Assembly: GCA_963710605.1 (NCBI GenBank)
Contig: CAVQBA010000007.1
Coordinates: 64,001-128,000, forward strand
Direction of reading: 5' to 3'
Origin: an uncultured cyanobacterium
GTDB taxonomy: Bacteria > Cyanobacteriota > Cyanobacteriia > Cyanobacteriales > Cyanobacteriaceae
Length of the DNA stretch: 64,000 nucleotides
Notes under the pieces: model-generated
What the model saw: the letters and a program-made list of their open reading frames with translations, nothing else
Told to the model about the DNA's origin: nothing
Databases searched by the model: none
In this document: one piece after another, positions 1 through 64,000 of the stretch
Numbering within the stretch: the stretch's first letter is position 1
Layout of the letters: each line of letters starts with the position of its first letter
Made by a program: the position numbers and the translations under genes

Positions 1-2
1 CT

Positions 3-923
3 AAAGGGCGACAGTTGGTTGAGGGGGCAACTAGTTTAGAAGATATTTTACTGGCACAAGAAGAGTTACAAAAAGCTCAAGAATATTTAGACGGTATTCC
101 TTTTATGCCTTTAGCTGAATTAAACGAAAAGGGTTATAGATATAGTTCTGGTCGATTGCATCTTAGTTTTTCTCATTTTGATTTACAACGTTTAAGAGCT
201 GATGTTGGTGAATTAGACGCTAAAATTTTTCAAGAAAATAATGCTCATGCTTTATTAAATCAAGCACAATTAGCGATTGAAACTGCTGAGAAGAAGTATC
301 AACAAAGTAGCACTGAAGCAGAAAAACAAACTGCTATTAAAGGTTGGAAAAATGCAATGAACGAGTTAAGAAAAGTTCCACCCTCAACTTTAGCCAGTCA
401 AAATGCACAAAATCAATATACTCTCGCTCAAGAAAAATTTGCTGGTGAATTAGGTGATTTATTTGTTGATGAACAATTACAAACTTATATTACTATAGCT
501 GAAGAATTTGCTAATCAAGCAATAATTTTAGCTGATAATCCTCCTCATAGTAATGCTAAATGGCAAGAAGTAGAAAAGTTTTGGCAAATGTCGATTGATG
601 AATTAAATTCTGTACCTAAAGACAATTTATTAGCATATCAAAAAAGTAGGCAATTAGCGGCACAATACAAAGCGAATTTAGCTCAGATTCGATTAAAAAA
701 AGACGCTCAAGCAAATTCAGCGATTGCTTTTAACTCCGCTCAACAAAAAATAGCTAATTTGCAACAACAGAATAAATCTAATAGTTCAAACGTTGAACAA
801 ACAATATCGCAACTACAAGATATTATTAATGAACTAAATAAAGTAGAATCAGGAACTAGTTTCTATCAAGAAAGTCAAGATTTAAAATCATTTGCTAATC
901 AGAAAATAGCTCAATTACGATAA
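3..923 (+). CDS. Hypothetical alpha-helical protein, probably 5'-truncated by the window edge
   Basis: Frame is open from position 3 to the TAA at 923; Q/A/E/K-rich helical repeats; no motif recognised. Confidence 0.7.
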   Translation, partial: KGRQLVEGATSLEDILLAQEELQKAQEYLDGIPFMPLAELNEKGYRYSSGRLHLSFSHFDLQRLRADVGELDAKIFQENNAHALLNQAQLAIETAEKKYQQSSTEAEKQTAIKGWKNAMNELRKVPPSTLASQNAQNQYTLAQEKFAGELGDLFVDEQLQTYITIAEEFANQAIILADNPPHSNAKWQEVEKFWQMSIDELNSVPKDNLLAYQKSRQLAAQYKANLAQIRLKKDAQANSAIAFNSAQQKIANLQQQNKSNSSNVEQTISQLQDIINELNKVESGTSFYQESQDLKSFANQKIAQLR

Positions 924-1145
924 TAACGATTGTGATAAATAATAATGCTTGTTCTTAATTATTTATCACGATCATTTTTAACCCTCAATTATTTAATTGG
1001 GGCTTATTTTTTTTGGCTACTAAGTTCAAACAATTGTCAATGGTTTAAACCATATATTAAGATTCGGTAACACAAGTTGTCGTTTATTTAGCAAAAAAGT
1101 AATAATTGATACAGAAAGCGAAATAAATTAAGAGTATTAACAAAG

Positions 1146-1331
1146 ATGAAATTACATTTTCACGGTGCAGATTACGATCGTCAATCTTTAGGTATTGAGG
1201 CAGAAGACAAACAACTCACTGGTAAATATAGAGGATTAAACGTCACAATTCATCAACATACAGTCAAACAACGTAATTCTCAATCAAACAAAGAAATGAC
1301 TTATCGTGGTGTTAGTTATAGCCGTAAATAA
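1146..1331 (+). CDS. DUF4278-like small cyanobacterial protein
   Basis: MKL.F.G..Y start, GKYRG and terminal TYRGVSY motifs. Confidence 0.75.
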   Translation: MKLHFHGADYDRQSLGIEAEDKQLTGKYRGLNVTIHQHTVKQRNSQSNKEMTYRGVSYSRK

Positions 1332-1498
1332 GCTGATTAATCGATTTGAATTGTTAAACAGCAAAGATTTCTCAACCTCTCAATTAATAAAAAAGAAAAA
1401 CACTACCTAGATTCAAAAAGCGATACTTAAGAGTATCGAGGTAATGTTTAATTTAGATACAGATTTAATCAAATTTCCTAGCAGACGAGGTGACATAG

Positions 1499-1717
1499 AT
1501 GGTAACAAAATATCAAAACATTATTCGATCGACTAGTGATAGATTAGAAATGAAAGAAGAAGATATTCTTGGATTAGTTAGTAATAAACAACTCGTAAAA
1601 AAAGATATGCTTCCTCGACATCTCACTTCACCGTTATTTAAAAAACCTCGTCAATTTTTAAGCCTCAATTCTTGTCATGTTCATTGTTTGAAGTGTGAAG
1701 CGATAACTGTTATGTAG
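1499..1717 (+). CDS. Small hypothetical protein
   Basis: GAGGTG ribosome-binding site upstream; followed by a terminator. Confidence 0.5.
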   Translation: MVTKYQNIIRSTSDRLEMKEEDILGLVSNKQLVKKDMLPRHLTSPLFKKPRQFLSLNSCHVHCLKCEAITVM

Positions 1718-1747
1718 CTAATAGTTTAGTGATAAAAATATAAATTT

Positions 1748-1786
1748 AAAAGTAGAGATAAGGTATGCTTTGTCTCTACTTTTTTT
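1748..1786 (+). terminator. Intrinsic terminator, probably bidirectional
   Basis: AAAAGTAGAGA...TCTCTACTTTTTTT hairpin with T tail, between convergent genes. Confidence 0.7.
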
Positions 1787-1955
1787 ATAAATAATATAGC
1801 AACCTTTCAGGTAAATTAAGAGATTTATTTGTTTAAACCTCGCCTAACCCCTCCTTTATATAGAAGGGGAACTTTTTTTTTATCTTAAATAACAGCAAAA
1901 ACCTTTACTGCTACACCTCCTCATTAGCTTGTAATAATAAGGTGTCAAAGTTAAA

Positions 1956-4578
<2,623 letters not shown>

Positions 4579-5243
4579 TTTACTTTCTACTATAGTTAAT
4601 TAATATATAAAAATCGATCGTTATCAATAAAATATCAAATATCTACTGATTACGAGAATGAGTCTTAATGTTCGCAAAAAAATAGCATTATTAAAAACTA
4701 AGGAAGATAGCCAATCATAACCGGTGATGAATTCTTATTTGAAGCAATTATTCAGTGAGAATTTATGCACTCGCTTGTCAAAGTATTGAGAAAATTGCAG
4801 TCATCATATTTTTCGAGATAGTCTTAATCAGCTTGATAGTTTTGTTTTGTTTTTATCTACTCCTTTTTAAAATAAATATCTATTTTTTGTCACAACAAAA
4901 AGACTCTTATTTTAGTTTTGGTTACGAAGTATTCATCTTTTGACTACAACAGTTTGCTTAGATGTTTAGTTAAATAGCTCGATCGCTTCTTTACTTTATG
5001 AGTGTCTTTTTAATAAATGTTTTTGAGCTTCGTAAACTATATCTATTATAATTTTTAACCACCACAATCAAACGTGTGGAATTCCCTACATAAAGCAATG
5101 GAGAATCGTTGGATGTGAGAATCGTTCAGAGTGCGAGAATGAAGAATATTTAATTGTCAATTGTTAACTATCAACTATTGACATTGTCAATTATAATGAA
5201 GACAGACTGAAGTGACTATAAGACTTTGTTTAAAGTATTAATC

Positions 5244-5783
5244 ATGACTAACAATAATTTACACTATCCTATTTTTGGTTCAGAAATTAATTGTCCTCAT
5301 TGTCGCCAAACTATAGAAGCATTAACTTTAACCGATAGTTATTTATGTGATCGTCATGGTGCGTTTGAAGCTAACCCTCATTCCTTAGTATTAGTCCATT
5401 TACAATCGGGAAGACAATGGCGTAGATGGGAAGAGAAATGGTATCGTCAACATACTCATCCTGATGGTATTCGTTTTGAAATTCACGAAGCACTCGATCG
5501 ACTTTACACCGAAGGTTATCGGGCGACTAAAATTATTATTGCTTCTCGGTATTATAATCTGATTAGCTCTTATCTAGAAAAGGGTAACAATTGGCAAACA
5601 GATTCAGATAGTAGATTATATAAGTTATATGGCTTACCTGTAGAATTTAGCGATCAATTTACCAATGAAGAAGAAGAAGAAAACCAAAAGGAAGAAAACT
5701 CTCGTTGGGATGTTATTAATTTTAGTCTAGAAAAAGAAAAAGGTTCTCCTTCTCGTTATCCTTATTTCCGTTTATTTGAATAA
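5244..5783 (+). CDS. Conserved cyanobacterial protein (TIGR02652-like)
   Basis: YPIFGSEINCPHCRQ...LTLTDSYLCDRHGAFEA, HTHPDGIRFEIHEALDRL; ATG at 5244. Confidence 0.8.
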   Translation: MTNNNLHYPIFGSEINCPHCRQTIEALTLTDSYLCDRHGAFEANPHSLVLVHLQSGRQWRRWEEKWYRQHTHPDGIRFEIHEALDRLYTEGYRATKIIIASRYYNLISSYLEKGNNWQTDSDSRLYKLYGLPVEFSDQFTNEEEEENQKEENSRWDVINFSLEKEKGSPSRYPYFRLFE

Positions 5784-5852
5784 CTAGATAACAATTAACA
5801 ATTAACAATTAACACTTTATAACGAATAGTGAACAATTAATACTTGTTACTT

Positions 5853-5963
5853 ATTCCCTATTCCCTATTCCCTATTCCCTATTCCCCATTCCCCATTCCC
5901 TATTCCCCATTCCCTATTCCCCATTCCCCATTCCCTATTCCCTATTCCTTACTCCTTACTCCT
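5853..5963. repeat. Heptamer tandem repeat (STRR), ATTCCC(C/T) grading into TTACTCC
   Basis: Read directly; about 15 units. Confidence 0.95.
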
Positions 5964-5966
5964 TTA

Positions 5967-6404
5967 ATGTTGTTGCATCATATCTCAATTCGGACGGCTG
6001 ATATTTTTAAAGCGATCGCTTTTTATGAATTATTAGGTTTTGAAGTCAAAGAAAGATTCACCACAGGTTATACTTTAGCTTGTTGGTTAGAAGGATTAGG
6101 CGGTAGATTAGAATTGATGCAAATACCTGAGCCATCACCAGCAGTAGATGCTTTCAACGATGAACATTATGTCGGTTACTATCATCTTTCTTTTGATATC
6201 ACCTCAGAAAATATTGATTTACCAACATGGTTGGATAAACTCAAAACAGATTTTCAACAAGCGAGTGAAAAAAATCCACAACAGTTTTCACCGTTAAATA
6301 TTTTATTACCACCACAACAACAAATGATTGAAGACAAAATATTTGAAGTAGCTTTTATCAGCGATACAGATAATTTACCATTAGAAATAATACGTCGTAT
6401 TTAA
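5967..6404 (+). CDS. VOC/glyoxalase family protein
   Basis: LHHISIRTADI...AFYELLGF, YHLSFD, terminal LEII; true start is ATG 5967, downstream of the STRR. Confidence 0.85.
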   Translation: MLLHHISIRTADIFKAIAFYELLGFEVKERFTTGYTLACWLEGLGGRLELMQIPEPSPAVDAFNDEHYVGYYHLSFDITSENIDLPTWLDKLKTDFQQASEKNPQQFSPLNILLPPQQQMIEDKIFEVAFISDTDNLPLEIIRRI

Positions 6405-6874
6405 TTAATTGTTTTGAATCTTTTTTAAAAAAAGGAGAAAGTTTAGTTTTTATTTTTACCTATCGTTTATCGCCCATAAATTTTACTCCCCTACTACCAT
6501 GATTGTAGGTTGCACCACTCCACTTATCTACAACTAGGTTGCCCGACAATACGACTTGAGATGAGAGCCAATTTCTTGCTTTTTGTAAGTCCGGGGATGC
6601 TTAAAAAAGAGCTGATCATTTTTAATAAATTCAGCCAAAGCACTACTAAAATTTTTGATCTCTTGATTCTTCTGTTAATCTATTATATCGATCGGCTACC
6701 TAATTAAAAACAAAGATAAGCTTGTTAGTATTTTTGCTTAAATAATTTAAGAAATGATTAAAAATATTATTCTACTTTAGATTAAAACGATCGTATCTGA
6801 CCAAAATATAAGCTCAAATCAAATCGTCTCATGAAACTTGAGCTATTAATTACATCAATTGATAAATAAATCAT

Positions 6875-7171
6875 CTAAAGAGTCGCCAAATCGGTTTGAA
6901 ATTTAGATAAATACTTTTCAATCAAATGAAATTGTTTTGCATTCAACTGATAGTAAATCCATCTACCGTCTTGTCTAGTCTGAACAAACTCAGCTTCTTT
7001 AAGAATTTTTAAATGGAAAGATAATTTGGGTTGTTTTAGATTCAAACTTTTGCATAAATCGCTAACACACATTTCATTACTAGTTAATTTTTCAATTACT
7101 TTTAAGCGAATAGGATCAGATAAGGCATGAAAATAGACAGAAAGTGACTCTATATTAGATGACGAAGACAT
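6875..7171 (-). CDS. ArsR/SmtB family transcriptional regulator
   Basis: FHALSDPIRL, EMCVSDL, LSFHLKILKEA, GRWIYY. Confidence 0.92.
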   Translation of the reverse strand: MSSSSNIESLSVYFHALSDPIRLKVIEKLTSNEMCVSDLCKSLNLKQPKLSFHLKILKEAEFVQTRQDGRWIYYQLNAKQFHLIEKYLSKFQTDLATL

Positions 7172-7468
7172 TGTATATATACCTACGAATTTATACGGGC
7201 ATAAAATTTATTCTAAAGCTTTATACTCAATTTGCAACATATTTATGATTCAGATTAAATAAATTTTAAATAAATTTTAGATAAAGTAATTATAATCTTT
7301 AAGTAATAATACCAGAAGTAGTTAATTTGCAAGATACTTAAGATCAACAGATAAAGGGTATATTAATCAAAAAGACAAAAAATAAACCAATATAACTATA
7401 TTTAAGTTTAATTAAGATTTGTTAAACTAAAGAAAAGATAAATTCGATTAAAATCAGATTAAGCCGAT

Positions 7469-8877
7469 ATGACCGCTACACAATCTTCTTTGGACTTAAA
7501 ACAACAAAATAGTACTAATACTCTTCCTGTAGGTGGTCTAGACCCCGAAAATTTTGATTATAAGGAAGTATGGTATCCTCTTTTTTTATCAGTGATTTAG
7601 CTAAAGACAAACCTACTTCTTTTACTTTATTAGACGAAGATTTAGTTATTTGGTGGGATAAAGCCGACGAACAATGGCGAGTATTTACCGATATGTGTCC
7701 TCATCGTTTAGCACCTTTAAGCACAGGTAGAGTTAACGAAGATGGTTTATTAGAATGTGCTTATCACGGTTGGACATTCTCAGGAAACGGTAATTGTGAG
7801 TTTATCCCTCAACAACTAGAAGGAAAAAGTCGAGAAAAATCCGATCGTGCTTGTGTCAAATCTTATCCGACAACGATCGTTCACGATATGTTATTTGTTT
7901 ATGCAGGTAAACCAGAAAATGCACCTTTAGTTTCTGTACCCATCACTCAACCCTTGACGGAAAATAAGGACAAATGGGTTGTGATGAAGACATTTAGAGA
8001 TATACCTTATGATGCTTTAACTTTGTTAGAAAATGTTTTGGATGCTAGTCATGTGTCTTATACCCATCATGGCACAGTGGGTAATCGTTCTAATGCCGCT
8101 CCTGTAGAGTTAGAGGTAACTAGTCGTAATCGCCAAGGTTTTACTGGTTTTTGGGAAGAAGGACCCCGTAAAGGTACACTTGGTAGTCAGACAACTACTT
8201 TTATTGCTCCAAATTTGATGTGGCATGATTTGGAATCAGAAAAAATAGGACGGACAATGACGGTTGTTTATGTTACTCCGATTAGTAAAGGTAAATGCCG
8301 TCTTTTTGCTTTATTTCCGTTTCAGTTTGCTTCAAAAGTACCTCAATTATTTATTAAACTAACTCCTCAATGGTATTCTCATTTAAACCAAAATACTATT
8401 TTAGAAGATGATCAAATCTTTTTACATTATCAAGAGCGTTATTTAGAAAAATTAGGTGGTAGTGCCAAATTTAATCAGGCTTATTATTTACCAACAAAAT
8501 CAGATTTATTTGTCAGTGAATTACGTAAATGGATGAATAAATATAATGCTGAAATTTTTACTGAGCAGACTTTTCCTGAAACTCCGACTCACGATCGTTT
8601 AATGGAAAGATATTATTCTCATACTCAACAATGTCATAGTTGTAGTAATGCTTTAAAAAATATCAATAAGATTCGTTTAGTTTTACTTATTATAACAAGC
8701 GTATTATGGTCGATTATGCCTGTAATTAGTCTATATGTAAATAGTTTACCAACAGTAATTGTGCCGATCGTTTCTGGTGTTAGTTTGATTAATGTTGCCC
8801 TGTATTTATATTTAGGAAAACTCAAAAATAGATTTTATCAAGGTGTGGAAGTGCCTTCTAGGAATATAGCGAAATAA
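7469..8877 (+). CDS. Rieske 2Fe-2S oxygenase (PaO/Tic55-like), frameshifted in a T run at 7581-7587
   Basis: CPHRLAPLS...CAYHGW Rieske motif, ENVLDASHVSYTH, CxxC; the upstream frame from ATG 7469 gives ...FDYKEVWYPL and joins if one T is added. Confidence 0.88.
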
Positions 8878-9014
8878 TTGATAATTGATAATTAAAAATA
8901 CTTTTTAACTGTTAACTTTTAACTCTTAACTCTTAACTCAATAAAACTTATCATCGATCGTCATAATAACTTGATATTAAGATTAGTATAAGAAAACTTA
9001 GCAATCAAGGTATC

Positions 9015-10511
9015 ATGGAAAAGTATATATTAGCGATCGATCAAGGAACAACAAGTTCTAGAGCGTTATTATTTGCAAACAATGGTAATATAATTTCCAG
9101 CTCTCAATTAGAATTTACTCAATATTATCCTAACCCGGGGGAAGTAGAACATAACCCGATCGAGATTTGGGAATCAGTTGTCACTGTAGTCGAAAAACTT
9201 TGTCGCCAAACTCAAATAGATAAAAAACAAATTGCGGGTATCGGTATTACCAATCAACGAGAAACTACTGTAGTTTGGAATAAAGAAACAAGCGAACCAA
9301 TCTATAATGCGATCGTTTGGCAAGACAGACGTACAGCAAGTAAAATAGATGAATTAAAAGCCAGAGGTTTGCAAGCAGAAGTCAAAGAAAGATCGGGTTT
9401 GTTTTTAGATGCCTATTTTTCAGCTAGTAAAATAGAATGGATTTTAGATCATGTTGAAGGGGCAAGAGACTTAGCCAATCAAGATAAACTCGCTTTTGGC
9501 ACGATCGATACATGGCTAGTGTGGAAATTAACGGGGGGTAAAACTCATGTCACCGATGTTAGTAATGCTTGTCGTACCTTATTATTAAACGTGAATAAAG
9601 TACAATGGGATCCATTATTGTTAGAAATATTTAATATCCCTACCTCATTGTTACCCGAATTATGCGATAACAGCGGTATCATAGCTCATACAGATAAAGA
9701 AATATTCGGCATTGAAATACCCATTTCAGGTATGGCAGGAGATCAACAAGCCGCCACCTTTGGGCATACAGGTTTTCACCCCGGGATAGCTAAAAACACT
9801 TATGGTACAGGTTGCTTTTTAATTTCGCCTACAGGTAACAAAGTTGTCCATTCGGAAAATAGTTTGTTATCAACTATCGGTTGGCGTTTTAACGACCAAA
9901 TAACCTATGTCTTAGAAGGCAGTATCTTAGCCAGTGGTTCGGCTATTACATGGCTTAGAGATGGTTTAGGAATGATCAATAGTGCTGATGAAGTTAATGA
10001 ATTAGCTAATAGCGTCGATGATAGTAATGATGTTTATTTTGTTCCCGCTTTAGCTGGATTAGGCTCACCTCATTGGGATCAATATGCTCGTGGTACGATC
10101 GTTGGTATAAGTCGTGCAACAACCAAAGCACATATAGCTAGAGCAACTTTAGAAGGAATTGCTTTTCAAGTTTATGATGTAGTTGAAAGTTTGAATAAAG
10201 AATGTGGTAAAAAATTAGAACTACTAAAAGTTGATGGTGGTGCGGCTAGAAGTGATTTTCTGTTACAATTCCAAGCCGATATTTTAGGTATTCAAGTAGA
10301 AAGACCAAAAGAAGTTGAATTAACTGCTAGAGGAGTTGCCTATTTTGCTGGTTTAGGAGTTGGTTTTTGGCGTGATTTAGAACAAATTCAAGCAATTGAA
10401 ACTCAAAGTACTATTTTTGAACCGAAGATTAAACCCTCTGAAGCTAAATCTTTATGTGATAGATGGCAAGATGCGTTGAATCGATCGTATCAATGGGCAA
10501 AACCTAGTTAG
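9015..10511 (+). CDS. glpK: Glycerol kinase
   Basis: AIDQGTTSSRA, GITNQRETT, WQDRRT, GDQQAA, KNTYGTGCF. Confidence 0.96.
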   Translation: MEKYILAIDQGTTSSRALLFANNGNIISSSQLEFTQYYPNPGEVEHNPIEIWESVVTVVEKLCRQTQIDKKQIAGIGITNQRETTVVWNKETSEPIYNAIVWQDRRTASKIDELKARGLQAEVKERSGLFLDAYFSASKIEWILDHVEGARDLANQDKLAFGTIDTWLVWKLTGGKTHVTDVSNACRTLLLNVNKVQWDPLLLEIFNIPTSLLPELCDNSGIIAHTDKEIFGIEIPISGMAGDQQAATFGHTGFHPGIAKNTYGTGCFLISPTGNKVVHSENSLLSTIGWRFNDQITYVLEGSILASGSAITWLRDGLGMINSADEVNELANSVDDSNDVYFVPALAGLGSPHWDQYARGTIVGISRATTKAHIARATLEGIAFQVYDVVESLNKECGKKLELLKVDGGAARSDFLLQFQADILGIQVERPKEVELTARGVAYFAGLGVGFWRDLEQIQAIETQSTIFEPKIKPSEAKSLCDRWQDALNRSYQWAKPS

Positions 10512-10600
10512 ATAATTGAAATATAAGCGTTTTAGTAACTATGGCAATTATTGGTGTCCTAATTATAAAAGTTTTATGACAAAAAACTTCATCGATCGTT

Positions 10601-11700
10601 CTAATCATAAGGCTTACAAGTATATGACGTAAATCGAGATAACGACTCCTCTCTGGTAATTTCATCAATTACAGGGGCGGAGTTGTTCACTAAAACGGTG
10701 ACGGTAGCTTCATTAGAAAGATTACCATCGTTATCTTCGCTATGTATAGGTAAATCGATCGATTCCCACAAACTCGCTATTAGGTTGATAGTCAACTATG
10801 CCTTGTTAATTAACTGTGATAACGCCGTTGTTAGGTTGGCTAGTTATTTGTAAGCTATTAGGTATTAATGTACCATCACGATCGGCTGAAGCCGGCGCTG
10901 CGCGATCGCTATCGTTAGCTAAGACATTAATAACTATATTTTCTCTTTGGTTTATGGAGATTAAATCTTTGAGGGCTAATGGAGCGGTGAGGGAGATTCC
11001 CCCCTCTCCTTCGGAAGGAGAGGGGCTGGGGGTGAGGTTGAAATTTAGAGAAGAATCCCCCCTAGCCCCCCTTTGTAAGGGGGGAACAACGATCTGGTCG
11101 TGGTTGTGAGTCTGAGGTATCAGGGTATGATAAGTGTCTGTTTTTGTATTTTGAATTGCGTTGAGTATTAAGACATTAATATCGGAAGGAAGTTTACGGA
11201 TACCAGGGGCGAGATGGGTATTTAATAAGTCATGGGGATGAGCTTGTTTGTCTAAATGTGAACCATCTACTGAGAGCAAGGCAGTAAAGTTATCGCCGAT
11301 AAAGGTACGTCTGCCATTTTTATAACGAACATTTTTATCAAATTCTGAATAACCACCCATGAAGCCATAAAGGTGAGCGGTTTCATGGAGGATAGTGGTA
11401 AGGAGATCGTATTTACCATAAGCTGGAGAATCTGGTGTAGTAGAAAATGCCCAATCTGTATTTGTGATGGAGTATTCTTCGTTAGCGAAGGGAGTAGAGT
11501 CGATAAACCAGCCTAAACCGTTGGCATTATGATCGATGGAAACTATACCAGCGTTTGGTTTGCCTTGGGAGTCGAAGCCTGTGATGGTAGCTTCTGCTAG
11601 TTGTCCAGTGGGTAAGTCTTTTATTTCATAGGTGATGTCGATGTTTGTTTGAGGTAGAAGAGTTGACCAGATATTATTTACGCTATTATTTAATTGGTTT
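10601..11700 (-). pseudogene. Fragment of a large secreted Ig-like/zinc-metalloprotease protein
   Basis: Frame extends upstream of ORF 10806-11360 (DLPTGQLAEATITGFD, DLLTTILHETAHLYGF with HExxH); INVLANDSD Ig-like repeat; no proper start; broken at the 3' end. Confidence 0.7.
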
Positions 11701-11720
11701 AATGTTTGGAAATTGGAATT

Positions 11721-12260
11721 ATGATTAAAATGACCATTAGAAGAATTGTTGAAAAGGTATGATACTGGAAAAAGAGATTTCAGAAGAATTAATTTTGATT
11801 ATTTCCAAAACTGGAAATTTCACAAACCTTAGAAAACTTATTTTGAGCGGAGTTGATTTGAGGTTCTCCTATTTTCATGGATTTGTTTTTTTCACCGAAG
11901 TTAACCTGAGTCAATGCCAATCTCAGAGGAATTGATTTGTCCGAATGTAATTTGAGAGGGCTAACTTCAGTGGGGCTGACTTGAGCTTTTCTGATTTGAG
12001 TTTTTCCGATTTGAGTTTTTCCAATTTGAGTGGGGCTAATTTGAGTGGTATATTCTTCAGAGATACTAGTTCTTTGGGAAGCCGACTTGAATAGGACTGA
12101 TTTGAGTGGAGCTTGGTTGCATAATACCCGTTTTTTGGAAAATAATTTGACTAGAACTAATTTTAGTCATGTAAGGGATCTTGATTGTTGTGATTTGTCT
12201 AGTTGTATTATTCGAACGAAACCATTATGTCTGATGGTATTATTCGTAATCAGTTGATGA
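11721..12260 (+). pseudogene. Degraded pentapeptide-repeat gene
   Basis: ANLRG/ADLS/SDLSF/ANLSG-type units scattered across frames with stops. Confidence 0.65.
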
Positions 12261-12399
12261 ATTAAAATTATTTACATTTTGATTAAAACTTGTATTTGCT
12301 AAAAGATTAGTGCGATCGAGATCTTGTAGGTATGAGCTGAGCCTAAAAACTTTAATTTATATTCGATACATAAAATGAAAGCGAAACCCAACACTACCC

Positions 12400-12690
12400 T
12401 CTATTAACAACCCTACCTCGACTCAAACTAATAAAATGTAATGGAGAATCAAACACAGTGTCGTAACCTAAAATTAAACCAACTTCTGAAGGAGTATCAT
12501 CGCCCGATGTATTTATTGTTAGATAAATTAGGTTCGACAAAATTATTAGTTAATCCTACCAAAATTTGACGATCGACTCCTGTAGTCAAAGTAATAGCAC
12601 TCGGATATACTTGTAAATCATAACTTTGAGCGATGGCTAAATATAAACTTTCCTCATCGGTAGTTAACGGTATATCACCAACTCGAATTG
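12400..12690 (-). pseudogene. Second fragment, probably of a large surface protein
   Basis: LYLAIAQSYDLQVYPSAITLTTGVDRQILVGL; lies next to the 10.6-11.7 kb fragment in the same orientation. Confidence 0.35.
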
Positions 12691-12847
12691 CTATCACAGC
12701 AGTAATAAATACTATCACTAGAGGCAGAAAGTATGATCTTACCATCGTTTAAAGCTGTAATCTTTCTATCGTCTATCGTAGCTACTAGGCAAATGCCATT
12801 ATCAGCTATTTAGTTTAGGTGAATCTATTTAATACAATCATAATCAA

Positions 12848-13177
12848 ATGCGTAAATTTCATATTGCACTATCTATCAAAAATCTTGAGCAATCTATTTT
12901 AGATTACAGCAAACGTCTAAATTGCTCTCCTTGCTTAGTAATTCCGAATGAATATGCTCTCTGGCGTACTGATGAACTTAACTTTTCAATTAGACAAACA
13001 GGTAAAACAGAAGAAAAATTACGTCACCTAGGTTGGGAAGATAATCAATTAACTGAAGAAGTTGGTGATGATGAAGACGTTAACGGTATTGTATGGGAAA
13101 ATTTCAGTGCTTCACAACAAGCTGAAGAAATAAATAATATTTGGTCAGATACTAACTATATCGTGATTGAAGATTAA
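12848..13177 (+). CDS. Small VOC-like hypothetical protein
   Basis: FHIALSIKNLEQSILDYS, LRHLGWE pattern. Confidence 0.7.
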   Translation: MRKFHIALSIKNLEQSILDYSKRLNCSPCLVIPNEYALWRTDELNFSIRQTGKTEEKLRHLGWEDNQLTEEVGDDEDVNGIVWENFSASQQAEEINNIWSDTNYIVIED

Positions 13178-13315
13178 TCGAGACTTACAAGTAAAATGAC
13201 TAAAGTCATTACTACAAACAATTAACAATTAGTCATAATTTTACTAAAAATCGATCGTCTCAGATGAAAGAAAATAATTGATAATTAATAATAAAGGATT
13301 AACGATTAAATACTA

Positions 13316-14653
13316 ATGACTAACTTAGAGCAAAAATCATCATTACCACTACCTCCAGGTGAGAAAGGATTACCAATAATTGGCGAGACGTTAAATTTTT
13401 TCCTCGATCGTGATTTTAGTAAGAAGAAAAAAGCTAAATATGGTAATTTTTATCGAACTAATATTTTTACTAATAATACAGTAATCATGATTGGAGCAGA
13501 AGCGAATGAATTTTTGTTTCTCAATGAAAATAAATATGTAGTTTCCACATGGCCAAAAACAACTCGTGTCTTGTTAGGAGAAATGTCATTAGCGGTTAGA
13601 GATGGTAATTTTCATACCACTAGACGAAAACTACTCGCTCAAGCCTTTCAACCAAGAGCGTTAGATGGTTATATTCCTACGATGGAAACAATCACCAATC
13701 GGTATTTAGATAAATGGTTAAAAACCGAAAATCTTACTTGGTATCCTCAATTAAGAGATTATACTTTTGATGTAGCTTGTAGTTTACTCGTTAGTGTCGA
13801 TCATGCTTCTGCTACTCCTTTGGCTCAGTATTTTGAAACTTGGTGTAAGGGTTTATTTAGTTTACCAATTAATTTACCTTGGACAGCTTTCGGAAAAGCC
13901 TTAAAAAGTCGTCAAGAGTTATTAGCTGAAATTGAAAAAATTATTGTTAATAGGCAACAACAAAAGCAAGATAATTTAGATGCTTTAGATATACTTATAA
14001 ATGCTGAAGATGAGGAAGGAAATAGTTTAACTTTAGCTGAATTGAAAGACCAAATTTTATTACTTTTATTCGCAGGGCATGAGACTTTAACTTCTGCAAT
14101 CGCTTCTTTTTGTCTTTTGATGGCACAACATCCTGATGTTTTAGAAAAAGTAAGAGAAGAACAAAAACAGTTAAATATCACTGAAAACTTAACCCGTGAA
14201 AATCTGAAACAAATGACTTATCTAGACCAAGTTTTAAAAGAAGTTTTAAGACTAATTCCTCCAGTGGGAGGTGGATTTAGAAAAGCTATTAAAGGGTTTG
14301 AATACAATGGTTATTATGTTCCTCAAGATTGGACTATCCAATATCAAATTTTACAAACTCATCAACAAACAGATGTATTTCCTGAAGCTGATAAATTCGA
14401 TCCCGATCGGTTTTCTCCTGAAAATATGGCAAATAAACAAAAAATCTTTGGTTATGTACCTTTTGGTGGTGGTTTGAGAGAATGTATTGGTAAAGAATTT
14501 GCTCGATTAGAAATGAAAATATTTTCTAGTCTATTAGTGCAAAAATGTCAATGGAAATTGTTACCAAATCAAGATACCAGCATGGTTACAATTCCGACTC
14601 CTCATCCCCGTGATGGCTTGAAAGTGAAGATAACTACTAATAATAATGACTGA
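13316..14653 (+). CDS. Cytochrome P450 (CYP120-like)
   Basis: LLFAGHETL I-helix, EVLR (ExxR), FDPDRF, PFGGGLRECIG heme-binding motif. Confidence 0.95.
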   Translation: MTNLEQKSSLPLPPGEKGLPIIGETLNFFLDRDFSKKKKAKYGNFYRTNIFTNNTVIMIGAEANEFLFLNENKYVVSTWPKTTRVLLGEMSLAVRDGNFHTTRRKLLAQAFQPRALDGYIPTMETITNRYLDKWLKTENLTWYPQLRDYTFDVACSLLVSVDHASATPLAQYFETWCKGLFSLPINLPWTAFGKALKSRQELLAEIEKIIVNRQQQKQDNLDALDILINAEDEEGNSLTLAELKDQILLLLFAGHETLTSAIASFCLLMAQHPDVLEKVREEQKQLNITENLTRENLKQMTYLDQVLKEVLRLIPPVGGGFRKAIKGFEYNGYYVPQDWTIQYQILQTHQQTDVFPEADKFDPDRFSPENMANKQKIFGYVPFGGGLRECIGKEFARLEMKIFSSLLVQKCQWKLLPNQDTSMVTIPTPHPRDGLKVKITTNNND

Positions 14654-14903
14654 AGTCATCACTACAAACGCTATTTATCAATGTTTAGTGCAAACTTCTT
14701 TATTTTTGGGTGCAAACCTTGCACCCCTACTTGGAATATACAATTAATTAGATCGATTTACTGATAATTAATCCTAATCTAATTGATAACATAGAGTAAT
14801 TGATAAATATTTTTGTCAATGTTACTCAAAAAAATAGAAGATAAATCTTTTAGTTTATTTTTGAGTTAGATGAAATATTCTTTCTTAGTTTTTAAATTTT
14901 GTT

Positions 14904-15380
14904 ATGACAATTCCTAGTTGGTTGGTTATTGGTGGTGTTACTTTTGCTTTGGCTATGGTGTTGAATAAATTACCTCAAAGCAATCGAGAATGGTTTTTTA
15001 ATCTACGTCGCCCTCGTTGGTTGACATTTGAAAAATTAATTCCTGTTATCTGGATATTTATTTTTATTTGTTTGATTGCTTCTGCATCGATCGTTTGGGA
15101 TACTAATCCTTGGAGTAAACAAGCATGGTTTTTTATGGGGCGTTATTTACTCGTTATATTAGCGATTATTGCTTATACTCGTGTAATGTGTAAGTTTCGT
15201 AGTTTAACTGTTGGTACAATCATCGGCGGTTTAGGTTTTGTTTTAGGTGTTTGGTTGGCTATTTTAGTTTTTGGTGTTTCTAATTTAGCTTTTTGGTTGA
15301 TAATTCCGTATTTACTTTGGAGCCCTATTGGTACTTATGTCACTTGGGCGATGATTGGTTTAAATCCTAATGATGCTTGA
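14904..15380 (+). CDS. tspO: TspO/MBR tryptophan-rich sensory protein
   Basis: WFFNLRRPRWLT, IPYLLWSPIGT, five hydrophobic segments. Confidence 0.88.
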   Translation: MTIPSWLVIGGVTFALAMVLNKLPQSNREWFFNLRRPRWLTFEKLIPVIWIFIFICLIASASIVWDTNPWSKQAWFFMGRYLLVILAIIAYTRVMCKFRSLTVGTIIGGLGFVLGVWLAILVFGVSNLAFWLIIPYLLWSPIGTYVTWAMIGLNPNDA

Positions 15381-15642
15381 TTTTACTTTAGTTTTACAGT
15401 ATGATCAATTAAATTTTCCTTGTCATAATCAAAGTTTTTAGGGTTCATTAAATACCGAAAATAAATCATGAAATTGTGGCTAAGTTAATTATTTTACTAA
15501 ATATTTTTATTTGTTTTTTTAGTGACTATTAGGTCTTTTTTTACTTATTTAAGATTAAGATATTTATCTAAAATTATCGATACATAAAAATTTTAAAATA
15601 ACTAATTACTCAAATTAAATATATAAAAGTAAGCCTAAATTA

Positions 15643-18243
15643 ATGATTAATATATCTAATTTAAAAATAGAGGATTTATTTTTATTCTTCTGTTTAAGTG
15701 GGTTGGTTTTTTTGGCGATAAATAATTTTATTTTACGTCGTCAAATTAGTTATCAGGGTCAAAAAATTAATTCAGATAAAAAGAACAAATATACAGCTTT
15801 TGAGCTTGTTTCTCGTTTACCTGTAGGCGTTTTTCGTGTCGATCGTCATTCTAAATGTATTAATGTAAACGATCGTTTTACCCAAATAACGACTATCTCA
15901 TCATCACAACTTATCGGAAACAAATGGCTGAAGATGATACACAGTGACGATCGTCATTTATTCAGTCAATCTCTACCAAAATCAATCAATAATTATAACT
16001 TTAATGAGCAATTAAAATTTCGTCTAATTAATCGCAAAAACGAAATTATTTCAGTCAATTGTCAACGTCTAGCTGAATATGACTTAGATAATAATTTAAC
16101 GAGTTATATCTATATTGTTGATAACTTTTTGACAACAACTGAGATTAAGCATCAATTAAAAGAGAGTGAAGAAAAGTTCGGTAGTGTGTTTAATCAGGCC
16201 GCCGTCGGTATGGTTTATGCTTGTGTAAAAGGAGCAAAATCAAAATTGTTGGCTTGTAATCCTTGCTTTTGTGAAATGCTTGGTTACACAGCCCAAGAGT
16301 TAAAACAGTTAACAGTAGCCCAAATAACCTATCCTGAAGATAGACAAGCGTATAAAAGTAAAATATCTGAACTTTTAAGTCGAGAAATTAGTTATTTTTG
16401 TCTAGAAAAGCGATATACACGTAAAGATGGTTCAATTTTATGGGCAAATACTACCGTTTCTATTTTGAACGATTCTGAGGGTAAACCAAGCTACTGTGTA
16501 GTCATCATTCAAGATATTAGTCAGCAAAAAAGAACTCAAATCGCCTTAACGCAAAGCGAGCAACGTTTACGCATAGTTACTGAAAACATGAGTGATTTGG
16601 TTTGCTTGCATAAAATTGATGGTAGTTGTGAATATGTTACTTCTTCGTGTGAAGCGATGTTAGGGTATTCTATTACCAAAATGATGTATCATTCCCCTTA
16701 TGATTTTATTCATTGTGATGACACCATAAGAGTAAGAAAACGATTAAATAGAGTTATTTATCAAGGTGTTTCTACTTCTGTAACTTATCGAGTTAAAACT
16801 AAAGCAGGGGAATATATTTGGCTTGAATCTTTAGTTAAACCGATTATAAATTCACTAGGAAAAATAATTCATATCCAAAGCACATCGAGAAATATTAACG
16901 ATCGAATTAAAATACAAACACGGTTACAACACGACGCAGTACATGACCAGTTAACAGGTTTACCTAATCGTAATTTGTTGATGGAAAGATTAAGTTTAGC
17001 ATTAAGAGAAAAGAAATATAATTCTCAGTTTCAATTTGCTGTTTTGTTTTTCGATTTAGATAATTTTAAAGTAATTAATGATAGTTTAGGACATTTAGTT
17101 GGTGATAGATTACTGATTCAAGTAGCTAAAATATTACAACAATTTATTGATAATAAAGATTTAGCGGCCAGATTCGGAGGAGATGAATTTGTCATTTTGT
17201 TAGAAGATATTAATGGAATGAAACAAGTTGTCAACATTATTCAACAAATTTTAAATACTCTTGAGTTACCTTTTAATTTAATTAATCGACAAGTTTTTAC
17301 TAGTGCGAGTATTGGTGTTGTAATTGCTAATCATCATCATCAAAGTGGGCAAGATATACTCCGAGATGCCGATATTGCTATGTATCAAGCTAAAAAAAGA
17401 GGTAAAAATAGATATGCTGTTTTTAATCCTCATATGCACCAACAAGCATTACAAAGATTAAATATAGAAAATGATCTTCATCAAGCGATCGAAAATCAAG
17501 AATTTATTTTATATTATCAGCCAATCGTATCTTTAAGAAATCAAAAAATCGCAGGATTTGAAGCACTTATCCGTTGGCAACATCCTCAACTAGGATTAAT
17601 ATCACCTCTTAATTTTATTGAAATTGCGGAAGAAACTGGTTTAATTATTCCTATAGGAGAATGGATTTTAGATAATGCTTGTCAACAGTTAAGTCTTTGG
17701 CAAAAGCAATTTTTTCGTGAAGATAATTTGACTATGAGTATTAATCTTTCTGTTAAGCAATTACAAAATTCACTTTTAACTCAATTAGAAAAAGTAAAAA
17801 CAATTTATCAGATTAATCCTCAAAATATTAGTTTAGAGTTAACAGAAAGTATGCTGATTAAAAATATTTCTACTACTTATGAGTTACTTAATAATATCAA
17901 AGCCCAAGGATTCGGATTAACAATTGATGATTTTGGTACAGGTTATTCTTCTTTAAGTTATTTGCAACGCTTGCCTGTAGAAACTCTTAAAATCGATCGT
18001 AGTTTTGTTACTCCAGTAAATAATTCTCATCAACATAGCAGTCAAGTTATTGCAGAATCAATTATCGCCTTAAGTAAATCATTTAATTTAAAAGTAATCG
18101 CTGAAGGTGTCACTACTCCAACACAAGTACAATGGCTCAAAAATTTAAATTGTCAATATGGGCAAGGGTATCTATTTTCACCGCCTGTTACTGCGGCTAT
18201 TGCAACCGATTTGCTTTCAGAAAATTTATTTTTCCAATTCTGA
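15643..18243 (+). CDS. PAS-PAS-PAS-GGDEF-EAL c-di-GMP signalling protein
   Basis: N-terminal TM segment, three PAS/PAC domains, HDQLTGLPNR, RFGGDEF, GFEALIRW, DDFGTGYSSL. Confidence 0.94.
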   Translation: MINISNLKIEDLFLFFCLSGLVFLAINNFILRRQISYQGQKINSDKKNKYTAFELVSRLPVGVFRVDRHSKCINVNDRFTQITTISSSQLIGNKWLKMIHSDDRHLFSQSLPKSINNYNFNEQLKFRLINRKNEIISVNCQRLAEYDLDNNLTSYIYIVDNFLTTTEIKHQLKESEEKFGSVFNQAAVGMVYACVKGAKSKLLACNPCFCEMLGYTAQELKQLTVAQITYPEDRQAYKSKISELLSREISYFCLEKRYTRKDGSILWANTTVSILNDSEGKPSYCVVIIQDISQQKRTQIALTQSEQRLRIVTENMSDLVCLHKIDGSCEYVTSSCEAMLGYSITKMMYHSPYDFIHCDDTIRVRKRLNRVIYQGVSTSVTYRVKTKAGEYIWLESLVKPIINSLGKIIHIQSTSRNINDRIKIQTRLQHDAVHDQLTGLPNRNLLMERLSLALREKKYNSQFQFAVLFFDLDNFKVINDSLGHLVGDRLLIQVAKILQQFIDNKDLAARFGGDEFVILLEDINGMKQVVNIIQQILNTLELPFNLINRQVFTSASIGVVIANHHHQSGQDILRDADIAMYQAKKRGKNRYAVFNPHMHQQALQRLNIENDLHQAIENQEFILYYQPIVSLRNQKIAGFEALIRWQHPQLGLISPLNFIEIAEETGLIIPIGEWILDNACQQLSLWQKQFFREDNLTMSINLSVKQLQNSLLTQLEKVKTIYQINPQNISLELTESMLIKNISTTYELLNNIKAQGFGLTIDDFGTGYSSLSYLQRLPVETLKIDRSFVTPVNNSHQHSSQVIAESIIALSKSFNLKVIAEGVTTPTQVQWLKNLNCQYGQGYLFSPPVTAAIATDLLSENLFFQF

Positions 18244-19566
18244 GTCTTGAATCGTAATTTTGATCGTATTAATTTTCGGACCTTGAATATCATCAATAGT
18301 AAACTGTAAGTTATCAAAATCAAAAGTTTCGTGAAGTTGAGGAATTTTTTGCCAATGATAAACTAAAAAACCAGCTAATGTTTGGTATTCATCAATTAAT
18401 GGTAAATCTAAATCTAAAGATTCATTCAATTCTTCAAGATTGATATTCGCACCGATTAAAAAATTACTTTCATCAATCACTTTAATTAAAAAATCATTTT
18501 TAGCGTTTTTTTCAGTTTCATCACCTAAAATTTCATCAATCAAATCTTGTCGTGTTACTAATCCAGACGTACCACCATATTCATCGACAATAACAACCAT
18601 TTTGAGCCTAAATTTTTGCATTGTGGTTAGCAATTCGCTCAATAAAGTCGATTCATGAAAAAAGCGAATTGGCTTGATTAATTCACTCAAAGAATTATCC
18701 ATGTTAGTTGAATTATCTGCCAAAAAACCAACGCAACTTTTAAAATCAATTACACCACGAATATCATCTAATGATTCACCGATAATCGGAAAAACAATGT
18801 GTTTAGTAGAAGCTACTTTTTGGAGTAAATCTTGATAAGTAAATGAGATATTTAAAGCCTGAATATTTACTCGACGAGTCATCACTTCAACTGCTTCGAC
18901 ATCGCCAAATTCAAAGACATTATTCAGTAGTTTTCTTTCTTCTGTTTCTAAACCTGATGAACTTTTCTCGGTTTTGATAATCAGTTGTAATTCTTCTGGG
19001 GTTACTTGTTTATACCAACCTTGCCCTTGATATTCTACGCCGACTAATTTTAGCAAAAACTGAGTTGACTGATTGAGGATATCAATAAAAGGTTTAAAAA
19101 TACGGGTAATGACACTAATCGGCGGGGCAAGAATCCGAGCTAATTGCTCAGGATAGATTAACGCTAAAGATTTAGGGCATAATTCACCCATCACAATCTG
19201 TAGATAAACTAAACTAAAAAAAGCGATCGGTATCGCTAACGAATGACTTAAACTATCAATAATTGTCTGTGATAATGGTAAAAAAGTCACAAAATATTGC
19301 AGTAGTCGGGCAATCGTCACTTCACCAATCCAACCTAAAGCTAAACTTGATAAAGTAATCCCTAACTGTGTAGTTGAAAGTAATCTATCTAAACTATTTT
19401 GTAATGATTGTACTGTGCGTGCAGGCAAATCTCCATCCATTACTAAATGATCAATTTTAGATTTTCTCACAGAAACGATCGCAAATTCAGCCGTCACAAA
19501 AAAAGCGTTAATCGCAATTAAAAGTAATACACCTCCAATTCTTAATAATATTTGATTTAGACTCAT
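18226..19566 (-). CDS. Hemolysin/CNNM-CBS-CorC domain protein
   Basis: NAFFVTAEFAIVSVR, QLGITLSSLALGWIGE, VDEYGGTSGLVT; likely start ATG 19566. Confidence 0.92.
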   Translation of the reverse strand: MSLNQILLRIGGVLLLIAINAFFVTAEFAIVSVRKSKIDHLVMDGDLPARTVQSLQNSLDRLLSTTQLGITLSSLALGWIGEVTIARLLQYFVTFLPLSQTIIDSLSHSLAIPIAFFSLVYLQIVMGELCPKSLALIYPEQLARILAPPISVITRIFKPFIDILNQSTQFLLKLVGVEYQGQGWYKQVTPEELQLIIKTEKSSSGLETEERKLLNNVFEFGDVEAVEVMTRRVNIQALNISFTYQDLLQKVASTKHIVFPIIGESLDDIRGVIDFKSCVGFLADNSTNMDNSLSELIKPIRFFHESTLLSELLTTMQKFRLKMVVIVDEYGGTSGLVTRQDLIDEILGDETEKNAKNDFLIKVIDESNFLIGANINLEELNESLDLDLPLIDEYQTLAGFLVYHWQKIPQLHETFDFDNLQFTIDDIQGPKINTIKITIQDSELEK

Positions 19567-19698
19567 GAGGCATCGCTCCAACGATTTTTGTCGTCTTCCT
19601 CATCATCAAATACTATTTCTTGTTTTTCATTCATGACGATCGTTTTTTAATTTAACAATTAATTAAATCAATTATTGTTTTACTTCCAAATGAACATT

Positions 19699-21040
19699 TT
19701 GACATACTTCCCCACTAAGCTCCTAGCGTCGCTATAGTGGGGGATTCTAAAACTTGCGATTTAGATTTTCTGCTTCGTCCTGTGCCACAGCAAGAATATC
19801 GTTACCGATACTCCCCGTCGCATCCAGTCCACAGACGTTTTCAACTACGTTATGCCCTAGCGCAGAGATGCCACGATTTCTTATTTCTTGGCTAGCCGCT
19901 ACATCTCTTGTTGTGATATATTTGCACTCATTACAATGGTGAATCCTTATATCTAAAGTTTTTTTGCCTGTATGTGCGCCACAGTTAGGACAAGTTTGAG
20001 ATGTCCCATTTTTATTAACTTTGGCGAAATAAGTATCTGTTTTCTGGCATACCCACTCTAAGATATTTACAAACTGACCAAAGCCAGCATCAGCACTATG
20101 CTTGCTTAACATTCCTCTTTGCCAGCTAACAAAGTTAATGTCTTCGACAAACAACATTCCAGCACCATTACACAAATAATGAGCTAGCTTAAAATGCCAA
20201 TCTTTACGGGTATCAGATATACGCTGATGTAGTCTCGCTATTTTTTGATTTAACTTGTGCCGATTATTAGAACCTTTGTGTTTATTCCTTAACCTACGTT
20301 GTAGCAATTCAATCTTCCGTTGTAAGGTTTTTAAGAAACGAGGTCGTTTAATCTCTTCGCCATCGCTGGTAGCTACAAATTTGTCGTAACCCAAATCCAA
20401 GCCTCTAGGATGACCATGAGGCATTGGTGATGGTACATCTACATTTAGTTGCAATGACAGCATCACAAAGTAACCAGATGCTTTCCTAACAATCCTTGCT
20501 TGTTTTATATCAAACCCATCGGGGATTAATCTTGAGCGTCGCCAGTGAACCCATCCCAACTTAGGAAACTTAATAGCATCATTTCTAATTGGGTCTTTCC
20601 CTAACTGAGGGAAGACAAACGAACGCATCCGATATTTATTTTTAAAGCGAGGAGTTCCAAATCCTCTTTTTCTCATGTCATCCCAAGCTCTATCTAGTGT
20701 TCTCAAGGTTTGCTGGAGAACTTGAGAGTGAACTGATTTTAGTTGAGGATATTGATTTTTAGCTTTAGTTAGCTGTTTGGCTTGCTTGTGGTAATTCGGA
20801 AATGGTTCGTCTGCTGAGATTATGTATTCAGATTGAATTGAACAAGCGTTAATAGGCGACTTACGAGAGTTACACCAATCTTTCCTTTGCCTGAGTGCAA
20901 AGTTCCAAACACAGCGACATACATCTAGCGTCTGCTCGATAGCGACAATCTGTTCGGCAGTTGGTTGTAGCTTGTATCCGTAGGTCATTGTTAGCATTGT
21001 TCTATTTTAGCTTACACAGAGGTATTTTATATGTAAAGTT
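19699..21040 (-). mobile_element. IS200/IS605-family tnpB-only element
   Basis: Right-end hairpin CCCCACTA...TAGTGGGG then GTCAA terminus at 19699 (minus strand); no tnpA; left end approximate. Confidence 0.75.
19747..20997 (-). CDS. tnpB: RNA-guided endonuclease TnpB
   Basis: YKLQPT N-terminus; RuvC GLDLG, VEDI, RDVAA; CPNCG...CNEC zinc finger. Confidence 0.93.
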   Translation of the reverse strand: MLTMTYGYKLQPTAEQIVAIEQTLDVCRCVWNFALRQRKDWCNSRKSPINACSIQSEYIISADEPFPNYHKQAKQLTKAKNQYPQLKSVHSQVLQQTLRTLDRAWDDMRKRGFGTPRFKNKYRMRSFVFPQLGKDPIRNDAIKFPKLGWVHWRRSRLIPDGFDIKQARIVRKASGYFVMLSLQLNVDVPSPMPHGHPRGLDLGYDKFVATSDGEEIKRPRFLKTLQRKIELLQRRLRNKHKGSNNRHKLNQKIARLHQRISDTRKDWHFKLAHYLCNGAGMLFVEDINFVSWQRGMLSKHSADAGFGQFVNILEWVCQKTDTYFAKVNKNGTSQTCPNCGAHTGKKTLDIRIHHCNECKYITTRDVAASQEIRNRGISALGHNVVENVCGLDATGSIGNDILAVAQDEAENLNRKF

Positions 21041-21119
21041 TATTTCAGATAATAGAAACTTTATTATTTCGACATTACTTAATCAAAAAAAGAAATATAT
21101 AACACTTCATTAAAGCTAC

Positions 21120-21398
21120 TTATTTTTTTTCTTTATTAGCTTCTTTTTTTCCATGTACGTGATCGTACGCATTAACTATAATGGCTTTTTCGGATTTGAT
21201 TTCAAATTTTTTCTTTTTAGATAAATCTAAGCCTTCTTTTCCTTCTTGTTCTTTAATTTTTTGAGTCGGATTTTCCACAGGTGATTTAACTCCTTTTAAA
21301 GATTCGCTACCTAGAGTAAAAGCAAACCATCCCATACCTAGCCCTAAACCAATACTACTTAATAAGACTAACAAACTAGCTATGATAGTTGAACTCAT
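21120..21398 (-). CDS. Small single-TM hypothetical protein
   Basis: Hydrophobic N-terminus, FTLGSESLKGV...NPTQK. Confidence 0.7.
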   Translation of the reverse strand: MSSTIIASLLVLLSSIGLGLGMGWFAFTLGSESLKGVKSPVENPTQKIKEQEGKEGLDLSKKKKFEIKSEKAIIVNAYDHVHGKKEANKEKK

Positions 21399-21496
21399 AA
21401 TAATTTTTTTTAATTGAAATAATTGTTTATATTTGACAAATATAGAGGTTTATATTTTATAATAGTTATTATGCCTCAAAGCTGAGGAATTTTTTA

Positions 21497-21569
21497 GCCG
21501 GATTGGCCGAGTGGTTTAGGCACCAAACTCATAATTTGGGTTACACAGGTTCAAACCCTGTATCCGGCA
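21497..21569 (+). tRNA. tRNA with CAT anticodon, most likely Ile2 (lysidine) rather than Met
   Basis: GCCGGAT/ATCCGGC acceptor stem, CCAAA-CTCATAA-TTTGG anticodon arm, GGTTCAAAC T-loop; TTGGCCGAG D-arm resembles cyanobacterial/plastid trnI-CAU. Confidence 0.9.
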
Positions 21570-21705
21570 TATTTTCATTACTGTACAATTGATAATTGTT
21601 CAATTTAAGTCAATACCTCTTGGTTCACCTTTTCCTTTCTGTCGTACGTCCCTGTGGCAGGTGTTACAGTGAGCTTGTGGAAATTCAATTGTATTTTGCA
21701 CTTAA

Positions 21706-22794
21706 TCATAATTTTTCGGATAAATAATCAGCAGTAGATTTAACCAAAGCGATCGTTTGTTCGTAAGGTAAACGAGTAGGGCCAATTATGCCGACACTAC
21801 CGACAGGATAATTGTCTTGTGAATAGTAAGCAGAAATTAAACTACAAGATTGCATCGATTCAAAAGGATTTTCCGTACCAATTTTAATTTGTAATTTGTG
21901 ATCGCATAAACCTTCGTTGTTAAGATTAAAAACCAAAGGAAAAAGTTGCTCTTGTTCTTGTTCTAAAAAATTGAGTAAAATCTTGATGTGTTCGATTTGA
22001 GTAAATTCTGGTTGTTGAACTAATTTAGAAAATCCCTGTAACAACATTTGGGTAGAATTATTTTGTAAATGCTTAGTTTTAATTCTCGTGATTAGTTTAT
22101 CGATAAAATTCGCATAATTTTTAAATTCGTTATCCAACTCTTGCCAATTTAACGAGCTAATTTCTTTGATTGATTTACCTTTTAGTTTATGAGTCAGAAA
22201 GTTGGCTAGAATTTCTAATTCTCGATCGATTTTTTCAGGGGAATATTCATCATCATCATTAGCTAACTCACATTCATCCAACATCAAAGACTCAGTATGA
22301 TAATTATCAATAACAATAACTAACATAATTTGCCGATTAGGTAAACGAATTAAATGAAGATGATGCAGAATACTACTCATCATTTGTGGTAAAGTGATTA
22401 AAGCAATACAACCAGTTAAATCGGCTAAAACTGAGGCAATTTTTTGAAAAATAAGATCGTAACTACCTGCACAATAAAGTTGCCAAGTATCATCTAAAAA
22501 TTTTTTGATCGGAAAATGAACTAAATTCGATTCTAAATTCAATAATCGATCGACATAAATACGATAACCAGAATCAGAAGGAATACGCCCGGCTGAAGTA
22601 TAGGGTTGATAAAGAAAACCCGCTTTCTCTAGCTTACCCATCACATTACGAATTGTAGCTGAACTAATCGTAAAATCATACTCTTGTAAAAGCGTTTTTG
22701 AACCTACTGGCTCTGCTGTCGCAATATAATGTTTAATGGTAGCCTGTAAAATTTTTTGATGGCGTTCATTAAGTTTTTGTCGTTGATCAGTCAT
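21706..22794 (-). CDS. hrcA: Heat-inducible transcription repressor HrcA
   Basis: YIATAEPVGSK, SSATIRN, TSAGRIPSDSGYRIYVD, GIIGPTRL. Confidence 0.95.
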   Translation of the reverse strand: MTDQRQKLNERHQKILQATIKHYIATAEPVGSKTLLQEYDFTISSATIRNVMGKLEKAGFLYQPYTSAGRIPSDSGYRIYVDRLLNLESNLVHFPIKKFLDDTWQLYCAGSYDLIFQKIASVLADLTGCIALITLPQMMSSILHHLHLIRLPNRQIMLVIVIDNYHTESLMLDECELANDDDEYSPEKIDRELEILANFLTHKLKGKSIKEISSLNWQELDNEFKNYANFIDKLITRIKTKHLQNNSTQMLLQGFSKLVQQPEFTQIEHIKILLNFLEQEQEQLFPLVFNLNNEGLCDHKLQIKIGTENPFESMQSCSLISAYYSQDNYPVGSVGIIGPTRLPYEQTIALVKSTADYLSEKL

Positions 22795-22901
22795 CTGCTC
22801 ACCTTATAATAAGATATATCCGACAATCTATATTTTGAGAACATATTCACCTATCCTGATAGTATAGCCTTTCTGTACAAAGTATGTTAGGTGTTAGGTT
22901 T

Positions 22902-23025
22902 TAACAGTTAACAGTTAACAGTTAACAGTTAAAAGTTAAGACAGACACTCATTACTCCTTACTCCTTACTCCTTACTCCTTACTCCTTACTCCTTACTCC
23001 TTACTCCTTACTCCTTACTCCTTAC
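22902..23025. repeat. Heptamer tandem repeats, (TAACAGT)n then (TTACTCC)n
   Basis: Read directly between the flotillin gene and hrcA. Confidence 0.92.
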
Positions 23026-23037
23026 TTTTACTCATCA

Positions 23038-25107
23038 TTACTTGGCTGTATTACTTAAACCATCATCATCATCTGATGACGTTGTTGGGGTATAACTTTC
23101 TGTTGGCGTTGATTCAGGGGTAGTAAAATCAGAGCTAGAATCATCAATTAAAGTTGAAGTTTGAGTATCATCAGATGATTGTAATAATTGCTGAATACTT
23201 TTAATTAAGCTACCTAACTTGCCTTCATCTAATAAAGTATTAACTAAAGACAAACCACTAGTAGAAAGCAAAATTTTGTTGATATCACTAGCACCATTAG
23301 TGCCGTTACCACCATTGGGGAATGAATAAATCCGAGCATCTCCTAACACTCCTTTTTGTGGAGCTAAGGATTTTAGTATTTCAGGCAGTTGTGGAGCGAT
23401 TAACGGTAAAATTTCTTTTATAATCTCCGCAGTCCGATTAGCATTATTAAGGTTATTTTCGGCTTGAATCTCAGCGAGTTTACCTTGGGCTTCAGCTAAA
23501 GATTTATATTTTTGGGCATCAGCTAAGGTACGGATTGATTCAGCTTCTAATTCGGCGGCTTGACGTGCAATTTCAGCTTGACGACGACGACGGAAGACAT
23601 CTATTTCAACGACGTTTTGATCAGTAATTCGTTTTTCGTTAGCTTCTCTTTCAGCAACGATTACGGATAATTGTTTTTCTCTTTCGGCATTTTCTACTTG
23701 TCTGGCGGTTTTAACTGCTTCTTCTGCTTGAGCTTTTTCGGCTTCGGCGGCAAATCTATCTTTTTCTTTTTGAGAGATAGCTATGGAGGCTTCTTGTTGG
23801 GCTATTTGTGATTCTTGATCAGCTTGTGCGATCGCTATTGTAGCTCTTAAACGAGAAGATTGTACTGTTTGCTCACGTTCAATCTCAGCAACTTCTGCTT
23901 CTTGTGCTTGTATAGTCTGAGCGACTTTTAGTTGTTTATTACGCTCTTCTAAAGCGATATTAGCTTGAATTTGACTTGCTTGGACGGCTAATTTTTGTTT
24001 AATTTGTTCTTCTTCGATCGCTTGTTGTTGTAAGATTTGGTTACGTTCGATTTTAGCTTGTTCTTGATCTTTTGATTCTTGAATTTCTCTTTCTCGTTGG
24101 GCTTTTAAAAACTCAATATCTTTTTTTTGAGTTAGCTTAGCTTCTTCTTTTTGTTTATTGATTAGTAAAGATTGTTTTTCGGCTTCTAATTCTTGTTGTT
24201 CGATCGCAATTTGCGTATTTAATTCTATTTCTTTTTTCTCTCTTTGATTAGTTAACTCTACATCAAATTTTTGCTTAATTGATTGTTGAATTGTTTCGGT
24301 ACGTAAACGCACACCTTGAGCATCAAAAAAGTTATTCTCATCATAAGTATCACTTTCTTCAATCTCAGAAATAGCGATATTATTTAAAGTTAAACCTACT
24401 TTTTTTAAGTCTTGTTGAATTAAGTTTAAAACTTCATCAGCAAAACCTAATTTATCTGAATCTATCTCAGCAATACTTTTCTTTTTAGCGGCGGCACGAA
24501 TGGCATCATCTGCTCTTTTTTCTAATGCTTCTTTAATATCTATTTCTGATATTTTTCCTTGTTTAGAAAGTCTTTGGGCGGCAGTTAAAACGGCATCTTT
24601 ATCAGCACTAATACAAACATAAAAAGTAACCCGCATATTCGCTCTGAGGTAGTCTCTAGTACGTACGGCTAAGTTACCTTGTCTTACTACATCAATCGAT
24701 ATTTCTCTTAAAGGTACACGGGTTAATTCATGAATACCCGGAATAACGATACAACCACCATTTAAAATAACTTTTTTATCTTTAATAAATAAGCCACCAT
24801 TCCTGACAAATGCTTCGTTATTAGGTGTAACTACATAGACTCTGGTATAACCCCAAAGGGCAAGTAATCCTAATAAGACTAAGCCACCAATTAGACTAGC
24901 AAAAAAGGTCAAACTAGTAAACGAACCAACTAAATTTAGTTGACCAATAATCGGTGGATTATTAACTGGTATTTGAGCAAGTTGCTTAGTTGTATTTGTA
25001 CTTGAATCAATTAGTAATGACGAATTAATATCTAACTCTAAATATTCTTCTATACTATTGATTTTATTAGTAGGTAGCTGTTGGATAAATTCTAACCAAA
25101 ATTTCAT
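23038..25107 (-). CDS. Flotillin/SPFH-domain protein (YqiK-like)
   Basis: TM segment, SPFH domain, long AE/Q-rich coiled coil. Confidence 0.9.
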   Translation of the reverse strand: MKFWLEFIQQLPTNKINSIEEYLELDINSSLLIDSSTNTTKQLAQIPVNNPPIIGQLNLVGSFTSLTFFASLIGGLVLLGLLALWGYTRVYVVTPNNEAFVRNGGLFIKDKKVILNGGCIVIPGIHELTRVPLREISIDVVRQGNLAVRTRDYLRANMRVTFYVCISADKDAVLTAAQRLSKQGKISEIDIKEALEKRADDAIRAAAKKKSIAEIDSDKLGFADEVLNLIQQDLKKVGLTLNNIAISEIEESDTYDENNFFDAQGVRLRTETIQQSIKQKFDVELTNQREKKEIELNTQIAIEQQELEAEKQSLLINKQKEEAKLTQKKDIEFLKAQREREIQESKDQEQAKIERNQILQQQAIEEEQIKQKLAVQASQIQANIALEERNKQLKVAQTIQAQEAEVAEIEREQTVQSSRLRATIAIAQADQESQIAQQEASIAISQKEKDRFAAEAEKAQAEEAVKTARQVENAEREKQLSVIVAEREANEKRITDQNVVEIDVFRRRRQAEIARQAAELEAESIRTLADAQKYKSLAEAQGKLAEIQAENNLNNANRTAEIIKEILPLIAPQLPEILKSLAPQKGVLGDARIYSFPNGGNGTNGASDINKILLSTSGLSLVNTLLDEGKLGSLIKSIQQLLQSSDDTQTSTLIDDSSSDFTTPESTPTESYTPTTSSDDDDGLSNTAK

Positions 25108-25289
25108 TTCTCTAACCCTCTTCTAATGATTAAACTTTTATTTTTCTAATCTAAGTCTTAGTGTAGTAAATATTCTTTTTAACTTAAATTAATAATTGTT
25201 AACTATTAACTCTATTTACTAATATTTTTTTATTGACTAATATTTATCTACCAGTATATAAGTAGTTAAAAATAACTGATTACTGATTA

Positions 25290-26042
25290 CTAATTATTAA
25301 TTAAATTAATCCATTTATCTTGATCTGAGCTATCTTTAGCAATCGCTAAAAAATAGTTTGGACGTTGTTCTATAACTAGTATTTCTTCTCCTCTGACAGG
25401 GATAACATTTGCCCATTCAGGTAAACAAATTTCGATCGTGACTAAATTACTATTAGAATCTAAGACATCAGCTTGAGCGATTCTACCTTCAATAATATAA
25501 GGTACTTGTTTTGAGGTAACGTTACCATAACAACCAATCAAACGATCGCCTTTTGTTTCTTCTCCTGCTTCTTGAAAGATTTGCCCGATCGGGTTTGATA
25601 ATATTTTGCCTACCCAAAGACTAAAAAACAAAGAAGCAAAGAAAATAAAGATTTCTAAAAAACCAGTCGGATTAGTTTCGGTGATTGTACCGATGATAAC
25701 TGTCAAAAACCAACCTGTAACTCCCCAAGTGCAAAAATCGATCGCTAATAAAATAAGTAACGGAGTTTTACCAATACCAAACCAAGCTAAAAAGGATAAA
25801 AACCCCGAACCTATATCTTGTTGCTCGGTAGCTGTATCTTGGTTAATATCAAAATCATTATCAACTTTTACGGTAAAATCAAGAGGGCTATCAATATCAG
25901 TATCTATATCTACATCTACATCAACGTCTGCATCCGAATCTAAACCTTCTCCATCCGCACCAGAGATGATAACAATTAAAAATAAAAGAATACCAGTAGC
26001 CAGAAAAATCCAGTAAGTTAGATTAGCTAGATCAAAAAGCAT
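25290..26042 (-). CDS. YqiJ/NfeD-like membrane partner of flotillin
   Basis: TM segment, acidic DxD linker, GKTPLLILL, C-terminal OB-like domain; directly upstream of flotillin. Confidence 0.8.
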   Translation of the reverse strand: MLFDLANLTYWIFLATGILLFLIVIISGADGEGLDSDADVDVDVDIDTDIDSPLDFTVKVDNDFDINQDTATEQQDIGSGFLSFLAWFGIGKTPLLILLAIDFCTWGVTGWFLTVIIGTITETNPTGFLEIFIFFASLFFSLWVGKILSNPIGQIFQEAGEETKGDRLIGCYGNVTSKQVPYIIEGRIAQADVLDSNSNLVTIEICLPEWANVIPVRGEEILVIEQRPNYFLAIAKDSSDQDKWINLINN

Positions 26043-26340
26043 ATTAAAGTTGACCAATAAAAATCTCAAAAAGCTCAGTTGCTTTTCACTATTAGCTTAC
26101 CCTTTTCTTTCCTTAATAGATCGATTGTTAAGTAAATTTAAAACAATGATCAATGTATTAGTTATCAATTATCAATTCATAAGTATTAATTGATACTATC
26201 TAAATAAAATATTTATTTGAAAATTAAGTATTAATAGTTTCGATAGTAAATTAAGTAAAATAAAATAGTAATTTCTTCAACAGCCAAACATGAGTCAAAT
26301 AGTTTTCGCTCTTATTAATTACTAAGATTTAATTAGAATA

Positions 26341-27123
26341 ATGACACAATCAAATAATTCACCTCAAATACCTATTCGTGAGTTTGTTGGTGCAAAGCAA
26401 CTTAATTTGTTTCAAACTTTAAAACAGCCTCAATTCACAGGAGAGTTAGTCATTAATTCATCTAGGAATGAAGAGTGGACTTTTTATTTTTATTTAGGGC
26501 GTATTCTTTACGCAACAGGTGGCAAACATCCTGTCAGACGTTGGTTAAGAAATGTTAAATATATTACACCGAATGTAATTGATCAATTTTCTTTAGTTGA
26601 TCCTATATTGTTACAGAAAAAACAATTTCAACAATACTGGGAGTACGAGTTATTAAATTATTGGTTAATTAAAGGTATTGTGACTAGAGAACATTTAGGT
26701 AAAATCATTCCTAATATTATCGTCGAAGTCTTATTTGATATTACTCAACGGATGGAAATAGTTTTTCAGTTATCAGAAAAGCGATCGTTATCAACTCAAT
26801 TAGTCTTTGTCAATCCCGAACAAGTTATTACTCAAGCGTCTAATAACTGGGATAGATGGCAAAAAGCTCAATTAGCCGATCGTTTTCCTAATCATTGCCC
26901 AATAATATTACAATCTGAGCAGTTAAAAAAACAGACTTCTAACCAAGCTTACCAAATAATGACTAAATTATTTAATGGCAAGAATACTTTACGAGATTTA
27001 AGTCTTCAGTTAAAACAAAATACAACTTCGGTGACTAAATCGATGTTACCTTATATTCAAATGGGATTAATTGATTTGATTGCAATTCGTGATTTACCAA
27101 TACCACTCAAGTTTACAAAGTAA
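26341..27123 (+). CDS. PatA-N/DUF4388-like protein without a receiver domain
   Basis: FTGEL, FYLGRILYATGGKHPVRRW, GKNTLRDL. Confidence 0.8.
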   Translation: MTQSNNSPQIPIREFVGAKQLNLFQTLKQPQFTGELVINSSRNEEWTFYFYLGRILYATGGKHPVRRWLRNVKYITPNVIDQFSLVDPILLQKKQFQQYWEYELLNYWLIKGIVTREHLGKIIPNIIVEVLFDITQRMEIVFQLSEKRSLSTQLVFVNPEQVITQASNNWDRWQKAQLADRFPNHCPIILQSEQLKKQTSNQAYQIMTKLFNGKNTLRDLSLQLKQNTTSVTKSMLPYIQMGLIDLIAIRDLPIPLKFTK

Positions 27124-27231
27124 AACCCCACCGTTATTTCAGTGAACAATGAACAATGAACAATGAACAATGAATACTGTAATTAGATGGGGCTGTGCAA
27201 TCGTTTTTAATTAGTTAAGTTATCTTGAAAA

Positions 27232-29004
27232 TTATTCTGTCACTGCGGCTTTACTAGCCATAGCAGTTAAACCAAAACAGAGAAAAGCATTAACTAACAG
27301 AAATATTTGAGAAGGCAAACCAGCAGCGAAACCCCAAACTAAAGGATTAGTAAAAGCGGTAATTGCTAAACAAGAAGCAACGCCCAAACTACTTCCAAGT
27401 GCCACCCATTTGAATATAGGATGTTGTAAAAATAGAACTATTAAAACAAAAGGAATTAAAGCACTAGCAAAAATAGGGTTTAAACTAGGTGTTGCCATCA
27501 CTACGTTACCTAATTCAGGAAGTGAGCTACCCATCAAACGTAATGGCCATTGAGGTAAATCGAAGATATAGAGGCTTTGTAATAAGAATAAACCGCTACT
27601 ACCAAAAACTAAACCTGTTCCTAAACTGAGATTGAAAACAAGATAGTTACGTAAGAACCAAGCTAGTAAATACGAACCGAGTACCATACCAACTTTTGGT
27701 AATAAAGCAATCGTACCACCATCTAACCAAAAACGCATATTCAGATAGCCATTTTCTTTTAACCAACGCCAAAAATCTTTGGGGGTGATTTGACCTTTTA
27801 AGGCTAATTGAACGGCTTGAGTAGCATCTAATTCGCCTGCACCATATTCGTTAAGAGTATCTTTTTCTACTTTACGAGCAGATTGTAAAAGTACTTGTCG
27901 CACTTCATCAGGCTCGGTTACTCCTACGGCTTTGATTAAAGCGGCTACCCCTGCTACGTGAGGTGCTGCCATACTTGTACCTTGAAAACCAGCAAAAGTA
28001 GGTAATTGCTCTTCTCCTGCTAAAATCTCTTGGACGATTAAACCTGCTTCAGTGCTACCACCAGGAGCGGAAATATCAACCCCCGCACCAAAGTTAGAAT
28101 AAGGAGCTTTTTTACCCGCAGAGTCTGTAGCAGAAACACTAATTACCTCTGGATAACGGGCAGGATAAGAAGAACTATTACGATTTTCGTTCCCCGCCGC
28201 ACCGATAATAACAACTCCTTTCTCGTGGGCATATTTAATTGCTTCAGCAAGTACGTCGCTCTCGCCTGAGCCACCTAAACTCATGTTAATCACGTCAGCA
28301 TTATTATCCGCCGCAAACTTAATTCCCTCAGCAATATCAACTACCGTACCGCCATTAAGCCCTAATACTTTGATGGGCATAATTTTGGCTTTGTAAGCAA
28401 TACCTGCGACACCATAGTTATTGTTAGTCGATTGAGCGATCGTACCAGCAACGTGAGTACCATGTCCAACATCATCATTAGCGATAACGTCATCGTTAAC
28501 AAAATCGTAACCGGCAACAAATTCTGTTTGTTCAAAATCAGGTACTGGGCTTACACCTGTATCGATAACAGCAACAACAATACCTTCTCCTTTACTGTCT
28601 TCCCATGCTTGCTCAACATTAATACTGCGTAAATTCCATTGCTCACTATAGCTAGGATCATTAGGTATTTCTAAGCTATGGTAAATATAGTTAGGTTCGA
28701 TCGATTCAAATTGTCCTTTAAGGGATGATTTTTTGAGTCTTTTAAGATCTTTTTTGTTTCCTTCGATAATATAAACATTGTCTTCAGCAGAAAAAATACT
28801 GTTTAAATTCGGTATATCTTCAAGTTGTGAAGCGATCGTTTGTAAACTTTTATTTAATTCGGTAGTGGAAATATCTTCACGAAAATCAATAATTAATGAA
28901 TCATATTCTCCTTGAACGGCTAAACCTTTAAAACTAAATAAGGCAAACCCTACACCTACAACAAATGTAAATAGAAGTAGTAATAGTTTTTTCATAATGG
29001 TCAC
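27232..29004 (-). CDS. S8 subtilisin-like serine protease with membrane C-terminus
   Basis: VAVIDTGV, GHGTHVAGTIA, GTSMAAPHVAG catalytic triad. Confidence 0.94.
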   Translation of the reverse strand: MTIMKKLLLLLFTFVVGVGFALFSFKGLAVQGEYDSLIIDFREDISTTELNKSLQTIASQLEDIPNLNSIFSAEDNVYIIEGNKKDLKRLKKSSLKGQFESIEPNYIYHSLEIPNDPSYSEQWNLRSINVEQAWEDSKGEGIVVAVIDTGVSPVPDFEQTEFVAGYDFVNDDVIANDDVGHGTHVAGTIAQSTNNNYGVAGIAYKAKIMPIKVLGLNGGTVVDIAEGIKFAADNNADVINMSLGGSGESDVLAEAIKYAHEKGVVIIGAAGNENRNSSSYPARYPEVISVSATDSAGKKAPYSNFGAGVDISAPGGSTEAGLIVQEILAGEEQLPTFAGFQGTSMAAPHVAGVAALIKAVGVTEPDEVRQVLLQSARKVEKDTLNEYGAGELDATQAVQLALKGQITPKDFWRWLKENGYLNMRFWLDGGTIALLPKVGMVLGSYLLAWFLRNYLVFNLSLGTGLVFGSSGLFLLQSLYIFDLPQWPLRLMGSSLPELGNVVMATPSLNPIFASALIPFVLIVLFLQHPIFKWVALGSSLGVASCLAITAFTNPLVWGFAAGLPSQIFLLVNAFLCFGLTAMASKAAVTE

Positions 29005-29352
29005 TGTAAGTAGCGTGAGACTGATTTGACTATTATAAACAAAACTAATTCAAACAATTGACAACCAGTAACTATTTTTAGCACTTTAGTGATCGTATAA
29101 ATCATAATTAAGACGGTTGAAAAGACAATCGATACGTCCTACTAAATCCCTATCCCTTTAAATTCCCTGCCCCCTAAATCCCCAGAACCCCTCTGCCTTT
29201 GGCATCTCCCCTAAAAAGGGGAGACTGGGGGACTTGCTTGCTAAAAACAACTGTTGCAAATTTTATTTGAATTGGTATTCAGACGCTTAAAAAGGTTTAT
29301 TCTCATAACAGATGGCTTAAATACCATCACTAACTAATTAAAAATTTAACTA

Positions 29353-30028
29353 ATGAAACTTAATGAAGTTGTACCTTGGGGACGATCGTTATTAGAATAT
29401 AAATTGATGTTTAATCTTTCTGAAGTTGATTTAAACTCAAAAATTCTTGGTTGTGGCGATGGCCCAGCTAGTTTTAACGCCGAAATGACAGCTTTAAAAT
29501 ATGATGTAGTCTCGAATCGATCCTATTTATCAGTATAACGCCCAACAAATTAGACAAAGAGTTGAAAATACATATCCGACGATTGTCTCACAATTAAAAC
29601 AAAATAGCGATCGTTATAGTTGGAAGAATTTTAGGGATGCCGATGAAGTAGGAGAAGTTAGACTAAAAGCAATGGAAGAGTTTTTGTTAGATTACCAATC
29701 AGCAAGGGCGAAAAGTCGTTATTTTAATCAGTCATTACCAAAATTAGATTTTGACGATAATCAGTTTGATTTGTGTTTGTGTTCTCATTTATTATTTTTA
29801 TATTCAGACAAATTATCTTTAGATTTTCATCTTCAAGCCATTACTGAATTATTACGAGTTTCTGCTCAAGTCAGGATTTTTCCTTTACTTACTCTTGATT
29901 GTGAATTCTCTCCTTATATCGATGGAGTTAAAGAAAAATTATTCAACCAAGGAATTAATGTAGAAATTGAAACAGTTGCTTATGAATTTCAAAAAGGAGG
30001 TAATCAAATGATAAAAATTAGTTGTTAG
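29353..30028 (+). CDS. SAM-dependent methyltransferase, +1 frameshift near 29515
   Basis: ILGCGDGPASFNAE then VVS/IDPIYQ in another frame; FDLCLCSHLLFLYS. Confidence 0.8.
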
Positions 30029-30053
30029 ATAAAAGATTGATTAGCTTTAATGA

Positions 30054-30215
30054 TATAGTCATTTCAAAAAAGAATTGAGACAGTATTAATAATCGCAAAA
30101 AGATGAGTATGAATCCCGCCTTGAATTATCATTACAAGGCTAACAAAATCCGTTTAATAAATTAAACTAAAATCTAATTTCAAAAATTCTCTCATCGTTA
30201 TTTTAAACGACTATA
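30054..30215. mobile_element. About 160-bp MITE, copy A
   Basis: TATAGTC...GACTATA ends; inverted homologous copy at 59718-59877. Confidence 0.8.
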
Positions 30216-30270
30216 ACTATGAATTAGATTCGATCGTAATTGATTTACAGCAACAAATCAGTTTAAAACA

Positions 30271-31662
30271 ATGGAATTATTTAATCGTTGGCAATCTTCG
30301 TTTTATTTTCTTTTACTCAATCCTAATGAAACTAAAATATGGATTGAATTTGATGGTGATAACTATTATTTACCTCATGTAGAAATCGGTCAAGCAGTTT
30401 GGTTGGGTGAGTTTCAAGAAATTAAAAATGCGATCGAGCCTCAATTTGAGATTGCGGTCAATATCTTGCATTACATCACTTATGACGTGGATAAAAAAAA
30501 GCGTCAGATTAAAGGTATCTATGTTTTAGAACAACATAATCCTAAGCAAACCAAACCAAACAAAAACGGATTTTGGTGTGATAGTTCTAAATTAGCCAGT
30601 ATAAATTTTAGTTGCCATCAACACAAATCGATTGTACAAAAATACTTACAAGAAATTGAAGATGGTTATGTTTCACCATTTAGTCCACCTTGGGCAAAAG
30701 CTGGCTGGCTAGAAGAGGTTACTGTTTGGATTAAAGAACAACTTAATCAATTAGGTTATCAACAAATAGAGTCGATCGAATATCTAAAAATTTGGTCAAT
30801 ATCTGCTGTACTCAAAATTTCCACTTCTGAAAATACATTTTATTTCAAACAAGCTTCTCCTCATTTACCTCTTTTTTGTAATGAGCCAGCAATTACCGAT
30901 GAATTAGCCACTTTGTTTCCTGATCAGATACCAACTATCATCAAAATCGATCGACAACGTCATTGGATGTTAATGGCAGATTTTGGTAATTCAACAGGTG
31001 GTGATGCCTCACGCAATATTAAAGAAGATATTTATCGATCGTATGCTCAAATACAAATACGGTCAATTCCAGAGTGCGATCGTTTATTAATAGTTGGTTG
31101 TATCGATCGACGTTTGGATGTTTTACAATCTCAAATAGATAATTTGATTAACCAGATACAACCCTCATCCGAATTATCTGACAAAGAAATTGAGCAATTA
31201 CAAAGTCTTGCCCCTCAACTAAAAGATTTATGCGATCGATTAGCTAGTTATAATATTCCTCAAACGATCGTACATGGCGATTTACATTTAGGTAATGTTG
31301 CTTTATCCGATGATAGTTACATTTTTTTTGATTGGACAGATAGTTGTATTAGTCACCCTTTCTTCGATTTTTTTGAATTATACTTCTCCAGAAACCAAAA
31401 CTCTTTTTTCTCTTTTTTTACTCGTGTTTGGAAAGCTAGGTATCAAAAACGTTTACGCGATCGATATTTGAGTCAGTGGACAAATTACGAACCAATGGAG
31501 CGTTTACTCGAAGCATGGAATCTTGCCAAACCTTTATGTGCATTACATCATGCTGTTACTTATCACAGTATGCTAAATCATTTAGAACCAAAGAGCAAAC
31601 AAGAGCTTAACGCTTTACCTTACTTTATCAAAGAAATTATTCAATCTTTGCCCTCAAAGTAA
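30271..31662 (+). CDS. Aminoglycoside-phosphotransferase-like kinase
   Basis: FYFKQ, IVHGDLHLGN, FFDWTD, HPFFD. Confidence 0.85.
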   Translation: MELFNRWQSSFYFLLLNPNETKIWIEFDGDNYYLPHVEIGQAVWLGEFQEIKNAIEPQFEIAVNILHYITYDVDKKKRQIKGIYVLEQHNPKQTKPNKNGFWCDSSKLASINFSCHQHKSIVQKYLQEIEDGYVSPFSPPWAKAGWLEEVTVWIKEQLNQLGYQQIESIEYLKIWSISAVLKISTSENTFYFKQASPHLPLFCNEPAITDELATLFPDQIPTIIKIDRQRHWMLMADFGNSTGGDASRNIKEDIYRSYAQIQIRSIPECDRLLIVGCIDRRLDVLQSQIDNLINQIQPSSELSDKEIEQLQSLAPQLKDLCDRLASYNIPQTIVHGDLHLGNVALSDDSYIFFDWTDSCISHPFFDFFELYFSRNQNSFFSFFTRVWKARYQKRLRDRYLSQWTNYEPMERLLEAWNLAKPLCALHHAVTYHSMLNHLEPKSKQELNALPYFIKEIIQSLPSK

Positions 31663-31769
31663 ACGGGTTATTTTTATAGTAATTTCAAATAAAAACTAAC
31701 TATTATAATGTAGGGACGTAGCAGTGCTACGTCCCTACCAGATTTTTTATTTAAATTACTTATTTTATT

Positions 31770-32081
31770 ATGGCTAAAATATTTGCTGTTGTTGTCGCTA
31801 CTGTGCCAAACTATTACGAATATAAAAAAGAACATCCCGAACACGATCGAGATCAAATAGCTTGGTTTAAAGAGCAAGCAGGTAAAGGTATTTTACTCTC
31901 CTGTGGTCCTTTTTATCCTCATGATGGTACGGGGATTTGGGTAATACAAGCAGAAGATATAGAAGAAGCGAAGAAAATAGTTAATACTAGTCCTAGAGTA
32001 AGGGATGGTTTGTTAGATGATACAGCCAGAATTGTAGAGTGGCAAGTTCATATCGGACGCAATCGATTTTTAGAAGAATAA
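31770..32081 (+). CDS. YciI family protein
   Basis: PEH...WF, GILLSCGPF, G.WVIQAEDIEEA. Confidence 0.78.
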   Translation: MAKIFAVVVATVPNYYEYKKEHPEHDRDQIAWFKEQAGKGILLSCGPFYPHDGTGIWVIQAEDIEEAKKIVNTSPRVRDGLLDDTARIVEWQVHIGRNRFLEE

Positions 32082-32082
32082 A

Positions 32083-32190
32083 TATAGCAATTATTGATGA
32101 AATGAAGTACAAACTAATCCCCCTAAATCCCCCTTCGCAAGGGGGACTTACTAATTGTAACTGTACCTCATAATTATGAGAAACGCTATA
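32083..32190. repeat. TATAGC...GCTATA cassette containing a REP-like hairpin
   Basis: CCCCCTT-CGC-AAGGGGG hairpin inside inverted ends; relatives at 1795-1915 and 41762-41868. Confidence 0.65.
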
Positions 32191-32576
32191 TAAGTTTCAA
32201 CAATTAATAATTAATAATGAATAATTAATAATTAACAATCACCTCTGGTTGAAAAGAAGAGGATTGACTAATGTGCGAAAATTTTTATTTATTATCCCCT
32301 TCAAAGGGGCAGGGCTGATTCATTCTCCGAGCCAAAAATTAGCTCAAGGTTAATGACAAAATTATTTTTACCAAAAAACTTGAAAGTGATTAGCCGTTAT
32401 TTTATCGATCGTTATTTTTCTTTATTTTAATCTCGATCATACTACTCATAATCTCTTACAGCTAATTTTGAAGACAAAATAAACTTGATTAGTATCATCT
32501 TTAATTGACATTGACTAAAAAATCAAGCACAATTAAATAAATACTTATATACTGATAAAGTTCGGGGGCAATAGTC

Positions 32577-35500
32577 ATGAAGTTAGCAAAAAGGGTTACT
32601 TTACATTATCAAGCTGGTAATTCTAATAAAGTTTACGAAGTAGATTTATGTCAAATTTCTGATGATAAATACCTCGTTAACTTTCGTTATGGCAAACGTG
32701 GCAAAAACTTAAAAGAAGGAAGCAAAACGATTCAAGCAGTATCTTTAGTTGAAGCCGAGAAAATTTTTGACAAACTAATTGCCGATAAAAAGAAGAAAGG
32801 TTATCAAGATATTAATGATGTCGTCACAGAAGTCATAGATAGCCCACAAGTAAATACAACTAGTCGAAGTAACAATCCACGACATCAAGCAATTATCGAT
32901 CGTTTGAGAGAACAAAATAGTAAAAATTGGTCATTAAATCGAGTAATTTGGCGTGCGGGAGAGTTAAAAATAAAAGAAGTCGTACCTTTTTTGATTGATT
33001 TAATTGGTACAGAAAAACCATTAAGAGATTATTGTATAGCGTGGGCTTTAGGTAAATGTGGAGAAGGAAATGCTGATGCTATTACAGAATTAAATTCTTT
33101 AGTTAATGGATCATATTATCCTGAATTTGTCAACCGTATTGCTTGGGAAGCTTTGTATAACTTATCTAATGAACAAGGTAAGCAAGTTATGCGATCGCAA
33201 AAAATCAGCGAACTTCCTTTGGCATTAAGAGAATTAGCTCAAAATGGTACAACTAAGATATTCAAATCTGCTATACAAGCTTATCTAAAGCTCGAAGATT
33301 ATCGACGATTTAAAGTTATAGATACGCTATATCAAATTGATAATGAGTATGTTCGTCCTGCATTGTTAGATATAGTTAGAGAAGCACCTTTACAACCAAA
33401 TTATTTCAAACAACTACGACATATTTTCAAGATGGCAGAATACCGTGGTGATGGAGAAGTATTTGGTATATTAGCTCATCGTTTTGAGCTACAAGCTGGT
33501 AATTTTAATAATCCTAAAGGCTGGGGTGGGTATAATAGAGAAACTAGACGTGTGATTCGTTCAGAACGGATTTACTCACAAGAGCTTCAAAAACCAGACT
33601 CAAATAAAGCATACAGCGAACAAACTCGTGAATATCTGCGAAGACGAGTGTGGCGGACATTAAAAACGTTAGGAGAAGAAAACGAACCTGATTATGTGAA
33701 ATTAGCAACAGGTATTTTATTGTCATATAGTGATGCTGATGAAGAAGAAATAAAAGAATCTAGAGGTACTAAATATAGATATAACAAAGAAACTCGTAGA
33801 AGCGATCGTTATACTTATCATTTTCAATGGGATAAATATGCAACCCGTATAATATTAAATCATCTTCTTTACCAAAACAGTCCTCGTTATGAATCTCATC
33901 CTCAAGCTTGGCGTTGCACAGGTGATTACAAACTGGGAGATTCTTTACCTACAGTCAGAGAAGAAGCATTTCCCCAATTATGGAATCAACAACCATCTGC
34001 TTTATTAAGACTATTACAAGAAAGTAAATGTTTACCCGTACATGAATTTGCTCTCAAAGCTATTCAAGAAAATCAGGAGTATTGTCATAGTTTGGAGATT
34101 GCGACTCTGACTCAACTATTAGATACAACCTATGAGATTACCGCTCAATTTGCCTTTAATCTTGCCTGTGAAAAATATGATTCTCAAGCACCTAATCGTG
34201 AATTTGTTTTAGCTGTTGCTAACTGTATTTTAAGCACTGCCAGACAACAAGCTTATGAGTGGATAGAAGCACAACGAGAATACTTTTTTGAAGCTAGTGA
34301 ATTTATCGCAGGTTTAGTTACCAGTTTGCAAGACGATACTCGTGCATTTGCTCGTAAATTACTAAGTTCGACGATTTTAAATGATGCAACAGTACAGGTA
34401 TTAATTATCCGTCTAGTTGGTATATTGTTAGAACTTGACGAGACTCAACCCCAGATGGCGGAAGAAATCAGCGAAACATTATTATTGAGTTTTACACCTC
34501 AATTACGCACATTAGGATTTGATATTATTTTAGATTTATTAGCCCATCCTTTACCCGAAATACAAGTATTAGGGGCAAGAATCTTACTTAATCATCAAAC
34601 ACCAGCGATCGAATTACCATCAGACTTAATCGAGTCGTTGTTATCCTCTCCTCATGATTCAGTAAGAAGTGTCGGGATTAGAATATTTGGGCAATTACCA
34701 GACGAAAGATTGATGGACGATGATATTTTTATCATTGCCATGGCAGTAAATTATAGTAGTGATATACGTCAAGCGATTCGTCCTGTAATCGAACGTTTAG
34801 CCCAAAATCAGCCCGAATTTGGTTATCAAATAGCGATCGACTTAATCGATCTTTTAACCGAACCAGAAAGACATGAAGGAGTACATAAAGACTTGTTATT
34901 CATATTACGATCGAAGATGATACCTAATTGGATAACTCGCATACCTGTAGATAAAACAATCAGTTTGACTCGTGCCAAATCATCTATAGCACAAGAATTA
35001 GGCGGAATAATTTTACAAGCAAATAGTGATTCATTATGGTCAGAATTTGGAGCAAACCAGTTAGTCAAATTTGCTAACCATGAAGTTTTAGCTATTCGTC
35101 AAGCAGGATGGCAGATGATGGAATTAAAACTAGAAAGTATTCTTAATGATGAAGATGAAATGCTTTGTGCGGTGAAGATGTTAGAGGCAAAATGGGAAGA
35201 TTCGCAAGAATTTGCTCGATCGTTATTTGATAAACTAGACGATCAAGATTGGACACCAAGGATGATGATTGGTGTTTGTGATAGTACGAAAGAAAATGTA
35301 CGTCGTTTTGGTCGAGATATTGTTACTAGCAATTTCCAAGAAGAATACGGACAAGAGTATTTGTTGAAATTTAGCGAACATCCCAGTGCCGATATGCAGA
35401 TGTTTGTGACTAATTATTTAGAAACTTATGCGATGGATGATGAGGAAAGGTTGAAGCAGTTAGTACCTTATTTTGTGACTGTTTTGTCTGGGGTAAATAA

Positions 35501-35723
35501 GGGTAGTGTCGCTAAGAAGAGAATTTTTCAGTTTTTGGAAACAGAGGCGATTAAGAATGAGGAGATGGCGAAAATTGTGGCAGAGGTTTTGACGAGGCAA
35601 TCTGTGACAATGGCGATCGCAGATAAGGCGAGTGCGATTCAAATTATGTTGAGGATTAAGAAGCAATATCCTGAGATTGAAATACCGATTCGGGTTAAGG
35701 AGGTGATGCAAATGAGGTGTTAG
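32577..35723 (+). CDS. WGR-domain protein with long HEAT/ARM-like helical repeats; candidate retron partner
   Basis: N-terminal SNKVYEV...VNFRYGKRG...AEKIFDKLIADKKKKGY (WGR fold), then about 950 aa of helical repeats. Confidence 0.88.
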   Translation: MKLAKRVTLHYQAGNSNKVYEVDLCQISDDKYLVNFRYGKRGKNLKEGSKTIQAVSLVEAEKIFDKLIADKKKKGYQDINDVVTEVIDSPQVNTTSRSNNPRHQAIIDRLREQNSKNWSLNRVIWRAGELKIKEVVPFLIDLIGTEKPLRDYCIAWALGKCGEGNADAITELNSLVNGSYYPEFVNRIAWEALYNLSNEQGKQVMRSQKISELPLALRELAQNGTTKIFKSAIQAYLKLEDYRRFKVIDTLYQIDNEYVRPALLDIVREAPLQPNYFKQLRHIFKMAEYRGDGEVFGILAHRFELQAGNFNNPKGWGGYNRETRRVIRSERIYSQELQKPDSNKAYSEQTREYLRRRVWRTLKTLGEENEPDYVKLATGILLSYSDADEEEIKESRGTKYRYNKETRRSDRYTYHFQWDKYATRIILNHLLYQNSPRYESHPQAWRCTGDYKLGDSLPTVREEAFPQLWNQQPSALLRLLQESKCLPVHEFALKAIQENQEYCHSLEIATLTQLLDTTYEITAQFAFNLACEKYDSQAPNREFVLAVANCILSTARQQAYEWIEAQREYFFEASEFIAGLVTSLQDDTRAFARKLLSSTILNDATVQVLIIRLVGILLELDETQPQMAEEISETLLLSFTPQLRTLGFDIILDLLAHPLPEIQVLGARILLNHQTPAIELPSDLIESLLSSPHDSVRSVGIRIFGQLPDERLMDDDIFIIAMAVNYSSDIRQAIRPVIERLAQNQPEFGYQIAIDLIDLLTEPERHEGVHKDLLFILRSKMIPNWITRIPVDKTISLTRAKSSIAQELGGIILQANSDSLWSEFGANQLVKFANHEVLAIRQAGWQMMELKLESILNDEDEMLCAVKMLEAKWEDSQEFARSLFDKLDDQDWTPRMMIGVCDSTKENVRRFGRDIVTSNFQEEYGQEYLLKFSEHPSADMQMFVTNYLETYAMDDEERLKQLVPYFVTVLSGVNKGSVAKKRIFQFLETEAIKNEEMAKIVAEVLTRQSVTMAIADKASAIQIMLRIKKQYPEIEIPIRVKEVMQMRC

Positions 35724-35757
35724 TTTTAAACCGCAGAGTACGCAGAGTACGCAGAGG
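35724..35757. repeat. Left inverted repeat of the GxxExxY cassette (AACCGCAGAG plus 9-nt tandem units)
   Basis: Reverse complement occurs at 36361-36396 and 36524-36559. Confidence 0.85.
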
Positions 35758-35828
35758 TATGGTTTGGTTTGATGTTTTAATGGTCAGTATTTTGGAGTTT
35801 TTTTGATATTGTTCAATGGAGGTTTAAT

Positions 35829-36221
35829 ATGGTGAGTTTGAAGGAAGAGGGTGGCGAGTTGACTGGGGCGGTTATTGGTGCGGCGATTGAGGTACATCGA
35901 GTATTAGGAGCGGGTTTTTTGGAGTCTTTGTATGAGAATGCGTTGGCTGTGGAATTGCGAAGAAGGAATATATCTTTTGAACGACAAAAAGTAATTTTAG
36001 TTAATTATAAAGGTCATCCGATCGGTCAAAATAGGTTAGATTTTCTAATTGAAAATAGATTAGTAGTCGAACTCAAAGCCGTAGCTAACTTAACCCCATT
36101 ACACGAAGCACAAGCCCTATCTTACCTCAAAGCCACCAACCTCAATCTAGCACTACTCATCAACTTCAACGTAACCCGCCTTAAAAACGGAATCAAACGT
36201 ATCGTCCGTAGTAACTACTAA
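35829..36221 (+). CDS. GxxExxY protein (PD-(D/E)xK nuclease-like)
   Basis: AIEVHRVLGAGFLESLYE, RLDFLIE, VVELKAV, AQALSYL, LLINFN. Confidence 0.92.
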   Translation: MVSLKEEGGELTGAVIGAAIEVHRVLGAGFLESLYENALAVELRRRNISFERQKVILVNYKGHPIGQNRLDFLIENRLVVELKAVANLTPLHEAQALSYLKATNLNLALLINFNVTRLKNGIKRIVRSNY

Positions 36222-36249
36222 AAAACTACTTTCTCTCCTCTTTCTCAAC

Positions 36250-36563
36250 CCCATTCAAACATCAACCAATAATCCCTCTTCTCTCTCTCTCAACCAAACA
36301 AAGACACACACCAGTCAACCCTCCAATGCCTCAACCAAACATAGACACACACCAACCAACCTCTCTGCGTCCTCTGCGTCCTCTGCGGTTATAAAATCTC
36401 CTCTCTGTTAATCCCATTCAAACATCAATCAATAATCTCTTTTTTCTCTCTCTCAACCAAACAAAGACACACACCAATCAACCCTCCCATGTCTCAACCA
36501 AACAAAGACATACACCAAGCCGCCTCTCTGCATCCTCTGCGTACTCTGCGGTTATAAAATCTC
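36250..36563. repeat. About 150-bp direct repeat, two copies, period 163
   Basis: 36250-36400 and 36413-36563, each ending CTCTGCGGTTATAAAATCTC; internal CAACCAAACA.AGACAC subrepeats. Confidence 0.92.
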
Positions 36564-36634
36564 CCTCCCTCAACCAAACATAGACACTAACTAATCTACC
36601 CTTTTTTAAACTATAACTAACGAAATAAAAAACA

Positions 36635-38275
36635 ATGAAATTTAACTACACCTACACCAACACCACCAGCGTTCAACAAACCAGTAACAACACCCAGATG
36701 TCATTTTCCCCAGACATCCAACGGCAACCCACCTACTTCATCGGCGAACTAAGACAAAACATCAACTTCCGTGAAGCCATCAGTGCCTTACATCATGTAG
36801 TAGTCTCAGATTTACGTTTCAAACCCAAAGACAAAGAAGCCTATAAACAATGGCGATCGCAACAAGACGATTTAGACTGGCAACTAGTCGCCGCCCAACA
36901 AAAAGCCGTAGCGGACAAAATCACACCATTACAAGAAGAACTAAATGTTCTACAACAAAATAGCTACCAGCGACGACAACCTTATTACACAGCCCAAAGA
37001 AAATATTATGATTACCTCTATCAAAAAGATTATGATATGTGGTATGTACTCGATCCAGTAATAACCGTTCATCCTGATGAAGTGTTTTTCGAGTGTTTTA
37101 GTCAAGACGAATCAACTTACGGCAGACTCGGTGCAAGTTATGAAGTATTTAAAAATATCAACGAATTTGCTTGTGGTACAACTAATATCGATTATTCCGC
37201 CGCTTTATATAACGAATTCCAAAAAGTCCGCAGTTACAAAACTACACAATTCACGATCGACCCCTCTGGTTTTGAAGTAGAAACCAAACATGAAGAATTA
37301 TTCAAAGAAGTAAAAATCGATCTGCCTGATAGTTGGGTAAGGGGTTTCTTGCAAGTAAGTTCGGCAATGTCTTTACCTACGATCGAGTTTGATTTGCATC
37401 CAATGGATGTTTATAATATCTGTCTTATCCTTCGTCGTCATAAAGAGAAAAAAGGACCTCGTGGAATGCGTTATCATCTAACACCAGGTCAACCCGTAAA
37501 AGTTGTTTTTGAACCTTGGAATATTGAATTAATCTGTTCTCGATCGCCTTATACAGGAACACAAGAGCAAGAAATTCGTGTTTGGGGTCGTCGTCGTATT
37601 CATATTTTAGAACGTTTGATCCCGATCGCTAAAAAATTTACGGTTCATCTTTTGGGTACGGGTATGCCTTCGTTTTATATTGCCGACTTAGGGGATATGT
37701 CTTTTACTCTTGGTTTGTCGGGATGGACGGCTAATGATTGGTCAAATTCTGGTAATTTCGATCTCATGGCTTCTCGTACCGAAATCGATCGTTGGACAAA
37801 ACAACATATCTTCAATTCTCTCAAGGAAAATTGGGCAGAAAACCCTTACGATTTAGCTAAACGTTTGAATATGAATCCTGCGGTGATTCTAGGTGCATTA
37901 GGGGCATATACCCAAGCAGGTAGAGCAATTTATGATCTCAATAAAGGTGTTTACCGTGTCCGAGAATTAACCCGTGAGCCTTTACCAATGGAGAAATTAC
38001 GATTTGCTAACGATCGAGAAGCTAAGGCAACTCGCTTTTTGTCGGGGAATCAAGTCACTATCTCTCATGTAAATGAAGACAATATGGGGGGTTATAGTTT
38101 AGAAGGGAGAGTAAACGATCGTCATAAAACTCATAATCCATCTTTAACGGTAGATGCAGATCAACGCATGACACAAGCTAAATGCGATTGCAATTGGCAC
38201 AAACAAAATAAACTTTATAAAGGACCTTGCGAACATATTTTGGCTTTAAAAATGGAACATAACAGAAGACATTAA
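36635..38275 (+). CDS. SWIM zinc-finger protein; candidate retron partner
   Basis: C-terminal CDC...GPCEH (CxCxnCxH); LDPVITVHPD.VFFECFS, DLPDSWVRGFLQV. Confidence 0.88.
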   Translation: MKFNYTYTNTTSVQQTSNNTQMSFSPDIQRQPTYFIGELRQNINFREAISALHHVVVSDLRFKPKDKEAYKQWRSQQDDLDWQLVAAQQKAVADKITPLQEELNVLQQNSYQRRQPYYTAQRKYYDYLYQKDYDMWYVLDPVITVHPDEVFFECFSQDESTYGRLGASYEVFKNINEFACGTTNIDYSAALYNEFQKVRSYKTTQFTIDPSGFEVETKHEELFKEVKIDLPDSWVRGFLQVSSAMSLPTIEFDLHPMDVYNICLILRRHKEKKGPRGMRYHLTPGQPVKVVFEPWNIELICSRSPYTGTQEQEIRVWGRRRIHILERLIPIAKKFTVHLLGTGMPSFYIADLGDMSFTLGLSGWTANDWSNSGNFDLMASRTEIDRWTKQHIFNSLKENWAENPYDLAKRLNMNPAVILGALGAYTQAGRAIYDLNKGVYRVRELTREPLPMEKLRFANDREAKATRFLSGNQVTISHVNEDNMGGYSLEGRVNDRHKTHNPSLTVDADQRMTQAKCDCNWHKQNKLYKGPCEHILALKMEHNRRH

Positions 38276-38293
38276 AATGGTTCGGTATTTTAT

Positions 38294-39469
38294 TTAACTT
38301 TGATGCAACTGATTGTGAATGACGATCGAATTGTCATTACAATCTTTGCCTACTATATAAACATCAACTAATCCATCACTAAACAGATATACTTGAATAT
38401 CGGTCAAACTTGACCTAACTTTTTGTGAAAATGATTTAATCTCTTTTAACCAAGATGGAGTATATCCGTCTTCTAGATCGCTATTCTCGCCAAAAAAACC
38501 TGATTCTAATTCTGTAGCTACCATCGCATGAGTATTAATTAAAATATTATGAACTAATGCTTCTTTGGTTTCGGCTATTTCCCAAACAAAACAGTCTAAA
38601 TCTCCATCGTATATGTCTATAGCATTTAATTGTTCGTCGATCGTCTTTTTTAAAACTTTATTTTCTGACTTATGTGATGCTTTATCTAATATTCTTTTTC
38701 GAGTAGGATATGCCCCATATTTGTCGTAATGAGCTACTCTGGTAGAAACACCAATCCAATCTCCATAGATAGTATTACCAATCAAAAATAAAAGACCTTC
38801 CTCAAATAAATTTTCATCTATATTTAGTGAATAAAACTTATAATCTGCCAAATATAAATAAGATGTCAGCAAGTCAATAATTAATTCGTATTCTTGTATC
38901 GGATTCTCTGATGAATACAAAAAGATACTTTTAGTATCTACCTCAACAAATAAGCCTGTAGTTTCTAAAAATAGATCTAAACTAAATTGACCTCTTAATT
39001 TACTATCCCATAAAAATAGATCGTAGGGTTCTGAGCTTTCGGTATTATGATGGTTATGAAGTCCATAAAATAATTTTCTTAATGTTTGAACTAATTCTGC
39101 GTTTGGATTATTTAATTCATCAGCAAGTAAAATATGAGTAGAGGGAAAATCGATCGCTTGAGAAATATCAACCCCTGTTAAATCTGCACCAAATAATATT
39201 GTCTCATTAAAATTAGTACCATTTACGATCGCACCTTGTAAATTTGACCCTTCTAAATTAGCTAAGGATAAATTTGATCCGCTTAAGTCTATATTTTGTA
39301 AATTACTCTCACGTAAATATACTTCTTCCAAATTGCAATTAATTAATTTTGCTCCCTTCAAGTTAGTTTGTGATAGATTAATTGCTCTCAAATCTTGGTT
39401 TTCTAAATGAATATTGGCAAAATTACTCTCACCGTTTTCGATTTTGTTTTTCAGTTGTTCGGCATCCAT
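38294..39469 (-). CDS. Pentapeptide-repeat protein with probable NuiA-like (nuclease A inhibitor) C-terminal domains
   Basis: N-terminal A(N/D)Lxx repeats; ESSEPYDLFLW, IG...GDWIGVSTRV, LTDIQVY...VDVYIVGK resemble NuiA. Confidence 0.7.
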   Translation of the reverse strand: MDAEQLKNKIENGESNFANIHLENQDLRAINLSQTNLKGAKLINCNLEEVYLRESNLQNIDLSGSNLSLANLEGSNLQGAIVNGTNFNETILFGADLTGVDISQAIDFPSTHILLADELNNPNAELVQTLRKLFYGLHNHHNTESSEPYDLFLWDSKLRGQFSLDLFLETTGLFVEVDTKSIFLYSSENPIQEYELIIDLLTSYLYLADYKFYSLNIDENLFEEGLLFLIGNTIYGDWIGVSTRVAHYDKYGAYPTRKRILDKASHKSENKVLKKTIDEQLNAIDIYDGDLDCFVWEIAETKEALVHNILINTHAMVATELESGFFGENSDLEDGYTPSWLKEIKSFSQKVRSSLTDIQVYLFSDGLVDVYIVGKDCNDNSIVIHNQLHQS

Positions 39470-39557
39470 AAATCTTTAAGTTGCGATCGATCGCTTATGT
39501 TATCTTTGTGTCTATTTAGCTTATGATATATTACTTGAATAAAAAATCAAATCTTAC

Positions 39558-39586
39558 TTGACTTTTTCTTCAACATTAGTTATATT
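39558..39586 (+). promoter_or_regulatory. Sigma70-type promoter for the ncRNA-RT transcript
   Basis: TTGACT (39558-63), 17-nt spacer, TATATT (39581-86), 25 nt upstream of the first unit. Confidence 0.7.
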
Positions 39587-39610
39587 AGAGATAGCTTGAA
39601 AAAGCAATCG

Positions 39611-39863
39611 ATCGATAATCTTGCAATCCTATTTGGTGTATCGCCATTTGTGTATTAAGTAAAGATCAAGCATCACTAGCTAATTTTTCACCTAGTGCGA
39701 AGCCAGCAGGGTTAAACTGTTTGGCTTCTATCGAAGAACGAAAGTTTATTATTTACTAGTCAGTATTTAATATTTGTTCTTTAGACCCTAATATTAAGTA
39801 GGGGTGGGCTGTCTTCGCCGAGTTAAATTATCTAGTCAAATGTATTATTCGAAGATTATCGAT
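39611..39863 (+). ncRNA. Retron msr-msd-like unit 1
   Basis: Perfect 12-bp inverted repeat ATCGATAATCTT (39611-22)/AAGATTATCGAT (39852-63); G at 39623; GTGTATCGC hairpin; CAAGCATCACTAGC; branched msd. Confidence 0.75.
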
Positions 39864-39938
39864 TACCTGAAATGGTCTAGTTATAAGTTAATTTATTTAG
39901 ACTTGACTATTTTCAAAAACATACAATTGAGTCAATAG

Positions 39939-40174
39939 GCTGACTTTGTTGGATTAAAGAACCTTGCAATTAATGGATAGTGTATCGCTATTCTTGTCGT
40001 TAGTTTACTACAAGCATCACTAGCCTCCTCTTGACTGTACGGTCATGCAGTACTAGTTACTTTCCCGGTGTGAATTCGGTGAAATGTAATAAGTAACTAG
40101 TACTGCGACCGCTTGAGTTGAGTAGTCTAGTCCGCCGAAGGCTTACGAAGGAAAAAAATCCCAACAAGATCAGC
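39939..40174 (+). ncRNA. Retron msr-msd unit 2
   Basis: Inverted repeat GCTGACTTTGTTGGATT (39939-55)/AATCCCAACAAGATCAGC (40157-74) plus CCTT/AAGG; G at 39966; same msr motifs; msd with perfect 16-bp stem 40047-62/40091-106. Confidence 0.85.
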
Positions 40175-40247
40175 TTGTTTCTTTTTTGTTTATTTAATTA
40201 AAAAAATCGCTATTTTGTCAAAAAGTTAATCATCACATCATATACCA

Positions 40248-41642
40248 ATGTCTGAACAACCTCGTACTCGTCAGGAACTTTACAATCTAGTTCGTCAAAG
40301 AGGAAAAGATGTATTTATCTTAGAAGAAATGGTTCGCTTGGGTTTTTGGCCAGCCGAAGGAGAGCTTCCGAACGATCCTGCTGACGATATTCGACGTATG
40401 GGGGAGATTAGGCAAGAATTAAACCAGTTAAGACAAGAAAGTAGAAATCTTCAGGATGAAAAACTTCTCCGCAAAAGATTATTAAAAGAAAGATTAGCTG
40501 AATCTCGTCGCAAACAAGCGGAAAACAAGGAAAAAAGAGAACGAGAAAGAATTGCTAGGGCTGAGACTTGGCAAAAGAAGAAACAAACAGAGATTACTTA
40601 CTTAGGAGAAGATGTTTCTGGCGGTTTAAACTATACTGAGTGTAATCGAGAAAAATTAGAAGCACGATCGTTACCCATTTTAGGTAATGCCCTCGAAATA
40701 GCTACAGCTATGGGTATTACCGTTCCTCAGTTAAGATTTTTAGCTTTCAATCGTAAAACTTCGACTGTGTCTCATTATGTTCGTTTTAAAATTCCTAAAA
40801 AGACTGGTGGTGAAAGATTAATTTCTGCACCTATGCCCAGATTAAAAGAAGCTCAGTATTGGATATTAGAACATATTTTAAATAAAATACCCGTTCACGA
40901 TGCCGTTCATGGTTTCAGAAACGATCGTTCTATTGTCACTAATGCTCAACCTCATGTGGGTGCAAATATTGTGATTAATTTTGATTTAGAAAATTTTTTT
41001 CCTTCTGTTTCTTACAAACGAGTTAAAGGCTTATTTCGCTCTTTTGGTTATAGTGAGGCGGCGGCGACTATTTTTGGCTTAATTTGTACTGAAGCCGAAT
41101 TAGAAGAAGTGGAATTAGATGGAATGACTTACTATGTCGCTTTAGACGATCGACATTTACCACAAGGCTCACCTGCTTCACCCGCAATTACTAATATAAT
41201 GTGTCATCGTTTAGATGAATCTTTGACTAAGATGGCACAAAGAAAAGAATTTGTTTATACTCGTTATGCAGACGATCTCACTTTTTCTACTACTGCGGTT
41301 AATCCTCGTATCGGTCATATTCTCAAAGATACTGATTCGATAGTAAGATATGAAGGTTTTAAAATTAATCAGAAAAAAACTAGAGTATTACGCAAAAGTC
41401 GGCAACAAGAAGTTACAGGTATCGTGGTTAATGAAAAACTAAACATCGATCGTCAAACACTCAAAAAATTTCGGGCGACTCTTCATCAAATAGAAATGAA
41501 TGGTTTTGATAATGCCTCTTGGGGAAACAGCAAAGATATTATGGATTCAATTAAAGGTTTTGCTAATTTTGTAGCGATGGTTAACCCTGAAAAAGGAGCA
41601 AAATTTCTGACTCAAATTCAACGTATTGAGCAACAGTTATAG
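40248..41642 (+). CDS. Retron-type reverse transcriptase with long charged N-terminal extension
   Basis: IPKKTGGERLISAP, NAQPH (region X NAxxH), DLENFFPS, LPQGSPASP, YTRYADDLTFS, QEVTGIVVN (region Y VTG). Confidence 0.95.
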   Translation: MSEQPRTRQELYNLVRQRGKDVFILEEMVRLGFWPAEGELPNDPADDIRRMGEIRQELNQLRQESRNLQDEKLLRKRLLKERLAESRRKQAENKEKRERERIARAETWQKKKQTEITYLGEDVSGGLNYTECNREKLEARSLPILGNALEIATAMGITVPQLRFLAFNRKTSTVSHYVRFKIPKKTGGERLISAPMPRLKEAQYWILEHILNKIPVHDAVHGFRNDRSIVTNAQPHVGANIVINFDLENFFPSVSYKRVKGLFRSFGYSEAAATIFGLICTEAELEEVELDGMTYYVALDDRHLPQGSPASPAITNIMCHRLDESLTKMAQRKEFVYTRYADDLTFSTTAVNPRIGHILKDTDSIVRYEGFKINQKKTRVLRKSRQQEVTGIVVNEKLNIDRQTLKKFRATLHQIEMNGFDNASWGNSKDIMDSIKGFANFVAMVNPEKGAKFLTQIQRIEQQL

Positions 41643-41761
41643 TTTAGTTATGTCAATTTATACCTAAAGCGAGACCAAGGTAACGGATTTTGACAACATT
41701 TTGGTGAGATAAAAATTTATATTTACCATAATTAATAATTGAATTTGTAGCTAATCTTTAA

Positions 41762-41868
41762 TATAGCAAGTAACAAGTAGGGAGCGGACATATCAACCAC
41801 CCCTAACCCCTCCTTCAAAGGAGGGGGAACTTCATTCAACTATTCAAAACAACTTGTTTACTGCTATA
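41762..41868. repeat. TATAGC...GCTATA cassette containing a REP-like hairpin
   Basis: CCCCTAACCCCTCCTT-CA-AAGGAGGGG inside inverted ends TATAGCA/TGCTATA. Confidence 0.65.
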
Positions 41869-42040
41869 GCTAATAACTTAAGATATCGGTGTAAAAACAA
41901 TTTTTTTCAAAGAAAATATTTTCTTTTTGTACCCTTGTAGTAACAGTGTTTATAGCTTATTTGATAATAAAGTCACATTAAAGTCACAGAATTGAGAAAT
42001 AAATTCATTAAAATCTAAAGCAACCAACTTTCGAGCTTTT

Positions 42041-42940
42041 GTGAAAATGAAACCTAATTCCTCTAAAGAAAAATTCTCTCCAGAAAATACACCCAATTAT
42101 CATCACGAGGAAAACCAACCCGAACCATACAACTATATACCAGAAGAATATATACCAGAAGAAAAGATACACACAAAGGCAGAAAAAGATCTACTCAACT
42201 ATTCTCCACAAGAGTTTGATGCACTACGTAAAATAATTAAAGAAAGTAACTTACTACACTTATCTTTTCACTTTCTTGATTATATTTTACGATTGCAAAA
42301 ATCAGTTTTTGAACAGATTTATACTCAACAGAAATTACCTAAAATCATTATTTCAATGTCAATATTGTGTGTGTTTTTATCAGGTATTTACGGTTTAACA
42401 ATGGGAATGAATCATAGTTTTTTATTAGCTATCTCTTCAGCCATAAAATTACCAATGTTGTTTTTACTAACTGCGGTTATTTGTATTCCATCGCTTTATA
42501 CTTTTAACGTCATGTTGGGGCAAAAATTTAAGTTTTTACAAACCGTAGCTTTAATGATTATGACATTAGGCACAACTACAATTTTATTAGCTAGTTTAGC
42601 CCCACTCTCTTTTTTCTTTGTGCTAACTACCAGAAACTATTTCTTTTTACAATTAATGCACGTATCGATATTAGGTTTATGTGGAATTTATGGTGTATAT
42701 TATCTTTATCGTGGATGCTCTTATGTTGCTTTTAGAATGGAGCAACCTTTAAATAAATTACTGTTGAAAATTTGGATTGTTATTTATGCAGTAGTGGGCA
42801 TGCAATTAGGTTGGAGATTAAGACCATTTATTGGTACTCCAGGTAGCCCGTTTGAAATTTTTAGAGTCCAAGAAGATGGTAATTTTTACCTTGCTGTTTG
42901 GGAATCTATAATGAGACTTTTAGAGGGAAATGCAGGATAA
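42041..42940 (+). CDS. Conserved multi-TM membrane protein
   Basis: Five hydrophobic helices; SSAIKLPMLFLLT, GMQLGWRLRPFIG. Confidence 0.8.
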   Translation: MKMKPNSSKEKFSPENTPNYHHEENQPEPYNYIPEEYIPEEKIHTKAEKDLLNYSPQEFDALRKIIKESNLLHLSFHFLDYILRLQKSVFEQIYTQQKLPKIIISMSILCVFLSGIYGLTMGMNHSFLLAISSAIKLPMLFLLTAVICIPSLYTFNVMLGQKFKFLQTVALMIMTLGTTTILLASLAPLSFFFVLTTRNYFFLQLMHVSILGLCGIYGVYYLYRGCSYVAFRMEQPLNKLLLKIWIVIYAVVGMQLGWRLRPFIGTPGSPFEIFRVQEDGNFYLAVWESIMRLLEGNAG

Positions 42941-43109
42941 TTTGTATTTAATAATTTATAATTTATAATTTATAATTTATAATTTATAATTATGTCCTTT
43001 TAATACTATTTATTAAGGTTAAAAGTAAAATTTCGAGTACTAATGTTAAACCAGATTTTTTGATAATTAATAATGGTAATATTTAAGCAATATAGATTTG
43101 TTATTTGTC

Positions 43110-43610
43110 ATGAAAATAATTATTTTAGGTAACGCTGGTGCGGGAAAAACTACATTAGCTAAATCTTTAATCGGTAATCAAAATATTCCGCTCTTGTGTT
43201 TAGATGATATTGCTTGGGGCGAATTCGCAATTCGTAAACCATTAGATGAAACTATAAAAGAGCTAAAAAACTTTATTTTTACTCACCAATCTTGGGTTAT
43301 TGAAGGTTGTTATAGTTATATTATCGAAGCGGTTTTAGATGAGTGTACCCAATTTATATTTCTTAATCCCGGTATTGAGGCTTGTATTGCTCATTGTCAC
43401 TCAAGGGGATGGGAATCGGAAAAATTTGAATCTCAACAAGCCCAAGATGATAATTTAGCTAATCTAATTAAATGGATTGAAGAATATAATACTAGAACAG
43501 ACGAATATGGTTTAATTAAGCATCAACAATTATTTAACTCATTTGGTGGCACAAAAATAGAGTATCGTAATTCAACTTGTTATAACAAGCTAAATGAGAA
43601 TTTGGATTAA
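43110..43610 (+). CDS. Small P-loop kinase (adenylate/shikimate kinase-like)
   Basis: IIILGNAGAGKTT, WVIEGCY. Confidence 0.85.
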   Translation: MKIIILGNAGAGKTTLAKSLIGNQNIPLLCLDDIAWGEFAIRKPLDETIKELKNFIFTHQSWVIEGCYSYIIEAVLDECTQFIFLNPGIEACIAHCHSRGWESEKFESQQAQDDNLANLIKWIEEYNTRTDEYGLIKHQQLFNSFGGTKIEYRNSTCYNKLNENLD

Positions 43611-43681
43611 GTTAATCTAGAATTAATTATTCGATTGTTATTAATTGACTATCTTTTTCTTTTTATTATAATTGACAAATT

Positions 43682-44155
43682 ATGACTCAAGATATTTTAC
43701 AAATTGGTAATCCTCTTCTTCGGGAGATAGCAACAGAAGTTACAGATGTAAATAATGCTCAAGTCCAAAACCTAATTGATAATTTAATTGAGATTACTTT
43801 AGAAGCTAATGGAGTCGGTATTGCCGCCCCACAAATTGGACATTCTGTCAGGGTTGTGATTATTGCCTCTCATCCCAATATTCGTTATCCTGATGCACCG
43901 ACAATGTCACCAATGGCGATGATTAATCCTCGTATTATAAGTCATTCATCGATGATCGAAATAGGCGAGGAAGGTTGTTTGAGTGTGCAAGATGAAAGAG
44001 GTAAAGTCGATCGTTATCAACAAATAGAAGTTGAATACTTTACACGTGAGGGTAAACTTGTCACTGAAGAATATACAGGTTTTGTGGCTCGTATTATTCA
44101 ACATGAGTTAGATCATCTTAATGGTATTTTATTTGTTGACCGTATTGTCGATTAG
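43682..44155 (+). CDS. def: Peptide deformylase
   Basis: GVGIAAPQIG, EGCLS, QHELDHLNG. Confidence 0.96.
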   Translation: MTQDILQIGNPLLREIATEVTDVNNAQVQNLIDNLIEITLEANGVGIAAPQIGHSVRVVIIASHPNIRYPDAPTMSPMAMINPRIISHSSMIEIGEEGCLSVQDERGKVDRYQQIEVEYFTREGKLVTEEYTGFVARIIQHELDHLNGILFVDRIVD

Positions 44156-44202
44156 GTTAAAGAATGAAACCGAACTTTATCATTGATTTAATTCTCAATT
44201 GA

Positions 44203-45033
44203 TCATGATTTTTCATTTTCACTATTATTAGCGATCGCTTTCACTTTTTCAGGTACAGTCTGATAAACTTGAGTAAGATATTGCATCACTGCTTGAGAAT
44301 CATTGTAAGCTAAAGGTATATCACCTAACAAATCAAGAACTGTTTTACGATCGTTACTGATATTAATCTCGACTAAAGAAGAATCAAGTGCGTCAGGGTA
44401 TTCCCAAAAATTATCGATCGATAAAGGGGCAGTAGTTTTATGATGATTATGTTTACGACGAGGAGTAGGTTTTATTTTACCTAACATTTCAGGTGTCCAT
44501 TCTTGTCCTGAAAGTTGTAAACTACGAGATACCCTTAATGCTTCTAAAATTTGGGCTTTATCTTTACCCCTTAATTGGAATATAATAAAAGGATCTTCAC
44601 TGAAACGATCGGCTAATTGATAATACACTGCCGCAATATGTTTACAAGGATTTGCTTTATCAGGGCAACTACAACGAGAACGAACTTCTGTAAGATTATA
44701 AGGGAAAAGACTCAAACCATTTTTAATAAAAACTTGTTCTATCTCTAAAGGCATTTCACCGACTAGTAATTTTGCTGATAACAAAGCTTTTTCTGACATT
44801 GTCGCCACTACATAACCCCAATCTTCATCAGAAAAAATATCTAATGCTAAAGTAACTCGATAAGGTTTGTCATCAGTGCCTTGTATTTCAGCTACTAATT
44901 GAGACTGTTTAAATTCTATTTTAAGGACATTTCCTTCTTTAGAATAACTACGCCCTCTTTCTAATCTTTTTTTAAAACGATAAGAATCTAATAATTCTAA
45001 CCACTTTTCTACCCACCACTGTCTTTCTATCAT
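44203..45033 (-). CDS. SWIM zinc-finger protein (common type usually partnered with SNF2 helicases)
   Basis: RLERGRSY, CSCPDKANPCKHIAAVYY, DPFIIFQLRG. Confidence 0.9.
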   Translation of the reverse strand: MIERQWWVEKWLELLDSYRFKKRLERGRSYSKEGNVLKIEFKQSQLVAEIQGTDDKPYRVTLALDIFSDEDWGYVVATMSEKALLSAKLLVGEMPLEIEQVFIKNGLSLFPYNLTEVRSRCSCPDKANPCKHIAAVYYQLADRFSEDPFIIFQLRGKDKAQILEALRVSRSLQLSGQEWTPEMLGKIKPTPRRKHNHHKTTAPLSIDNFWEYPDALDSSLVEINISNDRKTVLDLLGDIPLAYNDSQAVMQYLTQVYQTVPEKVKAIANNSENEKS

Positions 45034-45242
45034 TATATGTATATGTTTAAATTATAAATTTGTTATTTTTAGCAAGTTTTAAAAAATTGACAATTGACAA
45101 TAAATTCGGAAGTCAGAATTAAGAATTAGAAAGGCAAGAGTGAATCATTAATATTTCTTACTCCTTACTCCTTGCGGTGGAAGCCCGCGTCGGCGTAAGA
45201 CGCAAGGGAATGTCCACCAAGACACTCCTTACTTATTATTCA

Positions 45243-46049
45243 TTATCGTTTGGGTTTTAAATTAGTTTTCAAATTCTGCACTTTATAAAAAGTCTCTAAA
45301 CTATCAGTATCACCGACAAAACGCCAATGCCAAGGCTCATAACTGATACCCTGTAAGTTATCAGGAGGAAAAGATAATTCAAAGCTATATTTAGGAGCAT
45401 TTTTAATTAACCAACGATACGCTTCAGTTTTCTCAAAACTAGTTTCTAAATGAGTATCAGGAAAATTAACATCACCAATATCGATCGCATAACCTGTATG
45501 ATGTTCACTATAACCCGGAGGTGCGCTCACTTCTGCCCTTTGCGACGCATCCTGTTGACGTTGCTCTTTTATTTCAAAAAATAAAACTTCTTGTTCTGAA
45601 ATTGTCCGAAAACCCGATAATGGTACTAAAGTAATCCCTTGTCTTTTGGCATCTCGTTGCATTTGCAAAAACTTAGTCGCCGCTTCACTTCTTAAACGAA
45701 TACTACCATCATTAGTAATTGCTTTTAAATCATTTTCTGGTGCTTGAATGTAAGGTAGATGCCCTAAAATATTTTCAGGAATTTCTTTTTCTGACTCGAT
45801 TGTTGATTCATTATTTGTGGATTCAAAGACAGATTGTTGACTATTCTCATTATCAGTAGAATTTTCAGTGATAGTTGAGTTTGAGTCTGATTGATTCAAG
45901 GATTGAGTTTGATAATTTTGCGATAAAAACCAACTAGTCAAAACTACTACTAAGCTAGCAACAAAGATAAGAATTATGTTGTTAGAGATACGTGCTTTTT
46001 TTTTCTTTTGCGGCTTTTTCTCTCTTTTAGCAACAGGAATTTCATCCAT
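45243..46049 (-). CDS. M15B D,D-carboxypeptidase (VanY-like)
   Basis: LSGFRT, SAPPGYSEHHTGYAID, YEPWHWRF. Confidence 0.92.
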   Translation of the reverse strand: MDEIPVAKREKKPQKKKKARISNNIILIFVASLVVVLTSWFLSQNYQTQSLNQSDSNSTITENSTDNENSQQSVFESTNNESTIESEKEIPENILGHLPYIQAPENDLKAITNDGSIRLRSEAATKFLQMQRDAKRQGITLVPLSGFRTISEQEVLFFEIKEQRQQDASQRAEVSAPPGYSEHHTGYAIDIGDVNFPDTHLETSFEKTEAYRWLIKNAPKYSFELSFPPDNLQGISYEPWHWRFVGDTDSLETFYKVQNLKTNLKPKR

Positions 46050-46215
46050 ATATATAATAAAAATTATCTTTTAACACTTATGAAACTATATTTTAGCTTT
46101 TTTTAGTCCAAATTACGATCATCAATTCTCAGACAATTTTCACCAAAAATTAAGCTAGACTAGCTTTAATAAAACAAATAGATAATTTTACATAAGTCAA
46201 AATTTAGGAGACAAA

Positions 46216-47364
46216 ATGGGATACGATATTGAAACTTCTGTATTGCAAAGATACGAAGCTGGAGCAAAAGAACATCAACCTAGTTTATGTTGCCCTACCG
46301 AATATGATGGTCGTTATTTAACTATTATCCCCGAAGAAATTATTGCTAAAGATTACGGTTGTGGTGATCCAACACGTTATATTAATGAAGGTGAAACCGT
46401 TTTAGATTTAGGCTCTGGTGCGGGTAAAAATTGTTATATTATTGCCCAGAAAGTTGGTAAAAATGGTCAGGTAATCGGGGTTGATTTTAATGATGAAATG
46501 TTAAATTTGGCTCGTAAATATCAATCAGAAATAGGTGATAAAATAGGTTGTGTTAATACTAAGTTTATTAAAGGTAAAATACAAGATCTTAAGTTACCTT
46601 TATTAACGATGGAATCTTGGTTAAAAGATCATCCTATTCATAATTTAGACGATGTCAGAGCATGGGAAATTGAATGCGATCGTCTCAAGAAAGATGAAAC
46701 TTTAGTACCTGATAATACGATCGATGTTGTAGTTTCTAATTGTGTTTTAAACTTAGTTAAATCAGAAGATAAAAAGCAACTTTTCGCAGAAATATTTCGA
46801 GTTTTAAAAAAAGGTGGTAGAGCTGTTATTTCTGACATTGTTTGTGATCAAGATTTACCTCAAGAAATAATTGATGATCCCGATTTATGGAGCGGTTGTT
46901 TAGCAGGTGCATTTAGAGAAGATTTATTTTTAGAAATGTTTGCTGATGCCGGTTTTTATGGTATCGAAATTTTAGTTAGAGAAGTCGAACCTTGGCAAGT
47001 TATCAAAGGAATTGAGTTTCGCTCTTTGACTGTTCGTGCATACAAAGGTAAGGAAGGAGAATGCAAAGAAACTAATCAAGCAGTAGTTTATAAAGGACCA
47101 TGGAAACAAGTACAAGATGATGATGGTCATACTTATTTTCGTGGTGAAAGAATGGCTGTTTGCGAAAAAACATTTCAGATTTTAACTAATAATAATAGCC
47201 CTTATTCTGATTCAATTATTCCTATCTCACCTTTACAAGAGATTTCTTTAGAAGACGCATCCGATTTTACTTATGATTCTTCAGTAATTCGTACTGCTCA
47301 AGAAACTAAAGGTGATTTTTACAGCGAAACAACAGTTATTAAAAATGAAAGTAGCTGTTGTTAG
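46216..47364 (+). CDS. arsM: ArsM-like SAM methyltransferase
   Basis: LCCP, YGCGDP, VLDLGSGAG, SNCVLNL, WSGCLAGA; upstream of arsS. Confidence 0.75.
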   Translation: MGYDIETSVLQRYEAGAKEHQPSLCCPTEYDGRYLTIIPEEIIAKDYGCGDPTRYINEGETVLDLGSGAGKNCYIIAQKVGKNGQVIGVDFNDEMLNLARKYQSEIGDKIGCVNTKFIKGKIQDLKLPLLTMESWLKDHPIHNLDDVRAWEIECDRLKKDETLVPDNTIDVVVSNCVLNLVKSEDKKQLFAEIFRVLKKGGRAVISDIVCDQDLPQEIIDDPDLWSGCLAGAFREDLFLEMFADAGFYGIEILVREVEPWQVIKGIEFRSLTVRAYKGKEGECKETNQAVVYKGPWKQVQDDDGHTYFRGERMAVCEKTFQILTNNNSPYSDSIIPISPLQEISLEDASDFTYDSSVIRTAQETKGDFYSETTVIKNESSCC

Positions 47365-47655
47365 TTAATTAATAGTAGAGACGTTTTACCGTAAACAACA
47401 TATCTATCCTGTGCGTATTGCCCCGACCCCTCTGCCTATCGGCATCTCACGGGGCTTACAAGCACCTGAAATGAATTCAGGTGACAGCCCCTCCCCTTTC
47501 AAGGGGAGAGTGGGAGACTTGAAGATAATAAATGTAGCTCATAGTAATGGGAAATGTTATATCTTTATGAAGTAAAATATATCATTAAAAAAGATTGGTA
47601 ATTGTTAATTATTTAAATAACATTTTAAACTAAAAAAGTATAATAAAAAAATCAT

Positions 47656-48639
47656 ATGATTCAAACAACAACTAGTTTTAAAGATAAAATTAACCAGACT
47701 TTAAGTAAAGATAAAATTACTGTTTTACAAATTAATTTAGGTAAAAAATGTAATCTTGCTTGTACTCATTGTCATGTTGAAGCGTCTCCGATTAGAACAG
47801 AAGAATTAACAGCTGATGTTTGTGAGCAACTAATAACTATCATCAAACAATTTCCTCAAATAGAATCGATTGATTTAACAGGTGGTGCGCCCGAAATGAA
47901 CTATGGTTTCAAAAGATTAGTCGATACTGCTAAAGAGTATAATAAAGAAGTGATAGTACGATCGAATTTAACTATCTTTTTTGAATCAGGTTATCAAGAT
48001 TTACCTGAATATTTTGCTCAAAACCAAATTAGAGTAGTTGCTTCTTTACCTTGTTATTTAGAAGATAATGTTGATAAGCAAAGAGGAAAAGGTGTTTATA
48101 ATAAGTCTATTTTAGCTTTACAAAAACTAAATGAATTGGGTTATGGTACTGATGAAAACTTAATTATCGATCTAGTTTATAATCCGCCTTTACCAACTAA
48201 TAATGATTTTAGTTTAACTCCTAATCAAGTAAGTTTACAAACTGATTATAAAAAATATTTAGCAGATAATTTCAACATTCAGTTTAATAACCTTTTCACC
48301 ATAACTAATATTCCTGTAGGTAGAACTAATTTATATCTGGAAAAAAATAATTTAGCTCAAGACTATTTAGCTTTTTTAGAAACTAATTTTAACTCAACAA
48401 CACTACCTCATCTGATGTGTAAAAATCAGTTATCTGTCGATTATTTAGGCAATATCTATGATTGTGATTTTAATCAAATGACAGATGTTTCAGCTAGAGA
48501 TAATCAAGGAAAAAAAATTAGATTAGATGATATTATTAGTCAGAACAATCTTGATTTGATTAAAGAAATAAAAACAGCCAATTATTGCTATGGTTGTACC
48601 GCAGGTAGTGGCTCAAGTTGCACAGGTGCATTAATTTAG
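47656..48639 (+). CDS. arsS: Arsenosugar-biosynthesis radical SAM protein ArsS
   Basis: QINLGKKCNLACTHCHVE (CxxxCxxC), DLTGGAPE, YDCDFNQ, CYGCTAGSGSSC. Confidence 0.88.
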   Translation: MIQTTTSFKDKINQTLSKDKITVLQINLGKKCNLACTHCHVEASPIRTEELTADVCEQLITIIKQFPQIESIDLTGGAPEMNYGFKRLVDTAKEYNKEVIVRSNLTIFFESGYQDLPEYFAQNQIRVVASLPCYLEDNVDKQRGKGVYNKSILALQKLNELGYGTDENLIIDLVYNPPLPTNNDFSLTPNQVSLQTDYKKYLADNFNIQFNNLFTITNIPVGRTNLYLEKNNLAQDYLAFLETNFNSTTLPHLMCKNQLSVDYLGNIYDCDFNQMTDVSARDNQGKKIRLDDIISQNNLDLIKEIKTANYCYGCTAGSGSSCTGALI

Positions 48640-48917
48640 GATAGTATAAAAATTAACAATAGTTCTTCAACTACTATGATAGGTATCGATCGTCTAAGAT
48701 AAATAATTTAGATAGTTTTACTATGCTCATTTAGAACTGATAAATTGTTTTTGAGCGATTACGAGCAAAATACTAAGGCTTGAATCCTTATTCGTGAGAC
48801 GATTGAAAAGTATAAATAACGATCGATTAAATCCAGATAGTGAAGGCTATTGTTATTGTCGGTAATTTTATCGGCAATTGCTATCTTTGAGAAGATTCAG
48901 TTTGTGAATCACACTGT

Positions 48918-49619
48918 ATGACTTTAAAAGCAATTTTATTTAATTTTAATGGAGTAATTATTAATGATGATTTTGTTCATCAACAATTAATCGATGATAT
49001 TCTTCTAGGGGAAAACTTGTCTGCCTCTGGTAATCAGTATCAACAATTTTGTCTGGGAAAAAACGATCGAGTTGGCTTAAAAAATTTATTCGCCGCTAGA
49101 GGAAGAATTTTAACCGATAAATATCTCGATAAATTACTCTTAGAAAAAGCAACAGCTTATCAAAATGTAATGTCTGGGCTACAAAGATTACCAATTATTA
49201 ATCAAGTAGTCGAATTTATCTTACAGACTCAAACCCTTCATTTACCTTTAGCATTAGTAACAGGCACATCAACCCCAGAAGTTGAATATGTCTTACAAAG
49301 GGCAAACTTACGGCAATATTTTACGGTTATTATCAGCGGTGATGAGATTGCCACATTTAAACCCGCTGTTGATGGCTATTTGTTAGCTGTGGAAAAACTT
49401 AATCAACTTAATTCGACTTTGAATTTAAAACCATCTGAATGCTTGGCAATAGAGGATACACCTTTAGGCATCTCAGCGGCAAAAAATGCGGGAATACAAG
49501 TAGTTGGTGTGGCTAATACTTATCCTTTTCATATGTTGCAAAGACAATGTAACTGGTGCGTTGATAATTTGATGGAATTAGATTTAGAATGGGTACAAAA
49601 AACACTCACTACTGTCTAA
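48918..49619 (+). CDS. HAD-family phosphatase-like protein
   Basis: AILFNFNGVI (N in place of the catalytic D), KPAVDGY, AIEDTPLG. Confidence 0.85.
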   Translation: MTLKAILFNFNGVIINDDFVHQQLIDDILLGENLSASGNQYQQFCLGKNDRVGLKNLFAARGRILTDKYLDKLLLEKATAYQNVMSGLQRLPIINQVVEFILQTQTLHLPLALVTGTSTPEVEYVLQRANLRQYFTVIISGDEIATFKPAVDGYLLAVEKLNQLNSTLNLKPSECLAIEDTPLGISAAKNAGIQVVGVANTYPFHMLQRQCNWCVDNLMELDLEWVQKTLTTV

Positions 49620-49645
49620 TTTTTGTTACAATGTTAGATCGTATT

Positions 49646-49718
49646 GGGGAATTAGCTCAGTTGGTAGAGTGCTGCGATCGCACCGCAGAGGCGAGGGGTT
49701 CGACTCCCCTATTCTCCA
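49646..49718 (+). tRNA. tRNA-Ala(CGC)
   Basis: GGGGAAT/ATTCTCC acceptor stem with G3:U70, CTGCG-ATCGCAC-CGCAG anticodon arm, GGTTCGACT. Confidence 0.95.
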
Positions 49719-49826
49719 TTGTCTATACTCTTTACGTCGTATAGCTTTAGGGTTTCAAGTAAATTTATAATGGCTCGTTTGATACAATTTTGATCCATTT
49801 CTCGTATATTTCTTGAAGAAACCATT

Positions 49827-51200
49827 GTGAACTACCTCAGCCTAAAGGCGTGAGGCTTCTTATCCAACAGATAGCGTAGTAGTGGTTTTCTTTCGTCCGC
49901 CTCTACTACGTCTTACATCTGGACAATAAGCTTTATCCCCCGTTCCAGAGGAAATAATTCGCATACCTTCATCTCTTATATTGATGGAGGCGTTTATGTC
50001 TCGATCGTGCTTTGTTTCACAACTATTACAAGTCCAGTGACGAATATCAAGGGGTAAACTGTCAACTATATTCAAGCAGTTAGAGCAAGTTTTAGAACTA
50101 GGGAAAAAGCGATCTATCTCTAGATATACTTTTCCTTCATCTTCTGCTTTGTACTTGAGCATTGTCATGAAACTACCCCATCCCACTTGAGAAATTGACT
50201 TACTTAGACAATGATTTTTGACCATACCTTTGATATTGAGATTTTCAACTACAATAACTTGGTTTTCGTTGACTATCTTGCGTGATAGTTTGTGCTGAAA
50301 ATCCTCTCGACAACGAGATATTTTATTGTGTACTTTGGCAACTTTAACCCGTGCTTTGTTGCGGTTATTGCTACCCTTTTGTTTACGTGATAACGCTTTT
50401 TGTTTCAGTGTTAGGTTACGCTCATGCTTTTCTAACCAACGAGGATTATCATATTTAGATCCCTCTGAGGTAATGCAAAAATGAGTCAATCCCATATCAA
50501 TACCAATCGCTTTCCCCTCAACTGATTGTTGAGGTTTTTCTTTGCCATCTTCAAATAAAACCGAAGCATAGTATTGACCAGCTTTATTCAAGCTGATAGT
50601 AACAGTTTTTATCTTACCTTCAATGGGACGATGTACTTTAGCATAAATTTCACCAAGTTTAGGAAACTTGAGATAATCATCAAGCACCTTTACATTTTGA
50701 GGATAAGACAATGACTGCTTACCATGTTTAGACTTGAATCTTGGAAAAGCCGATCGAGCTGAAGGCTCGGCGCCTGAAGGCGATCGTTTTTCAAAGAAGT
50801 TGATGAAAGCACGAGATAGATTTAGACATACTACTTGTAAACATTGAGAGTAAGTTTCGCCTAGCCACTCATGTTCTTTTTTGAGTTCTGGCAACTGTTT
50901 TTGTAGATCATAGCGAGATAACCCTTTACCAGTGCTTTTATAAGTCTCATTTGTCAAAGCCAAGAATCGGTTATGTAGCCAACGAGTACAACCAAACGCC
51001 TTTGATAACTGCGTTTTCTGTGGCTGTGTGGGATACAATCTTACTTTGACGACTTTTAGCATTATCACGTACTCAAGTTTACGATAAAATTATAACATAG
51101 ATTGTAAAATTTATCGCTCGTTGAGGGCTTCAATTTTACTTGAGGTGTCCATGTATCCCCATCCTAAAGGAGCGAGGATTTATTGCCCCTCAAACTCCCC
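49827..51200 (-). mobile_element. IS200/IS605-family tnpB-only element downstream of tRNA-Ala
   Basis: Right-end hairpin CCTCA-CGCC..GGC-TGAGG then TTCAC terminus at 49827; related CCTAAAGG hairpin near 51155-51180 marks an approximate left end. Confidence 0.75.
49860..51068 (-). CDS. tnpB: RNA-guided endonuclease TnpB carrying a 10-aa in-frame insertion
   Basis: VRLYPT, FGCTRW, GIDMG, VVENL, SSKTCSNC, HDRDINA. Confidence 0.93.
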   Translation of the reverse strand: MIMLKVVKVRLYPTQPQKTQLSKAFGCTRWLHNRFLALTNETYKSTGKGLSRYDLQKQLPELKKEHEWLGETYSQCLQVVCLNLSRAFINFFEKRSPSGAEPSARSAFPRFKSKHGKQSLSYPQNVKVLDDYLKFPKLGEIYAKVHRPIEGKIKTVTISLNKAGQYYASVLFEDGKEKPQQSVEGKAIGIDMGLTHFCITSEGSKYDNPRWLEKHERNLTLKQKALSRKQKGSNNRNKARVKVAKVHNKISRCREDFQHKLSRKIVNENQVIVVENLNIKGMVKNHCLSKSISQVGWGSFMTMLKYKAEDEGKVYLEIDRFFPSSKTCSNCLNIVDSLPLDIRHWTCNSCETKHDRDINASINIRDEGMRIISSGTGDKAYCPDVRRSRGGRKKTTTTLSVG

Positions 51201-51470
51201 GTCTCGTTAAATAAAAATTGGCGTAATGATTAAAATAACAAAATGATTTGAGCGTTATTGATTTGATCGAAAATAGAGCTAAACAGTATTAATAGCAACC
51301 GATCGTAACAAAGCTTAATCTAGTCAAATTCGGTTGAATAAAATTAGCTCAATTCAGATATGATCATTGTCTTAAAAGACTTAAGGTTGTATTTAGATCG
51401 ATATATTACGAAAACAAATATAATTAAAAAAAGTGGTAAGTGACATTATACCCACCAACAGAGAAAACTT

Positions 51471-54365
51471 ATGAGTCTCACCCATACTTTAGGTGTACTA
51501 ACAATATTAGTTGTCTGCCCGATACTGGGTTTAATTCCGCTTATTGATTGGTTAACCTACGCTATTAATGGTAAAGAGTTACGCAAATTAGGGACAGGAA
51601 ATGTTTCTGTTTCCGCTGCATTTTATCACGGAGGTAAACTAGCCGGTATCATGGCTGTTTTATCTGAAGCAGGAAAAGGAATTGCTTCTATCTTGTTAAC
51701 TAGAGTTTTCTTTCAGACTGGCTCAACTTGGGAAATAGTTGCTTTAATTGCTTTAGTGGTAGGAAGATATTGGGGTAGTAAAGGTAAAGCCGCTGGGGCG
51801 ACTAATGTAACATGGGGTATTTTATTTCATAACCCCATAGCCGGATTATTAATTGGTATTACAGGTGGAATCAGTTTTACTATTTGGCGAGAAAAACAAA
51901 TAGGTAGAATTAGTATTCTAATTTTGATGGTTGTTATTTTATCCGCTCAAAGAATTCATGATTTTACTTATTTTGTTAGTACGTGTGTCTTGGCAGGTTT
52001 ACTAATATGGATTTACAATCATATGAATGATGATTTGGAATTAGATTTGAACAAAGTGAATAGTGAGTCTAGTAAAATGTTTCGTTTTTTTCGTGGTGAT
52101 ACTGGCGTTCTTAGTTTAAATCAAAATTTGTCAGCGGAAAAAGTAGGTAATAAAGCGGCTAATTTGGCTTTACTTAAAAGGTGGGGTTATAATGTTCCTG
52201 ATGGTTGGGTAATTAAAGTAGGAGACGACTTTAATAAAATAACTAGTTTTTTGCAACCGAGCGAAAATGAGCCTTTAGTAGTACGCTCATCAGCTTTAGA
52301 AGAAGATACAATAAATGCTTCAGCGGCTGGTATTTATGATAGTTTTTTAGATATTAGTAATCCAGTTGATTTACAAAAAGCAATTTTTGATTGTTTTACT
52401 TCTTATGATAGTTCGATCGCTCTTGATTATCGACAACAAAAACAACAAGAAGATAAAGGTATTGCGGTTATTATCCAAAAACAAGTAAAAGGAACTTATT
52501 CAGGTGTAGCATTTAGTCGAGATCCTGTCAATCAATTAGAAGATTGTGTTTGTGTTGAAGCCGTTTCTGGGTTAGGATTACAATTAGTTTCAGGAGAAGT
52601 TACCCCAGAGCAATATCGTATTAGTATCCCCGAAATGACGATTCAAGGAGAAGGTGACACCCCTAAAGACGTATTAGTACAAATTGCTCAAATTGCCAGA
52701 GAAGTAGAGCAAGTTTGTCAAGGTATTCCTCAAGATTTGGAATGGAGTTATGATGGTGATAAATTATGGCTATTACAAACTCGTCCGATAACCAATCTGC
52801 AACCTTTATGGACAAGAAAAATTGCTTCTGAGGTGATACCGGGGGTAATTTGCCCTTTAACATGGTCGATTAATAAGCCTTTAACCTGCGGTGTTTGGGG
52901 TGAAATATTTACCATAGTTTTAGGCAAAAAAGCTCAAAATTTAGATTTTACTAAAACGGCTACTTTACACTATCATCGAGCTTATTTTAATGCCACTTTG
53001 TTAGGCAATATATTTTTATTAATGGGTTTACCCCCAGAGAGTTTAGAGTTTCTTACTCGTGGAAGTAAATTTACTAAACCTCCTTGGAAAAGTACTTTAA
53101 TTAATTTACCTGGTTTAGCGAGATTATTACAAAAAGAATGGGATTTAGAACTTAATTTTAAAGCTGATAACGATCGTTATTTTGCTCCCCTTTTAGATGA
53201 GTTAAATGAAAGTTGCTCTACTATTGATAAACTTTCTAATCAAGAAAAATTCAACCAAATAAACAATATTTTAGCTAGTCTTAAGCAAGTTACTTTTTAT
53301 AATATTTTAGCCCCCTTAAGCTTTAGTTTAAGACAAACATTGTTACAAGTAGATCCTAATGATTTAAACTATCAAAATATTCCTGAAATAGCTTCGGTTA
53401 AAGAATTAGAAAATATCGCAATTGATACTCGTAATTTGCTATCAGAGCAAGAATTAGCGAATATCGATCCTAATAATTATGCCGCATTTTTTACCTATTT
53501 GTCAGAATCTACTGAAAAACAATCAATCTTAGATAGATTTAAAAACTGGTTAGAAAATTACGGCTATTTAAGTAAAGTTGCTACAGATATTAGTGTACCT
53601 CGTTGGCAAGAAGAACCTAAAAATATGAAGATGATGTTTACTAAATTTGTAGCTCAAAATCAAACTTTAGCGTCTAAAAATAAACCTAATATATCCTCTG
53701 GTATTCGGCTTAAAGCAGTTCAACATCGATTAAATACGAAAGGTAAAGTCAATGAAATCTATTCTCAATTGTTAGCTCATTTACGTTACCATTTTATTAG
53801 TATTGAGAAAAAATTTTTACAAGATCATATCTTAGAAAATGAAGGCGATATTTTTTTCTTACGATTTGCTGAAATAGCTGAATATATCCAAAACAAAAAG
53901 TCAGCTACCCAACTACAACAAATAGTTAAAACTAGATATCTACAATGGCAAGAGAGTGATAAAATCAGCCAAATTCCTTATTTAATTTATGGGAATGCAC
54001 CACAAATAGATTTTAATCTTTCATTTACTACTTTAACTTCTAAAGAGCGTTTGACAGGTATCGCCGCTAGTGCAGGAATAGTTGAAGGTAAAATTAGAAT
54101 TGTGACAACTCTAGCAGAAGCGATCGATATAGATTCACAAGTTATTATAGTAGTACCATTTACTGATTCAGGATGGTCAACTATTCTTTCTCAAGCAGGA
54201 GGGTTAATCTCTGAAGTAGGAGGAAAATTATCTCATGGTGCAATTATTGCTAGAGAATATCAAATTCCGGCAGTGATGGATATTAATCATGCTACTCAGA
54301 TTTTTTCTAATGGTCAATTAGTTCGTCTTAATGGTAGTACGGGAGTTATCGAAATTTTAAATTAA
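51471..54365 (+). CDS. PlsY-like acyltransferase domain fused to PPDK/PEP-utilising domains
   Basis: LRKLGTGNVSVSAAFYHGG; VGNKAANL, VVRSSALEED, LLQTRPIT; GGKLSHGAIIAREYQIPAV. Confidence 0.85.
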   Translation: MSLTHTLGVLTILVVCPILGLIPLIDWLTYAINGKELRKLGTGNVSVSAAFYHGGKLAGIMAVLSEAGKGIASILLTRVFFQTGSTWEIVALIALVVGRYWGSKGKAAGATNVTWGILFHNPIAGLLIGITGGISFTIWREKQIGRISILILMVVILSAQRIHDFTYFVSTCVLAGLLIWIYNHMNDDLELDLNKVNSESSKMFRFFRGDTGVLSLNQNLSAEKVGNKAANLALLKRWGYNVPDGWVIKVGDDFNKITSFLQPSENEPLVVRSSALEEDTINASAAGIYDSFLDISNPVDLQKAIFDCFTSYDSSIALDYRQQKQQEDKGIAVIIQKQVKGTYSGVAFSRDPVNQLEDCVCVEAVSGLGLQLVSGEVTPEQYRISIPEMTIQGEGDTPKDVLVQIAQIAREVEQVCQGIPQDLEWSYDGDKLWLLQTRPITNLQPLWTRKIASEVIPGVICPLTWSINKPLTCGVWGEIFTIVLGKKAQNLDFTKTATLHYHRAYFNATLLGNIFLLMGLPPESLEFLTRGSKFTKPPWKSTLINLPGLARLLQKEWDLELNFKADNDRYFAPLLDELNESCSTIDKLSNQEKFNQINNILASLKQVTFYNILAPLSFSLRQTLLQVDPNDLNYQNIPEIASVKELENIAIDTRNLLSEQELANIDPNNYAAFFTYLSESTEKQSILDRFKNWLENYGYLSKVATDISVPRWQEEPKNMKMMFTKFVAQNQTLASKNKPNISSGIRLKAVQHRLNTKGKVNEIYSQLLAHLRYHFISIEKKFLQDHILENEGDIFFLRFAEIAEYIQNKKSATQLQQIVKTRYLQWQESDKISQIPYLIYGNAPQIDFNLSFTTLTSKERLTGIAASAGIVEGKIRIVTTLAEAIDIDSQVIIVVPFTDSGWSTILSQAGGLISEVGGKLSHGAIIAREYQIPAVMDINHATQIFSNGQLVRLNGSTGVIEILN

Positions 54366-55101
54366 AAAATGTAGTTGGCAGATTCGATTAAAGTTTTCTT
54401 TTTTATTTTTAGTCCGTTTGAGTAATTGACTGATTAATTTCTTGATTTAATTTATCAAAAATAGCTCTTTATTTTTTTAGAGTATAGATTAGTCAATAGT
54501 TCGTTTTTAATTAATTATAACTAAAGCAAAAAAAGCGAATATCTCCAAATGAATTAGTCATCTAAAAAGTTAAAATCAGTTTAATACGTTAGGCTTTAAA
54601 TATCACTATATTATTTATATTTATTATCTAATCACAACAGTATTTGTCGATAATAATTATTTATTAAAGTTTATTTAATTAAAACAAATCTTTGTAAAAA
54701 AAATAAAAGATAGTTTAAATGTATTGTCAAAAATAAAATAGATATAACTACACAAGTTGATAAAAATCGATCGTATTGTTAGAGTCTTAAAATTTAGGCT
54801 TAATTTATAATATTTTATTTTTGTTTTTTACTTACTAACCTATTAATAATTACTTGGTCAAAACACGATACTTTTTCAATTATTAATGTATGTTAAGAGA
54901 ATTATGAGCGTATAATATGAAAGATTAAAAATATGCTATCAAGTAAAAAATAGAGATGAGCAAAAATATAAATTTAATTACAAGTTACGATCGATCGATT
55001 CTAAAAATAAAGAAGAAATGAAAGAGTGGAAAAAGTTGAGCAAAAAATAGCTAAAAGTTGTAATTAATTGGATTTTAGTAATATAAAGGAATAAAAACTC
55101 A

Positions 55102-55896
55102 ATGGATGAAAGACAACCATTAATTGAATTAAGAGGAGTTAGTAAATCTTATGGCAATCGTTCTATTTTAACTAAAGCCAATCTGAAAGTATATCAAGGC
55201 GATGCACTAGTTGTTATTGGCCCTAGTGGTACAGGAAAATCAACTATTCTTAGATTAATTGCTGGTTTGACCGAACCAGATGAAGGTGAAATCTATGTTA
55301 AAGGAATAAGAAGACTAGGCTCGATCGAAGACTATGATGATCCATTAAACATTAGTATGGTATTTCAACAAGCCGCTTTATTTGATTCTTTAAGCGTCAG
55401 AGAAAATATCGCTTTTTCTTTATACCAAAAACGATCGAATTTATCTCAAGAGCAAATTATCCAGATAGTTGATGACAGTCTAGAAAGAGTTGGTTTACCT
55501 AATAAAGTAGCCGATTTATTTCCTGCGGAATTATCAGGAGGTATGCGTAAAAAAGTGAGCTTTGCTCGTGCGGTAGTCTTTAATCCTCAAAAACCAGAAG
55601 AGCGTCCTGAGATAATATTGTATGATGAACCAACAGCAGGATTAGATCCGATTGCTTCAACGGTGGTAGAAGACTTAGTTAAAAGTATTCAATCTTCTTT
55701 TGCTGATTCTAGTACTTATGTTATGGTAAGTCATCAAGATAGTACAATTCGTCGCACAGGCGATCGATTAGTTTTTTTATATGATGGCAACGTACAATGG
55801 GAAGGAAATGTTAGTCAAATTGATCATACAGAGAATCAATTAGTAAGACAGTTTTTTAGTGCCAGTATCAATGGACCAATTCAAGTGATTAATTAA
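55102..55896 (+). CDS. mlaF: MlaF/TGD3-like ABC ATPase
   Basis: GPSGTGKST, LSGGMRK, LYDEPTAGLDP; upstream of mlaD. Confidence 0.88.
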   Translation: MDERQPLIELRGVSKSYGNRSILTKANLKVYQGDALVVIGPSGTGKSTILRLIAGLTEPDEGEIYVKGIRRLGSIEDYDDPLNISMVFQQAALFDSLSVRENIAFSLYQKRSNLSQEQIIQIVDDSLERVGLPNKVADLFPAELSGGMRKKVSFARAVVFNPQKPEERPEIILYDEPTAGLDPIASTVVEDLVKSIQSSFADSSTYVMVSHQDSTIRRTGDRLVFLYDGNVQWEGNVSQIDHTENQLVRQFFSASINGPIQVIN

Positions 55897-55919
55897 GTAA
55901 TAAAATTGAGGATGAGAAT

Positions 55920-57284
55920 ATGTTTCGTTCACGGTCAAAACAAGAAAGCCTTGTGGGACTATTTATTTTACTCGGTATCGTTTTGTTTGGCGGGATTATT
56001 TTTTTTCTCAGAGGTAGCTCTTTTCAAGATAAAAATTATCAACTCAAATTATTATTTAACGATGCAGGAGGATTAAGAGAAGGGGCAAAAGTATATTATC
56101 GTGGTGTCGCTGTCGGTAAAATTACTTCGATCGATCCTAGCAGTAATGGTGTCGAGGTATCCACCGAAATTGATGGTGATTTACTTATACCTAAAGATGT
56201 TAAAGTTACCACTCTACGTACGGGTTTATTAGGAGATGTAAGCATCAATATTGTTCCTCAGCGTAATTTAGATTCTCTACCGACCAAAATTGAACCACAA
56301 GACACTGAATGTAGCCAACAAAATTTAATTCTGTGTGATAGTGAACAAATAAACGCCAAATCTACACCTGATTTATTTGAAAGTTTAGCCGTGATTACCG
56401 AACGTCTTAATAATGATCAATTTTTTGAGATGATTGATAGTACTTTAGTTAATGTTAATGAAACTACACTAAAAATAGCATTACTAAGCGATCAATTAAC
56501 AGGTACTGTAGTTGAACTAAGAAAAGAATTAAATACCTTTGTTGATACCACCGAAAAAATTGGTAATACTGCCGATAAGATTGGTAATAGTGCCGAGATT
56601 GTTAATGGTACAGTTCAAAAGTTTGGTAATACCGCCGATTCTTTAGCTCGCACCGCTGATGTGGCTACACTCCAAATTGATAGTTTGAGTAATAGTTATC
56701 GTGATACAGCGATCGAACTCAACTCACTTGCGAGTAATCTTAATCGACTTATTGACGATAATAAAACTAACTTCAGTGGAGCGATCGATAATTTTACCCT
56801 CACCACCAACGAAATTAATAAACTAATTAGTAAAACCGATTTGCTACTAGCGGAAGTATCCACCGACGATGTAGGTAAAATTAGTAAAAACATCAGTGAA
56901 ACAAGCGACAATCTTAGTCAAATCAGTCAAGACTTACGAGCTTTATCAGCAGAATTAAATAACCCAACTAATTTAGTTACCCTACAACAAACCTTAGATT
57001 CAGCCAGAGTAACTTTCGCCAATACAGCTAAAATCACCTCTGATATAGACGAGTTTACAGGAGATCCAGAATTTAGAAATAACTTACGAAAACTAGTTGA
57101 TGGTTTAGGCAATCTAGTCTCTTATACCGATGTGCTAGAAAAACAAATAGAATTAGCCAAACTACTAGAAGAAGTAGAAAAAATTACTCCTAAGGAAAAC
57201 TTGACGATTAAAAATAAATCAAGCAAATTCCCAACCGCTTTTTCTGGGGATAAGACAAATTCTAAATTTGAAAATCAAAACTAA
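55920..57284 (+). CDS. mlaD: MlaD/MCE-family lipid transport protein
   Basis: TM segment, FNDAGGL.EGA.V.YRGV.VG MCE motif, helical C-terminus. Confidence 0.88.
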   Translation: MFRSRSKQESLVGLFILLGIVLFGGIIFFLRGSSFQDKNYQLKLLFNDAGGLREGAKVYYRGVAVGKITSIDPSSNGVEVSTEIDGDLLIPKDVKVTTLRTGLLGDVSINIVPQRNLDSLPTKIEPQDTECSQQNLILCDSEQINAKSTPDLFESLAVITERLNNDQFFEMIDSTLVNVNETTLKIALLSDQLTGTVVELRKELNTFVDTTEKIGNTADKIGNSAEIVNGTVQKFGNTADSLARTADVATLQIDSLSNSYRDTAIELNSLASNLNRLIDDNKTNFSGAIDNFTLTTNEINKLISKTDLLLAEVSTDDVGKISKNISETSDNLSQISQDLRALSAELNNPTNLVTLQQTLDSARVTFANTAKITSDIDEFTGDPEFRNNLRKLVDGLGNLVSYTDVLEKQIELAKLLEEVEKITPKENLTIKNKSSKFPTAFSGDKTNSKFENQN

Positions 57285-57320
57285 ACGATCGTAATTTAAA
57301 AGCCTTGTAGTAAGTAGTAA

Positions 57321-57680
57321 GTAGGTTGGGTTAAGCCCCAAAAATATATAGTCAAAAATTATAACTTCAAATAAAGCGAAACCCAACGGTTAAAAACATT
57401 TTCAGCTAGAGAAAGTCCTCGCCTCATCTTTATTTGACCGAAATATTTAGAAAATAATTAGCTTTTAGCTGTTATCTTATTACTCTTTACTTGTTACTCC
57501 TTACTCATTACTCATTATTATCAATGTGATTGGGTGTTGGGTTTCGCCTTTATTTTATCGATCGAATGTATATTGAGCTTTTCGTAGCTTAACCCAACCT
57601 ACTTGATCTAGCTCATCATTAATACATTTACATTTTTCTCTGATTGAATGTTGGGTTTCGCCTTTATTTTATCGATCGAA
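57321..57680. repeat. Cluster of about 67-bp dispersed repeats in inverted arrangement
   Basis: GTAGGTTGGGTTAAGC...AAAGCGAAACCCAAC at 57321-87; inverted copy 57536-602; partial copy 57650-80; relative at 12326-12392. Confidence 0.8.
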
Positions 57681-57950
57681 TATTGCGTTTACAACTGTAA
57701 CCACAGTAATAATCTTGTTCTCCCCAGAATTGGGAGGCTAAGGGGGCAATTTTAGCCAACAGGTAAAAGCTAAAAGCTCACAGCTAAAAACCATCACAAA
57801 ACTTAACACTATTCATCGTCAGCAAAAAATATTGCTAGATTGTTGAGAGAAGGTAAATATTTAGAAATTTATGCTGAAAAATCATTAATATTGAAATAAC
57901 AGACATCAACTAAATAGTTTACTCGCATTTATTCAACGACTCGATTAGAA

Positions 57951-59549
57951 ATGGACTTAACAAACTTTCCTTGGCTAACGACAATTATTCTTTTACCAGT
58001 CTTATCATCTTTGGTTGTCTTCGTAATACCTGATAAAAATGGTAAAAACGTTAGATGGTTCGCTTTGACAATTGGTTTAATTGATTTTGTCTTAATAGTC
58101 TATGCCTTTTATCAAGGTTATGATTTAAGCAATCCTAATCTACAATTAGTAGAAAGCTATACTTGGATACCCGGAATTGATCTTAAATGGTCAGTTGGTG
58201 CTGATGGTTTATCAATGCCTCTAATCATTCTCACAGGCTTTATCTCGACTCTGGCTATTATGGCGGCATGGCCGGTTACCTTCAAGCCTAGATTATTTTA
58301 CTTCTTGATGTTAGCGATGTATGGCGGACAAATTGCTGTATTTGCTGTCCAAGATATGCTACTTTTCTTCCTCGTTTGGGAATTAGAATTAGTACCCGTT
58401 TATCTCATCCTATCTATTTGGGGCGGTAAGAAACGTTTGTATGCGGCGACCAAATTTATCCTTTATACCGCTGGAGGTTCTTTATTTATCCTTGTAGCCG
58501 CCTTAACGATGGCTTTTTATGGTGATACCGTTACTTTTGATATGACGACGATAGCGAGTAAGGATATTAGTATGAACTTACAGTTGTTACTCTACGGCGG
58601 TTTACTAATTGCTTACGGTGTCAAGTTACCTATCTTTCCCCTACATACATGGTTGCCTGATGCCCACGGAGAAGCTACTGCACCCGCCCATATGCTTTTA
58701 GCTGGTATTCTACTTAAAATGGGTGGTTATGCTTTAATTCGGATGAATGCAGGTATGTTACCTGATGCCCATAGTGTTTTTGCTCCTATTCTGATAATTT
58801 TGGGGGTAGTTAATATCATCTATGCCGCCTTCACCTCTTTTGCTCAAAGGAATCTCAAACGAAAAATTGCCTACTCCTCAATTTCTCACATGGGTTTTGT
58901 TTTAATCGGTATGGCTTCTTATACTGATGTTGGTATGAGTGGAGCGATGTTACAAATGATTTCTCATGGTTTGATCGGTGCGAGTCTTTTCTTTATGGTA
59001 GGGGCAACATACGATCGAACTCATACTCTTATGTTAGATGAAATGGGAGGAGTCGGGCAAAAGATGAAGAAAATGTTTGCGATGTGGACAACCTGCTCGA
59101 TGGCATCTTTGGCTTTACCTGGTATGAGTGGTTTTGTCGCCGAATTAATGGTATTTATCGGTTTTGCGACTAGTGATGCTTATAATTCTACTTTCAAAAT
59201 TATCATGGTTTCTTTAGCGGCTGTCGGTGTCATTTTAACTCCGATATATCTACTCTCTATGTTAAGAGAATTATTATACGGCCCAGAAAACAAAGAATTA
59301 GTTTCTCATAGTAATTTAATTGATGCTGAGCCTAGAGAAGTCTTTATTATCGCTTGTTTATTAATACCTATTATTGGTATTGGTTTGTATCCTAAAATCG
59401 TAACGCAAATTTATGATTCAACGATTCATCAGTTAACAGGGGTACTTCGAGATTCTGTACCTAGCTTACAGCAAGCGGCTACTCTTCCAGAGGTAGATCA
59501 AGATTATAATACTCAATTTGTTGCTTTAAAAGCACCTTCTATTAACTAA
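57951..59549 (+). CDS. ndhD: NAD(P)H-quinone oxidoreductase subunit 4 (NdhD1)
   Basis: [41 protein letters not shown]. Confidence 0.95.
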
Positions 59550-59717
59550 TTAACCTCCGAAAAATATCTTAGTTTTTTGAAAAGGCAATATTAGTTATAA
59601 CAAGAAAATAAAAATCATTCATACTTAATTTAAGTTGACAGTTAATTATCAAATTTGTCAGTCTCTAGACTACAAGTAATTAACTCTCAGCTTTTTTTAA
59701 TCGGTAAATACGACGGA

Positions 59718-59877
59718 TATAGTCGTTTAAAATAAGGATGAGACAATTTTGAAGATTAAATTTAAGTTTAATTTATTAAACGGTATCTATTAGCCTTGTA
59801 ATTGATTACAAGGTGGGGGAAAAATTCAAGTTTAAAATATAATTAATACTGTCTCAATTTTAATTTAAATTACTATA
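59718..59877. mobile_element. About 160-bp MITE, copy B (inverted relative to 30054-30215)
   Basis: Reverse complement aligns with copy A (TTGAGACAGTATTAAT, TTACAAGGCTAA, CCGTTTAATAAATTAAACT, TTATTTTAAACGACTATA). Confidence 0.8.
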
Positions 59878-60236
59878 ATCAACAATTGACACTTAATCTC
59901 TAATCTCTAATTGCCAATTCCTCATTCTTCAATTATTGTCTGTTGCGAATAATACTTAAACATTTTAGAATAAGTTTTAGTTATCATAAGAAGACACAGT
60001 CATTATCACAATAGAGAAAGTAGATTAGTTGTGATTATTATCTAATTTGATAATTTATTATTCTATTACTGCTTGTACAAGCTTTTTGAGCTTTGTTATA
60101 AAACAGATAGCAGTTAACAATTTGCGATCGTCTGTTCAACTTTTGTCCTAAAAAATAATGTTGTTCTCGTGGAGTGATAGCGAACAAGTGTAGAGAAAAA
60201 ACTTACATTTAATCCTTAACTTAACTCTATTTCTAA

Positions 60237-62108
60237 TTGTCGTCAAATTTTATGAAGATAGCTCTAAAAATATTACCTCGTACTAAACCGCTAAGACTAT
60301 TTATTTGTTTTGGTGGTGGGATATTATTAGCGTTAATTTTATCGACATTTAGTCATTATCGTTACTGGTATGGCACGATGAAATCAGTACAAGCAACTAA
60401 AATCAATATTATTTCTGAAAGTGTACCCACGAAGTTATCTTTACTACTAGTAAATAAGCAAGAAGAAGAGATACAAAAACTTTTAGATAGTACTGATGGC
60501 TATGTTGGCTTAGTGGTTACTGATTGCTTGGAAGTGACGAATAATTGCCTCAATCAAAATATTATTTATCAAACTCAAATCGATCGAGGTTGGGGTAAAA
60601 AGATTCTTCAACCTAACAACTTAGCCCAAAACTCTTTCGATATCTTAACTAATCCCCCACCACTGATTACTAATAACAATTCACAACTTAATCAAAATCA
60701 AACTGCTTCAGAAATTTTAGGTAGAGTTTATTATCTTCGCTTATCTCCTTCTAGTTTTGTTGAAGAATTAAAGGAATGGTTGATTAATCTTATCAAACTC
60801 AAACCTCAAAGTATTATTCATCCTTATACTGCTTTTTTTGCTTTGACTTTTTTGTCTGTGTTTATTGGTTTGAAATTTTTTGAAAGAGAAGTCGAAAAAA
60901 TAGAAAGTATCGCTAAAATCAGGCAAAAAAAACTAGAAATAGATTTAAATAAACTAAAAAAATATAACAAAACACTGATTAATGCTCAAGATAATTTTAA
61001 TCAAGAAATTAATAGTTTAAACGAAGATATTATAAGTTTACAAGCCAGAACAGCTAAATTTAAAGAAGAGATTAAAAATAAAGAAGATAAACAGTATAAG
61101 CAAGAACAAAAAATACTTAAAACTCAAAATATTTTAAGAGAGTATAAAACAGAATTAGCTCAGACAAAAGAAATTAAACTAATAAATGAAGAAGAAAAAG
61201 AAAACTTAATTTCTAAAATTCAACTACAACAAAAAGAATTAGAAGCTCAAGAATCAGATTTAAAAACATACCTAGAAGAATTAAAAGCTACAAATCAAGA
61301 ACTTACTCTTAATCAATACAAAGAAGAGGAAATTCTAAGATTACTGAGAAAAAGAGAAAAAGAAAAAGTACAACTAGAAAAACAACTTAACGAGAAAGAA
61401 AATCAACTCAACGAAAAAGAAAAACAAATTCAAACATTAGAACAACAAAAAAAAGAATATCAAACTTGGCAAGAACTTGCTCAAGAATTAGAAAAAGATT
61501 TAGATGAAGCTGACTTACTACAAGAAAAAGTAGCTCTTTTAGAAAAAGAAAAATTAGACTACGAAAAACTAATTAAAGATTTAGAAACAACTAATGATCA
61601 ACTTAATATTTCTTTATTAGAATCACAAAGACAAAATAGACAAGTAATTATCGATGAGCATCAAAACATAGATGAAGAAATTAATAAAGAATGGACTATT
61701 TTATGTACTGATAAATTTATTGATTTTTGGTATAATCTCAGCGATGAAGATAAAATTAAAACGGTTATTTACATTGATTATTTACAACAAAAAGGAGTTA
61801 CTTTAAACTATCCTTATAGTAGTGATATTAGAGGTTCTTGTTATCGTGAATTAATTCCGATTAGTCATGCTAATGAAGCTATTAGAATATTCTATAAATT
61901 TACTCCGGCGAGAATTCCAATTCTATTATGTGGTGGAGACAAAGATGGTAAAAATTCTGAAAGATGGTATCGCAAATATGTCGGGATTGCAGAAAATGAA
62001 TATAATAATTATTTAAAAAATCAAGAGGCTTTTTCTTTTAATGATCTTTGGCAAGAAATTAATCCTTTAGAACGTAGAAAAGCAATTAAAAAGTTTATGA
62101 AAATCTAA
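60237..62108 (+). CDS. Two-TM coiled-coil protein with C-terminal RelE/Gp49-like toxin domain
   Basis: TM-extracytoplasmic-TM, about 260 aa coiled coil, then W.I..TD.F..FW..L, LQQKGVTLNYPYSS.I.GS, REL, IRIFYKF.P.R..ILLCGGDK. Confidence 0.78.
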   Translation: MSSNFMKIALKILPRTKPLRLFICFGGGILLALILSTFSHYRYWYGTMKSVQATKINIISESVPTKLSLLLVNKQEEEIQKLLDSTDGYVGLVVTDCLEVTNNCLNQNIIYQTQIDRGWGKKILQPNNLAQNSFDILTNPPPLITNNNSQLNQNQTASEILGRVYYLRLSPSSFVEELKEWLINLIKLKPQSIIHPYTAFFALTFLSVFIGLKFFEREVEKIESIAKIRQKKLEIDLNKLKKYNKTLINAQDNFNQEINSLNEDIISLQARTAKFKEEIKNKEDKQYKQEQKILKTQNILREYKTELAQTKEIKLINEEEKENLISKIQLQQKELEAQESDLKTYLEELKATNQELTLNQYKEEEILRLLRKREKEKVQLEKQLNEKENQLNEKEKQIQTLEQQKKEYQTWQELAQELEKDLDEADLLQEKVALLEKEKLDYEKLIKDLETTNDQLNISLLESQRQNRQVIIDEHQNIDEEINKEWTILCTDKFIDFWYNLSDEDKIKTVIYIDYLQQKGVTLNYPYSSDIRGSCYRELIPISHANEAIRIFYKFTPARIPILLCGGDKDGKNSERWYRKYVGIAENEYNNYLKNQEAFSFNDLWQEINPLERRKAIKKFMKI

Positions 62109-62225
62109 TTGACAATTAATATTTAAAAATTAAAATTGGTTTAACTAATTAGTCTCAATAATAGTCCAAAGGCGATCGTTAATAATAATCACCTTTTTTT
62201 AAATTTTTTTCGATCGAAAGTTTGG

Positions 62226-63219
62226 TTAACGAAACATAATACTAACTGAACTATCTTCATGAATACGCCAAATTGTCTCACCGACAAGATTAGCCACAGA
62301 TAAAACTTTTAGTTGAGGGAAATAATTATCTAAATGAATCGGAATTGTATTGGTAACAATTACTTCTTCAAACACATCGCTAGAAAGACGTGACATTGCA
62401 TGCAGAGAAAACTGCATGAGTAGCACAAGCATATATCTTGTTTGCACCTTCTTTTTTTAATAATCTTGCACCTTCTAGTAAAGTACCGGCTGTATCAATC
62501 ATATCATCAACTAAAATAGCATTTTTCCCCTTAACATCACCAATCACATTCATCACCTCAGCCACATTATGAGCTTGACGACGTTTGTCGATAATTGCTA
62601 AAGGAGCATCATTTAGTTTTTTAGCAAAAGCCCTTGCCCTTGCTACGCCACCAACATCTGGAGAAACAACAACTAAGTCTTCAATGTTTTTTTGTTGTAG
62701 GTAATCTAAAACTACAGGAGAACCATACACATGATCTAATGGAATATCAAAGTATCCTTGTATTTGAGCTGAATGTAAATCCATTGCCAAGACTCTATCC
62801 GCACCACTATTAGTAATCAAATTAGCTACTAATTTAGCGGAAATCGATTCTCTACCTGCTGTTTTACGATCGGCTCTAGCATATCCATAATAAGGAATTA
62901 CAGCGGTTATTTGTCGTGCTGAAGCTCGACGACAAGCATCAATCATAATCATTAATTCCATCAAATTGTCATTAACGGGATTACAGCAAGGTTGAATTAA
63001 ATAAACATCACAACCCCTTATTGATTCTTGGATTTGAACGTATAACTCACCATCGGCGAATCTTTTACGAACCATAGGCCCTAAATCCATACCTAGATAA
63101 CGAGCTATTTCGGTTGCTAAACCAATATTAGCTGAACCTGAGAATAAACGTAAGCGATTGTTCTCGGATATGTGTTGTGACAGTGTTTGATTTACTGTCA
63201 AGGTGGCAGAATGACTCAC
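62226..63219 (-). CDS. prs: Ribose-phosphate pyrophosphokinase, frameshift near 62405
   Basis: [36 protein letters not shown]-terminus ([10 protein letters not shown]...HEDSSVS) lies in the adjacent frame. Confidence 0.94.
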
Positions 63220-63377
63220 GGCAGATTCTTTAGCCTCTGTGAATTTATTACTACTGTACCCATTTATTCTTAAAAAAAAGCACAGATTTATAAATAGCTT
63301 AGCATTTATAATCTACAGTATCAATCAATTTTATTGTTGATTTGTGTATTTTATTATATTATTGTTAATTTTTTTAA

Positions 63378-64000
63378 ATGAAAACTTGGCTAATTACGGG
63401 AACGGATACGGATACGGGTAAAACTATGATCACGACTGCTTTAAGAGCGTATTATCAGCAATATTTTTCTGGTTTAGAAATTGGTTTGATGAAGTTGTTA
63501 CAAACTGGTGTTGGTGGTGATGCCGAGTTTTATCAACAATATTTTGATGATGTGGTAATACCTTTACAATTTTCTGCTCCTGTTGCACCTCCTATTGCGG
63601 CGGCGAGCGAAAATAAGTCGATCGATTTAGCTATTGTTTGGCAAAGTCTATTAAAATTACAACAAACAAAAGATTTAGTTTTAGTTGAGGCTTTAGGTGG
63701 TTTAGGTTCACCGATTACGGACGAATTGACTATTGCCGATATTGCTGGTAGTTGGCATTTAGAAACGATTTTGGTTGTTCCTGTTAAGTTAGGTGCGATC
63801 GCTCATACAGTAGCCAATATTGCTTTGGCAAGACAAAATAAAGTCAAAATCAGAGGAATTATTTTTAATTGTACTCAGCCGTGTAGTGACGAGCAAATTA
63901 ATCAATGGACACCTAAAGATTTAGTTGAATCATTAACTCAAATTCCTGTTTTGGGTTATTTTCCTTATTTAGAATCGATCGATAACTTGACTGATTTAGC
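63378..64000 (+). CDS. bioD: Dethiobiotin synthase, 3'-truncated by the window edge (absent from the ORF track)
   Basis: Hand translation: MKTWLITGTDTDTGKT, MKLLQTG, LVLVEALGGLGSP, VVPVKLGAI. Confidence 0.92.
   Translation, partial: MKTWLITGTDTDTGKTMITTALRAYYQQYFSGLEIGLMKLLQTGVGGDAEFYQQYFDDVVIPLQFSAPVAPPIAAASENKSIDLAIVWQSLLKLQQTKDLVLVEALGGLGSPITDELTIADIAGSWHLETILVVPVKLGAIAHTVANIALARQNKVKIRGIIFNCTQPCSDEQINQWTPKDLVESLTQIPVLGYFPYLESIDNLTDL

Follow-up and report, generated by a model that had tools for sequence, protein, structure and literature searches.

The window, which is the whole 64,000-nucleotide stretch of an uncultured cyanobacterial contig analysed here, carries an intact type XIII retron made up of a WGR/HEAT protein, a SWIM protein and a reverse transcriptase (RT), all three recognized by PADLOC profiles (Table 1). 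The WGR/HEAT protein is also matched by the HEAT-ARM_XIII profile (6.9e-45), and the Pfam SWIM domain spans residues 506-539 of the SWIM protein. The RT matches RT_XIII at 1.8e-191 versus 1.3e-95 for the next-best PADLOC profile. Retron RTs are marked by NAxxH and VTG motifs and a catalytic YADD; the translation contains NAQPH, YADD and VTG (within VTGIVV), which bears out an earlier note on this DNA in which the NAxxH and VTG motifs had been read. In the genome of the window (G000), RVT_1 has 17 matches in total, and the single place that matches a type XIII RT at E<=1e-40 is this RT gene. A pentapeptide/NuiA gene in the window was considered as a conserved component and rejected, having no counterpart in the ortholog L147.

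Table 1. Features of the retron locus, numbered from the first nucleotide of the window
Feature	Position	Strand	Details
WGR / HEAT-ARM repeat partner protein	32577..35723	+	1048 aa; PADLOC WGR_XIII E=0, 1188 bits
SWIM zinc-finger partner protein	36635..38275	+	546 aa; PADLOC SWIM_XIII 2.6e-242
Promoter-like site before unit 1	39558..39586	+	TTGACT, 17 nt, TATATT; 10/12 consensus matches
Unit 1 a1 arm	39611..39622	+	ATCGATAATCTT, exact reverse complement of 39852-39863; 12/12 identical in ortholog L147
Unit 1 msr	39623..39680	+	R1 match 39616-39686, 70.2 bits, E 7e-13 genome-wide
Unit 1 msd template, type B	39675..39851	+	limits approximate; predicted msDNA ~175 nt
Unit 1 a2 arm	39852..39863	+	complements a1; no T-run after
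Promoter-like site before unit 2	39898..39927	+	TAGACT, 18 nt, TACAAT; 9/12 consensus matches; weak
Unit 2 a1 arm	39939..39965	+	imperfect pairing with 40148-40174
Unit 2 msr	39966..40024	+	R1 match 39959-40030, 75 bits, E 5e-14
Unit 2 msd template, type A	40019..40147	+	limits approximate; predicted msDNA ~125-130 nt
Unit 2 a2 arm and T-rich tail, terminator-like	40148..40197	+	most type A units show a2 then T-run
Retron RT, type XIII	40248..41642	+	464 aa; PADLOC RT_XIII 1.8e-191, residues 1-463; Pfam RVT_1

The usual picture of a retron pairs a single RNA gene with a single RT beside it. Here two complete msr-msd units, at 39611-39863 and 39939-40174, precede one RT, in place of the canonical single ncRNA, and each of them has the parts expected of a retron RNA: inverted repeats a1 and a2, a G directly inside a1, one or more msr hairpins and a long stem-loop formed by the msd. 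The locus is a variant of the retron layout, not a non-member. G39623, the candidate branching G of unit 1, follows directly on the inside of a1, the position that this G occupies in every aligned unit, and the corresponding candidate in unit 2, G39966, is the first base of its msr. Common to both units are the msr scaffold, the CACTAG/CTAGT base of the msd and the CGAAG priming box, and the a1/a2 arms are specific to each unit. Thus CTTGCAAT and GTGTATCGC are present in both, the 14-mer CAAGCATCACTAGC is identical at 39667-80 and 40011-24, and TCTAGT (39831-36 and 40126-31) has CGAAG 13 and 14 nt farther 3′; in a pairwise alignment, a common block of ~62 nt gives way to diverging interiors. 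This ordered scaffold, first pointed out in the earlier note, is read directly in the sequence and is recovered by R1, a covariance model built on the msr of six units. In the 3.93-Mb genome, R1 matches these two units alone (E 5e-14 for unit 2, 7e-13 for unit 1), and the two-unit pattern is therefore not a product of chance. Both msr also carry lineage-specific features, namely a TAT loop and a one-base insert. Folding each unit, which had been suggested together with covariance modelling, gave RNA folds that beat 200 of 200 shuffles in both cases (z -3.8 for unit 1, -5.7 for unit 2), and the msd DNA folds have z of -4.3 and -6.9, respectively. A search of 38500-42500 against all Rfam families, with E up to 10, returned no retron family, the matches being IRE_I and two miRNAs at chance level.

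Unit 2 is of type A, the canonical RNA in this clade of cyanobacteria, and over its full length it aligns with the RNA that relatives carry as their only unit. Counted on the very sequences from which the consensus structures were derived, 26 of the 48 pairs in the alignment of 33 type A units have compensatory changes, and 26 of the 60 pairs in seven genome-derived type B units are changed on both sides. The 8-bp hairpin 1 of the type A msr covaries across the 33 units, and the inner a1/a2 pairs CCTT/AAGG beside the G are kept in 32-33 of them. In the type B alignment, 94.9% of the cells pair, versus 83.3% in shuffles (0 of 500 reach the observed value) and 35-46% with slid partners. The distance from the end of the msr to the CGAAG box is 160-163 nt in type B versus 108-114 nt in type A. 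The earlier description of the two msd interiors as unrelated does not hold; they are rather related variants, A and A plus ~45 nt, with a common basal stem, to which relatives add a common apical hairpin and the AACTAATGA box. Eleven B units were found, ten of which have a second unit within the same locus. Of four B units, three have an msr that is closest to the A msr of their own genome (0.91, 0.89 and 0.75); the B msr of the window is 0.65 to its own A, tied with the A of another genome. This likeness between msr of the same genome would fit one RT reading both units.

The arrangement of a B unit followed by an A unit recurs in L147, the closest ortholog, where the RT is 82% identical to that of the window and the msr starts lie 332 nt apart, as well as in L173 (333 nt), L170 (481 nt) and the metagenome contigs L183 (480 nt) and L191 (307 nt). 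Comparison with L147 shows where the sequence has been held. In B, identical positions number 12/12 in a1, 44/58 in the msr, 39/47 in the 5′ stems, 49/60 in the 3′ stems and 19/27 in the priming region and a2, and in A they number 48/59 in the msr and 91/108 in the msd. The B interior (20/52), the spacer between B and A (31/75) and the spacer between A and the RT gene (33/73) have drifted. The structured parts of B are thus 70-100% identical versus 38-45% for the spacers and the B interior; the ~50-nt interior changes almost freely between species and its flanking stems keep ~82%. Unit 1 is conserved in its structured parts like unit 2. The a1 and a2 sequences of unit 2 differ from those of L147, where the arms still pair. 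Unit 1 is accordingly not a dead duplicate private to this genome, since three other genomes at species level and two contigs from metagenomes have the same tandem, and at the level of the clade that reading is rejected by the orthologs and the conservation profile. A scan of relatives for multi-copy arrays, also proposed in the earlier note, found two or three units with a single type XIII RT in 7 of 36 genomes in one survey and at 11 of 103 loci in another. Nine multi-unit genomes (G022, G075, G091, G034 and G283-G287) have one full-length type XIII RT each. In the other 29 of the 36 genomes having this RNA there is a single unit, and the second unit is therefore dispensable. Pattern matches lacking a match to the msr model were set aside as random (4/80 and 1/29 in genomes, 7/11 metagenome loci). 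The ORFs between units in G091, G022 and G075 were rejected as components, being unrelated (DUF6745, DM13 or no family), as was a ParE/Phd pair upstream of the first unit in G022.

Each unit is preceded by a promoter-like site, although such sites are not enriched in the region, where 4 were found versus 4.1 expected from shuffles. Before unit 1, all three orthologous loci retain the −35 element TTGACT together with a −10 of TAAATT. A 352-nt contig from an RNA library of a relative, 94% alike, spans 39669-40022, reaching from the unit 1 msd over the spacer into the unit 2 msr; it is a weak hint at most, and DNA carry-over could also account for it. Four sequencing runs were considered, each holding at most 0.12 of the sampled words, and the three that were compared consist of contigs, mostly of relatives 85-94% alike, which carry no starts, ends or strand and in which uncovered parts mean nothing.

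We favour the reading, with a probability of about 0.7, that two template-RNA genes supply one type XIII RT, yielding two predicted msDNAs. The earlier claim of one RT with two units stands insofar as both units are real retron RNA genes, backed by orthologs and covariation, and only one type XIII RT is encoded in the genome; the synthesis of two products is the predicted part of it. Transcription of unit 1 would probably start from its promoter-like site, and read-through into unit 2 is possible because no T-run follows the a2 arm of unit 1. Unit 2 may have its own start at its weaker site, and its RNA would end with the a2 arm and the T-run after it. Pairing of a1 with a2 would place G39623 or G39966 at the end of a duplex in the respective RNA, and the RT would recognize the msr hairpin common to both units and prime from the 2′-OH of that G. 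Presumably copying of the msd would then begin at the base adjoining a2 on its 5′ side (~39851 or ~40147) and end near the CACTAG box. The product of a retron RT is 2′-5′ branched msDNA. Two branched msDNAs of ~175 and ~125-130 nt, with the same base and different stems and tips, are thus the expected outcome, and they might act together with the SWIM and WGR/HEAT proteins. As the earlier note proposed, the two DNAs might respond to two phage triggers or be loaded differently onto these partners.

In the window, unit 1 shows slight erosion and is the weakest copy of its kind, which raises the question of whether it is a decaying copy, functional in the ancestor and maybe in relatives, such that only unit 2 gives msDNA here. 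Among the four orthologs, the window alone has two mismatched pairs in msr hairpin 1, which is intact in the other three; the R1 score is lower than that of unit 2 (70.2 vs 75 bits), the msr identity between its own A and B (0.65) is the lowest of four A/B pairs, and the outer a2 arm and the T5-6 run that accompany an 8-bp inner arm in L147, L173 and L170 are absent. However, unit 1 still forms 40 of 45 consensus B pairs, seven of which differ on both sides from the three other B units in a four-unit alignment, and its a1/a2 duplex has not been lost but has grown to 12 perfect pairs. Furthermore, where the first C of the otherwise conserved CCTTG has become T, the change from CCTT to TCTT is compensated in a2 by AAGG to AAGA; unit 1 retains an intact 14-mer, CACTAG/CTAGT base and CGAAG box, and the promoter-like −35 is conserved. 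We therefore regard decay of unit 1 as unlikely, if the most serious of the alternatives.

Unit 1 could instead act as RNA and not as template, either as a decoy whose msr titrates or tunes the RT, or as no more than a structured leader driving transcription on into unit 2 and the RT gene. The lack of a terminator after unit 1 in the window, the bridging RNA-library contig of the relative and the better of the two promoter-like sites (10/12 vs 9/12) would all agree with such a role. Yet the priming box and a2, needed only for reverse transcription, are held well above the level of the spacer, the long msd stems covary, and the B unit has its own T-run in L147, L173 and L170, making a purely RNA role improbable. 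That the two units serve two different RTs, the second encoded elsewhere in the genome, is harder still to credit. The genome does contain many RVT_1 matches, RNA gene and RT are unlinked in several relatives, and G069 has two units and two RTs, but only one place in the window's genome matches a type XIII RT at E<=1e-40, both msr share the lineage-specific loop and insert, and the nine other multi-unit genomes manage with one full-length type XIII RT each. The reading of one RT with two templates thus remains the preferred one. We extend it tentatively, at slightly less than even odds, to the proposal that multiplexing occurs naturally and regularly, under selection, in a branch of type XIII, in which one RT is kept with two or three independently maintained msr-msd genes and an msDNA repertoire. 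If so, the msDNAs would share the RT-recognition module and the base and differ in their stems, and if msDNA is the sensing or guiding part of type XIII, an array would widen the recognition of one system.

To our knowledge, the retrons with several templates reported to date are engineered tools. In such engineered arrays ("multitrons"), tandem msr-msd units with a different msd each are copied independently by one retron RT, according to the accessible part of the report; these arrays are synthetic, are based on another retron and serve genome editing, whereas the array in the window is natural and its two msd types are conserved across genomes (10.1101/2023.07.17.549397). UG27 RTs, as outlined in the accessible part of their description, have natural tandem arrays of structured RNAs; the number of units varies, close relatives differ through gain and loss of units, and every unit is the template of a short hairpin cDNA (10.64898/2026.09.22.753630). 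As class 2 Unknown Group RTs, they occur mainly in phages and are accompanied by two accessory ORFs and by RNA motifs of another kind (10.64898/2026.09.22.753630). On that description they are set apart from the RT in the window, which has retron profiles as its best matches and SWIM and WGR proteins as partners. Type XIII retrons correspond to RT clade 10, including Retron-Mxa1/Mx162, Mxa2/Mx65, Nex2/Ne144 and Sau1/Sa163, and have as partners a SWIM zinc-finger protein (cluster 114), for which a DEDE motif is described, and a WGR / HEAT-ARM protein (cluster 216) (Mestre et al., 2020; PMC7736814). The locus in the window resembles these in that its RT, SWIM and WGR/HEAT-ARM proteins match the profiles, and its RNAs resemble the msr-msd transcripts described there in their a1/a2 arms, the G at the end of a1, the short msr hairpins and the long msd stem-loop (PMC7736814). 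It differs from type XIII as described in the main text of that study in having two units per RT; that text does not mention tandem, duplicated or multiple msr or ncRNA per retron, and the clade 10 RNA structures in its Table 1 are from Firmicutes, Mx162, Mx65 and Ne144, none of them cyanobacterial (PMC7736814). A census preprint does not mention type XIII or clade 10, Mx162, cyanobacteria or multiple ncRNA (PMC10849725), and no published natural multi-RNA retron was found in the literature searched.

A natural array conserved across species would show one retron RT serving several templates in vivo, and it would give design rules for arrays, in which the msr, the basal stem and the priming box are shared and the stems, the B interior and the a1/a2 sequence are free. 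Furthermore, two co-existing msDNAs that have a common base and can be deleted singly would offer a way into the function of type XIII retrons. Many relatives have the RT at a distance from the RNA gene or on a different contig, and adjacency alone is therefore a poor guide to the pairing of enzyme and RNA. Indeed, the RNA gene in many relatives lies at the 3′ end of the SWIM gene with the RT far off; linkage of the RNA gene in this clade is to the SWIM gene and not to the RT, which matters for the way retron RNAs are searched for.

Two msr-msd RNA genes, unit 1 and unit 2, precede a single retron RT. This observation of the earlier note was borne out by direct reading of the sequence, by a covariance model of the msr and by the presence of a single type XIII RT, and the coordinates and motifs given there for both units are correct. 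Both units contain CTTGCAAT, a GTG-TAT-CGC hairpin, the identical 14-mer CAAGCATCACTAGC and a closing TCTAGT followed 13-14 nt later by CGAAG; in pairwise alignment they have a block of ~62 nt in common, and their interiors diverge. Each RNA folds better than 200 of 200 shuffles (z -3.8 and -5.7), and the DNA folds of the predicted msDNAs are long hairpins (z -4.3 for unit 1, type B; -6.9 for unit 2, type A). The covariance model (R1; 69 positions, from six units) matches exactly units 1 and 2 in the 3.93-Mb genome (E 5e-14 and 7e-13), and Rfam holds no family matching them. From general retron knowledge we infer how priming would proceed, the product sizes and how, if at all, the msDNAs would work with the SWIM and WGR/HEAT proteins.

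Features of the retron locus and its surroundings (window positions)
Feature	Position	Strand	Remarks
WGR/HEAT-ARM protein	32577-35723	+	PADLOC, E=0
GxxExxY/PDDEXK_3 gene, 130 aa	35829-36221	+	between WGR and SWIM genes
SWIM protein	36635-38275	+	PADLOC, 2.6e-242
Pentapeptide-repeat/NuiA gene, 391 aa	38294-39469	-	between SWIM gene and RNA genes
Unit 1 a1/a2	39611-39622 / 39852-39863	+	exact complement; G39623 (candidate branching G) directly after a1
Unit 2 a1/a2	39939-39965 / 40148-40174	+	imperfect pairing; G39966 (candidate branching G) directly after a1
RT	40248-41642	+	PADLOC RT_XIII, 1.8e-191; NAQPH, YADD, VTG
Second, shorter SWIM zinc-finger protein, 276 aa	44203-45033	-	2.5 kb downstream of RT

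By its PADLOC profile matches the locus is a complete type XIII retron, the type to which Mx162, Mx65, Ne144 and Sa163 belong (Mestre et al. 2020, PMC7736814). The RT has matches at E<=1e-40 in only one place of the window's genome, where there are 16 further RVT_1 matches. Of the 60 relatives searched, 12 have an RT ortholog, at 60-74% identity. In the window's own family, all 19 other genomes lack this type XIII RT; the closest orthologs are in other families of the same order, a distribution that points to transfer or repeated loss. Another kind of RT, at ~41% identity, occurs in six of those 19 genomes. The SWIM_XIII profile has no match to the second SWIM protein.

Unit 2, the clade's canonical RNA (type A), aligns over its full length, msd included, with the single RNA gene of four relatives (L002, L003, L004, L010). 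On 33 type A units RNAalifold predicts 48 pairs, of which 26 show compensatory changes, and the inner a1/a2 pairs CCTT/AAGG beside the G are retained in 32-33 of the 33. Nearly all type A units have 108-114 nt between the msr end and the TTACGAAGG box; the two of locus L107 have 118-119 nt.

Unit 1 has a longer msd, with 160-163 nt over the same interval, and units with 151-162 nt occur in four relatives (G091, G022, G075, L147). These B units have in common the msr and a basal ACTAG/CTAGT stem, and their main stem reads GCGRAGCCA...GGCTYCGC; those of relatives also carry the apical ACGGTTTGGTTTCCGT hairpin and AACTAATGA box of type A. Since these elements are common to both, type B looks like type A plus ~45 extra nucleotides. 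The two msd, which the earlier note had called unrelated, are related variants; its interpretation is partly supported, standing for two retron RNA genes and one RT and falling for the msd being unrelated. A B-specific pattern also matches L170 and L173 and, together with the msr model, four metagenome contigs (L183, L185, L189, L191). Ten of the 11 B units in total have a second msr unit at the same locus in the DNA examined, the exception being L185, a contig of 2,992 nt. The alignment of seven genome-derived B units gives 60 pairs, 26 changed on both sides (RNAalifold); the share of paired cells is 94.9%, where shuffles give 83.3% (0/500 reach 94.9%) and slid partners 35-46%, the structure having been derived from the same seven sequences on which pairing was counted.

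The order of a promoter-like site, B, A and finally the RT (if the sequence extends that far) is found in three species-level genomes besides the window's (L147, L173, L170), with msr starts 332, 333 and 481 nt apart (343 in the window). Metagenome contigs L183 and L191 also have B before A (480 and 307 nt); the tandem is conserved. Unit 1 might be a dead duplicate, and it does have weak points: msr hairpin 1 has two mismatched pairs in the window only, and the T-run and outer a2 arm present in orthologs are missing; the inner duplex of a1 and a2 has 12 bp, against 8 in orthologs. The comparison with L147, whose RT is 82% identical, speaks against this reading. In unit 1, identical positions number 12/12 in a1, 44/58 in the msr, 39/47 in the 5' stems, 49/60 in the 3' stems and 19/27 in the priming box plus a2, and in unit 2 48/59 in the msr and 91/108 in the msd, whereas the B interior (20/52), the B-A spacer (31/75) and the A-RT spacer (33/73) have drifted. 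Conservation of the structured parts is as high in unit 1 as in unit 2 while neighbouring DNA is near-random, a pattern that a dead copy would not show. A decayed form, in contrast to unit 1, may be seen in miniature units of L071 (G208:C1, ~1501-1600) and L104 (downstream of 2994), which have an intact msr, a1/a2 arms, a CGAAGG box and almost no msd, and look like msd-deleted remnants.

The B msr is nearer to its own genome's A msr than to other B units (0.91, 0.89, 0.75), the window's pair being at 0.65 and tied with another genome's A; this likeness is consistent with one RT serving both units, through co-evolution or gene conversion. Promoter-like sites before units 1 and 2 score 10/12 and 9/12 and are no commoner than in shuffles; the -35 before unit 1 is kept in orthologs. 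The one hint of expression is an RNA-library contig of 352 nt, 94% alike, which spans 39669-40022 and may be DNA carry-over.

The covariance-model scan proposed earlier, which recovered both units genome-wide, also found arrays in relatives. The same order was represented by 151 genomes, and R1 detects the RNA in 36 of them. A re-scan with laxer filters, covering 35 of those 36 plus G025, found two units in 7/36 genomes, in one locus in five (the window's own G000, G022, G034, G075, G091) and on separate contigs in two (G069, G132). There is one type XIII RT each in G022, G075 and G091, two in G069, and one in G034, whose additional RT is distant (38% identity). Across all species genomes, scanning by pattern yielded 109 stretches, among them 103 distinct places with at least one R1 match, some being the same loci as in the re-scan. 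At least 11 of the 103 hold two or three units, a lower bound, as 29 of the 109 stretches covered +/-300 nt only: two units in L097, L107, L119, L123, L142, L143, L147, L153, L170 and L173, and three units in tandem, with a further stub lacking the msd, in L104. The genomes of L147, L104, L107, L097 and L123 have one full-length type XIII RT each for 2-3 units, and certain variant pairs occur in more than one species (L097 with L123; L119 with L142). Multi-unit arrays recur among relatives. In a phylum-wide sample under strict filters, the RNA was found in 11 of 151 genomes, always as a single match outside the order.

The retron class is known; what is new is a natural layout with several templates. 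A literature search on retrons found no published natural multi-RNA retron, and the available portions of the texts of PMC7736814, PMC13712802 and PMC10849725 make no mention of one; the supplements of PMC7736814 may record several RNAs for one RT. The nearest known systems, as far as the accessible parts of their sources go, are engineered retron arrays, which have tandem units but are synthetic (10.1101/2023.07.17.549397), and UG27 RT arrays, which are natural (10.64898/2026.09.22.753630).

In most loci (L023-L062, L072-L151) the RNA gene starts 26-53 nt past the end of the SWIM match, with the RT 158 nt to >1.5 kb off or on another contig; the RNA gene is therefore linked to the partner SWIM gene, not to the RT, in this clade. 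The RT is on another contig or megabases off in G023, G046, G022, G059 and G034. In the window the SWIM-RNA gene link (38275-39611) is broken by an inserted gene, whose product has pentapeptide repeats fused to a NuiA (nuclease A inhibitor-like) domain at the C-terminus. The gene is probably incidental to the retron, because the orthologous locus L147 has no counterpart. This gene and the GxxExxY/PDDEXK_3 gene are unrelated genes interrupting the retron locus. WGR and SWIM genes directly adjoin, with no GxxExxY/PDDEXK_3 gene between, in relatives such as L054 and L059.

Type A units of L056 (G069:C32) and L057 (G132:C229) have no SWIM, WGR or RT match in the 14 kb of sequence around them and are putative orphan or dispersed RNA gene copies; the other unit of each genome adjoins a SWIM gene elsewhere. 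In G034, whose RT is on another contig, one type A unit of the tandem pair has a ~27 nt insertion in the msr hairpin 1 loop (L059, 7860-7956, - strand). Good msr matches (47-77 bits) also occur on contigs from MAGs with non-cyanobacterial labels, namely Proteobacteria, Dojkabacteria, Blastocatellia, Saprospiraceae and Gammaproteobacteria (L074, L095, L104, L107, L115); either the retron lineage was transferred or the contigs were mis-binned. In L052, a ~95 nt direct repeat (~7950-8050 and 8560-8660, - strand reading) flanks the small ORFs separating G022's two RNA units, a sign of a probable duplication or of a small mobile insert.

Follow-up and report, generated by a model that had tools for sequence, protein, structure and literature searches.

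Within the window, that is, the whole 64,000-nt stretch of cyanobacterial DNA analysed here, we found a retron reverse transcriptase (RT) gene with two accessory genes upstream on the same strand (Table 1). Directly upstream of the RT gene lies a gap of 778 bases, bounded by the RT ORF and by a minus-strand gene ending at 39469. The RT was assigned to type XIII, since its match to RT_XIII was far stronger than that to the next PADLOC model, RT_other (1.8e-191 vs 1.3e-95), and the 3.93-Mb assembly holds one RT_XIII match in total. In the product of the winged-helix gene, Pfam SWIM was located at residues 506–539 with a score at the cut-off. An orthologue of this gene, of equal length, stands immediately upstream of the RNA units in two related metagenome loci, L107 and L108.

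Type XIII retrons correspond to clade 10 of Mestre et al. 2020 (PMC7736814), which includes Retron-Mxa1/Mx162, Mxa2/Mx65, Sau1/Sa163 and Nex2/Ne144. Their accessory genes are described there as encoding a winged helix with a C-terminal SWIM zinc finger (cluster 114) and a WGR-like/HEAT-ARM protein (cluster 216), the latter upstream of the SWIM gene. The window has a clade 10 RT (by the RT_XIII profile) with an N-terminal extension, a linked SWIM gene, a WGR/HEAT-ARM gene upstream and contiguous msr-msd ncRNA with a1/a2 inverted repeats, the last found in both units with a model built from homologous loci. By these features, the locus is an intact type XIII retron consisting of the WGR-HEAT/ARM gene, the winged-helix/SWIM gene and the RT.

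The product of the minus-strand gene between the SWIM gene and the RNA array contains pentapeptide repeats, and its C-terminus is NuiA-like (nuclease A inhibitor). The gene looks like an insertion into the retron because the SWIM gene directly precedes the array in L107 and L108. A small PD-(D/E)XK_3 gene is situated between the WGR-HEAT and SWIM genes and occupies the same place in L108 (805–1194); PADLOC gave no match for its product. An Rfam scan of 38500–42500 returned no family at threshold, and a match to IRE_I at 39558–39607 (E 0.4, below threshold) was taken as chance.

Table 1 Features of the retron locus in window coordinates
Feature	Position	Strand	Basis or remark
WGR + HEAT/ARM accessory gene, 1048 aa	32577–35723	+	PADLOC WGR_XIII E 0 (1188 bits), HEAT-ARM_XIII 6.9e-45; Pfam WGR, HEAT_2
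PD-(D/E)XK_3 gene, 130 aa	35829–36221		Pfam 1.1e-42
Winged-helix/SWIM accessory gene, 546 aa	36635–38275	+	PADLOC SWIM_XIII 2.6e-242
Pentapeptide-repeat/NuiA-like gene, 391 aa	38294–39469	−	
Promoter-like site before unit 1	39558–39586	+	TTGACT-17-TATATT, 10/12 matches
ncRNA unit 1 (msr-msd 1)	about 39601–39868	+	covariance model R1 match, fold, orthologues
Unit 1 a1 arm	39611–39622	+	
Unit 1 inferred priming G	39623	+	
Unit 1 hairpin 1	39631–39649	+	
Unit 1 conserved msr 3′ block	39667–39680	+	
Unit 1 junction stem	39675–39686 with 39825–39836	+	
Unit 1 basal msd stem	39697–39702 with 39813–39818	+	
Unit 1 apical msd	39703–39812	+	variable, three-hairpin
Unit 1 a2 arm	39852–39863	+	
Promoter-like site before unit 2	39898–39927	+	TAGACT-18-TACAAT, 9/12 matches
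ncRNA unit 2 (msr-msd 2, canonical)	39927–40183	+	R1 210 bits, fold, inverted repeats I2 and I4
Unit 2 outer a1	39934–39952	+	
Unit 2 inner a1	39962–39965	+	
Unit 2 inferred priming G	39966	+	
Unit 2 hairpin 1	39975–39993	+	
Unit 2 conserved block	40011–40024	+	
Unit 2 junction stem	40019–40030 with 40120–40131	+	
Unit 2 msd hairpin	40047–40062 and 40091–40106	+	perfect 16-bp arms
Unit 2 inner a2	40148–40151	+	
Unit 2 outer a2	40161–40179	+	followed by T-run
Retron RT, type XIII, 464 aa	40248–41642	+	PADLOC RT_XIII 1.8e-191 (residues 1–463); Pfam RVT_1

Anatomy of the two template RNA units

The gap upstream of the RT gene contains two complete msr-msd template-RNA units. Direct repeats of 11, 45 and 12 nt recur at a constant spacing of 343–345 nt, the 45-nt one covering the msr with 76% identity and the 12-nt one the −35-like ACTTGACT. 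The long-range inverted repeats form two separate pairs, one per unit: 39611–39627 pairs with 39847–39863 in unit 1 (17 nt, 88%, with 12 bp perfect between 39611–39622 and 39852–39863), and 39934–39952 pairs with 40161–40179 in unit 2 (19 nt, 79%). An earlier reading of this DNA (hereafter the sequence-only reading) had described outer arms that differ between the units while each stays self-complementary, and the measured arms agree with this description. Both stretches are predicted to fold into closed, retron-like RNAs, and none of 200 shuffles folded as well as unit 1 (z −3.8) or unit 2 (z −5.5).

The msr scaffold is common to both units and is composed of CUUGCAAU with an invariant G, hairpin 1 and GCAUCACUAGC, while the a1/a2 closing arms, the basal stems and the msd are private to each unit. 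The msd of unit 2 is one long hairpin, and that of unit 1 is a longer three-hairpin module. The outer a2 of the canonical unit is regularly followed by 6–9 T (window 40180–40196, and the 3′ ends in L002, L003, L004, L010 and others), and the closed arms may therefore terminate transcription after the ncRNA, ahead of the RT gene.

For a covariance model, R1, unit 2 was combined with the single units found in four homologous cyanobacterial loci, and unit 1 was left out. R1 matched unit 1 with 43.8 bits (E 4e-9; 40.5 bits locally) and unit 2 with 210 bits, and the search found no further units in this genome. In the R1 alignment of unit 1, the inner arm helix, hairpin 1, the CACUAGC junction stem and the basal msd stem are present, and a 100-nt insertion replaces the 51-nt apical part of the msd. 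Where other cyanobacterial loci have a single unit, it is the orthologue of unit 2. When 55 columns conserved at 85% or more were defined from 47 other units, 45 of them were kept in unit 1 and 53 in unit 2. Because the outer arms of the two window units are wrongly placed in the R1 alignment, the “broken” calls that it gives for helices 1–2 were set aside and the arms were measured directly.

The sequence-only reading had taken compensatory changes as a sign of structural selection on both units, and the comparison of the two units revealed more of them than it had listed. Among 47 core model pairs, 25 are identical between the units, 11 have changed on both sides while remaining paired in either unit, and none differs on one side only. 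The pairs that fail are found solely in unit 1 in nine cases (five of them without an aligned residue) and solely in unit 2 in two cases, giving 38/47 and 45/47 formed pairs, respectively. The junction stem reads UAAUUU/AAAUUA in unit 1 and CUCCUC/GAGUAG in unit 2, and the basal stem CGAAG/CUUCG and CGGUC/GACCG, both blocks being anchored without gaps by invariant flanks.

The letters quoted earlier for hairpin 1 are exact (TGGTG-TAT-CGCCA at 39634–39646 and TAGTG-TAT-CGCTA at 39978–39990), and the pair reported as a G-C to A-T swap is indeed G-C at 39635/39645 and A-T at 39979/39989. However, the swap is not fixed between the units: unit 2 of both relatives has G-C, so both bases changed in the unit 2 lineage that leads to the window. 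Hairpin 1 of unit 2 carries five substitutions with all 8 pairs still kept. The next stem, TTG…CAA, was also located as reported, with differing loops (39648–39650/39667–39669 in unit 1; 39994–39996/40011–40013 in unit 2), but it showed no covariation in 58 family members, and its third pair forms in 18 of these 58. Neither this stem nor the model's competing GCAA/UUGC helix, both without real covariation, is claimed here.

Orthologues and selection on both units

A metagenome scan with the RT identified L107 (RT 82% identical) and L108 (79%), which are closer than any genome. Each has two units before the RT gene, with R1 scores of 62 and 74 bits for the upstream units and 177 and 172 bits for the canonical ones. 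Plain MAFFT alignments showed that the upstream units (L107 3411–3642; L108 3162–3451) are orthologues of unit 1 and the downstream units orthologues of unit 2. Unit 1 and its orthologues have in common an identical a1 with CUUGCAAUC, the junction and basal stems and the −35 site.

Among the three loci, identity at four-fold degenerate sites of the RT gene is 42–49% (n = 146–153), and neutral sequence is therefore near saturation. Identity among the three was 0.80–0.91 for a1 and msr of unit 1 and 0.83–0.97 for those of unit 2, 0.83–0.90 and 0.82–0.91 for the 5′ junction and basal msd, and 0.94–0.97 and 0.96–1.00 for the 3′ basal msd and junction. The apical msd was 0.30–0.56 identical in unit 1 and 0.67–0.77 in unit 2, and the spacers of both units pooled were 0.24–0.53 identical. 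On the window branch, unit 1 was no faster (0.80–0.84) than unit 2 (0.83). The msd module of unit 1 kept its length in spite of the sequence turnover (122, 119 and 123 nt; fold z −2.8 to −3.8 each), and that of unit 2 is 75 nt in all three (z −4.7 to −7.0).

When the six sequences were placed on the model structure, 87.7% of the cells were paired, compared with 34–48% after sliding, and 27 pairs with double changes were counted against 8–12. At the pairs 36/332, 100/306, 103/303, 105/301, 121/290 and 122/289, the three sequences of one paralogue differ on both sides from the three of the other (a 3:3 split), and six to seven pairs in total represent fixed compensated differences between paralogues. 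Across 49 units of the family, 91.1% of the cells were paired vs about 40% when partners were slid, with double changes in 57 of 70 pairs; such counts come from model-fitted alignments and lean towards structure, a concern limited by the slide controls and the gap-free anchoring, and covariation within unit 1 alone is thin, with three orthologues.

Since the functional segments of unit 1 are as strongly conserved as those of unit 2 and lie far above the neutral proxies, with fixed compensated pairs between the paralogues, the duplication is old and maintained, and the homologue alignment thereby bears out the earlier view of an old, maintained duplication and not a decaying copy. Both units have retron anatomy and orthologues on both sides of the duplication, and they evolve under purifying selection with compensatory change; by these comparisons, both are kept by selection. 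It is very improbable that the resemblance of the units and their “compensatory” changes arose by chance or from AT-rich repeats, without RNA structure playing a part. The single pair cited in the sequence-only reading would indeed be weak evidence alone, and the TTG…CAA stem is without covariation support, but such an origin would leave unexplained the R1 match to unit 1 at E 4e-9, the outcome of the shuffle and slide controls and the very existence of orthologues.

Among sequencing runs containing this DNA, no RNA run was listed, and three metagenome runs of one study contained small shares of it. Several metagenome contigs from runs X1 and X2 are identical to the first ~30 bases of unit 1 (window 39600–39630) and then diverge into msr/msd variants, one of which matches L107. 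Since the contigs branch after these common ~30 bases, several unit 1-type variants coexist in the samples of that study. Another organism's unit 2-like RNA with an RT start was also found among the same study's contigs. A BLAST search with unit 1 against 401 genomes of the order gave no orthologue except a relic in the same-genus genome G001, and four other weak matches had no covariance-model match.

This relic shows what decay looks like in a related retron. In G001 (a sister species; 67% complete), at L102 1203–1594 on the minus strand, one unit 2-type RNA has its msd deleted to 20 nt and is followed by a 65-aa RT stump, in which the N-terminus is joined to a mid-RT segment; its genomic context is different, with a histidine kinase upstream and an rpsD-like gene downstream. 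Unit 1 has none of these decay features. We consider it unlikely that, after long maintenance of the unit 1 lineage, the copy in the window lost its activity recently and has begun to decay, even though hairpin 1 gives some reason to think so. Its lower part has two U·U mismatches (39632/39648 and 39633/39647), the sole unpaired cells in a helix that is 99.5% paired across 49 units and has 7 pairs in L107 and 8 in L108, so that this copy alone breaks two pairs of what is otherwise the most invariant helix of the family. The window is also the longest unit 1 branch in the tree, although its divergence equals that of unit 2 on the same branch, and the foreign minus-strand gene appears to have been inserted just upstream of the array, yet the promoter-like site of unit 1 is intact. 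Furthermore, the window's unit 1 has no deletions, its junction and basal stems are identical to those of the orthologues, and its arms are the best of the three (−18.7 vs −13.2 and −12.5 kcal/mol).

Arms, promoter-like sites and predicted products

The cognate arm duplexes amount to −18.7 kcal/mol in unit 1 and −24.3 kcal/mol in unit 2, compared with −6.5 and −9.1 kcal/mol for the crossed ones, and the cognate duplex was the most stable in 10 of 10 arrays (21/21 units). This fits the earlier suggestion that distinct arms stop the two units from cross-pairing. The part of that suggestion which placed both units in one transcript is in doubt, as each unit seems to have its own promoter. The number of promoter-like sites in the region is no more than chance; the −35 ACTTGAC and the −10 region of the unit 1 site are conserved in the L107 and L108 orthologues, and the −10 of the unit 2 site, TA(C/A)AAT, is aligned in both, each with a TTGAC −35 at 16 nt.

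Immediately 3′ of the inner arm helix, 49 of 49 units have a G, which we take as the putative priming G. In Mx162 and Sa163, the priming context is described as CAGC, with an 8-base overlap of msr and msd (review PMC6868368). Neither window unit has the CAGC context or a G at the equivalent position, and UAGC occurs at the putative priming position in one family member. If synthesis is primed at the invariant G and ends at the junction stem, the predicted msDNAs would be ~179 nt from unit 1 (template 39673–39851) and ~131 nt from unit 2 (template 40017–40147), and these fold as DNA with z −4.0 and −6.2, respectively.

Taken together, we propose a type XIII retron whose template-RNA gene was duplicated into a two-unit array, each unit being copied by the single RT into its own msDNA, and we give this reading a probability of roughly two in three. 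Each unit would be transcribed from its own promoter, fold on itself through its private arms and self-prime at the G beside the inner arm helix. The RT should recognise the msr scaffold common to both units and would copy each into its own msDNA, roughly 180 nt for unit 1 and 130 nt for unit 2. The comparisons establish the anatomy, orthology, purifying selection and compensatory evolution of both units, whereas their transcription, the priming position, the msDNA sizes and the actual copying of both are predictions. It is probable that a single enzyme yields two different small DNAs.

Alternatively, unit 1 could be a conserved structured RNA which binds the RT or an accessory protein without being copied. 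Having come from a duplicated msr-msd, it would then serve as a decoy, a regulator or a scaffold. Its family-model score far below that of unit 2 (44 vs 210 bits), the weakened hairpin 1 in the window and the short closing arms in the relatives (8–11 pairs) would suit such a role. Nevertheless, unit 1 has kept everything that priming requires: its arms end at the invariant G, the template starts with CGAAG, and the junction stem is present. The fast turnover of its apical msd (0.30–0.56 identity) would suit an uncopied RNA as well, but fast msd turnover is typical of ordinary retrons in the type XIII family too, and the length and foldability of the module are retained, as they would be in a template with a product that matters. 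An uncopied unit 1 is thus quite unlikely, and copying of both units remains the preferred reading.

Arrays in type XIII loci and comparison with known systems

R1 matches were obtained in 48 of 94 sources at E ≤1.3e-6, and five of these had two or three units. Among the seven closest metagenome loci, six matched, five of them with two units. Overall, 54 type XIII loci gave a match and 10 of them have tandem units, a minimum, since diverged units receive low scores. Of 151 genomes from the phylum, searched with stricter filters, 16 have a unit and only this one has two. The window contains a natural array, with two complete tandem units on the RT strand, a single RT_XIII gene and all units maintained. 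The largest array sampled is that of a Bacteroidota MAG (L054 2037–2893), with three tandem type XIII units of 94–105 bits each, private arms and one RT.

In a FastTree phylogeny of 58 units (249 columns), the unit 1 trio was recovered with a support of 0.999 and the unit 2 trio with 0.945, the two trios being sisters at 0.805. The units of L029, L032, L041 and L054 grouped by locus with supports of 0.98–1.0. This suggests several independent duplications, while concerted evolution with the shared RT could mimic the grouping by locus.

Several cyanobacterial type XIII loci carry unrelated ORFs between the ncRNA and the RT gene, which place the template RNA 0.8–2.3 kb from the RT. These inserted ORFs encode 221, 302 or 225–237 aa (L002 776–1441; L010 554–1462; L027 2054–2962; L028 2021–2929; L058 2289–2966; L026 2250–2963). 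Diverged second units in such gaps of other cyanobacterial loci were ruled out, the gaps holding protein-coding ORFs. In the complete genome G023, the sole model match (C1:3822701–3822954) lies ~3.4 Mb from the type XIII RT (C1:441585–442982, locus L012) and may be a trans-encoded template RNA; trans placement may also explain 12 cyanobacterial RT loci without a unit in their flanks.

A retron is usually described as one RT, one ncRNA and one effector, and M. xanthus makes its two msDNAs with two retrons, each of which has an RT of its own. A natural array kept by selection would show a retron RT serving several templates in its native setting. It would also show how cross-folding is avoided, with a1/a2 arms and stems that are private to each unit while the msr scaffold is shared, and engineered multiplex retron editors could take this over directly as a design rule. 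Type XIII includes the oldest known retrons (Mx162), and the array would offer a handle on the function of this type, the three orthologous arrays being natural variants for finding which parts the RT reads. If msDNA is a sensor, two msDNAs imply two specificities. More broadly, type XIII retrons might natively run “multitrons”, in which one RT makes two or three msDNAs, arrays have arisen repeatedly, private arms keep the units orthogonal, and the msDNAs act as separate sensors or ligands for the WGR-HEAT and SWIM proteins and so widen detection; we offer this wider view tentatively, with belief falling a little short of even.

In a full-text literature search, we found engineered arrays and a preprint on phage UG27 RTs, and no description of natural retron msr-msd arrays. 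In the UG27 systems, experiments are reported to show that each unit of an ncRNA array is copied into a short hairpin cDNA (10.64898/2026.09.22.753630). These resemble the window in being natural, variable arrays of structured template RNAs adjoining one RT. As described, however, they have a class 2 Unknown Group RT, three different proteins, units of 135–167 nt with other motifs and a phage setting. The window does not belong among the UG27 arrays, which have a UG27-class RT with two accessory ORFs, given its RT_XIII enzyme, its WGR-HEAT and SWIM accessories and its canonical retron msr-msd units, and UG27 is an analogue only.

Engineered “multitron” arrays are described as tandem msr-msd units with one retron RT, each unit giving its own DNA (10.1101/2023.07.17.549397). 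The window has the same arrangement of tandem units with one retron RT, its copying being predicted from sequence. The multitrons, as reported, are man-made from Eco1 with repeated identical scaffolds, whereas the array here is natural and old, and its units have diverged to private arms and stems.

With other type XIII retrons, the locus shares the RT family with its N-terminal extension, the WH-SWIM and WGR-HEAT/ARM genes, and an msr-msd upstream of the RT that is closed by a1/a2 and forms a long hairpin in its msd. One ncRNA per retron is the assumption made by Mestre et al. 2020 (PMC7736814), and the main text of that paper makes no mention of ncRNA duplication or tandem copies. Unlike those retrons, the one described here has two different msr-msd units for a single RT, an arrangement conserved in three lineages.
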